Origin: Paragordius varius
Taxonomy: Eukaryota; Animalia; Nematomorpha
Length of the DNA stretch: 64,000 bases
Assembly: GCA_964247055.1 (NCBI GenBank)
Contig: OZ176055.1
Coordinates: forward strand, 7,192,001 to 7,256,000
Reading direction: 5' to 3'
Shown here: positions 1 to 64,000 of the stretch, piece after piece
Layout: each line of letters begins with the position of its first letter
How positions within the stretch are numbered: position 1 is the first letter of the stretch
Notes under the pieces: generated by a model
Database searches by the model: none
What the model was told of the DNA's origin: nothing
What the model saw: only the letters and a program-made list of their open reading frames with translations
Made by a program: the position numbers and the translations under genes

Positions 1-24
1 CTAAATATATAAGCTAACACATAC

Positions 25-210
25 AAAGATTTTTTGTTAAATCTAACAATTTTTTTGGCAAAATTTTGGGTTATAATATAAAACGCATTATTTTGCATAC
101 TAATATATCTTTTATGATAAAAAGATTTTTTGTTATATCTAACATTTTTTTTGGCAAAATATTGGGTTATAATATAAAACTCATTATGCATACTAATATA
201 TCTTTTATGA
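25..210. repeat. Tandem duplication, two copies of about 93-96 bp
   Basis: 25-117 and 121-210 align (aaagattttttgttaaatctaac...tactaatatatcttttatga) with a few substitutions and one 3-nt indel. Confidence 0.9.
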
Positions 211-2365
211 GATCAATGGTAGAATAGCCATTTGACAGAGTGCCAACGATTGGCCTTATTTGGGCAAGAGCTAAAACACTTCGGATAAAATACGGTTTAA
301 GCTGTTCCTTTAAATATTCGTCAAAGTTGGGCTTATCATTCAATTCGTGTTGTACTTTGGTATAATTGAAAATATCAATATTAATATAATTATTCTTAAT
401 TTCCGTTTTTGCAGGTTGAGAAAGTTGTAAAAGATATTGAGATGCAAATTTGAGCGTTGAAGACGTTTGTGCAGACAGAGTGATTTCTATCATCACTGGT
501 CTTGATATGGACAAAAAGAAATGTTTTAGGACTCATATAAATTTTAAATGAGCAAATCAAAAAAACCTTACAGTGTTTGAGGCCATTGATCTAGGACTTT
601 ATGAAAGATTTTAAAAATTTGAGATTGTTCAGAATCATCATTTTCCTGTAGTTTATATCCTTGTCTTAAAAGTTTTATCAGGTGAATTTTTTGATGTTGG
701 ACTTCAAAGCTAAGAGGATTAGTTGAAAGATATTTGGCCAACACTTCGTAATGGTGCAGAAATTCATTCTTCAATATATTTATAAATATAATTTTTCTAA
801 GCCTTTTAACCATAATATAACATTAATATTATAAATAATTTTTTACAAATATTTTAGGCTAATGTAAACGGAAATTTAGGTAAAACGGACAATAATACCT
901 CAGAATCTATATTTTCTGCATTTTGTTTTACATGTAAAGTTGAATCATGGTCGGGATTAAATTTAAGGGTTTGAGAATTCATTTTAACGGAATATTTGGG
1001 ATCAATTTGGAGTAAGGCTTCATTTAAATTGGATGCACCTTCGATTATTTCTTGACGGGTTAATCGTTCAACTTTAACCAAGGTCAATTTTTGGCTAAAT
1101 ATATTTAAAAAATCTTGATAAACATTTTTTAAACATGTCAAATTGTGTTAATTATAATTCTAAAGTTGCGGATAAGCTTTTGATCATAAAATTAAGGACC
1201 TGATATCTTATTTGATTTTGTTGATGGATCAAATAAAAAGTTATATCAAAATTACCATAAAGGCAAATATTGGGCACATTATGCCATAACTAAGAAGTTA
1301 GTTACCATTTAATTACATTTTCAGCAATACATGGTAATCTCGTGTAAAATCATCGTTTTTGTTAAATTAGACTTATATATATTCAACAAAAGCTTTTGGG
1401 AGCCTTTTTTAGTTAAAAAATTTGCATTTTCTTGCATCTTATGATAAAGGTTAATTTTTGATTTGGTAGCTCATTAAATTTGGTAAAAAGGTGGAATCAT
1501 ATATATAGTCATACTTAACGGAACAATTAAATATTTTAGTGTAAGGTGATAAGTAAGATGTTAGTATAGTTCTCGATTGACTGCGAACACTTGAAAAATA
1601 TGATAAAGGATCATTGTTTTTGAAAAGAAAATGCGTTTTATCCAACGGATTAAAGTCATACAGCGTTTGAGTTGTGGTATACATATCTAAACTTTTGATC
1701 TAAAAAATAGTGCGCTATAGAGTTCAATATAAAAAAGTTTTAAAAAATAAGTTAAACTATGCTTCGATCTTGTGAGAAAGCAGAAAATGCTGGATGATGA
1801 CAGAATTTATTTTTGCGAATTTTATATCCGGTTTTGTACACATAATTGACTTCGCAATCATGCTGAGTGTCTCGCTACAAAGTTAAATACGAAACTACGA
1901 ACCTCGGTCATATTATGATTGGTAAATTGAAATAAGCTTAAAATTCCCTTTTTAATCTGCAGCTCAAACGGACTCTCCATATTATTGATAAAAAGTGGAG
2001 AGATTTGATTATCATAAGAATGAAAATATAAAGGCAAATTAAAGTTGAGAGAATTTAATTTGGCATCATACACATCAGGTAAAAAGGATACATTATTAAT
2101 CTAAAATAAAATATACATATACTTGAAGTAAATAAAGCTTGTTTACTGAAGTTTGATAGTAGGATTTGTCGACCATTTCCCACAATAACGTAATTTTAAC
2201 ATGAGCGTCAAGGGTCATCGGAATAATAGGATCATTAATGCCACATTTTGACAAACTAGTTTGATAATTGTAGGTTAAAACTTCACCTAACTTTAAATCA
2301 AAATGAATATTCCCCGATAAAAAGGTTAAATTAAGCAATAAATATAAAAGATTAATTTTCCACAT
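167..2365 (-). CDS. MTTP: Microsomal triglyceride transfer protein large subunit-like (large lipid transfer protein family); multi-exon, 3' end uncertain and may continue past position 1
   Basis: Signal-peptide-like start MWKINLLYLLLNLTFL. Motifs VLTYNYQTSL..DAHVKITLLW, QIKKGILSLFQ..TE/RDTQHDCEVNY (after removing the 28-nt intron 1875-1902) and LAQIRPIV..NGYS resemble MTP NIKRGLASLFQ, EVDISGNCKVTY and VQLRPVTFFNGYS. ORF pieces 2096-2365, 1858-2073, 1451-1684, 854-1141, 568-813 and 167-514 are separated by short gaps; GT-AG introns were verified at 2101-2122 and 1875-1902. Middle exons not fully resolved. Confidence 0.65.
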
Positions 2366-2416
2366 GGTATAAAAAGTGATCTCGTGAATGCATTAAAACA
2401 TTTTATTGAATCCATA

Positions 2417-4725
2417 ATGGCAAGCACAAGTATTTTTTTCTTGTCTTACATAAAATAGGTGATTTAGACCGTCAAATCGAAACCTTATTTAAATGTCAAC
2501 TAATAACTGAACAAGAAGTTAAAAGTTTATGCGCCAAAGCTAGGGAAATATTAGTTCAAGAAAGTAACGTTCAAAGGGTAGACGCTCCTGTTACTATATG
2601 TGGCGACGTTCATGGGCAATTTTATGATGTTGTCGATGAGTTACTTAAAAAAGCTGGTGGCCTAATGCCTGACACAAATTATTTGTTTTTGGGCGATTTT
2701 GTTGATCGGGGGTTTTATAGCGTGGAAACATTTTTGCTACTATTAGCACTCAAAGTTAGATATCCCGATAGAATTACTCTTATTAGAGGGAACCATGAGA
2801 GCAGACAAATAACTCAAGTTAAAATATTTTTTAATTGAACCTACCTAGGTTTATGGATTTTATGATGAATGCGTTCGTAAATACGGTGGTTCTACTGCCG
2901 TTTGGCGTTACTGTGTCGACACCTTTGATTATTTGTGTTTGGCAGCTTTAGTAGATGGCCGTGTCTTTTGTGTCCACGGTGGTCTGAGTCCTTCCCTCTG
3001 CTCACTTGATCAAGTGCGGGCTTTGGACCGGAAACGCGAAGTACCTCACGATGGGCCCATGTGCGATTTGCTTTGGTCCGATCCTGATGATAGCTCACCA
3101 TCTGGACTTCAAAAGTAATTTAAATAATTTCACAAAATAATATACCATTTGCACCAAGAGTGTCTTTAAACTCTTCAAGTTGATTGAACATTTCAAGTTG
3201 GTCTTTGAAATTTTTCAATTTTGCATTTATATTATTATTTTTTACCTAATTTTCTTTATTAAATATACAGTTATTTATTTAAAAATAAATTTTTTTATAT
3301 AAAAACTACTTTTTTGTTTCAAAATATTTTTTTTCTAATTTAACGATATTATTAACTTTTAAATTTTTTTTATGAAAAAGTTGTAAATAATAACCCAGAA
3401 AACTTATAAGTGTAAAAATCTCATAAATATTCAAAACAATATTTAAGAATATAACAATTCGGTTTGATTAATTAAAATTTGATATTGATTTAAAATTTAT
3501 GTTAATTATAGAGAATAGGTTAAAAAAGCCTAACTAGATGAATAATCGATTTGATTGACAAAAGTTAAAAACAAAACAAAATAGTTAAAGGACCAACTTG
3601 AAGTGTTCAAGGATCAACTCGATATGTTTAAGGACCAACTTGAAGTGTTCGCGGACATTATTGAAGTGCAAATGGTATACTTGTTTAATGCTCGGCAAAA
3701 TCTTTCCAAATATTACACTAATACTTTTTGTATAATATCTGTTTTTTGTTAAAATAATTATTTTATAGCAATTCAAGCGTAGTAAGTGGATGTTGGGGTG
3801 TTTCGCCTAGAGGGGCAGGCTACTTGTTTGGTCACAGAGTGGCCGCAGAATTTAATCAGACAAATGGGTTGGATTTGGTTTGTCGAGCTCATCAATTAGT
3901 TATGGAAGGTAATTTATAAATTTTTAAAAGGTAAAACTCTAATAAAAATCTAGTTAAATTTTATCCAATTTTAACATTTTATTTGTTATTTTCAATAATA
4001 ATTACATAAACCGTATTAAAATAGATTTATCGGTTAATTTTTTTAATGATTACAAAATTTTGATTTTATAAGCCATCGAACCGGATCTTTTTAATTAGTC
4101 ATACATTAATATTTAGGATTTAAATGGCATTTCCCACCCCCGGCGGATCCAAACTCCCAATCAAATTTACTGGCCGACGATAATCAAAATGCTAATATGG
4201 ATTTCACCAACGATGACAACAACCCAATGAATCATGGTTTTGTATTGTTATCTAATAATTGTTTATTTAATTTTGTTTTTATTTACATTGTAAGTTGATA
4301 AAATTTTAATAAAGAGTGGTCCTTTATTTAATATTCGTTCTATCAGTTTTATTGAACTTTCACCTTTCCATTTCGGCATTACATAAAAAGAACGTATTGC
4401 AATCTGATAATGGGATTTTGTAATTGCATTAGGTTTATCAAATAATTATGACAACGATGCAGACGATAACATGTACAATTTATCGTCTGCATCCCTATCA
4501 GCTGCTGGTAAAGAAAAATCACGTGGCCCCATAAATCAAGCAGCGATTGGTGGACTAGTGCTTACTGTTTGGTCGGCACCCAATTACTGTTATAGATGTG
4601 GAAACGTGGCGGCGATATTGGAACTCGATTCTAATCTTGGCATTAATTTTAAAATCTTTGAAGCGGCTCCGAGAGAAAATATCAAAAATTTGCCTAAAAT
4701 GCCTCAAGCTGAATATTTTCTTTAA
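2417..4725 (+). CDS. PPP4C: Serine/threonine protein phosphatase 4 catalytic subunit, 6 exons, about 396 aa
   Basis: Exons 2417-2429, 2459-2817, 2849-3114, 3769-3908, 4117-4236, 4433-4725 sum to 1191 nt in one open frame. Motifs [48 protein letters not shown] and C-terminal AEYFL match PP4 rather than PP2A or PP6. Confidence 0.95.
3138..3690. repeat. Diverged inverted repeat in PP4 intron 3, arms built from a 21-nt unit
   Basis: Reverse complement of 3138-3210 (aaagaccaacttgaaatgttc...gtgcaaatggtata) matches 3588-3679 (aaggaccaacttgaagtgttc x3 ...gtgcaaatggtata). Confidence 0.8.
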
Positions 4726-4910
4726 TTATATTTATACACATATATTGTACATAGTTTTTAATAAATTTTATATATTTAAATCTATCTTCAAATATAATTT
4801 ATTGACTTGTACCCATGGTATAATTCAAAAAATCCCTATATAACTATCCATATATCCCTGAAAATTGCATTAATATAGTACGAAATATCAGTTTTCCTGT
4901 GATCATTCCA

Positions 4911-6332
4911 TTATTTATAATTCAAAAGTTCTGTAAAACTTGGTAAGTATCCATTCTGGTTGCTATTGAATAAAATAGAATTAGGGAATATTGAGTTATG
5001 TTTTGATTCATATTTATAGGCAGTAGGGATCGGCCATGCGTATTCATTTAGGGGATTTGTAATATCTTTTGAAATGATGGTTGTTTGTTGTGTCGTGTCT
5101 AAATTATATTCAGATGACGGTGTCATCGAGCAAGATTTAACATTAGGATTTGAACAATCAGGTTTTACACAATCAAAATTATCATAGATTTGGCAATTTT
5201 TTCCAATTCCCTCATACATGTTAAAGGCAAAATATGGATCATTTTTGCGATGCAAATCATCAATAGAGTTTGAATGTAGTATGTTACCGGAATTTATAGA
5301 ATCACATAGTTGAGGCATCAAAGAATCAGCCAATGGGTTATTTTCATGTATCCAATCGTTTTGATAATTATCTAAATTACGCGCATTTTTTCCATACTCT
5401 GGTCTTGTCTCAAAAATTGGTTTAATTGGTGAAGTCAGTATTTCAACTAAACTGCTATTGCATCCATAACATTTATCGTTCTTTAAGCCATTGATATACG
5501 TTTTATTTTCTATTTGTGGTGACTGTTTTGGCGTCATTTGTGTTATGTCATCCTCCTTCGTAATTAAAGAATGGTCTGTGAGTTCTTTTAACGGTGAACT
5601 ACTACTATCTGGTGATATAAATTTGCTATTTCGTGGTTTATGGTGCGATTTTGAAGAATGCGTTGACACTACATGAACGCTGCCTTGCGATTTCTGGCCA
5701 TCTCTAAAATCTTGAGATTTTAGCTGGAAGGAATTTGTTGTTTCAAAAGATGGTCTGTGTCTATGACAACTTTCACCCGTTCCTCCACATACAGCTGTCA
5801 TTTCTTTGTCAATTTCTTCTTCAGGGATTCCATCTTAAACAATATGAACAAAATGCTGTCTTTATGGAAAACATAAAAGATAAATTTATGGTTTTATTAC
5901 CTTCTAAGGCTTCCCGTTTATGTTTCATGCGTCTGTTTTGAAACCATACTTTCACTTGTCGTTCCGTGAGATTGAGGCCATGTGCAATTTCAACTCGACG
6001 AGGTCGACACAAATATTTGTTAAAACGAAACTCTTTTTCGAGTTCATTGAGTTGAGTGTTGGTGTAAGCCGTTCTAAGCCGTTTACTATTGTTTAACATT
6101 GGTTAATTATCATTCAAAATTTTGCTTGAAACACAAAAGATAGTAAAATTTTAATTCTAACACTAAAATAACTCTTTTTATCTTACATTCTCATGTTTTC
6201 AGTGGTAAAGTAAAAAAATATCCAGAAAAATAAGGGAGGCAATATGCCAAAAGCTTTATCATCCTCTTTTTTGTATGATTTTATTATCATATTACTGTTA
6301 TTATTATTATTATTTTGTTTTATATCAAACAT
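4911..6332 (-). CDS. Hox2: Hox paralogy group 2 (proboscipedia-like) homeodomain protein, 3 exons, about 417 aa
   Basis: Homeodomain [57 protein letters not shown] carries the Hox2/pb signature ([32 protein letters not shown]). Model: exons 6332-6187, 6085-5901, 5833-4911 with GT-AG introns of 101 and 67 nt, total 1254 nt in frame. Exon 1 is less certain than exons 2-3. Confidence 0.9.
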
Positions 6333-8232
6333 TTTTTTCTGTCAACTGAGGTGAAATACTCTGTTGTTATTTTATTCAGAAAACCTTAATAATGTTAGGC
6401 GTAAGTATGAATATGGTTTTTATTTTTTTTATTGTTTCGTCTTATTGCTTGCTCTTAGTGATATCCTTTTTTATTATTATTATTATGAGGTCACTGATAG
6501 TCATTGAACTCGGCCTACCCTCGCATCCTTGGAGTTTTCAAACAATATGTTCTGGACAAACACTTTTTTGCAAATGTTTCTCAAAAAAACTATTTTGCCG
6601 TGCGCACTTTTGTTACTTTGTTTTTTTTACCTTTTAAAATCAAGTGTGTGGTAAATATTTCTGTTAAATTGGATTATGTAATTCGGATAAAATTTTATAT
6701 AATTGGCAAAACTAATCAACTTATCATGCTTCAAGACATAATGAAATCCCAGCCTATTTATTAAGCAAAAAACTTAAATTTTAGTTTATCAAACTTGCTC
6801 TATTACGCAGATTCACAAGCCCTTTTTAATATAGCTTTTAACCACTTTAAGATAGTTAAAATTGTCATTTTTATAGGTTGTATATACGTGAGCTTTATTT
6901 CAATGTTAATAATCAAATAGATTTTTTAAAATTGTACTGTATTATAATTGCAAATACTTTTCTAATCACTTTCAAACGTAACATTTAATTTTAAAGCTCT
7001 AAGTTATAAATAGTCCTAAACAAATATTGTTTCCGAAATATATGACTTGGCTAACGGCGCAAATTTTTTCATTATAATACTGAACATGTGCCCACCCAAA
7101 GATTTTCTTCCGAAACAAATATTTTTATCTCGGGGATCGCACCACATAAACACCTTATAAAGTCGTTATCTTATGTTAATTGATTTGCGCATTTTACTTA
7201 GATTATAAAACTGTGCGCAAAGGGGATCATCTCCGTTTATGAATCACATATTATTCCATATCTATAAGCTTTACGATAAGAATATTGAAATGATAAATGG
7301 GTTTAACAGGCTAGAAAAAAAGTTATTTTAATCCTATTAGTCAAAATCAAAAATCGCACTTTTGTCTCACATTAGGTCGAATAAAATCTTTACAATAGAA
7401 AAAAACGCGTCAAAACTTGTCAATATATACCACGGCTTAAAACCAAAACCATTGTAACCAGAATTCGGTTCCCGAAATATTATCAGGAACCGATGTAGCG
7501 GTTTCAAACCCCGGTTCCATTTTAAAATTCTTAGGAACCTGCGCGGTTCGGTTCTCCCAGGAACAATTTTTTAGAATTATTGGATCACATAATAACACAA
7601 ATAATCAAGCTAGTACAGCCTTGTTTTACCCAAAAAAGAACAAAAGTATAAGCATAAGGTAACTGCACTCCAAAAAAATTACGCGAGTCACCTGCAATAA
7701 TTATTTTACTCGTTGGTCGAACCATACACTACATAGCTCTTAAACATATCAGAATAAAATTAGAAATTGTAAACACACTATACCTTCTTTTAAAAATTAT
7801 TATAGCGATATCTCGACATTTTCGCATTTTGAGAAAACCAGCCCAGTTTAGCCGAAAATTTGAATTTTTAAATGTTGAGTCTTTCAAATATAATTTATAA
7901 TGTATTTTAATGTTATTTTTGGAATAAACCATTTAACTTTCACCAAAATAATTAATTAGCTTAATGCGTGGGAATTTGGCGATTTTCAAAATGGACCAAT
8001 TACCTAAGAGTTTAGCTTAATATTTCGTAAGGTCCAAAACAAAGCAATATGAAAGTCGGGATATTTTTTTATTGGAAAAATTTCTTTAGATTTTAGAATA
8101 TTATTTTGTGGGCAATGCACTGAGTAAGTGTCTGAGAGAAGAGAAAAAAGTATAACTATCATTGTTCATAAATTATAAATTTATAAATACAAAAAATTAT
8201 AATACAAAAGCTACAGTTTTCGCCAAAAATAA

Positions 8233-8788
8233 TTACTTGGATACAACACATTCATTCCAGTCCTTCGATTCAAATTGGAGTAGTTAGATACCTTTAAAAT
8301 TAAATAATTTAAAAAATATCGAATAAATTGAAACCATAGCAAAGGTTTGCAGTTATATAACATTATTCATTCGTAATATAATAAAAAATTGATTCAAAAA
8401 ACTTGATATTACTTTTTCAAAGGTAAAACCCCAAGGTAAAAATTTAGCCAACATGATATGAGTGCATAAGCTAAATATAAAAATAATGGAAAATACACCA
8501 CTTTTTCTGTTTATATCACTGAATGTTATTTAATAAATAGTATACTTAATTTTAGGCTTAGAATTAAAAAAACTCTATATCTTGCAAAAATGTTGTAAAA
8601 TAAAGATGGCATCCAAGTAGTTTGATGCGTAACTTTTTTTCCAAAACTAAATTTTATTTAGATATTTTGGCTTATTTATATAATTTTTATTGGGATAAAA
8701 GCATAAATTTAATTTGGAACCGTTTCTTTCAGTTTTTTTTAAAAATATCAACTAAATATTGTCTGGGGTATCAATTTGAATCAAAGTG
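8233..8788 (+). mobile_element. Non-autonomous piggyBac-type MITE family copy (about 570 bp), degraded ends
   Basis: Shares ttggatacaacac..ccttcgattcaaattgg..ccatggcaaa..atggcgtc/atggcatc..gtctggggta with copies at 13373, 14379, 32359 and 53489-55408. Confidence 0.75.
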
Positions 8789-8807
8789 TTTACATAGCTC
8801 TCCCACC

Positions 8808-9440
8808 GATAATTATTCTTAATAATTTGCAATGTGATGGAGATAAAAATAATTAAAAACATATTTAATAAAAAGAATATCTTTAATTATTCTATTACGG
8901 GTTTTGGCATAGGCTCAAATATTGTTTAGTCAAAATCGACCATATTTAAACTGTCCCTTAGAAAAATATTTAACTATCATTGGATTTATTTTAAAATTTA
9001 AGTTTTACGAAATCATGGTTAAAAGTTGTATTTTGAAATTGTGTTCACACAGCTGGGATCAGCTTCTTAAGTTTTTGGAAACTTTGCCTTTATAGGGCAA
9101 ATTTTGGAATCATCTTTGATCCCATCGTCTCATGGGTTGTTGAAAAAATACTTCAACACTTAATGATCGTTATATGATGGGGTATTTTTAGGGCATCAAG
9201 GCCTTAACGGCTAAAAAAATGCCTGACCTTATTGTGGGTAACATTTTAATCATCTATTGAACACATATGGCCTGATAGGTTTTCTGAAATTTAGCCCTAA
9301 ACTCTATTTCGATATGACCGGGTAGTTTTTAGTGAGTATCTGTTTTTTCAGCGGCCAATATAAACGCACGACTAAAATATTTGCCTTTTGACAGGAAATA
9401 CCTGAAATCCTTATTGAATTTTTACAGCCTCATACATTAA
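8808..9440 (-). repeat. Inverted copy of the distal part of the element at 15979-18315
   Basis: Reverse complement aligns with about 17360-18315 (e.g. taagggacagtttaaatatggt, tgaacacaatttcaaaat, ataattattcttaataa). Confidence 0.8.
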
Positions 9441-10738
9441 AGTGACCAGATAGGCTGTTTTTCGCAGTACAGTACTGGGTTTTCGAAAAAAAACCGCGCC
9501 TGTACTGCGCTGACTTTTGTACTGCTTTTTGAAATAATTTTTTTAATAAATATGTTTTTAATTACCATTTATTTATACAAGTTTTGTTTGTATAATTCAA
9601 TAGTACCCTTAGTTAAAATAAATAAATGGTTTTCTTGCTGTAAAAAACTATGGTCTTTAATTTTAATATATTATTTTCTGCTCTAATTATACACGGAGTT
9701 GGGTTTTGGACGGGTCAAATCGCTTATGAATGCAGCCATTCGCGTAGTGGCGGAACTATATATATCAGACTCCAGATTTAGGCCAACCTTTCACTCAGGG
9801 CTTCAGCAAAAGCGACCTCAAAAATAAACAAAAAATAAACTATTTTAGTAATTTTATCTTTTGAAAATTCATTTCATATAAGTTTCAGCTAAATTAAATT
9901 TATTTAGGTTTACTTTAATTATAATTATCAAACGGAAAATTTTTATATTTCGGCAACATATTATTTTTAAATTTGATTATATTTGGTTTAGATATAACCT
10001 TTTTTTTCTAGGAATAAAACAACTTTTTTATGTTTTGGGTGGGAGGTATGTTCCTCAATTTTTTGCTTCCCTAAACTTTAATTTTTAGCCAGTTTTCTTT
10101 ACATTCTTTTGTGCATAAACAAATTTATAGACCTATTTTAATTTTGGCACACACACATAATATTTTTTTTATTAATTCTTTTTATTTTAATTTTCTTTTC
10201 CGTGCCTTTTCCTATAAACAAAATATGGACTACGGAAAAAACACAACTCACAATAGATACCTTGAAAGCAATTGTAATAGTCAAAAATACAGAAAAAAAT
10301 TGCGAAGTAAATTTCGCAAAACCATAAATTATTGGGACAAATACATAAATCTGAAAAATATATAAAATTTATTATTTTTAAATATTATTAAAAATATAAT
10401 TATTACTAATAATTATGTCACGTCATATACAATTGATTGGGTAGACTCAGAACTATTCGAATTATTTTTGAATTTTACACTGTAGCAAAGTCGTATGAAT
10501 AATTTTCCATCCATTCTCCTATCTTTTTATCATCAACGCATACCTACTGTCAAATAGTAATTTTTTCTAAAAAGCGATGGAACAGAACTTTCATAAGATC
10601 GTGTGTGAATGATTTTATCTGCACGGCAACATCTTATAAAAACCAGATATATTGTTTCCCTCTATTTTTATTATCATATATTGGTAATTATATTGTTTTT
10701 GACAATTAGCATTTATTAAAACAAACATACCATTATAA

Positions 10739-11305
10739 TCTATATATTTATAAAAATGGAAAGTAGTGGCTTGGTGATCTATTTCCAAACCGGTAGACCC
10801 ATTCAAACCAAATGTCGAAAAAATATAATCATTAATGAATGCCCCGACAATAGCTTCGCCCTTTTGTTGAATTAGGCCCCCAGTTCTTGCCTACCCCGTC
10901 TAAAAAACTGTTTTTTTAAAAAGTCCACAAAAAGCGTGTCTTTGAGAGAATTTTCTGGAAAACGTGTTGGGCCATTCAATTTCAAATATGATTTTGTTGA
11001 ATTTTCGATTACGCCGAACATAATTGGCTCCCTTTTTTAGTTAAGGCCCTTTTACCCGCTCCTCCCGTAAAATGCCATTTTTCCAAAAAAATTCAAAAGT
11101 AATTGTTTGAATCTATTTTTCGCTCAAGTAAACAATATATTAGTATGAATGCACCGTTTTGAAATTCCTATGAGATCATAGCTAACAAATAATGTTTCGA
11201 AATAATCCACGTATATAGATCATTTTATTGTCCCTTTTTTCAAATAGCCCCCCCCCCCCCAGTCGGAAGGACTTCCGCTGCGTAGCAGCACGAGATTTAC
11301 GCTAG
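10739..11305 (+). mobile_element. Non-autonomous Helitron-like element
   Basis: Begins a|TCTATATATTTATAAAAATGG, ends with GC hairpin gctgcgtagcagc then CTAG|t; inserted between A and T with no TSD, the Helitron hallmarks. Confidence 0.8.
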
Positions 11306-11409
11306 TATTATTATATATCCATCTATATGACATATGATATAATTATATGTACATACATTTATATTAAATTTTTAATAAATTTATTGTTAAATATTTTAAT
11401 TGTTTCTAA

Positions 11410-12058
11410 TCTATATATTTATAAAAATGGAAAATGCTGGCTTTGTGATCTGGTACAGGAAAACCGGTAGACCCAATCAAATCCAAATATCGAAAAAATA
11501 TAATCATTAATAAATGTCCCGACAATAGCTTCGCCCTTTTTTTTGAAATAGGCCCCCTGTTCGGGCCCACCCCGTATGAAAAACGGGTTTTTTTTAAAAA
11601 AAAAGTCCACAAAATCGTGTTTTTGAGACAATTTTCCAGAGAACGTGTTGGACCATTCAATTTCAAATATGATTTTTGTTTACTTATTTTCGATTGCGCC
11701 GAATATAGTCGAGTCACTTTTTTGATTTAGGCCCTCTTTTTACCCGCTCCCCCCGTAAAATGCCATTTTTTTCAAAAAAAACAAAGTCCACAAAAATATT
11801 TTTTTGATTGTATTTTTTTGCCCACGGTAAAAAATTTTAGTCAAGCGTTTCTTTGATGATAGATGCTGAGTAAGGAGTATCTATCATATGTATAGCATGT
11901 TAAAAGATATATGGATATTAATACATTATTTATGATAATCTATATATTTATAAAAATGGAAAATGCTGGCTTTGTGATCTACAGGAAAAACGGTAGACCC
12001 ATTCAAATCCAAACTTCGAACCCCCCACCCCCCAGAAGTCCGAAGGACTTCACGCTAG
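11410..12058 (+). mobile_element. Helitron-like element (composite; second 5' end at 11939)
   Basis: 5' TCTATATATTTATAAAAATGG at 11410 and 11939; 3' hairpin gaagtccgaaggacttc followed by CTAG|t at 12055-12059. Confidence 0.8.
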
Positions 12059-12189
12059 TGAGCTTATAAATAGTAACGAACAATATCATTTAATATAAAA
12101 CACCAAAAATTCGGTTAAAAATAGGCAAAGTATGTTTTAATTTTGTACTGCGCCAGGGTTCTAAATATCTGGTCACATTATCATACATT

Positions 12190-12579
12190 GGCCGAAAAAT
12201 AGATTCAAAAAATTATTTTTGTGGACTTTGTATTTTGAAAAAAATCATATTTTACGGGGGGGGGGGGGGGGGGGGGGGGTAAAAATAGGGCCTAAATTAA
12301 AAAGGCGAGCCGACTTAGTTTGGCTCAATCGAAAATAAGTAAAAAAAGTCATATTTGAAATCAAATGGTCCAACCTGTTTTCCGAAAAATTGTCTCAAAG
12401 ACACGATTTTTTGCACGGGGTGGACCCGAACTGGGGGCCTAATTTAAAAAAAGGGCTAAGCTATTGTTGGGGCATTTATTAATAATATATTTTTTCGACA
12501 TTTGGATTTGAATAATTTACTGGTTTTCCGAACAGATCACAAAGCCAGCATTCCATTATTTTAAATAGATAAATATAGA
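12190..12579 (-). mobile_element. Helitron-like family copy, reverse orientation, with 24-nt poly-G tract
   Basis: Reverse complement aligns with 11410-11830; G run at 12256-12279. Confidence 0.75.
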
Positions 12580-13372
12580 TTATATTTAGCACTTTATAAG
12601 TATGTGTTTAAAAAGTGGAATAAAGTTTTAAATATATCCTCCAACTAAGTTTCTAAAAAGAGTTAAATAAAAAACTTGTAAATTATGGAATGACTTCAAC
12701 TCATATTTCTTAAAATCATCGTTTTAAAATAATGAAACGAATATACCTTAAAAGTTCAGATAATTATAATTTTGATTTGTCTAAATTGTAGTTTGGATAA
12801 ATAGTATCTATATTTTAAAAATTACACGTGCACATCCAAAAAATATCTTGACTATAATTTTATGAAAGAAAAATGTATCAAGAAAAATATGGTTTTGGTT
12901 TTCATGGGTACGAGTGATGTAAGCAAGTAATTTGCACAGTGATAATTGCTCGATATCGTAAAATCCCAAAATTAGCCCACATTATGCTAAAATTTTTTTT
13001 TGGTAAAAACAAAATGCTTTATTTCAAAATATTTAAATATATTATATACTATAAAAAAGGCGTAATTTATAGTATGGATGGCGCTCTCAAATTATGTGAG
13101 TGTGTGTTGGAGTGCCGGAGTTCGACCTCAGTGGGATATTTTTCTATCATTACTGTTAGCCATGGCGATAAAGGTTCCACAATTCCTGGTACATTTTAAA
13201 TACAATATATTAATAAAAAAAGAAAAAGAGGCTTTAAACAGTATATTTTTACTATATAACAGTAAAACAATATAATAATAAAATATTTTTAAATGTGAAC
13301 CACACAAGTCACAAATTTTCGCTCCTCTCGGGCTAGTTTTTTTAAAACATAAAAATCCCGAACAATATTTAA

Positions 13373-13935
13373 CAATTGGATACAACACATTCCTTTCAAT
13401 CCTTCGATTCAAGTTGGGGTAGTTAGATACCCCAGGCTTGTTCAAAATTGAATATTTCAGAAAAAATGATAATTAATTGAAACCATGGCAAAGGTTGACA
13501 CCTATATAACACTAATAAACTGAAATATAAAAAAATTATCTTTCAAAATTATTTGATATTACTTATTCAGAGGTAAGACCCAAAGCTGAAAATTTAGCCA
13601 TTATGACATATGTTTATGAACTGAAAATAAAAATCCAAATACCACTTTTTCTGTTTATACTATTTAAATGTGATTTTAATAAAAAAGTAATCATAGTTTT
13701 AGCCTTAGAATCAAATAAAAACGATATTGTGCAAAAATGTTGTAAAATAAAAATGGCGTCCAAGTAGTTTGATACGGAACTTTTTTTCCAAAACTAAATT
13801 TTATTTAGATATTTTGGTTTATATATAAAATATTTATAGGTTAGAAGCAAAAATTTAAATTGGAACCGTTTCTTTCAGTTTGTATATGAATTTTAATATT
13901 GTCTGGGGAATTTGATACCCCAGTTTGAATCGTAA
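13373..13935 (+). mobile_element. piggyBac-type MITE copy
   Basis: ttaa|caattggatacaacac start; aligns end to end with the family. Confidence 0.75.
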
Positions 13936-14378
13936 TATATGCTAGATTATGGCATGCAAAAAAATATTTTAAAAATGCACACTTTGTTTAAAAATTTAAT
14001 TTAAAAAAAAAATTGAAGCGTTTATGCTACATTGATGGATGGAAACGGCATGAAAACGCTTTATGATAATATAAAAACTTTTTCTATATAATTTGAGGAT
14101 ACTGAACATTATATTACCTCATAATTATTATTTAAAGGTTAATGCCTTAAAATTTGGGTGAATTTTTATAAAATAAATTTGAAGATCAAATAATTTTTCA
14201 ATCGAACTTCTAAAAAAAATAATCAGCGTCCTCAAATTAAAAAAATTTCTTATAAAAGCGTTTATATATCGTTTCCATTATTATGAACGCTTTAAAAAAA
14301 TTTTGCTACATATTATTTAACAAAGTATGTATTTTTTTAAAAATATTTTTTCGGTCATATTAATCTATTATATATTAA

Positions 14379-14953
14379 CACTTCGATTTAAATTGGGGTA
14401 TCTAAATACCCCACGCTAAATTTGAGATAGGATTTTTAAAAACTACTGAATGAAACGGTCCCAATGTAATCTTATGCTTACATTCTAATAAAAATTATAC
14501 AAATGTGCCAAAATATCCAAAGAATATTGTGTTTTGAACAAAAAATCCATGTCAAACTACTTCGACGCCATTTTTATTTTACAAAGTTTTTGCAAAATAT
14601 CTCTTCATTTAATTTTAAGGGTAAAATTAAAGCTAATTTTTATTTAAATTACTTAAAACATTGATAGAAATAGAAAAAGCAGTTTATTTTTATTATTTTT
14701 CAATTTTACCATTGCACACATGTCACGTTGACTAAATTTTTACCTTTGGGTTTTAGCTTAAAATAAATAATATCAAGTATTTTTGAATACAATTTTTTTA
14801 TATACATCGGTTTATTAATGTTATATAAGTGCAAAATTTTGCCATGGTTTTGATTCCTTATATATTTTTTAAGAACTTTTTTTAAACAGGCCTGGGTATT
14901 TAACTACCCCCGTTTAAATCGAAGGACTATAATGAATGTGGTGTATTGAAGTG
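14379..14953 (-). mobile_element. piggyBac-type MITE, intact termini, 575 bp
   Basis: TTAA|CACTTC...GAAGTG|TTAA: TTAA at 14375-14378 and 14954-14957; subterminal inverted repeats ttcgattYaaattggggta. TTAA duplication is diagnostic of piggyBac. Confidence 0.85.
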
Positions 14954-15978
14954 TTAAAATAAAAAATGGCCATTTTTGAGTTTATTTTAAAAAAAGTGCG
15001 GTTTAACTAAAACTTTAAACTTTATGAAAATATTTTTTATTTATATAATTTATGATAATAGCGATGTATTTGGTAATAAAGCCATAAGCTTCTACCAAAA
15101 AAAATTATTTCGCATAATGCAATTTTATGAACGGCGCGATTTGAACAAGATGAAATTTAATTCGTAAGGCCGAAGCCAAAAGCAATATGAGAATTCTAAT
15201 TTATCTATTCTATATATTATATGAGCAGATTATTTTTTTTCAGATTTTATGCGCAGTGTTTATGAAAATTATGTTGAACACGATTGGGGATAACACAGCG
15301 TCATTCTCATGATATAATATTCTGATAGGAAAATATATTACTATTATTATCTTGGTTCATTTGGTTGACCCTTACGAGATGAAAGAAAGTTTATTACAGT
15401 TTTGTGGTATGCTACATATCAGAAATTGGCTGAATTTCCGAACATTCTTAATAAAAATATTTTGGTGACTAAATGCTTTATTCCAAAATATATTACAAAA
15501 ATATAACATAAACTACTTCTTAAAAGCAGATCAATAATTTCAATTTTTAAATGTAAGCTCCTAATCCCAATTATTTCCGCTTAATTGGGCTATTTCTTTC
15601 AGCCAAAACCTAAAAACTTAAATATTGGGGGATAAAACTTTAAATATATGCTAAATTTTGACACCAAATAGGTTTATATGGGAAAAATAAATATTTTGCT
15701 AATTTAATTTATAGCAAAATTTTGTTGAAGTTTCTGGTCATTTCGAAGAATGTGGAATAAGTAAAAAAACGCTTAAAGATATTACAAAAACACATTTTCT
15801 CAATGATGCTTAACATTTCTCTCACTTCAGAATTTCAATTAAAAGGTTGGTTTGCTTATAAAATTTCGGTGATTTTAAAAAAATTTTAACATAAAATATT
15901 ATGCTAGAAAAATATGTTAATTACGATGATGTGATATAAATGTTTAACTCGATAAAATTATATGGAAAAGATATATAA

Positions 15979-18315
15979 TCTATATAATGAAAATGGAAAG
16001 TGGTGGCTTTGTGATCTGTTTCCGGAAAACCGGTAGACTCCTTCAAATCCAAATGTCGAAAAAATATAATCAATAATGAATGCCCCCACAATATCGCCCT
16101 TTTTTGTAGGCCCCTAGTTCGGGTCCACCCCGTGTAAAAAACGGTTTTTTTGAAAACAGAAGTCCACAAAAATCGTGTCGTTGAGACAATTTTCCGGGAT
16201 ATGTGTTGAACCATTCGATTTCAAATATGATTTTCTTCTACTTTTTTTTCGATTACGCCGAACATAGTCGGCTGGCTTTTTTAATTTAGGCGCTCTTTTT
16301 ACCTGCTCCCCCCACCCCCCCCCCCCCCCCGACATTTTTTTAAAAAAATACAAAAATAATTTTCTGAATCTATTTTTTGCCCAAGGTATGAAACCGTAAA
16401 AATTTAATGAGAATTCCAGGTATTCCGTTATAAGGCAAAAATTTTAATCATGCGTTTTTTTATATTGGCTGCTGGGTAAGGAGATACCCGCTAAAACTGC
16501 CCCGTCATATAATAGCGTGCCTTTGGGGACAAATTTTAGAAAACCTATCAGGTCATATGAGTTTAATAGCTGCTTAAAATATTACCCTTAACACAAGAAT
16601 TCAAATAGTGTAGTTTTAAAAATTATCCGTCAATTAGGCCCTTCGAGCCCTGAAAAATGCGCCACCATAGAATGATTTTTTAGTTTGAAGGCAATTTTTT
16701 AAAAACTACTGAGAGCATATGGAATCAATTATGTTTCCAGGTATTGTCCGTAAAAAGGCAAAAAATTAAATCAAGCGCTTTTTTTGCATCAGCCTCTGGG
16801 TAGGGAGCTACCCGCCTAAAACTGTGCTACCATATCGAAATTGCATTGTTTAGGAGATAATTTTCAGAAAACCTATCAGACCATAAGCCAATATTACCCA
16901 TGAAAAGGCAAATCTTTAAGTTGGGTGGTTTTTTAATTCCGTTAATTAGACCGTTTACGTTCTAAAAAATGCCCTATTATTGAACTATTATGTTTTGTAG
17001 CCATCCTACCTACTATTAAGAACATAAGGAATTAATGATGATTCAAAGTATTTTCCGTAAAAAGGTAAAAATTTTAATCAAGCGATTTTTTGTCAGCCTC
17101 TGGGTAGTGAGTTACCCTAAAACTACGCCACCATATCGAAATTGCGCTGGTGAGGAGTTAAATTTCAGAAAACTTATCAGGCCGTATAAGTTTAATAAAG
17201 GCCTGATTTTACCCGTTAAAATGCAAAAAAGTCGGGTTTTTTTTAAATTAATTGTTAAATAGGCCTTTGCACTGGAAATGGACCATAGAATGACTTTTGG
17301 TTTTGAGGCAATTTTTCGAAAATACTACGAGAGCATATAGAATCAATCACAATTCCAGGTATTACCCGAATGGCAAAAATTTAATCAAGCGTTTTTTTGT
17401 TCCCCCCGCGTAAAACTGCGCCCTATCGATACAGTATGCTTTTGGAGCTAAATTTTGGAAAATTTAGGAACTGATAAGAACATATGAAATCCACGATAAT
17501 TCTTATTTCCCATATAAAGGCAAAAATTTTGCCCAACGCTTTTTTTTTATACCTGCCCCTGGGTAAGGAGCTACCCGCCAAAAACTGTGTTAGTATATAG
17601 AAATTCTTGGAGCTAATTTACAGAAAATTTAGGAAGCCATATTAGCTCATTAAAAGCTTGAAATGTTACATGTAACCAGGTAAAAATAAGGTCAGACGTT
17701 TTTTTATTAGTCATTAATTTGGGGCCTTTATGTCCTCAAAATACGCCAACATATAACGTAGTGTTGAGGTATTGTTTTGAATAACCCAAATAACCCCTGA
17801 GTCGATGGTATCAAAGATGATTCCAAATATTTGCCCTATAAAGCTAAAGAATTTAACTCAGTTTTTCCACATAGGTCTATAGGTAGGGGTCTAACTGTTT
17901 AAAACTGAGACGCCATACAAAAATGGCATGGTTTTGGAGCTAAATTTCTCACACTTTAAGAAGCCATACGACAGTTAAACACATTTCTGGGGAATTTGTA
18001 TAATATCAATCTTTCCTTTAAAAAGGGACCCAAATGATTTACTTATTAAATCCCTTAAACCCAGGTGTATGAACACAATTTCAAAATTAAACTTTTAACC
18101 CTGATGTAAAACTAAAATCTTAAAATAAATTCAATTGAATATTAACTTTAATAAGGGACAGTTTAAATATGGTAAATTTCGAGTAAACAATTTTCAGGCC
18201 TATGCGAAAACCCGTAAAAGAATAATTAAAGACACTCTTTTTATTAATTATGTTTTCTATTATTTTTTTATCTCATTCTCTATTTATTGCAATTTATTAA
18301 GAATAATTATAAAGG
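15979..18315 (+). mobile_element. Long Helitron-like element carrying an internal tandem array; 3' end not identified
   Basis: Same TCTATA..AAAATGGAAAG 5' end; the family body runs directly into the roughly 310-bp repeats, a junction also seen at 11820-11880 and (reverse) 55630-55760. Confidence 0.6.
16432..18030 (+). repeat. Diverged tandem array, unit about 305-325 bp, about 6 units (one shortened)
   Basis: Unit marker aaggcaaaaattttaatcaagcg near 16432, 16755, 17061, 17370, 17517, 17840; also ctgggtaaggagctacccgc and cagaaaacctatcagg. Confidence 0.85.
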
Positions 18316-18977
18316 CGTTTATACCGTCTCTATCATTCATCGATATTGTATGAATTACGCTTAAACAAAATTTTTTTATTTAAATTTTATATAAAAAAAT
18401 GCATTTATTTTTAAAAAATATTTATAATTGAGATCAATGGCATATATATAAGTTTTTGCGCATTTGCGGCATTTAAGCGCTTATTTTAACAAAACATACC
18501 CAATTCACAAGAGCGATAAATATTGGGACTTTCGGCCCTCACATCTAATTATATTTTTCTTATAATATTAGTTTGCTTTTACTATGCACTATATGATATA
18601 ATTTAGTGATATTTTTTGGATCAAGCTAGCTTTCACAAAAAAAATTTATTTAAAAAAATGTACTCAAATCTTGCGGAGCTTACCATAAAGTGTAAATAAC
18701 TTTAAATCATCCTTAAAATTTAAGACCAAAGGCATCATAATATTAATACAATTTAATTTATTAGCATCAAAAATTTTACCCATTATTATAACTAATGCAA
18801 TACTTATCCACATTTTTTACGTTTATTTTTTATTATAAAATCATATGCCAAACAATTTTATTGTTATATGATGTTGCTTTGTGGTTTTAAATCTCATCTT
18901 TATCAAGCAAAATGTAATTTATTGTAAAAATATCCAAAATTCAAACGTTTTGGATATTTACTTTTTTTTCCATTTAA

Positions 18978-21900
18978 ATGGCCAAAATAGAAGATAAAAA
19001 TTATGAAGCCAAACTGAATCATTTAACTTACCTATGTGATTCAAACGTTGATAGTGTATCCAACCTTCATACTTATGAAAAATCAAAGTTAGATTTAAAG
19101 GTATCTCTCAAGAGACGCTTAACCCTTTTAAACAGTATTAGTCTTATCGCAGGATCTATTATTGGTTCTGGAATTTTTGTATCTCCAAAATCCGTTTTAC
19201 AGCACAGTGGAACACCGGCATTTGCATTACTTATTTGGTTTTTATGCGGTATTTTTAGTTTCTTTGGTGCAATGTGTTATGTTGAACTTGGACTCACTAT
19301 ACCAAAGAGTGGGAGTCAATATATTTACGTGATGGAAGCTTTTGGAGCTCTTCCATCTTTCCTTATTTTGTGGATAGATTTGATTCTCAAAGAACCAATC
19401 GCTAAATCTGTCACCTCAATGGCTGTCGCCAAATATTTAATTGAATCCTACTTTGATAACACCGACATGATCAATAATGCCCATAAACCATACTGCGAAA
19501 TGCTCATTGCGATATGCACACTCAGTAAAACTATTCTTTCATAAATTATATAAAATCCTTTATTGATATGCGTTATATTTTATATTTTTTCCTACCACAA
19601 ACAATAATATATATTTTGTATACCCTATTAAAATTGTTTCCGTTTTATGCACATAATGTTTCCAAAATGATTATTATTAATATTGAACATTAGTAATGGG
19701 ATTGATTGATTAATTGTTAAATTATATCACTAAGTGAATTTTTTTGGCCAAAAAAGCAATTTAAAAACAAAAGCGCACTTTTTCCTTTCATCCTCTATAT
19801 ATTATTATATTGTATATGTGTTATATCTTTTAGGTCTTCTAACGTACATAAATGCCATGAGCGTTAAGTGTGGACTTAGGATTCAAGATTCTTTCTTTTA
19901 CACCAAACTAATTGCTCTCACAATGATTATTTTCATTGGTCTTTTGCATCTTAGCAATGGTAAGTAAGTGGTGTTTATAAATTTTTTTCTATATCTTTCA
20001 ATAATACATCTTTCTTATTACTGAATTTTTTGGGCACATACAGGTAATCGCGAAACACTTAAACAGGGTCTTTATTTAAAACCAGAATCCGCGGTCAATA
20101 TTAGTCTGGCTTTTTATGCGGGACTTTTTGCCTACGCTGGATGGTAAAAAATAATACATTTATTGTTCACAAAATTTTACGACTTGTTAAAAAATTTGAT
20201 ATAAATCTATATTTGCACACCATAATATTATTTTTTTTTTATTAACCAGGGAAGCACTTAATGTTTCATGTGAGGAAGTCAAGAATCTCAAAAAGTAATT
20301 TATTAAAACCATTTTGTGTTAAATAAATTTACTATAATTTTTTTTACAAAAAATCATTTGCTTTATTAGAAACCTTCCTGCTGCAATGTACATTTCGCTT
20401 GGTATTGTAACAGTAGTCTATACTTTAACCAATATCTCATATTTTGCCGTTTTATCCGGCACCACAATCATGAGCTCCAACATTGTTGCAGTTGTAAGTT
20501 TTATATATTATTTGAAGGGGAAGATTGATTGCTAAAAATATATATTTTAGTCAAAACGTAAACACTTGAAGACAAATATTTTTTAAAACCGTATTTATTA
20601 TCCCTAAAACCGATTGTTTTGGGCTGTAACACCAGGAATAAAGATATAAATTGGTAATAAAATATAACATAAAGGTTATGGAAGAATATATAAGGACTTA
20701 AGAAAGTTTGTTGGTTGTGTTCATAAAACACAAACATTTAGCTTTTACTTTTTAAGTTCTTTCTCTTCATATAATATTAATTACAATACTTTATTTAGTA
20801 ATTATAGATTATTGTACTTGATTCACAATATTCATCTATTAGACTTGCGGTCTTTACTACTTAATTAATTAATATTGCTTAAAATTGTAATAATATTAAA
20901 CATTTTTAATAAAATTTATGCCAAAAATGAAAACTAAAACTCATTTTATGTTTACTTTTTGCGCAGACATTTATAAAGCACACTCTACCAGCTCTGCGTT
21001 ACATTATGCCTATTTTGGTGACAACTTCCATCATAGGAAGTTTGAATTCCACCATTTTCCATTCGGGCAGAATGTACTTTTCTGCGGCGCGGGAAGGTCA
21101 TTTACCTCCCTTGTTTGGAATGTTGAGTATCACGAGCATGACACCTATCCCAGCCTTATTGTTAGATGTAAGTTTTGTTTTTTACTTTTCTTTTGTAAAA
21201 TTTTGAAGAGTAGTTTTTAAATTATATTAGTTTGATTTTAACCCGTTTAAATGGATTTTTTTATAAATGAAACACCAACCTTAACCTTAATATATTGCGC
21301 TTTATTGCTGCCATTAAGTCAACGGGCCGCACGCGGCCCGTTGACTTTATGTGCGGCTCGCGAAAAATTTGGATATCCATATTTCGCAAAAATATGCTTA
21401 AAAAAGCTTATTAAAATCATTATTTCTTAATAACTTTTCCAAATATATCTATCCAATTTGCCGGAATTAGGAAATATTGCTATATTGCGTTTGCATTTTA
21501 CAGTCTTATGTTTGTAATCTAATAAATTATTTGTAAATGGCCATATATATTTCGAATGCTGCCCGCCAGATTTTTTGAGTCGAAATGAGGTCCGCGCAAC
21601 CATTTGTGTTGGACACCACTGCTCTAATTAAAAACCCAAATAGTATCAACGAAATTGAGGGAAATACGCATTATATTTTATGAAATTTATTAAAAAATTA
21701 AGTTGAAATGCGTATATTATAAAAATATACGCATTTCAGCTTAATTTTTTAATAAGTATCAACGAAATTTTTTATTACATTTTGTGATAAGTGTCAAATA
21801 GTTTATTTTTTATTATTATTAACAGAATATTTTACCGTAAGTGTAGTACAAATAAGAAAACAATAAGTACAAAAATTTTGTTAAAATTATGGGAAATAAG

Positions 21901-23645
21901 AAGGCATACACGAAGGTTGCATGCTATATTTGAAGGGACTTCTAAAAAGTATTCAAATTTTTGCAAATCAATATTTATAATATTATACCATAATTCTTTT
22001 ATTTTTTGGTTGAAAGAACCGAAAAATTAGATAACATGACCCATAAAAAATTTGCCTATTTTATTTCCTGATTATACCCCCAAATACATTGTGTATAGTT
22101 TAAAATTAAAATTTAGCCCTAGATCATAAAAATAACAGGTGTAAGTAAAACTTGAAATTAATTTAAAACTCAAAAGCCACAATATTAACATTTCCCATTT
22201 TTATGGTTATGCTATAGTGCGTAACAAGCATAATTGTATTGATTTTCATGGGCAATAACTTGAATCTCATGTTGGAGTTTTACGGATTTCTTCGAAGTGC
22301 GGCTTTAGCCTCGGGTGTTTTAGCTCTACTTTGGCTCCGATATAAACGGCCCATGCTTATGAGACCTAAAAAGGTACATTTTTCCAGTTTTTTCGTTCAT
22401 TAAAGGGTTTTGTATATATATTTATCTAAAAATGATTAAGATTTTCATTTGAATATTTAGTTATTATTTTAGTTAATTTTTTTGTTTTTGTCAAATATCC
22501 AAGCAGTATTACTTTGTTATTCCGTATGGTACTGAAAATATAAATCATCAAATATTTAAATTAAAAGTTATTTTATAAAGCGACGCAACTTTTAGCGTAA
22601 AGTATTGACAATTTTTATAAAGTTGGAGTCAACCATGATATTATTCTTTAGTATTTACAATATTGATGCGATTACACAATTAAGAAAATTAAAAAATAGA
22701 ATTTCAGTTAATTCTATTTAATTATCCTTTATCGTTATAATACGGATTTTAACAACTGTTATTACAAAACATAACCAATCCGTTATTTACCATTAGAATT
22801 TCATATAAAATTAGACGTTTTTTTTACTTTTTAAGTTGCGGTTTTATCCGAAAAAAAGTCCTATACTTTCTACGAAATAATTTATGGTTTATGTTATTAG
22901 TTTCCTATAATATTCCCGCTCATATTCTTGGCCATGTCGATTTTCATGACTTTTGTCCCACTTTACAAACACTACTTTATGGGCATTTACACTCTCATCC
23001 TTTTGTTGGTTGGAATCTTAGTCTATTATCTATTCATTGTGCAAAGAACTCCTTCGCCCAAACCCTATAAAAGCAACAACGCAGAATTTGCTCAACGGGT
23101 AAAAGATGCCACCTCTCAGGCTGCGCCATCAGTTGATTTATCTACAGACGCTAAAATGACCAATGGCATCTTTCCCATAAAAAACGGCTTGTTACAAAAT
23201 GTGTTTGGTGGTCGCTTTTCGCATGCATTCACTCAATCATGCTCATCGTCCTCATCATCTGGATCACAACGCCGACGACGATCAGCTGGTTACTCCTCCA
23301 CAGGTGAGGAGAGTGAGTCAGCTGTTTTAAATCCAAACACCGTCCTAGGCCGTTGTATGATTAATGTTACTTCAGTGTCACAGAAAATTTTGAAGGTAGG
23401 GGGCAATTTAAGACTAATTATATCGAAATTTTAAAAATTATGCATATTTTTTAATACTATTGATTATTTTTATTTGTTTTTTATCTGTATTTATTTTTTT
23501 GAAATTATATAATGCAAAGAAATTGATTAATTTTGCAAACATCAGTAAATGAATAATAAATTTAACAATTTTTTTTTATGAAAAGGTGATACCCTGTGAA
23601 ATCGAACCCGATTATGAGAAACTTTTGTTGGAAATGAGTCGATAG
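18978..23645 (+). CDS. SLC7 L-type/y+L-type amino acid transporter light chain (APC superfamily), 9 exons
   Basis: LKRRLTLLNSISLIAGSIIGSGIFVSPKSVL, CYVELGLTIPKSGSQY, LFAYAGW/EALN..EEVKN, GSLNSTIFHSGRMYFSAAREGHLP, SQKILKVIP. Exons start near 18978, 19834, 20044, 20251, 20370, 20967, 22218, 22901, 23586 with GT-AG junctions. Paralogue (SLC7A5-8) not assignable. Confidence 0.92.
21305..21621. mobile_element. hAT (Charlie-like) MITE
   Basis: gggccgcacgcggccc terminus and gtccgcgcaaccatttgtgttggacaccactg end; related copies at 25523-25780 and 50326-50607. Confidence 0.65.
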
Positions 23646-24844
23646 AATCCCAAAACGCTTGGAAACAAATATATTTATATATTATAAAATTTAATGATTT
23701 TTAGATGTATGTTTTAACATTATGTTGAAAAACCTATTAACATATAGTATTATGAGTTTACTTTTCAAAATATAATATCATATTTACCACAGATTTAATG
23801 GATTGATTGATGTTGAAATGCATACTAATGCACAATTTACTAATTTATAACTGTATATTATATCCCATTTGTATAAAGTTTTGAAGTACAACAAATTAAA
23901 AATATGCAACAAATTTTATTTTACAAATATTATTTTTTTACCAAACCACCCCCTTTTATAGTAGAATGTAGATTAGGTTACAAATTTTTATACTTCATAT
24001 ATGCACATATTATATGGAATCATTTATTTTTTTATTCTTAAAACGTAATTGTCCAAAATCGAAACGTTAAATATGCATATATTTTTTATTTAACTAACAT
24101 TTGGAATTCGTATATTTTATATAATTATCTTCAATTAAATTTTATATTGTGTTCTCGAAAATATCTTTTTTATATCATACATTTGAGATTTACAGAATAA
24201 ATTTTATAAAACATGTAATATATCTGGTTATTCTTGTTACTTTAAAGTTTAAACGATAATAACATTTTGTGAATTTTCTTTAATATGCCAAAATTGAGAG
24301 TTAATTATATACATACATAAAATCAAAACCTACCTGATTATAATTTTGGCCCCCTTTTTTAACCAACAGTTTCTCTTCTGCTAAAAAGCCAAGTTATATT
24401 TAACTTAAAAAGTCAATTTTTAACCACGAACTGGCAGCACGGTTATGTATATATATGCATAACTTGAATATTAATTTACTAAATGATATCGATTAAAAAA
24501 ATAAGTTTTACCGAAATTATGATATAAAATTGAATTTAAAAAGTTTGGTGTTTATAAAACTAAACTCCGTAGAATATCTCATGTCTCTCAGACGCAAGCT
24601 ACGATCGTACCATAAATTTCACCGTTTTTCATCTTACTTTAAAAACCACTTTTCATCTTACTTTAAAAACCACTTGATCAAATATATTGCTTTGACCTCA
24701 TGCTTAAAACCGACACTGCAAACAAATATATAATTTATAGTTTAGTGTCCTTTGTATTACTCTTTTTTGTAAATGCTTAAGTTAAAATATAAATACATCC
24801 AAAAATTATCCCATTTTATACCAAATTATCACATAGGTTTAGCT

Positions 24845-24978
24845 GAGCAATACTCAAACCGCGGCCCTAAAAATTTTTTTTATGGCCCTAAAGTTCGTAT
24901 TAATATCTTTAAATGTGTCAAAAGCATTAAAATTATAACGGTATTTGGCCCTTTAAACATTATTGTTGATTACCATTG
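24845..24978 (+). mobile_element. 134-bp hAT MITE related to the element at 56159
   Basis: Start gagcaatactcaaaccgcggccc vs cagtaatactcaaaccgtggccc; flanked by gtttagct / gtttagat (7 of 8 match, 8-bp TSD-like). Confidence 0.65.
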
Positions 24979-25522
24979 GTTTAGATTATTATAGGTTTTC
25001 AAAAATTGCTAGCTTCTTTTTAATTTTATTCACTTTTCTTTGGCAATTCATCCACATAAAAGATCTAAAATGTTGTGTTGTCATTAATGAATGTACATTA
25101 TCGTTCGAAAAAATTGTTTATAAAATATAGTTTCACCCTAAATTTTAACGTAAACCGACCATGTTTTAACAAAATTATCTATCATTTTAGCTATAAAAAA
25201 AGACCTTTATATATCCAATGATTATCAACAAAACAGGTGCTTTATCATTGCTGAAAAAATCGAACAGCCAGGCACAAGAAATATTGGAGAGAAAACTATT
25301 TAATCTATATTATTAAGAGTCATTCCAATTAAATTTAATATTACATATGTTTCGGATAAATTGAAAACATGACTTCTTAAAATTCGCTTTTTGATGGAAG
25401 ATTAATGTTAAATAGTTAAGATTTTGAAAGTGTCGCCACTAAAACACAAAATAAAGCCTTTTACACAGGCTATAAAGCGACTTTTATGTACTCTAAAATA
25501 TATTATAAACTATCTTGAAATC

Positions 25523-25780
25523 CAGGTGTGTCCAACATGAATTAGGAATCCACATTATCGACTCAAAAACCAATGGGCTGCATTTAAAATAAAAAAATAA
25601 TGGGTTGATCCTTATCGGTAATTCCGGATAAACCAATCCTTTTTCTTAGTATTTAAATATAAATACTCAAAAAATGTGTAGAATAATTTTGGAAATTATA
25701 GTCAAAAGTCGTATGTTTTAATTTTTCGCGGGCCGGAATATGCCGCAAACGACCCACTAGCCACATAGTAGACACTCTTG
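25523..25780. mobile_element. hAT MITE family copy
   Basis: caggtgtgtccaaca..cgactcaaaaa..tttcgcgggccg..gacactcttg, inverted relative to 21305-21621. Confidence 0.55.
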
Positions 25781-26183
25781 CTTAAATTTTTTACTTATGT
25801 TAAAATATTCATTTAATCCTTTTTAAATATTTAGCTTTGAGAGTTATATTTAATAAGACCACAAAAAATTATAAAACCGCCTTTTTTTAAATAATTGTAT
25901 TTTCATAAAAAATTTTGGGACCGTTTTTTTTTTAATTTTAAAAGAATTGAAGGATATCCATTATTTCACGAAACATATGCGAGGTAATTCATAGAAAATA
26001 CACTTTTAATTATTTTTTGGGAATATGAAAATGGTTAATTTAGAATTTTGTATTTAATCCATGCATCACCATATAAGCATTTATTGTCATTACAAATATA
26101 AAATAGTTATATTAATATAATATTCTAAAATTAAATTTTTATAAAAATAATATAAAAAATCTTTTTTATATATATTCGTTCAT

Positions 26184-29100
26184 CTATCTTCTATTTCCTG
26201 AACCACTTTTAATTGAAATCCCAGTGGACTGAGCTCCAATTTGAGAAACCTATTATATTATATATCGAGAGAGAAAACATAATTTTTAATTCAAAAGGAA
26301 ATTAAAAACAAAGTTTATTACCTGGCAAACGGCACAAAGACGGCCCTTAAATTCAGGAAAGTATGAAGCTGTACAATAAGGACAATTTACGCTTTCTTTA
26401 CCCCTAAAATATATATAGGAAAAAAATGTGTTGGTAGAATAAATGTATAATTGTTTGAAAATTGAAATATATTATATTTTTAACTACGAAAAAAATGTAA
26501 AATTGCATATTTTTAAAGATCATACAATAAATATGGATGCATAAACATTAGATTAAATTAATATAGCATGTGATATGCAAAGTAAAAATTTTTATTAAAA
26601 AAACCGCATCTTTATAAAGATAAAATATGTATTTTTTTATGAAATCAACCATATTTTTAATCCTAAAACTTTCCATCTTTATATAATTATGGTTGTTTAA
26701 CATGGTGTAAAGATACCCCTCTAAACCTTTATTTAAAACTTGCTATATAAAAAAATATATAAAAATTGGGTCAATTAGCTATGCTAAAAAATTTCAATCT
26801 TTTATTTTACTTTAAATATGAAAAAACAACATAAAAAATACCTATATATGGGTTTATATGTTTGAGCGCAGATAACAAACGGATTGTAAGGTTCATACTC
26901 TAATACTTCAGCGTCTGTCATCGTTTTTTGGCATTGTTTGTAAATGGTTTTAACCTGAGATTCAGAAGAACAAAAATTTAACCTCTTTAGGTATAGTTTT
27001 TGATTTAATAGAAATATATATAATAAAAAAGATTTTATTCATTGAAAAAAGGTTGTCCCCAAAAGGAACTTCTCTTGTAATTATTTTCTCCAAAACGTTC
27101 TACATTATGAGCTAAGTCTATATCTAATTTGTGTTGCGTTAGATCCTCTTGAATTGTCTGCAGCTATGTTTTATGGAGTCTACCCGCTTTAGCGGTGGTG
27201 TCGACTTTGTTAACATGGTTTTTAGTCTGTTGAACGGTTCTCTACAATGTATATAACCCGCCCATCTTAACACACCCATTTGGATGACATCGACTGATTT
27301 TAAAATCCAATACATTAAATAGTTTTACCAGAGATCAGAACTGAAACTTATACTTTATCAAAGGCAAAAACTAATTCAAAAAAATCATCATTTTTTTCAA
27401 TTTATTTTAACTATTTTTTAAAATTTTAAATGACATACACAATACAACGTTGTTGTTGATATGTACGTATGTTTTTGGTTAGATATATATTAAGATTTTC
27501 AAAATAATCTCAAACTAGCAATAATTTAAAAATTTAAACCAATATCAGAACCAGACAAATCAATATTTGACAAAATTGTCTAAAACAAACCAGTTTTCTT
27601 AAAAATTAATTGAAGAACTTCCCCAAAAAACATTTTATTTCAGTCCTAATTTCAATTCTTAATTACCTGAGTCATTATGTCAGGTTTGGGCCCAAGATCT
27701 AAGATACGTTTAGCAAAAATTGAAGCCGTTTTGAAATTCTTCATTTTGTAGAAAATGTTAAGTGCAGTCCGCAACGTAAGGATCTGATGAATGGGTTCCA
27801 AACCACAATGCGTAAAATAAGCCGCTAACTTTTTTAACATATAAAAAACATATATAAAAAAAGGAAATTCAAATTAATATGCATTAAGAGTTAAATTGTA
27901 CAGTAAAATAATAGGGAATTATAAGAGAAATGATTAAAGGTAAAAATAGAATTTTATTTTTAGACCTTAATGTTATATAACTTATTGATTTGTATTGGAA
28001 TAAGTAATAGAAATGTTAATTAAATAATAGTCTGTAATAAATTGCGCTCATGAAAGTTATGTAGAAAAATCAAGATAGGTATGGCAATCTTAAAGAAAAA
28101 ATATTTGCCATTAAATTTTTAGGTTTTGTCTTTATAATTCCAAGTTTTACAATTAATAATACATCCAAGAATATAAAATGGATAAAATAAATTTTTTATT
28201 GCGCATACTTCAGCAATGCGGTTTTGATTTTCATTATCAGTGCGGGGTAAACCCTTTCGAAATTGTTCCATTTGTAGTCCCGTTATATATTCCGAACATG
28301 TTTTTATCAGTGCTTTAATCTATAAAAAGGTGAAAAAAAGTTAAAATAAAAAAAATATATTGCATATGAAAACGAATATTTTATTTAAATAACTTGAAAA
28401 AAAACGAAATTTTAAATTAAAAAATATCCCGAATTTTAAATAAATATATTTCTGGATAAAAATTTGCTAGTTTTTTTATAATTAAATTCTTATTGTATTT
28501 AATATACTTCCATGAATCAAAAATTAATATTTTTGGTCTAAAACTTTTTTATTACATTATTTGAAATATTTTAGATATTACAAATTATAAAATTACATAA
28601 AACTTGCAACTAAGCAAAAATATATCGGAAAATTCAGTATATTATTTTAGTAAATATAATGAAAGAGAATGAATTAAATAAATTTTCAATTATCCATCAA
28701 AAAATTACCATATATCAATGGTAGATATAATCAAATTACAAGCTCTCAAATTATTATAACTATAAATGGAAATATTATGATGAAAAGGGTAGGAAATGCA
28801 AAATTATAGTCGCCATATATAAATCCCAAAATTACAGAAATATACCTCAGTAAGTTCAGCCTTATTTTGGCAAATAATAAAAGGGATAATATGTAGGATT
28901 CGTTGAAATGCCAAAACTGATTCAGAAAATTTGCCCGCTGTAGTTAGATGATAAGCAGTTTGAAGACGTTCACCAGTTAAACCATCAAGTCGATATATGG
29001 TATGAGGCAGGTTAGGTATTTTAAGTCCCGGATCTCTATATAAATAATGAAAAAAATGGTGTTGAAAATTGGAATAATTATAAAAACATAAAAGCTAAAA

Positions 29101-32100
29101 TACAAGCATTTATTTTTTAAAGACAACTATGCCTTTTTAACCGTTAAATTTTTTTTCAAATAACCTTAAAGATTATACAATAGTGCAATGTAGTGGGATG
29201 TATTATTATTGAGAGAATTAAACATTATATACAATGTAATATATTTAAAATTTAAGCTAGAATGAGTATAAAATAAAATTAGATTCTAATTTCGACTTTT
29301 ATTTCAACACAAGTGCAAAATTAATATCTAATTTTATTTTATATGCATTCTAGCTTAATTTTTAAATAAATTACAGAGTGGGAGGTGTGCATCATTTTCT
29401 CTAGCAGTTGCTCGCTTCCAAATTTTTGAGCAAAATAACTTGCGAGATAGTCGTCTTTGGTCAATTGAGTTATGTTTAGATCGTGGCTGATGGTTTTTTC
29501 CTAATCATGATATGGTCTGCCTCATCTAAAATTGCCATTTGGATGGAAGGATATTTAATCCAGCCATTTAAGCGGTCATTATGGCCCCAGTATCTGAGAT
29601 TTGTTCTGAGAAAAAAGAATTTAGTTGGGATTTGGAACACATATACATTTGTCCCTTGTTTGGGGTAAATATTTTGTGTGACATTATATACTTGAGTTGA
29701 TGGAATTTGGCCCAAGCTTGATGTGTTCGTGTTGTTATATCGTTTTTATTAATATTGGCTGCTATTATATCACCCAGGTAATTGAACTTATTTTCGATTT
29801 AAATGTTTATAGATGGAAGGTAAGTGAATCGCGTGGGACTGTCTGGGTTTTAATCAGGTGTTACACAAGCTTACACACAAAACTTTTAATGCTTAATAAA
29901 CTTCCTTTAATTTGTGAGCACTTTTTGTGGATCAACAGTTAGCATTTAGTGCATTCAATGGAATATAATTCCACTTTAGAGTGACAAATGGAGCAAGGGA
30001 ATTTCTTATAGGCAGTGGGCCTGTGATTAAGGCCTTTGTTTTATATGTGTTAATTTTGAAGCCAAATATTTGTAACTTAGATCAGAGATTAAATTTATAA
30101 ACGATGGCTATTTCGCAGGTGGCTGTTGGTATTATGTCGTCAGCGTACAACATTTAGTAAGGTAAACCAGTTTTTATATTTTCATTTATTATACCCATAA
30201 TAATGATATAATGGACTGAGGATAGAGCCATAGTGTATCCCGACAGTCACTGGGAATCGATTGGTATCTTCCACGGGAGTCACGCAACTAAAGGTGTTTT
30301 AATATTGTAAATTAATACTTTTATTATCCATTACGAATTTCCGTAACGCAAATGTGATGATGGACCGCGGGATGCAATCGAATGCATGGCTTAAATCAAT
30401 AAAGACCAGATATAAAGTTTCAGTTTTGCATCTGAAGTTCTATTGTAACCTTCTAAGAATAAATATGGCGTAAGAAATATTGACACCTTGTTGAAATCCG
30501 AAGTGGGTTTCGTCAATCAAGCAAAGCTGACGTATTTTCTTTTCTATTATGATTTCATAAGTTGTCTTTTCAAATAATTTTAATAGTCTGTATGAGGCTA
30601 AGTATGTCACCTTTGTTTCTATATTTGGAATCATATTTTAATTCCCATCTAAGTTTTTCATCCAGTATAATCAGCTTAAATAACTCTAGGGAAGGGAAAT
30701 TGCTTCAGGTATATTTTGTACATTTCAGTTTGCTTTATTAATTTTGTATTTTTGTATGACTAGAGGTAATGATTGGGGGTGGCCCAATAAATAAAGATAA
30801 GTTTGGTATCTCGATCTTTGAATGCTGAAAATTTAGTGTACTGTGCATGCATTGTGTCCATACATTTTGATACTAAGAGTGTCAGTAACTGTGTTATTAT
30901 TTTGACCTTTTATGGCTTTCACTACTAGGATATCTTTTTCATTCCTAATGATATTTTTCAGTGTTTTAAAAACTTGTAAGTTTTTAATTTCTCCTTCAAG
31001 TTTTTTGGCCTCCAAGCATCTTTCATTTTGTTAGCTATTATTTTCTTTACTCGTTTTTTCACCATACTAGCATGTTTTCCATTTTTTAAAAACTTCTCTT
31101 TTCTCATTTAATAAAGGTTTAATATCGTTTTGCCACCACCATTGGGATTTTGTTTTTCGCACGTTTTCTTCTGAAGATTTTGGAGTTTGTGACTAGAGTG
31201 TTTTTTAGATGCTCCCAGCCGTCATGCACCTTGTTAGGGGAAAGTTTTAGTTCAGATGTAATTTGGTTAATGTAATGATGGTTTATTATAGGATCACTAA
31301 ATTTAGGAACGTTAAGTTGAGGCAATTTTTTAGGGCTAGGTCGGTTCTTATATATTGTAGCAACTATTAGTTTATGTTGTGCATCATATTCATAGGTTTT
31401 AATGTTAATTATAAATTTCCTATGTTTTTTATTCATTAACATGAAATTAACTTGAGATATGTGTTTGCCACTTTTGTATATGTGCAATAGACTGGGTTTT
31501 TTTGTAAAGTGTGTGTTGCAAATCAATCGATCTACAGCACAATCCTAAAAGCGCTTCCTCTTTGTTGCGGGAAATTACTTCATAACCATCGGCGTCCATT
31601 GAAATCTCCGCCAAATAAAAGTGTGCCATTTGTGGGAACATTTTGTGCAATCTGATAAAGCTAAATCCAAAATTCAGGTTTGTTTGTTTCATTACTGTTG
31701 AGGAGTATAGATAAGTATATTGAGGGTTGTAATATTAATTGCCATTCGCATTTGGATAATTTTCTCGTTGTGATGTGTCAATTATATTTTCTTTTATCTG
31801 ATCGCTTATGGCTTCCCCTGATTTTCCCATTTTTCCTCTTTCAGAATAAAGTGTAAAACCTCCATATCGATAGTTACCTCCATTTTTCAAACGTGGTTCT
31901 TGTAAAGTTGCATTTATTACACTGAAACACAACTTTTTCTGAATCTAAAATTTTGAATATTTTCTGATTCCTTATGGTATTGGTATCAGATCTGTGAAAA
32001 AATTTAGTTATCCAAGTCGTTTTCGAGATATGAAACTTTTTCCAAATTTGGACATTTTCAATATTTTCTCGTTTGTGAATATTTTTAGGTAAATATGTGG

Positions 32101-35100
32101 CTTCTAAAAATATTTTTATAAAAGCCCAATAATTTTTCTTTAAAAAAACTTAAAATATCAAATACTTTATGTTTTAGCGGGCAAAAACCCTCAAAAATTG
32201 GTTAAGTTAACACTTTTTAATACAAATATTTTTTTTCATATTATAAAATAACAAATTTTATTTTTGTTTTTGGATGTTAATAATGTTTGTTTAAATAAAA
32301 ATATCATTGGTTTATTATTAAAAATAAATTTCATCTTTACACCTTTTTTGCTGCTTTTACTTCGATTAAAATTGGGATTTTAAAATACCCCAGATAATAT
32401 TTAAGTAAATTTTTTCCAAAAACTAGTGAAGGAAACGGTTCCAAGCTAAAATATTAAATGAAATTTTGTTCTGGAAAAAATTCCGTATCAAATTTCTAGA
32501 GGACATTTTTGCTAATATCATGTTTATTTGATTTTAAGCCTAAAATTAGGTTTGCTTTTTTATTAAAATCATATTTAAAATGGATATAAACAGAAAAAGT
32601 GGTATATTTTGCATTATTTTTATAATTAGCTTATCATATGTTACAAAATTTCCTTTGGATTTTCTTCTGAATAAGTATTATCAAGTATTTTTGAATGCCT
32701 TTTTATTTACTTCGGTTCATTAATGTTATATAAGCGCAAACTTTTGCTTGAAATATTTTATCTTAAACAAGCCTGAAGTATCTAAGTACCTCATTTAAAT
32801 GGAAGGATTGAAATAAATGTGTTGTATCCAAGCGTTAAAAGTAGCTAAAGTTTACTCAGATGGAATCAATAGACTCTTAATTTCATCTGATTCTTTTTGA
32901 ATATTTTTCATATATCTGTTCAACAATACTAAATTTTAGTAAAAATATAATTCAAACAAAGTAAGTGTTATCTTTATAATGGCCGACGGGTAAAATTATT
33001 GTATTCACACCAAAATCTAAGAGGATAAACTAATGAGACGGTAAGGGTGTTGTTTGTGGACCGTTGTGGTAGAAAGCACTCATATTCGAACTAGGTGAAG
33101 ATACAAAAAAACGCTTTTATATATTTTTTCTTTGTTTCATAGATTTTTAAACAATATATCGATTTGCAGAAAGTTTTCATTAAATGCCATTCATCAAGAA
33201 AAATTATATATGCTATCGTAATAATATAAACATTAAATGGACTGATAAAATCTCTAATACTGAATTAATAAAAGAAAATAAAACCAGCTATTACAATCCA
33301 CAACATGATCGATAAAAATCAAATGGGTTTCCTAGGCCATATTTTAAGCAGTGGACCTTTCAGTTTATCGACATTAGTGGGAATGGTTAATGGTAAAGGA
33401 ACTCTCGTGGTCGACCTTCAAAATGTTACCATGACCAAGTACCCATTTCGCAGCAATTTGGATTCAAAAACTGTTGACGTCAGCTAAGATTATCTTGAAA
33501 AAATCTCTTTGCACTATGGTCGTATACGACTGCGCAGAATAAATGATAGAGAATATGCCATATCTCTTATACAACATATAATACCATCAATAAATATTTC
33601 GATTCTTTAATTATTTTATTTGACTAAGCCTTTTGAACATTTTTTTACAAAAATAAGAATCAATTTATAGAATTATACGGATGATTAACAAATCCAAATT
33701 TAATAATGGTTCACCAAATTAGCGTGAATATTAATTAAAGTGTAGAGTTTGCTTAGGAGATTTAAAGACACGGATAATTTATCTTGATTTTGGAATAGAA
33801 CTATATTATATTAAGTGTAATAAATAGAGAACAAATAATTATTCATTTATATATAGATAATCAAAATTAAATTTTTATTATTTCGGTAATTTTTTCCCAG
33901 GGTTTTAATAAATGATGTCCCTTTTCGCCTCTTTGATAAGTAATGGCGTCTTTAGGAAACAGACATAGATGGGCATCCACATGCAGATAAAAAAAAGGTA
34001 TTATAAATGATAAGTAACATGTGTATAACAATATAAATACCCATCCTATAGAAAGAGTCAATTAAACAATTTTGGGAAAAGCATCGTAATGCCACCCATA
34101 CCGCTCTTTGGGTTGCATTTTGGATTTAAACGCCAAATCGTTGAAAAAACTCGTCACCTAAAAATAAATGTATAATACCTGCGGTCCTATCAAAACTGCG
34201 CCGTTAATTTTTGCCGACTTTATCATAAATTTTCTGAAATAATGAACCCAAGCTTCGACAATTTTATCAAGACTACACAAAATTATTTTTGCCAATCCAA
34301 GCAGCGTGTGGAATGCCGGCAAAACAAATTTGTTAGCCGATGTTAACGGGGTAAATATCTGATTCTTGGGCACAACTTCATAATTTCTTAAATGAAATCC
34401 CTATCGCAGTAGTTTGAAAAAGTTTATAAAAAACATCATAAGCTTCTTTATAAACACGGCTATAAACTATTATAATTGGCCTGTGTATCCGGCATGGTCT
34501 ATCGAAAAACGTTCCAAACTTTCCTATAAAATATCAAATATTGTATTCCCGGCTGAATGCGATTAATATTGGCCTGTGCTCTCCGGCACGGTCCAATAAA
34601 AATGCCTTCAAACTTTCCTAAAGATGTAAAATATTATATACCTGAGAAGCGTCTAGAAATAATACCCATTGTGATGAATCATATGGATAATTCATTTCCT
34701 TCATTAAGCCAATCACATCAGGATAAATAACTGTTTTCGGAAAAATATTTTCGGAAATTTATTCCTCTATTCCGAAAACTAGTTATGTTGATGTCAGTTA
34801 AATTTTTTCGATTAAAAGTCCTCACCATAAGTTCGGACGACCTAATATAATAATATATTTAAAAAATGTTTGGCTTATTCAAAAATAAATACAAAATTTA
34901 ACTTATATATTTAACGCATTTCAGCTTAAGTAAATTAAAATAAATTATAAAATGCGTAAATCTATTATTTTTTCTAAAAATACCGTTTTGAGACATGCAA
35001 TTTTTTGATTAGGGATATCACCTCAGTGCCACTTAATTTATTAGTATCCTTTATATCTTGATGATATTTCTAAATCATTATCATCCATAATCTTAACAAA

Positions 35101-36513
35101 TAAATCGATATGAATGGTTGGAGATGGAGGTACGGGAAGGTCAATGGAATGATAAACAGGACGAATTGTGCAAAGAAAGTTTGGATATTCGATAGGTTTT
35201 TTTGTGGTAATGTTAATTTGAGATGGTTTTTTGGCAATCCGCAAAGGTAACATTCGGAATGTGATTTTGGCTCACGCCATTTCATAGGGATACCCCAAGA
35301 AGGGAGTCTAGGTCCGGTTTTATGGTATAATTCCTTTGATCTTCCCGTACCTCCATCTCTAGTCATTCATTCCGATTTATTTGATATGATGGATGATAAT
35401 GATTTGGAATTTTATCATCAAGATATAAAGGATACTAATAAATTAAGTGGCACTGAGGTGATATCCCTAATCAAAAAGTTGCATCTCTCAAAACGGTATT
35501 TTTAGAAAAAATAATAGATTTACGCATTTTATAATTTATTTTAATTTACTTAAGCTGAAATGCGTTAAAAATGTAGGTTAAATTTTGTATTTTTCTTTGA
35601 ATAAGCTAAACATTTTTTTAATATATTATTATATTAGGTCGTCCGAACTTATGGTAAGGACTCTTAATCGAAAAAATTTAACTGACATCAACATAACTAG
35701 TTTTCGGAATAGAGGAATAAATTTCCGAAAATATTTTTCCGAAAACAGTTGTTTATCATGGTGTCATGATGTGATTGGCTTAATGAAGGAAATGAATTAT
35801 CCATATGATTCATCACAATGGGTATTATTTCTAGACGCTTCTCAGGTATAAAATATTTTACATCTTTAGGAAAGTTTGAAGGCATTTTTATTGGACCGTG
35901 CCGGAGAGCACAGGCCAATATTAATCGCATTCAGCCGAGTTTATAGGGAAACCTATAATATTTTTGAAAATATTTTGAAACTACTGCGATACAACTATCA
36001 TTATTGGCATGTAACAGGGGATTATAAAGTTTTTAAAAAATTTAATAATTTTTATAGGTCATGGGACTGCTTTTCGGTATACATAAAGGATTTCCCAAAT
36101 TTTTTTGCCCTTTGTGTGAGTGGGACTCGCGTGACACCGAGAAACACTATATAAAAAAATTTGCTATCAAAAAATTATGAGGTTGGGCCCAATAATCAGA
36201 TTTTCCTGTTAATATCGGCTAACAAATTTGTTTTGCCGCCATTGCATACGCTGCTTGGATTGACCAACACATTTTTTGTGTAGTCTTGATAAATATGTCA
36301 AAGTTTGGGTCTATAATTTCAGAAAATTTAGGATGACGCCCGCAAAAATTAACGCCGCAGTTTTGATAGGGCCACAGGTATTAATTAATTTAATTTTAGG
36401 TGACGAGTCTTTTCAACGATTTGTCTTTTGAATTACAGATCAAAGAGACGAAAAGGGACATCAATTATTTAAACCCTTTGAAAAAATTACCGAAATAATA
36501 AAAATTTAATTAG

Positions 36514-36549
<36 letters not shown>

Positions 36550-39500
36550 TGAATAATTATTTGTTCTCTATGTGTTACACTTATTTGCTTATATTCCAAA
36601 ATCAAGATAAATTATCCGTGTTCTTAGATAACCAAACTCTACGCTTTAATTAATATCTAATTTACTGAAGCATTATTAAATTTGGATTTGTCAATTAACC
36701 GTATAATTCTATGAATTGATTTTTCTTTTTGATAAAAAAGGTTTAATAGGCTTAGTCAAATAAAATAATTAAAGTATCGAAATTTTTAATGGTATTATAT
36801 ATTGTATAAAACTGTTTAATTTTTTTATAAGAGATATGGCTATTTTCCATATTCATTTATTCTGCGCAATTGTATGTGACCATAATACCGAGAGATTTTT
36901 CCAAGATAATTTATTAGCTGACGTCAACAGTGATTTTAGATCCAAATTGTGGTAGTATGTTGAAGTTTGAACATGAGCTCTTTTACCGTTAACCATTCCC
37001 ACTAATATCGATAAACTGAAAGGTCTACTGCTTAAAATATGGCCTAGAAAACCCATTTGATTTTTATCGATCATGTTGTGGATTGTAATAGCTGGTTATT
37101 TTCTTTTATCGATTGAATAACAGAGATTTTATAAGTCCGTTGGCGATTTGGTCAAAATCGTCTGCCTTTTGGATATGAGAAGAACACACCAAAACCATCA
37201 AATACATTTTATATTTATACTTTAGGGATATGGATGATTCTTTATTTGTAAGAGTGCAATCTAAAGAGACTTATTACCCTGATGAAGTTTTACGATACTC
37301 GGAAATGAATTCTTTTTTAACAAAAGTTGAGTCACCCGCAAAACTTCAGTTGTTTAGGGGAACAGTAATGCCATAGGAAAATCAAAGATAAGTACCTTTT
37401 TATATTAAATTATATTTTATATTAATCTTTTAACCATATATTCTTATAAATATTTGGGTTATCGTCTGCTCGGTTAAATTATTATTGCTTTTTGTCGTTA
37501 ACGTTTCATTAAATTAAAACTACTGTCGCTTATCAACAACTCAATTATTATCAAACCTCTGTTCCAAAAATCCAACTATAATGTCCTTTCCAAAGCGCAG
37601 GTTATGTACGGTATTTTTTTTAATTCTTTTTTTAAGCAAATTACACTAACTTACGGTAAAAAATTAAATCAAAATGATATTTTATATACATACATATATA
37701 TACAAACATTTGCAATCATAAAAATTTTATTAGAAAAAGTTATAAAAGTTTTTTCCCAATACTTATATAGTTCACGGTACTCTGACAATTGGTTCACCAA
37801 TTGTACGAATGGATGTACCCCGTGCTTCATTGTCATAAGTCCATTTTGATGTTTAGAATATTAGGATAGCATATATAATTTTTCTTGATGGTCCATGACA
37901 TTCATATAAAACTTTTAGCTGCAAATCGATATATTGTTGATTTTATAAAAATCTATGAAACAAAGAAAAAAATATATAAAAGCGTTTTTTGTATCTTCAC
38001 CTAGTTCGAATATAAGTGCTTCCCACCAAAACGGTCCACAAACGACACCCTTACCGTCTTTATAGTTTATCCTCTGGGATTATTTAGTGTAAGATTCAAT
38101 ATTTTTACCAGTCGGACATAAGTTTATAAAGATAGCATTTACTTTAAGATTATATTAATTATATTTTTAGGCATAAAATTTAGTATTGATGAACAGATAT
38201 ATGGAAAATATTCAAAAAGAATCAGATGAAATAAAGAGTCTATTAATTCCAGCTGAGTAAATTTTAGCTTTTTTTAAATAAAAAAACAGCAAAAAGGTGT
38301 AAAAATGAAATTTGAATTTTAAAATAAAAGTCAAACAAAAGCTATACACAATGATATCTATATTTAAAGATACATTAGTAATATGCAAAAACATAAAATA
38401 AAATTTGTTTTAATAAAATATGATGATGAAAAATATTTGGGTCAAAAAATAATAATTTACCCTATTTTTGAGGGTTTTCGCTAGCTGGAACAAAAAGTAT
38501 TGGATATTTTAAGTTAATGAAGAAAAATTATTGGGCTTTTATAAAAGTATTATTAAGCCACATATTATTTGTTTAGAAACGAGAAAATATTGAAAATGTT
38601 TAAATAAAAAAACCATATCTCGAAAACGTTCTCGACATTCAATTTTTTTATAACAGATCCGATCTCAATACCATAAGAAATCAGAAAATAATAAAAATAT
38701 ATGATCCAGAACATTGACCCCAACTTTTATTCGTAAGTGTTATCATTCAAGCTTTCATATAAAATTATTATCCTTATTATTAAAGGATTTTTCTCCAGTA
38801 ACAACATTACTCTTTTTCGTAGATGTATTATTTTATAAATATAATTATTATTAATATTATGCAATATAAAATAAATAAATAAAATGAAATTTCAAAAGAC
38901 GTTTTTTAACAAATATTTATTCATTTATTATTTCGCTGTTAAGCATGGTAAGGTAATGAGGCTTGATTTTTATGGGCTATATGTCCTTATAACCAACCTC
39001 TTAACTCGGAGGAAGAGTACCTTATTCGCTGTACCAGGCTAGAGAGTGTCTAAAAAGATTCAAATCTCTCACGTTTGTAGATTTAAGTCTACGGCCGAAG
39101 GAGGTGCTTTTCCGGGCTTTGGAAGCTCTTACTCCATCTTTCGTTTTGACAACTTAAATAATCGTAATTATCATCTGGCTGTTGGTTATAGCGCCCAAGT
39201 AAACTCGCTTTAAAACCATATGTGTAAATACAGGTATTATAATAATTTTTGTGAGGAAAGAAGATAGCCAATCTCATTTCCGCCATGGCCCACACATTAG
39301 TTTTCTTTCATGTGAATTGATGTTTACATTGTATGTTCTTTTCAACAATGCCGCTCCCGTTAGCGTTACCCAGGATGCCCCGCGAGGAGGTAAAAGTCGG
39401 TCTTTGCATTGAGGTATGTTATCGATTTATATATATATATCCGTTATTTGGTAACCCAACACGATTTTGAAAGATCAAGTTTAAAAAAAATATGGTTGTC

Positions 39501-42500
39501 ATAAAAAAATATTTGGCTTTTTATGTTTTGTCTATCTAAAAAACAAAATGAAGTAAATGACTAAGCGAGACTTATATATAAAAATATTAATTTTCAAGGC
39601 ATAATGTTATCCCTTAGTTTTAATTATTCTAATCAAGGTTTAGACTAATCAGTTTAAAATTGTTAATGCATTAATGACTGAGATTTTCCTTTTTAAAATT
39701 AGAAATTAACATAATTTCTCAAATGATTAAAATCACTGTATTCATAAACAATCATACCTCTTAATTAACGGGTTGAAACGCAGCTCTACAAAATCATTTT
39801 TCAACAAATATTGTGGATTTGCAATAAAAACATTTTTATGCAAATATTAAACACGTTATGTTTTGAAATGAAATATTTTACATATATACATTGTTCGCAT
39901 AAGATAGGATTTGAAGGGAGGTAGATTAGGCAGTGTCGGAATGTACAATTGATTACAATTCATGTGTTCAAGGATCAACTCTTTCAATGGTTCAAAGCAC
40001 ACAATACCAAACTCATCTTGCATAAGCTATATAATGTATATAAAAGTGAAAATTTAAATTATATACAAAGACAAAACGCAAAATTTAAGATTTTTTGTTA
40101 ATAAACAATATTTTTGGATTCTTTCTTGCTTTTTTTTCTATATAATTTAAACAGATTCCAGCAAAATACTAATTATAATACAATATTACATATACTACTC
40201 CCTATTTCGCAACTCAAAACGATAGATTAGATTGTAAAATATCAAAATTATATAAAGGTATGGTTGTCTTTATTTATAAAAAAAATTCGTCTTTTAATTT
40301 TAAATTTTAATCTTTATATAACTTTTAATAAATTACATAAAATAATTTCAAATTGATTGGTTTAAAACCAAAGGTATCTAACCCTGAAATGTTTGTGCAG
40401 CTCGCAGAAAAAAATGTTTAATAAATATTAAGTTCCATGATTAGGGAAAAATACTGTTTATCAAATTTTGGCAATTAACTAGGAAAAATGGGTGAAATAA
40501 ATTGTTTTATCAAATATTATATTAATATTTTTTAAATTTTTTAAACGGTATTACGTTTAAAATCTAATATCGTATTAATTAATGTCCATATAGATAAACC
40601 ATTTATACATGAAAAATTATCAATAAAATAATTATATGTACATAAATGTAAATGTTTTCATTGCACATTTAATTTAATTTAGATATAAAATACCCTAAAA
40701 GCAGAATCAAAAGCACCAGCTATGATATGATCCACAATATAGGGTGATTGAATCCAAGTGAGCTCAGGTTTTCTTCCCATATGAGGCAGCATTATACATT
40801 CTCCGTCAGTTTCTTCAACACTTTCTCGATCTGATGTCTATATATGTAAATCTGTCTTAAAATTTTTTGAATTAAAACAATATAATAAATATTTATTTTA
40901 TTAAATAGTTAAATATCTATAGATTTTGGGAAATATATTATAAAAAATAAAAATTAAATTTGTTATAATTATCATTATAGGTGTTAGATAAAATGAATAA
41001 ATAATTATATATCTTTAGATTTTGGAAATATATTATAAAAAATAATTAAATTAAATTTATTAAAATCATTTGTTACACCTACATACTTTAACCTATTAAA
41101 AATTGTTTTTAGTTTTTTTGTTTCGTTCCGCATTTTAAGTCATAAAATAAATATTTGTCATAAAAATATTTCAAACCTCCTCTGTAGGTATTTCCAATTC
41201 TTCATCAACATCCCAAGCGCCCTCTTGGGCATTTGCGTCTTCATTTTCTTGACCTTCAAGTCTTTCCTCGTGTACAATTATACCATTGGCTGCCTGGTTA
41301 CTTGATGACAAAAAGAAAATAAAAATGTAAAAAAATTTGTTAATTACCGCATTACTAGAAACTGATTATAATTAATTAATCCCTAATTTTTATATAGCTT
41401 AGTTAGAGAAGGTTAATATACTATTATTGCAATTATAATTAAGCTAAAATTAAAAGATTTATTGGGTGAATTTTCGCTTACTACTAGTAATCTTTGTCAA
41501 ACGTAAAAAATTAAATTAAAATATAAACTAAAAATTAAAGTATAAAGTAAAAATATTTAATGGATTGTAAACATAGGTTTCCGCATTACCCTTAATTTAT
41601 CAACCCTAATTTAATAAACCATAAAAAATTAAGGATCGAAAAAAATGTTGATTTCTTATTTGATTGCGCTGCATTTTTAAAACATTGACTTTTGTTCGTT
41701 TATTCTATTGTGGCCTAGCCTTTGGGGTTTACTTTCCATATTTCATGCCTTAGCTTTATAAACTATTACTATACTTTTATATAGGGTTTCAATTTTGGTA
41801 AATTTAACAATATTTTAATCGGTATATTTACAAAATATTAATTATATTTATAAAAAAACACGTTTCCAATAAGCTTAATCACCTTTTAAAAAATATAATT
41901 AATTTTAACAAATAATGTATATGGTATGCGAACGCATTTGTTAGATCAAAATCTTCGTCTCCCCAAGTATCTCCAATCTCCATTTCATGATCCATTTTGG
42001 GTTCAAAAGTACCCAACAGTCCTCCAGGGTGCCCTTTTTGATGATCATCTGTTTTAAGTTTTAAATAAAATTTTATATTATCTAAATCAAAAGCTTGGTA
42101 AAATACATTATAAAAAATTAAAGGAGATGTGTTATAATAAGTAAATTTAGTATTATATAGCTATAGGCAACTTTAAAATAAAGGTTGGTCATTACAACAA
42201 AAGATTAATTAGATTTTTAAAGCCTTATAGTTAGTTACTCCTCTTACATGGTTAAAATTACAAATATAAATGTATACAATGAATGTATACAATGTACATC
42301 TTTTTACTTTATAAGTTTGGCTTTGATATATTTGGTAAAATTTTTTCAAATTTAATTTTATTATACAGCTTTTATGGGTGTTGCTTAATCATATTTAGCC
42401 TTTCGAATTAATTTTAGAATATGGCTAATTTTTTTATACACTTTTCTTTTTATTTACGGCCTTAAATTAAAAATTTAACAGTTTTATGTTTCTTTTTTTC

Positions 42501-45500
42501 ATATTTTGGGTTAGATGCATATTGAGGTATAACCTTAAACCTCTCATATTAAACAATCCAAATATATAAACTACCTAGAAGAGTAACTCTTTCAATATAT
42601 ACAATTGTGATAAAAAATGCGACCATAACTTTTCAGACTTTTCGCCTTATTTTCCAAAAAACTGCTTTAAAAAACTTGAACCTTATATTTTGTTTAAATT
42701 ATCTACCTTTTTTGGGTTTCAATTGTAGGAGTCTATCCAATCCCGTGGTAGAGTATTGTAAGAGAGGCCAATTTAACTCTCCCACACCAGTAGTGTAAAG
42801 AGGTCGACAAGGTTTAAGCTCTGGCTTTTGAGACAATAATACATTAGAAGCAATGTTATTGTCAACAATCTTTATATCCTCAATCTAATGAATGGATGGT
42901 ACAATAATAATTTTTACATAACAAACATATTTTTATATCTTGATTTCTTTAATATAACCCATGGTCGACAAATATTTAAAACAGATGATAATTACAATTA
43001 ATTTTAAGTTTCACGATTGTAATTTAATTAAGTTTTTAGTATGGCTGTCTTTTTTAAAAAAATATTTATATTTATAAAATTTAACTTTAAAATTTCAATC
43101 TTTACTATAATTCCATAAAACACAAATTAGTATTGATTAGTTTATTTTATACAAAATAATGAACGGTTTAGTCACTTTTTGTAAGGACCTAAATTGTATT
43201 ATGGTCCAAAATGCTCGCCTGGATACGGCTGACAAAGATGATAAAAAATAATGCATTTACGGTATAAATCAATAAAACAAAAAAACAATCACTATTTAAT
43301 ATTATATATTATTTACAGTACAAATTCACCCTTGAACAATTCAAATTCATCCTAAAATAAATTAGGTGTTTCTTAAAATAAAAAATTACCATTATTTTAT
43401 CGCATTTTTAAAATATCAAATTCTGTTTAAAAATAATATAATGCTAAAAAATAATAAACTATGTCGTAAAAATATATTTCTTATCAATGATGAGTTATAT
43501 TATCGCGAAAACACATAATAGATTTTAGAGTGAATTTAAATTGTTGGGGTGAATTCGAATGTGCGAATGGTATATTGTATATACAGTAGACTCACTACAC
43601 GCCTCTATAATAGTGTGATTTTAAAAATAAAATCTTCTGTAAAACAGAGCTAATCTTGATAATTATACATTTTCCCGATAAAAAATAGTAGTCCTTTTAA
43701 AAACAAAAAAAAATGAAATCTCAAAAATTTAAAGATATATGTATAAATATAATCTATATTTATGCAAAAAAACTGAATATTAATGGAAATCAAAAATTAA
43801 TTTTAATATATTTAAAAAAAAGGGTCATACTGCGGAATTTAATATGTATTATTAAAATTGGGCTCATTATGAATTCTAGCCCAGTCAAAAATACGATTTT
43901 GATAGGAAAAACCGGTTCTAGAATAGTTTTTAAAGTTAATTCTACATAAATAAAAATCCGGTTCCCGTTTTAATAATCTCAACTACTTATAAAAAATTCG
44001 GAAAAAAAACTAACATTAATATTTTTCTCGCGGAGACTGTTTTCAAGCTCGTCAAGCTCTTGAGTCATTCCATGCCGCTTGGCAAACACGTAAGCTAAAA
44101 TGGGTTGATTTCGGCCCTTTAGGATTTTTAGTTGTTCGGCTTTGTCGTCCAAGAACAGAGCACTCCTGAATTGATTACTAATATCTGATTTGTTTTCAGC
44201 TAAATAATTAACAAATAGAACATTTACAGTGGAATTAAACATAAAACAGGCAGGAGTGAAAGAATTTTTATAAAATTACCTAAATAAGCTTTAATAATTT
44301 ACAATTTGGTCATTTTTTTTTAAACTTTTAAATATTATTTGTATATTTTAGATCGACATAATTAGGTGGTTTGAAACCTAATCATATAATCTATATAGCA
44401 AAAAAATTTATTTCATATACTTGATCCCATAATAAAAATTAAAAATCTTTTGCCTTTAAAGTTAGTTTACTTTTCACGTTTTATGCCTCTAACATTCACC
44501 GTATAATATACAGAAAAATTTTCTAGACAAAATGTAAAAACTAAAAGACAAATATTTTTTCAAAAAAAACAACAACCATATTTCATAAACTTCTTAGAGT
44601 TTTATGATGCCCTCATTTCACATTTGTGATCATTTAGGTATGGGCTATATACAACAAAAATAAGGTTTAAAAAATATTTGTCTTTTAAATTTTCCGTTTT
44701 GTGTACATTCTGTATCATATAAAGTCCTTTAAGTTTTAACTAAAACATCGCAGGATATATATACCTATTTTAGCCATTTTAACAACTTTATCCATGTCAC
44801 CCGTTATGGCGTACAAGAAACCAAGTTTTGCAAATTCTTTGTTCCTTTGATAACAAATTTCAACGACCTTAAAGTCCCCATGATTAAGGGCCAATTGTCC
44901 CAATCGATTCCAATAATAATCTTTATCGAGTTTCCGAGCAGATTCTAGCGCGGCCTAAATTAAATTATATTTAATAAAAAGAATAACTATTTATCTCTAC
45001 AAAAAATTATAAATATTTTCTAAAGTTGCTATTTATAAAGTAAATACAGTAGAGTAGATACCCCCAACCCCCTTCATATATTATCAAATAATAAACTCAT
45101 GCTAATTCATAAACTTTTATTTTTAAATGAATTTCTAATATTGATTGTAAGTTCAAAATAACTCATGACAAGCTTGCTTTAAAAAACGCTCACCCCAATA
45201 TGTTAATCAATTGTCATTAATTACTAGATGTTCTAATGTAATTAATTATAATTCATTTCTAAACATTTTAATATTAATTAAATTTTATTTTTAATATATT
45301 TTATTATTTTTTGAAAAAAAATCATGTGTTTTTTTTCTCACAATCGGGAGAATTATGTAGGAGGGAAGGTGGTCCACTGTATAAAATTAGTTAAATTAAT
45401 ATAAAAAAATAATTGTGCGAAAATGCGTTTGTTTTACAGAAAAACTATTAATTATATTACTAAGCTATTCATTATTCAAGTTAAAAGGCAACCTATTTAG

Positions 45501-48500
45501 TAGTCTCACCAAATTTACATTAAAAAATCAAAAATCAAAAATTTTTTACAGTCTTTTTATTTCTCCATCATATGTAAATGATATAACATTTGGTTAAAAA
45601 TGAGATATATAGTTTATATGAACCCAAATGATAGAGTATATGTTCAAAAATGATTGCTATATTAGATTTAATCTTTTGTCTTAAATAATTTTTAATACAC
45701 AGTAAATTGTGAAATAAAAAAATGTTTAAAACCTCAATATTTCCACACTCAAGAGCAAGTCCAAATCGAATTTTATCATCCTTAACGAAATGGAGAGCTA
45801 TCTCAGGATATCCCTTTTGTCTCAAATACGACACAATGGATTGGCCAATTAGTTTAAGGTTTTGTACCATATAAATAATCTATGATGAAGGAAAAAATCA
45901 ATAAAGTTTTTTGACCGGTTAAAAATAACTGATCTAACTATATCGCTTGTAAAAGCAGTCATTTTAAATCAATTAATCACAAATTAAAAAACTAATATCA
46001 CAATAAACAATTACACAAATTTTGTAAGCTATTTGTTATAATAAAATTGAACAAAAGAAAACTAAATCATTTGTTAGACATAAAATAAAATTTAATATAT
46101 GATTTATTTATAATGTTCCGCATTATTCTACATAGAATTTAGGTTTTATACCATAATTTTGTATTTGTTTTAGCATTTTTTTTTCAAATGCTATTAGAAA
46201 CCCAATCTTATATAAAAAAAACTTTTTTAGCATAAATATCAAAATATTACCTCATTGTAATCCTTGTTTATGAGAGCAAGTTTAAACTTAAATTCTGTGG
46301 GATCAATGTTGAGGACGAGAGTTTTAGCTTCTCGATCCAAACAAAATATACGATTTTCTATCACATTCGTAATGTATAACTGGGTATCCAATGTTCGAAT
46401 TATCCCATGATCTCTGTAAAAAAACAGAAATTAACTTTTTTTGATTAATATTTTATAGTAATCATAAATAACTAAAAAAAGATATTAGCAACTATCAAAA
46501 ATTATGAAATTTAAAAGAATAACATAAAAAAAAGTTCTCGTTTAAAAATAATAATAGAAAAATCTAAATAACAAATATTATTTGGATCTATTTAATTTAA
46601 TCTTTAAAAATTTAATTGTAAATATAACTGAGTGTATCTTACAAATTTACTACTTAAATTTTAAAGTAATATTAAAATGTTAAGACTTAAAACATATGGT
46701 TGTGCTCTTAATAAAAAATATTAGTCTTTTACTTTTCAAGTGTCGCAATATGATTCGATAGAAATTCAATAATGTTATATAGATAATACCCATTAGGGAA
46801 AACGTATTTTATGTGATTGCTTGTATTGTAGATTAGGACACCGTTTTCATTGAAGGCTCCACTCTTAATTCTCACATTTTCATGAATCGTAGTTAGGAGT
46901 TCGAGTCTTTTGTTACAAATGCTCAAACCTTTAAAAAATTAGGTAGTTTTAAATACCTTTTTGACCCTTTAAAATTTTAAATATTTCAAGTAAAGTTTTA
47001 AAACTATACAATACAATTCTATATAATTTAAAAATATTTTAATATAAAATTGATTAAATGTATTTATATTATTGTTTTTGGGTAATTGCAAGGGCTACAA
47101 GCTATTTGCTAATTAGTATTAATAGGGAAGTAAAAGCATACCAGATTTATATGATTTTATATTTCAAAAACAAAGATCTTATTTATATTACAAAAAAGCG
47201 TGATATTCATGTGAAATAATTTATATTTAAAAAATTATTTATGGGTAATCCACTATACATAGATAGGGACTATAATTTAGAATCTAAAACTTACTGTGTT
47301 TGCTAAAGAAAGCCACACATGACATATCATTTGACCATATAACGTATTTAACTTTGGATAGTTTGACTGATGAAACACACCTTGATATAAATTATAAAAA
47401 TGTTCATAAATATATTGCTTATTGATGAAATTTTGTTAAATAGAATATGAAGTAAAGAACAATATTATTAGTTAATATATTGATTTTTCTTGCTTTAGCT
47501 CCAATAACAACTATCTTTAGTATAAATGCCATTTGAAAATAAAATACTACCAATATTTTACATTAAAATTTTGTAAATTATACGTAAAGGTAGAATAGAA
47601 AAAAAGTAACCTTTTCTGTTGAATGTCATACAGAGTTATCGATTCAGGATCCTTGAGTAAGATACAACCAATCAAAGGTCCCCCATATATATCATCAATG
47701 TTGGCCGGGATCGTGAGCTTTTTCACAATTTCGTTTTGCAAATTTTTGATAAGAATCTATAATTTATGTTAAATATATTGGAATGTATTAGATTGAAATG
47801 CCTCTCATATGTACAGTAAAAACAAAAAATGATCTAAAACATGATTTTATAACATAAAAAAGGGGGAATAAATGACCTTATATTAAGTATTCAGTTATTT
47901 CTGATACCCTTTTTTAAAATTTTGTACCAATTGTTTTTACTGATGCAGATTTTTATGGAAAACAAAAATAAATTTAGGAAGATTTACACAATGTGTCTTA
48001 TCTAAAACAGCAAATCGATTTCGGGCAACCCAAATAGCTCGAGAACCATAACCACGTTTGGATTCAGGATTTTGTTGACCATTTTCATCAACTTTTGATT
48101 TGCCTGTCACCGAAAATCCACAACAATAAAATTAAAATTATATTGTATATATAACGCGTAAAAACAAAACGAAAAATATTTTTTTATATAATGAAAACAA
48201 TATTTTTTAATTTTTTCTCGATTTTTTTCAAAAATTGGATGAGTTACCCATCACAACTCTAATAATTTTGCGACCCAAAATATTAGGTTAAATTTCAAGG
48301 TTTTTAAAAAGTATAGATGTTATAAAGAAATATATGGTTTTGATTTTAATTTCTACTGTATGATGTAAAATAAAATTTGGGATATAAACCTAAATTGAGA
48401 CAGAAAAAGAGACAATAGGTTAGAAAAATCAAGGGAGGTTTAAAAATTGCTGTTTACTGAATGATGGAGAAAAATTCGTAATATAAATATGAAAAAAATC

Positions 48501-51500
48501 TAAACCCAGAATGTATAAATCATAGATTGATTGTTCTGTGGAACTCCCTCGGCGGCAAATGAGATAAGCATTTTCGGACGGATTGTAGCTTATACTAAAC
48601 ACCTAAATACATAAATATACATATTTATTGTTTTCCACTCTATACATAAAAACGAGTCCATAGTCAACTAAAACATTAAATTCAATAAGAAAAACATAAG
48701 TATTTTAAAAATCAATTAAACATCTACTTAGTCTCAAATTGAACTTTTTCCCAATCAATTGTAATATTTTCCTAATTAAATATAATATTAATTACAGTCA
48801 ATCGCAACGATCCATTACAAATAATTGCAAAAAAACCATTTTTGAGAAAAGGGCCATTATGATAACACCGACATATCCATTATACAAACATTTAATATAC
48901 CAATTCTAGTAAATAGAAAAAGCGTGCAATATAAATAAAAACCTGATTCAAATTGTAGGAAGGTGTATGATGTCCAGTAATAGGGGCAGTTGAAGATTTA
49001 TTCGAAAGCGCCGCCGAAGCTGAATTAAGAAGCGATGATCCTGGTCCCTTAAGTTTGTAAAGCAAAACATCCGTTGCTGAACTGTAAGTCAGGGCTCGAC
49101 AAGTCTTATCCTTGGCATAAATAAGTGTGTCACCCAAACTAATGTAGGCTGGTCGTTCACGTTCAAGTTTAAATACCATGAAACCTGTATCATGACCTAC
49201 AAAGCAAAAAAAAATTAAAAAGTGATTCTAGATTGTGACCCTAATGGGTGTGTAATAATGAGACTTTTCCAAACCTTATAATGTCGTTAATAAACAACAA
49301 AGAATCATATTTTTGGAAAAAAATTAAATAAGATTAAAATGCACTTTCGTTGTGATTTTAAGGAAATGAAAAAGCGAAAAATATATGAACAAGCAGTGAC
49401 TTAATTATCAAGAAATTATTTAATATAGTTATAATAAGTGCTTAAGTTGATCAAAAAAACATCATAGACAATAGCAGGCAAGTTTTTAGATTTCCCTAAA
49501 CCGAAATAAAAAAAACAGTTTAAATTTAAACTTAAAATTATTACCTGCAGCAAAAATCTCCATATTTGGATGGCATGCCAGTGTCCAAAATCGTTCGGAA
49601 TCCTTTCGGAAGCTTTGAATAGTAGTTCGTTTGCCCATGTCCCAAACACGCACGCCTAAGAAATTAATTTTTATACTTTTGAAACAGCCTTTAAGTGAAT
49701 AATATTAGTTATTTTACCCATAATAATAAAAATAAAACAAAAAGAAATATATATAGTTTCACGATTAAACTCTAAAAACAGTAATAGTTCTTATATATAA
49801 TCGACTAGATTTATTAAAAACATATTTTAAGTCATATTCATAACTAAACTCTTTAAAATTGGAAAAACAAGAAATTAATCATTAACGCAGACGATATGTT
49901 AAAATTTTTCGTCATTAATACTATAGTATATTCCCTACTTGTTAGCAAGCACCTTCTTTTTTACATAACAATTAAATGTTCTTCTTTTATGGACAATAAT
50001 AATAAGTATATATACTTTTGTCCTCCGAATCTGACAAGATAAATTCTTTTTTGGGATGAAAGATGGTACAGGACACATTATTGTAATGACCGCGACACGT
50101 GTCAACCTCCCAAGCCTTGGTGTCATTCATGCGCCAAATTTTGACTTGGCGATCATCAGCGCCCGAAACTAGGAGCGGAAGTGTGGAATGGAAAGAAACC
50201 CAATTAACACCTCTATCGTGTCCCTGTGTAATATTTAAGGAAATCTTATAGTATTTTCCGCAAAATTAGATTATACATCGTAAAACTAATATAACGTTGA
50301 AACGGTATTAATATATTCTTTATATCAAGGGTATGCAACACAAATGGCTTCGCGAACCGCATTCTATGCTCAAAAATTCTGGCGAGCAACATTTGAAACA
50401 CACATGAGCATTAATAAATATTTTAACAAATCCCAAACATAAAACTGTTAAAAGCTAACACAATATAACAATTTCTTATAGTTCGTTGTCAATTGGATAG
50501 AGTAATTCGAAAAATTGTTTAATGATATTAATTTTACTAGGATTTTAAGAGCAATATTCGGAAAATATGGATCATATTTTTTGTGGGCCGCGTGTTGGCC
50601 ACCCCGGCTCTTTATATAAAAAAAATGTGGAATGGTTGCTTTGGAGAAAGGGATTATCTCCGAAGTATAAGTAATAAATAAAGCAGAGATAATTTAATTT
50701 GTGGTAATATTGTTAATAATTGATTGTGTTTTGTTTTATAAATAATTTAAAATTAACCAAATAATATAGGAATGTAAAAGTTTGCCTTATTTCAAATTAT
50801 TTATCTTGTTAAAGCTCTAACGTCCAATCAATTTTGTAATAGCATAATCTAAATTGAAACCGTTGTTACTTTAGGTTCATGTTTAAAATAGTTTGAAAAC
50901 CGTTCCCGACATATGATTTTGGCGGTTTTAAAATAATTTCAACCAATGGTTGCACCGTCAAATTTCGCTTAATATTTTATTATTCAATGTAAATAATAAC
51001 CGGAATATTAAATATAACTGAGAAAAAAATTTGTTTGTTACGTTCATCTAAAATTTTTATATCATTTTTTTAAATTTCGTCCAGCAGTAATGCTTCAAAC
51101 CCATATAATCCAATGATAAGGTAATTTATCGTACCTCCAAAACGTGTTTGACAATAACTTCCCCGGTTGCAAAAAGTTCTGCGGTGTTAGTATTCGATGG
51201 TGAATTGCTTGATAATCCCTTGGCTCCTGCACTAGAGTTTCCAAACGATTCAGGACCTGGCATGGCATTCTTTTTCCTTAGCCCTATAAATGAAAAAACC
51301 CAAATAAGTATGTCATTGCCTCCAATAAAAAATTAAAACTGCGATTCGGTCTAAAAAATGATTATTGAACAGGTTATTATTTTCTGCAACAAGTTGAGAA
51401 GAAAATGCAAATGGAAAGATTAATTATCCAAACATTCAATAATCAATGAAAGATTTTATCGGGCTAATTATTTCGTAGCCGCATCCGCCTCGAATATACA

Positions 51501-52398
51501 TTCTTAAGCACGAATTAAATTATGGTATTTTTAGGCATAGAAACTAGCATATAGCCATTTTATATATGACTGAGGACTTAATTTTGCAAGCAACCTATTT
51601 ACAGATAATGGTGCCAAATACAAAAAACGGCAAATCGCGATTAAATAAGCCTATTTTGGAAAAACAATAAAATAACACTTTAAATTAAATTTTAAAAAAC
51701 AATCCAAAACAAAAAAAGTCCACTACCGGATATATCCCAAATCCGAATCGTTTGGTCCAGAGATGCGGAAGCCATCAAGTCATCTGTCGGATGAAATTGA
51801 GCGCACATTACGTAATGATTATGACCAGTTACTATGCTATAAAATATTTTTTAAAGCAAAAAATTAAAATCAGTATTAAAAAATTAAGCTAGATGAACAA
51901 ACCTAATACAATTTCTAGATTGCCAATTCCATATGCGGATAGTTTGATCATCAGAGGCGCTAACGATCCAAGGATATTCATGATGGAAAAAAGTGGTTCT
52001 GATGTAATCCAAATGACCCAAAAGAGTAAACAAACATTTTTTCTGCTTAAAGTTCCATAACTATGGCAAAATTAATGGTTTAATCGTTCATAATATTTAA
52101 TAAAAAAAAAATAAATACTTTAATTTTATAATCATCACCACCAGATACAAAAATTGGTTGTTGTTGATGAAAAGCAATACCCCTCACAGGCCCTAGTTAT
52201 TTATATACAAAATAAATACCTTCATGTTCTTCGAACTTATCTATTTGAGAATTCATTCTGTAATCCCATAATTGAATTTGTCCGCTATGTAAGCTCGCCA
52301 ATATCCATGGCCTTTTATGGTGAAATGATAAGCCTTTTTATTTTTATTAAAACATTACCTTTGACTCTGGCACTTTTTGTATCAAGTTTAATTAACAT
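26184..52398 (-). CDS. COPA: Coatomer subunit alpha (alpha-COP), more than 25 exons
   Basis: [40 protein letters not shown] (52398-52220), [133 protein letters not shown], last exon [21 protein letters not shown] (stop at 26184). Order is collinear with human COPA. Confidence 0.97.
27050..27300 (-). pseudogene. 3' fragment of a LINE reverse transcriptase
   Basis: Minus-strand [11 protein letters not shown] and LQTIQEDL resemble the C-terminal RLRWAGHV.R / W...I..DL region of RTE/L2-type ORFs. Confidence 0.5.
29400..31919 (-). mobile_element. Old decayed RTE-like LINE (endonuclease + RT remnants) in the COPA intron
   Basis: [23 protein letters not shown] (APE domain), [52 protein letters not shown] in order, with many stops and frameshifts. 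Confidence 0.8.
32359..32834 (-). mobile_element. piggyBac-type MITE inserted in the left palindrome arm only
   Basis: Family sequence from acttcgattaaaattggg to gtatccaagcg|ttaa; the right arm is uninterrupted at the equivalent site (about 38270-38300). Confidence 0.75.
33190..33560 (+). pseudogene. 3' RTE LINE fragment in the left arm (mirror copy at about 36850-37130 and 37843-37880 on -)
   Basis: [32 protein letters not shown] resembles the C-terminus of the RTE ORF at 59502-60392 (ITWKDKIKN..YFGHIIR..GKVNGKR). Confidence 0.7.
33870..35335 (-). pseudogene. Chapaev3-like transposase, left copy, disrupted
   Basis: [99 protein letters not shown]. Lacks the GDYK-CxxC segment and has a duplicated exon piece near 34480-34560. 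Confidence 0.7.
35335..36510 (+). pseudogene. Chapaev3-like transposase, right copy, disrupted, 5'-truncated
   Basis: [103 protein letters not shown]; matches the family pattern WRLFIDSS..SLKAVLL, GDLKV, CFLCLWDSR, PPLHIKLGL. Confidence 0.75.
36516..36547. repeat. (TA)16 microsatellite
   Basis: Read directly; expanded only in the right arm. Confidence 0.95.
37139..37834. other. 696-bp insertion of unknown origin flanked by an 8-bp direct repeat
   Basis: ataagtcc at 37131-37138 and 37835-37842; interrupts the RTE fragment that is continuous in the left arm; no TIRs seen. Confidence 0.75.
50326..50607. mobile_element. hAT MITE family copy in a COPA intron
   Basis: caagggtatgcaacacaaatggcttcgcg ... 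gggccgcgtgttggccaccccg; reverse of 21305-21621. Confidence 0.65.
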
Positions 52399-53488
52399 TT
52401 TTGAAGGCACACGTGTGAATTATTTTACCAATTGAAAATAAACATGCGGTATTACGAATCTAGGATTACGAAAAACAACATCCTATTGTTTTTAGTATAT
52501 ATATAAAGTCAATCTTCCGTTAAAGAATTCAGTAGACACTATATTTTTTTTATAAAGTTCGAATACATTCCCTTATTTAATATTACACCCAAAAGTAGAA
52601 CATTACAAAACTTTTTTCCGTTTTGTATACACTGCGCTCAAAAAGGGGATGTTAAAAACATCCTAATAAAATCTGATAAAAAATGTATCAGGATTATCAG
52701 GACTCTGGTTTCGTTTCTTACAAATGATATATTATTAACACTTTTGTGGTAAATTATCCATTATAAAAAATGGCAAAATTTGAGCATATTTTGTTAAATA
52801 AAATTTTTTGGCAGGCAAATTCTTACAAAAATGTCACTATATATACAAATTCAAAAAATATAATTGAATATTTAAGATGTAGGCTGCGAAAATCCAAATT
52901 TGCGCCACTCTAAACTGCAGGGTTCTCTCAAACTTCATGACTTTTAAGGTAATTTGACGCCCCGTACTATTTAAAATTTAAATAAAAGGTATTTTTAGCA
53001 TTAGTTAAAACATATTCTTTCTTTAGCTTTGACACATGAAAAAAAAATTTTAAAAAAACCAAATCACTCATTTTTGTAAAATAGTTTGGAAAGTTATTTA
53101 AGTTAAAATTTAATTATCAATTATTGTTCTCATGTTCAAACAAGCTGGTTTTTTATATCATTTCTAGAGTCTAAAATTGGGACATCACCAAAACAAATTC
53201 GAAATTAGTTCACATATCAAATTTTTTCTGATAAAATGTCTGAAAGCCTTGTTAATTATTTACATTTTTTAACCATAATAGACACTTAGTGTTGCATTGA
53301 TTTAAAAAATGTAAAAAAAATGGCGTCGAAAAATTTCAGGTGAAGATTTTTACATTTTTTAAAAAAAATATATAATGCGCTTAATAGATTAAAGGTAGCA
53401 TATTAAATTCGGCTTAAACCTTGAATATTAAAAAAAATATATTAAATCGATGTATATAAAACTACCCCAAAAGGCAACGGCCTGTTAA

Positions 53489-55408
53489 CACTTGGATACA
53501 ACACTTTTTTAATCCTTCGATTCAAATTGGGGTAGTTTGATACCAGTTTAAAATCAAATAATTTAAAAAGTATGGACGGAATCGAAACCATGGCAAAATT
53601 TTGCACTTATATAACATTAGTAAACCGAAATATATAAAAAAAATTTCAAAAATACTTGATATTACTTATTTTAACACTTGGATACAACACATTCATTTTA
53701 GTCCTTCGATTCAAATTGGGGTAGTTAAATACCCCAGGCCGGTTTAAAATTAAATTTTTTAAAAAATATGTAAGGAATAGATACCATGGCAAAATTTTGC
53801 ACCTATATAACATTAATAAACCGAAATATATAAAAAAATTTCGAAAATACTTAATATTGTTTATTTTAACACTTCGATTCAAATTGGGGTATCTAAATAC
53901 CCCAGACTAAATTAAAATTAATATTTTTAAAAAACTACTGCAGGAAACGGTCCCAATTTAAATTTATGCTTCTATCCTGATAAATATTGTATAAATATGC
54001 CAAAATATCTTGATAAAATTTTGTTTTGAAAAAAAAACTCCATCTCAAACTACTTCGACGCCATTTTTTTTTTACAAAATTTTTGCAAGATATCGTCTTT
54101 ATTTAATTTTAAGGGTAAAACTAAAGCTAATTTTTTATATAAATTACATCTAACATTGAAAGAAATAGAAAAAGCGGTTTAGTTTGTATAATTTTTCAAT
54201 TTTAAAATTTGACATATGTCACGTTGACGAAATTTTTACCTTTCGGTTTTAGCTTAAAATAAGTTATTTCAAGTATTTATGAATAATATTTTTTATAATT
54301 TCGGTTTTTTAATGTTAGATAAGTGCAAAATTTTGCCATGGTTTCGATTCCTTCTATATTTTTTGAAGAATTTAATTTTAAACAGGCCTGGGGTATTAAT
54401 GATTATATTTTTTCGATGTTTAAATTTGAATGGGTCTACCGGTTTTCATGTACCAGATCACATAGCCAGCATTTTCCATTTTTATAAATATATAGATCAG
54501 TAATACTCAAACCGTGGCCCGCGGGCCGCATGCGGCCCTAAGAGCGCTTTAAAATTGCCCTATGACCATATTGATAATTTTTAAAATACACATAAAAACA
54601 TTTGAATCGAAGGACTAAAATGAGTGTGTTGTATCCAAGTGTTAAGCTAAAACCGAAAGGTAAAATTTAGTCGCGTAACATATGTTCAATATTAAATTGA
54701 AAAATAATACAAAATACACCCCTTTTTCTATTTCTATCAATGTTAGATGAATTTTAATATAACATTAGCTTCAATTTTACCCTTAAAATTAAATGAAAAC
54801 GATATTTCGCAAAAAATTTGTAAAATAAAAATGGCGTCGATGTAGTTTGACATGGAACTTTTTTTCAAAACAAAATTCTATTTACATATTTTGGCACATT
54901 TATATATTTTTTTTAGGATAGAAGCAAAATTTAAATTGGGACCAATTCCTTCAGTAGTTTTTTAAAAATCCTTATTAAGATTAAGTCTGGGGTATTTAGA
55001 TACCCCAATTTGAATCGAAGTGTTAAGCTGAAACCAAGAGGTAAAAATTTGTTCAATGTAACATGTATTCAATGGTAAAATTGAAAAATAATACATAATA
55101 TACCGCTTTTTCTATTTCTATCGCTGTTAGATGTAAATTATATAAAAAATTAGCTTTAGTTTACCCTTAAAATTAAATGAAGACGATATTTCGCAAAAAT
55201 TTTGTAAAATAAAAATGGCGTCGAAGTAGTTCGACATGGAACTTTTTTTTCAAAACAAAATTTTATCAAGATATTTTGGCATATTTATATAATTTTTATT
55301 AGGATAGAAGCAAAATTTAAATTGGGACCGTTTCCTTCAGTAGTTTTCTAAAAATATTAATTTTAATTTAGTCTGGGGTATTTAGATACCCCAATTTAAA
55401 TCGAAGTG
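53489..55408. mobile_element. Three piggyBac-type MITEs nested at the same internal TTAA
   Basis: A 53489-53670 + 55027-55408; B 53675-53865 + 54646-55022; C (inverted) 53870-54641. TTAA at 53485, 53671, 53866, 54642, 55023 and 55409. Confidence 0.9.
54395..54599 (+). repeat. 205-bp direct repeat identical to 56056-56260
   Basis: No difference seen by eye over 205 nt; offset 1661. Confidence 0.9.
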
Positions 55409-55524
55409 TTAAATCGCTGCAGCAGCCAAGATAATTAGTATGTTAGGAAAATGTTAATATTACTAAACACTATTACTTTTTTGCACACGAATTTTGGGAT
55501 AGTTTTGTGCCTTAATTCCAATAA

Positions 55525-56158
55525 AGGGCGAAGCTATTGTCGGGACATTTATTAATGATTATATTTTTTCGATGTTTGGATTTGAATGGGTTCACCGGTT
55601 TTCCGGAAACAGATCACAAAGTTACATGAAGAATCAGTTTTTAGCGGGTAGCACCTTACCCAGCAATCATCAAAGAAAAGGTGGACTTAAATTTTTGCCT
55701 TTTAATAGGTAATACCTGGAATCTTTATTTTTTTACGGTCTCATACCTTGGGCAAAAAATCGATAAAAAAAATATTTTTGTGGACTTTGTTTTTTGAAAA
55801 AGGTGGCATTTTTCGGGGGGAGCGGGTAAAAAGAGGGCCTAAGTTAAAAAATTGAGACGACTATGTTCGGCGCAATCGAAAATAACTAAATTAAAATCAT
55901 ATTTAAAATTGAATGGTCCAACACGTTCTCGTGAAAATTGTCTCAAAGACACGATTTTTGTAGACTTCTGTTTTCAAAAAACCCGTTTTTCACCCGGGGT
56001 GGGCCCGAACTGGGAGCCGATTTCAAAAAAGGGTGAAACTATTGTCGGGGCATTCATTAATGATTATATTTTTTCGATGTTTAAATTTGAATGGGTCTAC
56101 CGGTTTTCATGTACCAGATCACATAGCCAGCATTTTCCATTTTTATAAATATATAGAT
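55525..56158 (-). mobile_element. Helitron-like family copy (reverse); its 5' tip is split by the hAT insertion
   Basis: Reverse complement matches 11410-11880; terminus ccatttttataaatatatagat continues as atatagatta at 61753-61762. Confidence 0.75.
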
Positions 56159-59100
56159 CAGTAATACTCAAACCGTGGCCCGCGGGCCGCATGCGGCCCT
56201 AAGAGCGCTTTAAAATTGCCCTATGACCATATTGATAATTTTTAAAATACACATAAAAACGAATTTTCCCTTATTTTAATATTAATTTATTTTCTTTAGA
56301 TTTAAATTTGGTATTTTTTTTATCCGAAATGTAGAATTTTACATTAAAATTGTTTTAAAATTTTGCCACAAGTTGTTTCTGTTTCTGTGTTCTATTTTCT
56401 TTTCTATATGGAATTTTTATTGTATTACATTTTTGTATTTAGGCAACCTTTCCCAAACTTGCATAAAATATTCTTTTCATTGCTAGCATCATTTTTTATA
56501 CTCATTCACATAAAATATTTTTCTAATCAACATCATTTCAACCTGTTTTTTATAGCACAATTTATATTCCTATTTTTTAAAAAAATTTACATAATATTTA
56601 AACATAAATTTTAAGGATGACATCTAATGCAAAAAACCGTAAATTATCCGATGCGAATCGCTTCTTTTAAAGAAAATCGGAAGAGATTTTTTTTGTCGTG
56701 TTAATAAAAATGTTGTTACCTGCCTAATATGTTAAGACAATATAATTATAAAAAATACAATCTTGAAAGACATTTTACAATCCATCATTTTCATATATTA
56801 CCGGAAAATCATTAGAAAAGACACGAAAATAATAAAAAGATTAAGAAATTATACCAAAAAAAATCTATTTTGTCCAGCCTCGTATGAAAATTTGCTATAT
56901 TTTTAAAAAAAATATGAAACCGTTTACTGATTCCCAACTAAAGAAGGTCTATTAAAAGGTTTCCCTTTTTTATTTGATGAATTCCATAATCAAGTAAAAT
57001 CGAGGCAAATCAAATTCAACTTTCTGATTCAACATGTATTCGACGCATTGATATATGTGAACATATTTAAACAAAACATTATTTGCTATCAAAAACTTTA
57101 ACTTTAGTGTTGCTATTGATTCTAGCACTGATATTAATTCAACACCTCAATGTGCCCTCCTTGTGAGATTCTGTAACGACAACATAATCAACGAGGATTA
57201 ATTAAAATTTTTACCAATAAATATATCATGATCGGCTACAGGCGCGGAGAAGAACTTGGTATGTTCACTCCCGAGATGCGCGTACCTTTTGATTTTATAG
57301 GAAATCTTGTTCACATTCGGTGATAAACGGAATTTCTCTCATTATCTTCATCAATTTATTATCATTTTTATTATCCAGAAGAAATTATATCACTCAGAAT
57401 TATAATCTCACATGAATTATTTCTACAGAACATACAACTCCAAAATTTTCATCGACAATTTCATTCCCTAAAAACCATTCTTAAACATCAGTAGACATAT
57501 CATACTGATTCTTTCTATTTATTTCTTTATCTCAATACACCACCACCAAACTAAATTCCTACATGGAAAGCCATAATTCTAAAATAAGCTCCCGTAACTT
57601 AGAAATAAATATGGTTACCTGGAATACCCGTGGTACTTCAGATAACAAATTGGATATAATAATTCGCGAAATGAAACGTTTAAACATCCATGTGTTAGGG
57701 CTGTCGGAGACTCATATGCAACATAACTCACACAAAATATACGACAATTACTCGTTTTATAACTCTGGCGGGGAACTCAAACGAAATGGATGCGGTTTCT
57801 TAATATCGAATAATCTTGCCAAACATACTGATATATATAGACCTATCTCCGATCGTATTATATCCCTACGAATCAACACCAGACCCCAGGCTATAACAAT
57901 ATATCAAATCTATGCCCCTACGAGTGTCTGGAAGACGAATGTGAAAAGTTCTATAATGAGTTACAAATGGCTCTTTGTGAAACATCCAAGAAAGACATAA
58001 CTTTCATCATCGGCGATTTTAACGCTATCATAGCTAACGATAAAACAGACAAGGTCACCGGTGGAAAAGGCCTTGGTAAAGTGAAAAAACCCCGTGGTGA
58101 AAGGCTAATTGATTTTTGCCAACAAAACAATCTCTTTATAGCGAACTCGTTTTTCAAATAACCTAAGAGACGGCTCTACACCTGGACCTCACCGTGTCGT
58201 AAACACAGGAATTAAATAGATTACATATTGGGAATGCAAAAATACAAAAGCTCATTTCAAAACATCCGGTGCTACTCGAGTGCAGACTGCAACTCAGATC
58301 ATAACCTATTAATGGCCAAGATCAAAATAAAGCTACAACTTCCTCAGCCGCAAAAAAACTTTTCCAAAACTAAATTGAACTACAAACTTATACCTGCCGA
58401 TTTTACTCTAATCCTTAACAATAAATTTGAATCTCTAAAATACGAAACATTGAACACAGATGATCTTTGGTCTACTATTCACAAAATTACCATCGAAACA
58501 GCTAAAGAATATATACCGCCTGCCACAACAAAAAACAAAAAAATCACCATATCACAACAAAGCATCGACCTAATTGAACAGAGAAGAGTAGCAAAATCCA
58601 AGGGCACTCCCCTTGAGTACAAAAATATTAATAATGAACTACAAAAAAGCATAAGATTTGACAAAGAATCTCATTATAATACAATCTGCGCTAACCTCGA
58701 GCAAGCTGCTAAATTTAATCACAACTATTTCTCTTATATTAAAGACATTCAACCGCGCAAAAAACAAATATACAAAGGTCCTATGTCTTATTCAAACGGA
58801 AAACTTCTAACCGATAAAAAAGGAGTAATTAAACTCTGGGAAGAATACATCCAAAATTTATTCTCAAAACAATCAAATATAACTGCCATGAACTCTGAAC
58901 AAACTTATGACCCTCCTATACTAAAAGAAGAAATTGAATGGGCCCTGAAGCATTCATCAACCGGCAAAGCAGAAGGATTCAATGATATCCCTACCGAGTT
59001 ACAAATGCACATTCCCATAAAATTAATTCTTTCGTTATTTCAAAAAATTTTCAATGAGGCGACATTCCCGACGGACTGGAACAAATCACTAGTGGTCTTT

Positions 59101-61752
59101 ATATTTAAAAAGGGCGATCCTAAACTATGTGAAAACTACCGTACAATAGCATTGATCAATCAAACCTCAAAAGTTTTCTTAAAAATAATACAAAACCGTC
59201 TACAAACATATGTCAAACCGGAAATATCAATGACACAGGCAGGCTTTAGAGAAAAAAGAGGATGCCGAGACATGATCTCAAACCTTAGATGGATAATGGA
59301 AAAAAACTGTGAATTCCAAAATGAGCTACACCTATGTTTCGTGGATTTTTCTAAAGCCTTTGATACCGTTCAACATGACATTCTCTGGAAGGCCCTTAAA
59401 CAAATAGGTGTTTCCGATCACTTAATCAAACTAATTAAATCCATATACTCCAACTCCTACCTATCACTTAACACCCCGCATGGCCCAACCTCTGGAGCCC
59501 AATGAACATAGGTCTGCGTCAAGGCTGCATTTTATCCCCCATGTTGTTCAACATATATTTGGAATGTATCATGAGGGATCTAAATCTGCCAGGAATAAAA
59601 GTAGGGGGTCACACTTTGACGACTCTTCACTACGCAGACGACACGGTTATCTTAGCAAATTCACAAACAAACCTCGAAAACAGTCTCCGAACTTTTATAA
59701 ATGTGTGTAAAAAATACAATCTTACATTAAACCTCAACAAAACTAAAATTTTACATATCAACTCCCCTCATTCCTATGACTCGCTTCGGATTAATGGCGA
59801 AACAATTCAAGTAGTCAACGAATACACATACCTTGGAAGCATTATCAACAACTTAAGCTCCAGTTCCCAAGAAATAAGAAGACGCATAGCTATCGCCAAA
59901 TGCGCTCTATCCTCACACTACAAGTTATGGAAATCTCATGACATAACCCTTAAAACAAAAATCCGACTAGTAAATGCATTAATCTTTCCTATCATGTTAT
60001 ACGGGTGTGAAAGCTGGACTATCAAAAGTGAAGACGAAAAAAGAATAAACGCGTTTGAAATGTTTTGCTGGAGAAAGATACTTGGTATAACATGGAAGGA
60101 CAAAATAAAGAATCTCGACATTGTAAATAAAATTAACGCACAAACAACGCTTCGGGGTAAAATAATAAAACAAAAATTCGGTTACTTTGGACACATTATT
60201 CGGGGCAATTCTTTGGAAAAGGATATTATGTTAGGAAAAGTAAATGGTAAGAGAGGAAGAGGACGCAGACGTATTCGCTGGGTAGACGAAATCTTATCAC
60301 TTTCCAAATTGTCACTGCAAAAACTATCTCAAAAAGCTCACGACAGAATCGAATGGAGGAGGTTTTCCTACAAAATCGCTAATGGTCGATAACCGACTAC
60401 AAGCTCAACAACAACAACCAATAAATAATATCACGAATGGACTATTTTCTCTAAATAATTAGCAATTTTTTCGATAATAATGGTATATCTATTAAAAAAT
60501 TGGTTTCATCTGCACAGATGGCTGTCCCTCTCTGATTGGAATAAAAGGATTTATTTTTATTTTGAAAAACAAATATAATTTGCAAAATATTTTATCCTTT
60601 CACTGCTTTATTCATCACCAAAACTTATTTTCGACTATAAAAGATGAATCACCCAATTTGGTAATTAAAACGGTTGTGGATATAGTTAACCACAACTGTG
60701 GCAGAGAATTCAACCGCCGTAGATTCTAAAACCTTCTGAGAGATTTCCACAGTGAGTTTGATGATACTCTTTTATACACTGATGTGAGATGGCTAAACCT
60801 TAGTAAAGTATTAAATAGATATTTTTTTTAAAACATGAAATATTATTTGTTAAATATAACAGAATGATCGACGAGGAAATTAACAGTGACAAATGATGGG
60901 TTTTATTATCCTACCTTTGCGACATTATTTATAAACTTATTATTTTTAATACACATCTGCAAGGGAGCAAAATAATAACCCGATTCGCTAATCAAATATA
61001 TGCTTTTGAAGAAGAATTAATAACATATAAAGAAAATTTCATTAATAAAACACTCCTATTAAAACAATTCATGAAGAAAATTAGGAATTTACCGCATAGA
61101 TTTATTCAATAATAGACAATCATTTAAATTTTTATTTAACGAGATTTATGATATATTAAAATTTGCTTAAAACTTCTTGAAAATCCATATATCCATAAAC
61201 AACTTGAGCATTTTGGTTTAGATCAGGCGCATATAATTGAAGAATTTGTATTTAAGAATGATTCCAATTTGGAGATATTCAAGGAGAATCGTAGAGAGGA
61301 AAGTTATTTAGAGTTTTGGCAATACCAAATAAATATGAAAATATAATCAAATCTGCTCAAGTTATCCTAACTGTTTTTCCCTCAACTTACAAGTAACGGC
61401 GTATTCAAAAATGAAATATATAGATACCTACAGAAATCGCTGAACCGGTGATTATATGGACGACGTATTAAGATAGGCTTGTCATGAGGCGAAACCAAAT
61501 TGTCAAAAATTATTGGTAAATATCAAAATAAATGTTGTTTTCAAAATATTTTAATTTTTTTGAACTAAATGATGCAAAACGAGTTTTTAGCTGGATTTAC
61601 ATGCGATCCGCACAAAATTCATTGTGCTGATTTAGAGTATGAATATGTGCATATGTGTCAACAGCTATGGAATATTTGCCATTATAAGGTTCATGGCCCT
61701 CGAAAAAAAATATTTTATTTGGCCCGTCAAATTTTTTTAGTGAGTACCTCTG
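56159..61752 (+). mobile_element. Decayed hAT (Charlie/SPIN-like, GTF2IRD2/ZBED-type) DNA transposon, about 2.4 kb net, interrupted by a LINE
   Basis: Perfect 8-bp TSD atatagat (56151-56158, 61753-61760); imperfect TIRs CAGTAATACTCA / CAGAGGTACTCA. Transposase remnants TCLIC..KYNLERHF, KPFTD, FSVAIDSSTD..QCALLVRF (56620-57200) and CTDGCPSL, HCFIHHQNL, YTDVRWL, FPSTY (60430-61400). Confidence 0.9.
57232..60416 (+). mobile_element. Near full-length RTE-clade LINE (APE endonuclease + RT), inactivated
   Basis: TWNTRG, LGLSETH, YAPT, IIGDFNA, RRLYTWTSP, IDYIL, SDHN (APE); NYRTIALIN, QAGFR, FVDFSKAFD, GLRQGCILSP, LHYADD, YTYLGS (RT); (CAA)n tail. Two frameshifts (about 57930 and 59495) and two TAA stops (58159 and about 58216). 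TSD accaataaata at 57213-57223 and 60417-60427, or about 20 bp with two differences, so the 5' boundary lies at 57224-57232. Confidence 0.95.
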
Positions 61753-61814
61753 ATATAGATTAATTTATTACGATTCAAGGTCATAGAGAATCCAGACGAT
61801 AATAATATTAATTT

Positions 61815-62040
61815 TTTCAAAAACTACTTAAAGGGATGGTACCAATTTAAATTTTTGCTTTTATCCTAATTAAAATATATAAATAAGCCAAAATATCTAA
61901 ATTTTGAAAATAAGCGCCATATCAACTACTTCGATGACAATTTTATTTTATAACGTTTTTGGAAAACATTTATTTTTTTATTATGACGCTATTAAAGTAA
62001 TTTTTTTATATACTAACAAATATAAAAAGAAATGGTTTAC
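61815..62040 (-). mobile_element. Partial piggyBac-type MITE
   Basis: aaaactac..ccaatttaaatttttgcttttatcct..gccaaaatatct..aactacttcga matches the family interior. Confidence 0.6.
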
Positions 62041-63249
62041 AGTAATTGTTAAAATTTAATATTAAGAATAATTTTTTAATCCATGTGGCATTTTGTTATC
62101 CTTTTATAAGTTGTTTTACAACCATATAAAAAATAACATTTACATATATATTTAAATGTACATACATGTCCCTTTTCGGTACACATTATATTAACATTGC
62201 AATATGTTCCCCTTCTCGCTACATATCTTATTAGAGAACTGGTAACATTGCATATGTGATGTGGCTACTTCGATAACTAATTTTTTAGGTTATATTTTTT
62301 TTATAAAAAATTAACTTTTTATCAATTAATTAAGAAGATGTTTCAGAAAATTATAACTGATATCATATAAGACAATAAAAAAATATAAATGAATTTAACA
62401 TATAAATCGCTTATGTGCGTATTGTATTAAACAAATTTAAATATTGATTTGATTATGCTGACTTTTTTATGAAAACATTATACTTCACCTACAATTAGTT
62501 AAACTGAGAAATTTCAGAATGGTAAAATAATATCATTTATTTATTATAATTATTTTATGGTTCAAGTGGTAATTTATTTAAGCAAATATTTTTGACAATT
62601 TTTTAATGTGTTCATAATATTTAAAAAAATGAATGTGCTGAATATTTTCAAGAATTTGAGTTCAGTTTTCAATCAATTCTTCCACATTGTTGAAATGGCA
62701 TCTTTCCTGACTTTTTTTGATCTCTGGAGTCTGGGTTTTTAATGTGATCCCATAGTTTGAATCTGATGTTGATGACAAACTTACATCTATACTATCTTCT
62801 TCAAAAAAACTATACATTAATTCTAAATATCTTCTTAAAAAATTGATAAAAACTTAATATTTTATACAAAAAATTATATCAAACTTATAAATTAATAATC
62901 AAAGTATGCAGAACACATAACATACTGATTAATACCTAATTTTAGAAAAAAATGATATACCAAACCTAATTATTTATCAAAGTACCACCAATAGCGTTGT
63001 GCATTTGACTGCTTTTTAAAAAAGTCCGGTCTGACCCAGTCAGACCATGGTCATGACCACGGTCATGATCACTTTTTACTTAAGTAAATATCATGCAATA
63101 TTGGATTCTGAAAATAATGTTCGAGCGACACCTGGTTTTAATAATGTCGTGTTTTTTCTTAAAAGTTTGTATTGTACATTTTTTTATTTATTATTTACAA
63201 ATATTTTAAATCAAATTTAATCAATTTTGTTTTCAATGCCATATGTTGA

Positions 63250-63480
63250 CCTTGAAAATGCAAAAAACTCGAGTGGCAGAAAAATTTGTTGTTCAGTGCT
63301 ATAAATGGGTTGTAAGTGTTAAGCATATTTTTATTCCCCGGATTTTAGCACTGTAAAAACATTAAGCGCGGTTATTGTGACTCTTGGTAATTATACCAAA
63401 AGAGTATGAGGTTTAATGATCCTTTAATACATCTGATTGTCATTAGACAAATATCAGATTCTCGAGTGTTAATTCTATAC
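63250..63480 (-). pseudogene. Possible hAT dimerisation-domain remnant
   Basis: Minus-strand LILFWYNYQESQ*PRL loosely resembles the W....E..YP.L motif; highly degraded. Confidence 0.25.
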
Positions 63481-64000
63481 TTTAAAACTATTTCACTCCA
63501 CTTGTCGACTTTAGATTTTTCTAAATATATATTGAAAAAATATATTCATTAACCTATAACTTCATATTTTCACTATAGATATTGCGTTTTTATTTGCTAA
63601 ATATAATATATATGTTAAAAAATTAGAATCGATTGGGTTATAATAATGTTTTATCAGCCGTTTTTTGATTAGGGTTTTAATTATAGGCCGCAAATACACA
63701 ATGTAAATAATCCTTATTCTTGCAGTGTACTACCAGATAGTCATAAATTACCGGATCTATGAGAAGACGTCGGCGAAAGTTAGTCTGACGATTAATTTAA
63801 TACACACCTTAATTCGCAAACACATCACATGAGAAACACACGCAATTTTAGCTCGCTAAAGTTGTTTTTATTATTCAGTAATTATGTCGCGTTAGTTCCT
63901 AAAAAGCATTTGCACCACCCATTGCTATCAGAAAAAAACGGTCTTTAAGCGTTATCGTTTTCTGGTAGAAAATATGAAAAGTTGTGATTTCATGTGAAAG

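Follow-up and report, generated by a model that had tools for sequence, protein, structure and literature searches.

A 6.8-kb palindrome in Paragordius varius is probably a single Chapaev3 transposon with terminal inverted repeats extended by an inverted internal copy

How does a cut-and-paste transposon come to consist of two facing copies of its own 3′ half? The question is raised by positions 31920-38739 of a 64,000-nucleotide stretch of the P. varius genome (contig OZ176055.1, 7,192,001 to 7,256,000), hereafter the window, in which all coordinates are given unless otherwise stated. An initial annotation ascribed this segment to fold-back replication, which would have given a Chapaev3-like element two right ends and perhaps let it move as a unit. 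We consider instead that it is probably one old B-subfamily Chapaev3 element in which internal sequence, copied in inverted orientation, lengthened the terminal inverted repeats (TIRs) from 0.95 to about 3.2 kb.

A blastn comparison of arm against arm confirmed the 6.8-kb palindrome, an inverted repeat far above chance, with arms of about 3.2 kb each at 31937-35154 (left) and 38711-35326 (right). Seven collinear inverted blocks (E between 1e-8 and 0), the outermost at 31937-32309/38711-38349 and the innermost at 34550-35154/35937-35326, bear out the description as two facing 3′ halves. Read inward, the left arm comprises a B-subfamily TIR with a short-type terminus (CACTGAAACACAA-CTTTTTCTG; 31920-33124, plus strand; typed against 47 aligned family ends), old B-type internal sequence covering the C-terminal part of the transposase and the 3′ region (33125-34546, minus strand), a young patch of A-subfamily sequence (34550-35062, minus strand), and an old innermost part with dense private changes, 79% identical to its partner (35063-35154, minus strand). 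The right arm, read outward, comprises an old innermost part, again with dense private changes (35328-35380, plus strand), its own young A-subfamily patch (35381-36035, plus strand; 97-99% identical to the family copy L025), old B-type internal sequence (36036-37142, plus strand), and a TIR with a long-type terminus (37839-38739, minus strand; reverse complement CACTTACGAATAAAAGTTGGGGTCAATGTTCTGG). The TIR is extended by the segment 33125-34546, an inverted duplicate. This segment is 84-92% identical to the right arm and 81-90% to an unlinked copy on C1, and the best matches of its part 34376-34546 are B-type copies; the B-type TIRs of L033 and L035 reach the equivalent of 33124-33190.

The centre is asymmetric, as had been noted: 35155-35325 (minus strand) has no partner, and the right arm begins at the DLPVPPS codons. 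This unique spacer of about 173 bp belongs to the left copy and encodes the second half of the N-terminal, probably Chapa-type zinc finger, residues 74-94 of the related protein P0013 mapping to 35297-35241 on the minus strand. The first ~65 codons, the 5′ UTR and the inner 5′ TIR are absent from the element. The fold-back junction, GGTAT/AATTCC, had been placed at about 35335; base-by-base alignment to eight canonical copies puts it at 35326/35327, with at most 3 nt of microhomology and no filler. A search of the 110-Mb genome found this junction in no second copy, and all 36 candidate sites split at 35326/7. The spacer had no genomic relative more than 84% identical, and in its tree it forms a long branch (0.10) outside the A cluster; like the outer arms, the spacer is old. 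Hairpin opening of the P-nucleotide type was rejected on geometry as the source of the junction, because the mirror point would then coincide with the break instead of lying 173 bp behind it.

The initial assignment to a Chapaev3-like family was well founded, and we place the element in the RAG1-related Chapaev3 group. Chapaev3 elements have CAC...GTG termini and a TWA duplication, and insert between A and T (PMC4079192). Likewise, all 47 aligned ends of the present family start with CACTGTG, which resembles the RSS heptamer, and TTA or TAA flanks all family copies, as seen at the paired ends of L025, L027, L028, L029, L037, L040, L043 and L044. The family also shares with Chapaev3 the C(2)C, LH and H(4)H motifs and probably the N-terminal Chapa-type zinc finger, a domain found also at the RAG1 N-terminus (PMC4079192, PMC4411706). 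We read these motifs in the relatives, the window arms being decayed: C368-x2-C371 and L416-H417 are invariant across 36 relatives, D295 and D349, candidate residues of the catalytic DDE triad, are invariant among the relatives, the C-terminal piece of L025 reads KLHMVDSHL (H-x4-H), and the conserved N-terminal block reads FCYxCG...C..C...PMIW..P..H..DCYFC. Protein pieces of L025 were searched separately and unspliced; its frame switches between collinear protein matches near 4288 and 4020, which could be frameshifts or tiny introns. Neither eight ORF pieces nor ten full-length relatives matched any Pfam family, a single-sequence PDB search gave no match, and the family profile matched a RAG1 N-terminal chain weakly (E=0.16). 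The predicted structure of P0016, a full-length relative (pLDDT 81.8), matched RAG1 (E 7e-8), HzTransib (TM 0.53) and BbRAGL, which argues for a RAG1/Transib-like catalytic core fold in the family transposase. The family differs from other Chapaev3 in its unusually long TIRs, 0.55 kb in A-type and about 0.95 kb in B-type copies, 1.2-1.4 kb in one derivative family and about 3.2 kb in the window, whose copy is a rearranged non-coding relic.

The element ends read tta/CACTG...AAGTG/tta. The arms had been described as mirroring each other out to matching termini; this holds for these motifs, but mirror symmetry is absent from the last 40-50 bp at each end. The left end is of the short type and the right end of the long type, distinguished by an 11-bp insertion in the latter and by diagnostic bases. 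One terminus of each type is also found in 15 of the 16 complete family copies, so that the proposed "two right ends" are not what the locus carries. The termini being heterotypic, the mirror copy must therefore have stopped short of the tips. The end type adjoining the 3′ half varies in the family (10 canonical and 3 flipped among A-type copies, the interior being flipped relative to the ends in these three; mixed among B-type copies), so that the heterotypic ends lose some, though not all, of their force as an argument.

The target-site duplications agree. TTA at 31917-31919 is preceded by A, and TTA at 38740-38742 is followed by T (A-TTA/.../TTA-T); the differing duplications that two independent insertions might have left are not seen. 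Since the family target is always TWA (PMC4079192), such a match is expected half the time by chance. The host sequence belongs to a non-LTR retrotransposon copy, in its endonuclease region (31119-31916, minus strand, resuming at 38743-39100). The two flanks belong, in collinear order, to a single copy of the host repeat and lie at most about 20 bp apart in host-repeat coordinates. The repeat has paralogues with open frames of 1011-1051 amino acids, and other copies of it lie, for example, at C7:2727400-2728300, C10:2790950-2791850 and C1:6194300-6194850. Between the flank blocks there are 85 bp in the paralogues versus 30 bp in the window; comparison with the C1 paralogue placed a deficit of 20 bp at the left terminus and one of 31 bp inside the right flank. 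A search for the predicted empty site of 27 nt, allowing up to 3 mismatches, gave no match.

We then consider how far the arms have diverged. The outer arms are about 13% apart, at a distance of 0.13 versus 0.16-0.17 to the unlinked C1 copy. In the outer-arm tree they form a clade with this copy (100/98), within which support for the two arms as sisters is just 74/87, and the TIR tree groups the right arm with the C1 copy instead of the left arm (99/90). Since either arm is hardly more distant from an unlinked copy than from the other arm, divergence alone cannot separate duplication in situ from two copies of the same burst.

Identity along the arms is strongly uneven (76-99%) and mosaic between subfamilies. 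Each arm contains a patch of 0.5-0.65 kb that is 96-99% identical to young A-type copies. In the tree both patches fall inside the young A cluster on short branches (0.010 left, 0.012 right) and are not sisters: the left one carries alleles of the L038/L037/L027/L039/L042 group, and the right one pairs with L025 (81/75) and carries alleles of the L025/L040 group. Four of the roughly 14 arm differences within the patches lie at sites that separate A subclades. The outer edge of the right patch is in register, that is, homologous; that of the left patch is non-homologous and marked by a direct duplication of about 93 bp (34454-34546 versus 34550-34640). On this evidence the patches are young and were copied separately from different young members of the A subfamily, and the heterogeneous arm divergence is due to this later overwriting of each arm. 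Homogenisation of one arm by the other was rejected as the origin of the 96-99% tract, because the arms hold alleles of different A subclades. The arms thus have a layered history, and the simple one previously read from them, with one duplication followed by later changes, is contradicted by this mosaic and by the separate patches.

Other arm features fit that earlier description better. The left arm alone carries a multi-copy repeat of about 480 bp (32359-32840, with TTAA at 32366-69 and 32835-38), which recurs within the window at 8236-8593, 13368-13815, 14587-14842 and 53482-55407. It is a candidate piggyBac insert, although none of the boundaries tried gave it a terminal inverted repeat, and it breaks up the left TIR. 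The right arm alone carries a full-length copy (696 bp) of a ~700-bp repeat (37143-37838, with direct-repeat flanks ATAAGTCC(G/A)TT) and (TA)16 at 36516-36547, within its B-type internal sequence. The ~700-bp repeat is abundant, with 120 candidates and full-length copies at 84-93%, and A-type Chapaev3 copies hold a 410-bp fragment of it. Arm-specific deletions were confirmed as well, and all of these changes are, as had been proposed, specific to one arm and later. A segment at about 33055-33980 had been taken for an RTE fragment that entered before the duplication. It is indeed common to both arms; it is also present in unlinked copies, as a B-subfamily trait seen only inside Chapaev3 copies, and therefore records no locus-specific event. 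Its 60-aa ORF matched only B-type Chapaev3 copies and no long ORF, so that an RTE origin is unconfirmed.

How, then, could the palindrome have formed? We propose that a single B-subfamily element inserted once, at A/TTA/T in the retrotransposon's endonuclease region, and that an inverted copy made from its 3′ part took the place of its 5′ internal part, comprising the 5′ UTR and roughly 110 codons from the start. The likeliest route would be a switch, during copying or repair synthesis, between the two long TIRs, homologous to each other in opposite orientations. Synthesis would have run inward on the wrong side to the equivalent of 35327; from there it would have re-entered the right-hand copy, at the position corresponding to 35154, through at most 3 nt of microhomology. 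Such a template switch would leave the outermost tips unchanged, short on the left and long on the right, together with the 173-bp unique spacer. Afterwards the arms would have gained their insertions and deletions independently, and ectopic gene conversion or break repair would have overwritten about 0.5-0.65 kb of each from different young A-subfamily copies. The rearranged element lacks the transposase start, contains many stops and is single-copy. The template switch, and the choice of one element over two, are what we infer, the mechanism being deduced from its product only.

The product could be explained in other ways. Two B-subfamily elements might have inserted head-to-head within about 20 bp, for example by local hopping, after which both 5′ ends, with the intervening host DNA, were lost in a deletion of about 1.5 kb with 3-nt microhomology. 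In its favour are the ~20 bp of host repeat seemingly missing at the left terminus relative to a paralogue, an arm-to-arm distance no smaller than that to an unlinked copy, and the pairing of the right arm with the C1 copy in the TIR tree. It is nevertheless unlikely: the 3′ ends of sister copies should share a type, yet they are heterotypic; two hits inside ~20 bp are improbable a priori; the duplication and its A/T context fit one event; and the model cannot act within the right flank, the site of the 31-bp deficit, so that the host copy is simply indel-ridden there. Somewhat more doubtful still is the reading in which fold-back replication of a single copy gave two identical 3′ ends that perhaps moved as a unit before the arms decayed. 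The facing 3′ halves and the shared TTA accord with it, and a related family with extended inverted arms did transpose. Against it stand the differing termini and the arm mosaic, which is incompatible with a single duplication followed by neutral decay; movement as a unit finds no support, since the junction is unique and the TTA match contributes a likelihood ratio of only 2:1 with a target that is always TWA (PMC4079192).

The remaining two accounts are less probable again. A break in an older palindrome, repaired off an A-subfamily copy, might have created the 35326/7 join recently, given that both arms closely match young A-type copies beside the centre and that one patch edge is non-homologous, with the 93-bp duplication. 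We regard this as very improbable and rejected it: the spacer tree and the absence of close spacer relatives speak against it, the innermost ~50-90 bp of the arms are old, like the spacer, and only 79% identical, and the patches have different donors. Palindromes are also a known long-read artefact, but a chimeric fold-back read would yield identical arms, whereas these differ by about 1-22% and hold their own 480- and 696-bp insertions, deletions and (TA)16. The initial annotation had judged a misassembly unlikely on the divergence of the arms; we agree, and give it next to no weight.

If TIR extension within one element is the preferred reading, does the process occur elsewhere? The window arms qualify as extended TIRs in that they exceed those of near-complete copies through recruited internal sequence. 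A related family, L028/L029, has transposed: at no fewer than ten loci its copies, flanked by TAA duplications, combine heterotypic ends with arms of 1.18-1.39 kb that include gene sequence. L030 is a candidate for its form before the arms were extended. The idea that such events provide a route to Foldback-like elements with kilobase-long TIRs thus finds support in general, though from this family of at least ten transposed copies and not from the window element itself.

Fold-back inverted duplications in human and yeast arise by template switching in replication or repair and have a short unique spacer of a few hundred base pairs and 0-3 nt of microhomology. The window locus resembles them in its spacer and microhomology join, one switch possibly having been mediated by pre-existing inverted repeats; it differs in that the event was confined inside a 4-kb transposon whose own TIRs were those repeats. 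The kilobase-long inverted arms also recall Drosophila Foldback (FB). FB arms, however, are built of tandem subrepeats, and those of the window are gene-derived: between 31500 and 39200 no tandem subrepeats were found beyond (TA)16 and two micro-arrays of about two copies. In Galileo of Drosophila mojavensis, TIRs have been lengthened by internal sequence recruited in inverted orientation, which was attributed to repair or recombination between close inverted repeats (PMC3573991). Galileo, of the P superfamily, includes 2RT copies that likewise have long TIRs (at least 600 bp) and are chimeric between subfamilies (PMC3573991). The window element belongs to another superfamily and recruits 2 kb of transposase gene; its junction and spacer are defined to the base, and the junction gives a reference point for dating its later conversion patches.

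Taken by itself, the window locus is a dead, rearranged transposon copy that implies no host function. Its value lies in being an unusually legible example of how long-TIR, foldback-like derivatives can arise from an ordinary cut-and-paste element, and of the later patching of palindromic copies from relatives. Together with the transposed family with 1.2-1.4-kb arms, it extends TIR extension, known in Galileo, to the RAG1-related Chapaev3. A wider reading is possible, and we put it forward tentatively and with some doubt. TIR-anchored template switching may be a systematic source of longer TIRs among the Chapaev3 elements of this genome, which would stay mobile up to arms of at least 1.4 kb, and palindromic copies would be hotspots at which younger relatives serve as templates for ectopic repair; the window element would then be the extreme, immobile end of a series of 0.55, 0.95, 1.2-1.4 and 3.2 kb, and about a dozen more head-to-head pairs of more distant relatives would reflect the same process. 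Other inverted pairs lie, among further sites, at C5:8127068-8130249, C4:9139071-9140937, C2:8715683-8716949, C3:7594532-7595511, C3:8599141-8601021, C3:8019399-8021797 and C2:10470736-10472081. A second head-to-head join, with different breakpoints, lies at C1:11.94 Mb.

The palindrome at 31920-38739 is a dead, single-copy, rearranged Chapaev3 transposon that is real and well resolved. Its inverted repeat spans 31937-32309/38711-38349 through 34550-35154/35937-35326, in an AT-rich window (~28% GC). Both element ends read tta|CACTG...AAGTG|tta, as annotated initially, and comparison of the left arm (31937-35154) with the right (38711-35326) bore out the asymmetric centre, 35155-35325 being unique. 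Identity between the arms is very uneven: 78% at the tips, 79-85% over most of the arm length and 96-99% over 34550-35066, before returning to 79% in the innermost 78 bp. Every canonical copy ceases to match the left copy at 35327, and the right arm starts at 35326, which corresponds to the canonical position 173 bp back. The junction, GGTAT|AATTCC, has a microhomology of at most 3 nt and no filler. Each of the 36 candidate sites found across the genome (110.5-Mb assembly, 44 contigs; the window is G000:C6:7192001-7256000) splits at the junction, showing that the join is unique. The left copy retains aa 74-94 of the zinc finger; missing from it are roughly 65 codons at the start, the 5′ UTR and the inner part of the 5′ terminal inverted repeat (TIR).

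The element belongs to a multi-copy family, for which 20 fuller copies were fetched. The canonical young A form is 3.7-4.3 kb long with TIRs of ~550 bp; the B form is older, and its TIRs extend to the equivalent of window 33124-33190. CACTGTG starts 47 aligned family ends, flanked by TTA or TAA. No Pfam model matches the protein, whether queried as eight ORF pieces or through ten full-length relatives. With the best-preserved 152-aa piece as query, exhaustive HMMER searching identified 596 relatives, and the alignment of 36 long ones shows a zinc-finger block at the N-terminus, the invariant residues D295 and D349, C368-x2-C371 and L416-H417; H-x4-H was found in the C-terminal piece of copy L025. 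The structure model of P0016, a 608-aa relative (pLDDT 81.8), matches RAG1, HzTransib and BbRAGL (E down to 7e-8), and ESM look-alikes carry RAG1 domains. Chapaev3 is characterized by CAC..GTG ends, a TWA duplication between A and T, and C(2)C, LH and H(4)H motifs (PMC4079192); it also has a Chapa domain and is placed in the Transib/RAG1 group (PMC4411706). Because the ends, duplication, motifs and RAG1-like model agree with these hallmarks, the earlier assignment to a Chapaev3-like family holds. The A-type transposase gene of L025 (3774-5473) aligns collinearly with residues 6-540 of a relative 579 aa long; its reading frame changes near 4288 and 4020, which could reflect frameshifts or 21-29-nt introns. 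More distant relatives of the transposase, with 41-43% identity and unbroken frames of 233-272 aa (C1:9938230, C1:8165532, C5:737395 and C11:370817), may be intact or domesticated copies.

Two terminus types occur in the family, a short one (CACTGTGACACAA-CTTTTTCTGG) and a long one (CACTGTGCAACAAAATATGGGGTCAATTTTCTGG) that includes an 11-bp insertion, and 15 of the 16 copies with both ends have one of each. The window element is likewise heterotypic, short on the left and long on the right, which contradicts the proposal that it has two right ends and implies that the mirror copy never took in the tips. The short type lies at the 3′ end in ten A-type copies, is flipped in three and is mixed in B-type copies. 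This variation beside the 3′ half points to frequent exchange between the long TIRs of family members. The flipped copies (L042, L044 and L026; the unflipped include L025, L027, L031, L037, L039, L040, L041 and L043) look as though their tips had been exchanged or the interval between the 550-bp TIRs inverted.

The heterotypic ends also argue against the alternative that two sister copies inserted separately, and the insertion site bears on the same question. The flanks, 31119-31916 and 38743-39100, are collinear parts of one non-LTR retrotransposon copy, decayed in the window, whose paralogues have intact ORFs of 1011-1051 aa (e.g., C4:6937686, C5:4141987, C9:4930043 and C6:9702245), so that the host family may be active. 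The gap between the flank blocks is 85 bp in the paralogues versus 30 bp in the window. Since the 16 nt next to the right terminus are matched exactly in the C1 paralogue, the deficit there divides into 20 bp missing at the left terminus and 31 bp missing within the right flank. The predicted empty site, as a 27-mer, was not found with up to 3 mismatches. As insertions of this family always target TWA, the shared TTA carries a likelihood ratio of just 2:1. In host coordinates no more than ~20 bp separates the termini, which favours, without proving, one insertion into an indel-ridden host copy.

Sliding comparisons showed that both arms are mosaic, as is an unlinked copy at C1:11.94 Mb. The outer arms (33196-34375) are B-type, 84-92% identical to each other and about equally distant from the C1 copy. 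In the tree, the clade of these three has support of 100/98, and sisterhood of the arms only 74/87 (distances of 0.13 between arms versus 0.16-0.17 to the C1 copy). The spacer is old too: it falls outside the young A cluster, on a branch of 0.10 adjoining the old B-type copy L034, and no genome match to it exceeds 84% identity. An initial reading of the junction as young was overturned by the spacer tree. Within the young A cluster lie two patches, left 34550-35062 and right ~35381-36035 (branches 0.010 and 0.012), which are not sisters: the right pairs with L025, and the left groups with L038, L039, L042, L037 and L027. Among ~14 arm differences in the patch, four are at sites separating A subclades, and each arm has about five of its own. 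The different subclade alleles indicate that the arms were overwritten separately, each from a different young donor. The outer edge of the right patch is in register, hence a homologous boundary; that of the left lacks homology and is marked by a direct duplication of 93 bp.

The outcome is an inverted duplication whose start lies inside the TIRs; the tips stayed as they were, a 173-bp spacer separates the arms, and the join shows microhomology. We infer that synthesis would have switched between the two long TIRs of the element and then switched again through microhomology, extending the TIR from ~0.95 to ~3.2 kb. TIR extension through recruited internal sequence has been described before in Galileo (PMC3573991). 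The window element is a clear example of this known process in a superfamily new for it. That it moved as a unit, as had been suggested, found no evidence: the copy is single and its junction unique.

The markers of arm history fared unevenly. The supposed RTE fragment is indeed in both arms, but its 60-aa ORF matches only Chapaev3 B-type copies and no long ORF; the segment also occurs in L036, L035 and L047 and is thus a subfamily trait. The 480-bp insert of the left arm, a putative piggyBac MITE, belongs to a multi-copy repeat that is present elsewhere in the window; no terminal inverted repeat was found in it with the boundaries tried. The (TA)16 is confined to the right arm, as stated. The 696-bp block (37143-37838) represents one full-length member of an independent, abundant repeat, with a flanking direct repeat of ~11 bp. 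This ~700-bp family has 120 candidates, with full-length copies up to 93% identical, and every A-type Chapaev3 copy has a 410-bp fragment of it as a fixed component.

Related inverted structures, which serve as precedents for this mechanism of TIR extension, occur in the same genome. L028 (2213-5699; C1:3931211-3934699), L029 (2574-6416; C3:4505573-4509415) and L030 (2424-5904) represent a related non-autonomous Chapaev3 family. L028 and L029 are 3.5-3.8 kb long, and their arms, 1178 bp (95.1%) and 1388 bp (94.1%) respectively, contain the transposase C-terminal fragment; both elements have TAA duplications and one end of each type. Paired C-terminal matches at ten loci have a constant spacing of 1555-1657 bp, indicating that this form has transposed. 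L030, one arm of which lacks its inner 640 bp, may be the pre-extension form. At the C1:11.94-Mb locus (L036 6387-9256; C1:11944386-11947255), two 3′ halves lie head-to-head with other breakpoints, the equivalent of 34825 being joined to the reverse complement of 34579 across a 246-bp spacer; one TIR remains, with a tract nearly identical to A-type L040.

Among more distant relatives, minus-then-plus (head-to-head) pairs of transposase fragments were observed at eleven loci: C5:8127068-8130249, which is symmetric (C-term, mid, then mid, C-term), C4:9139071-9140937, C2:8715683-8716949, C3:7594532-7595511, C3:8599141-8601021, C3:8019399-8021797, C1:10079173-10080040, C2:7416842-7417836, C2:10470736-10472081, C4:2228435-2229048 and C1:6900556-6902250. 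With a mid-protein query, all opposite-strand pairs (6/6) were head-to-head and none tail-to-tail.
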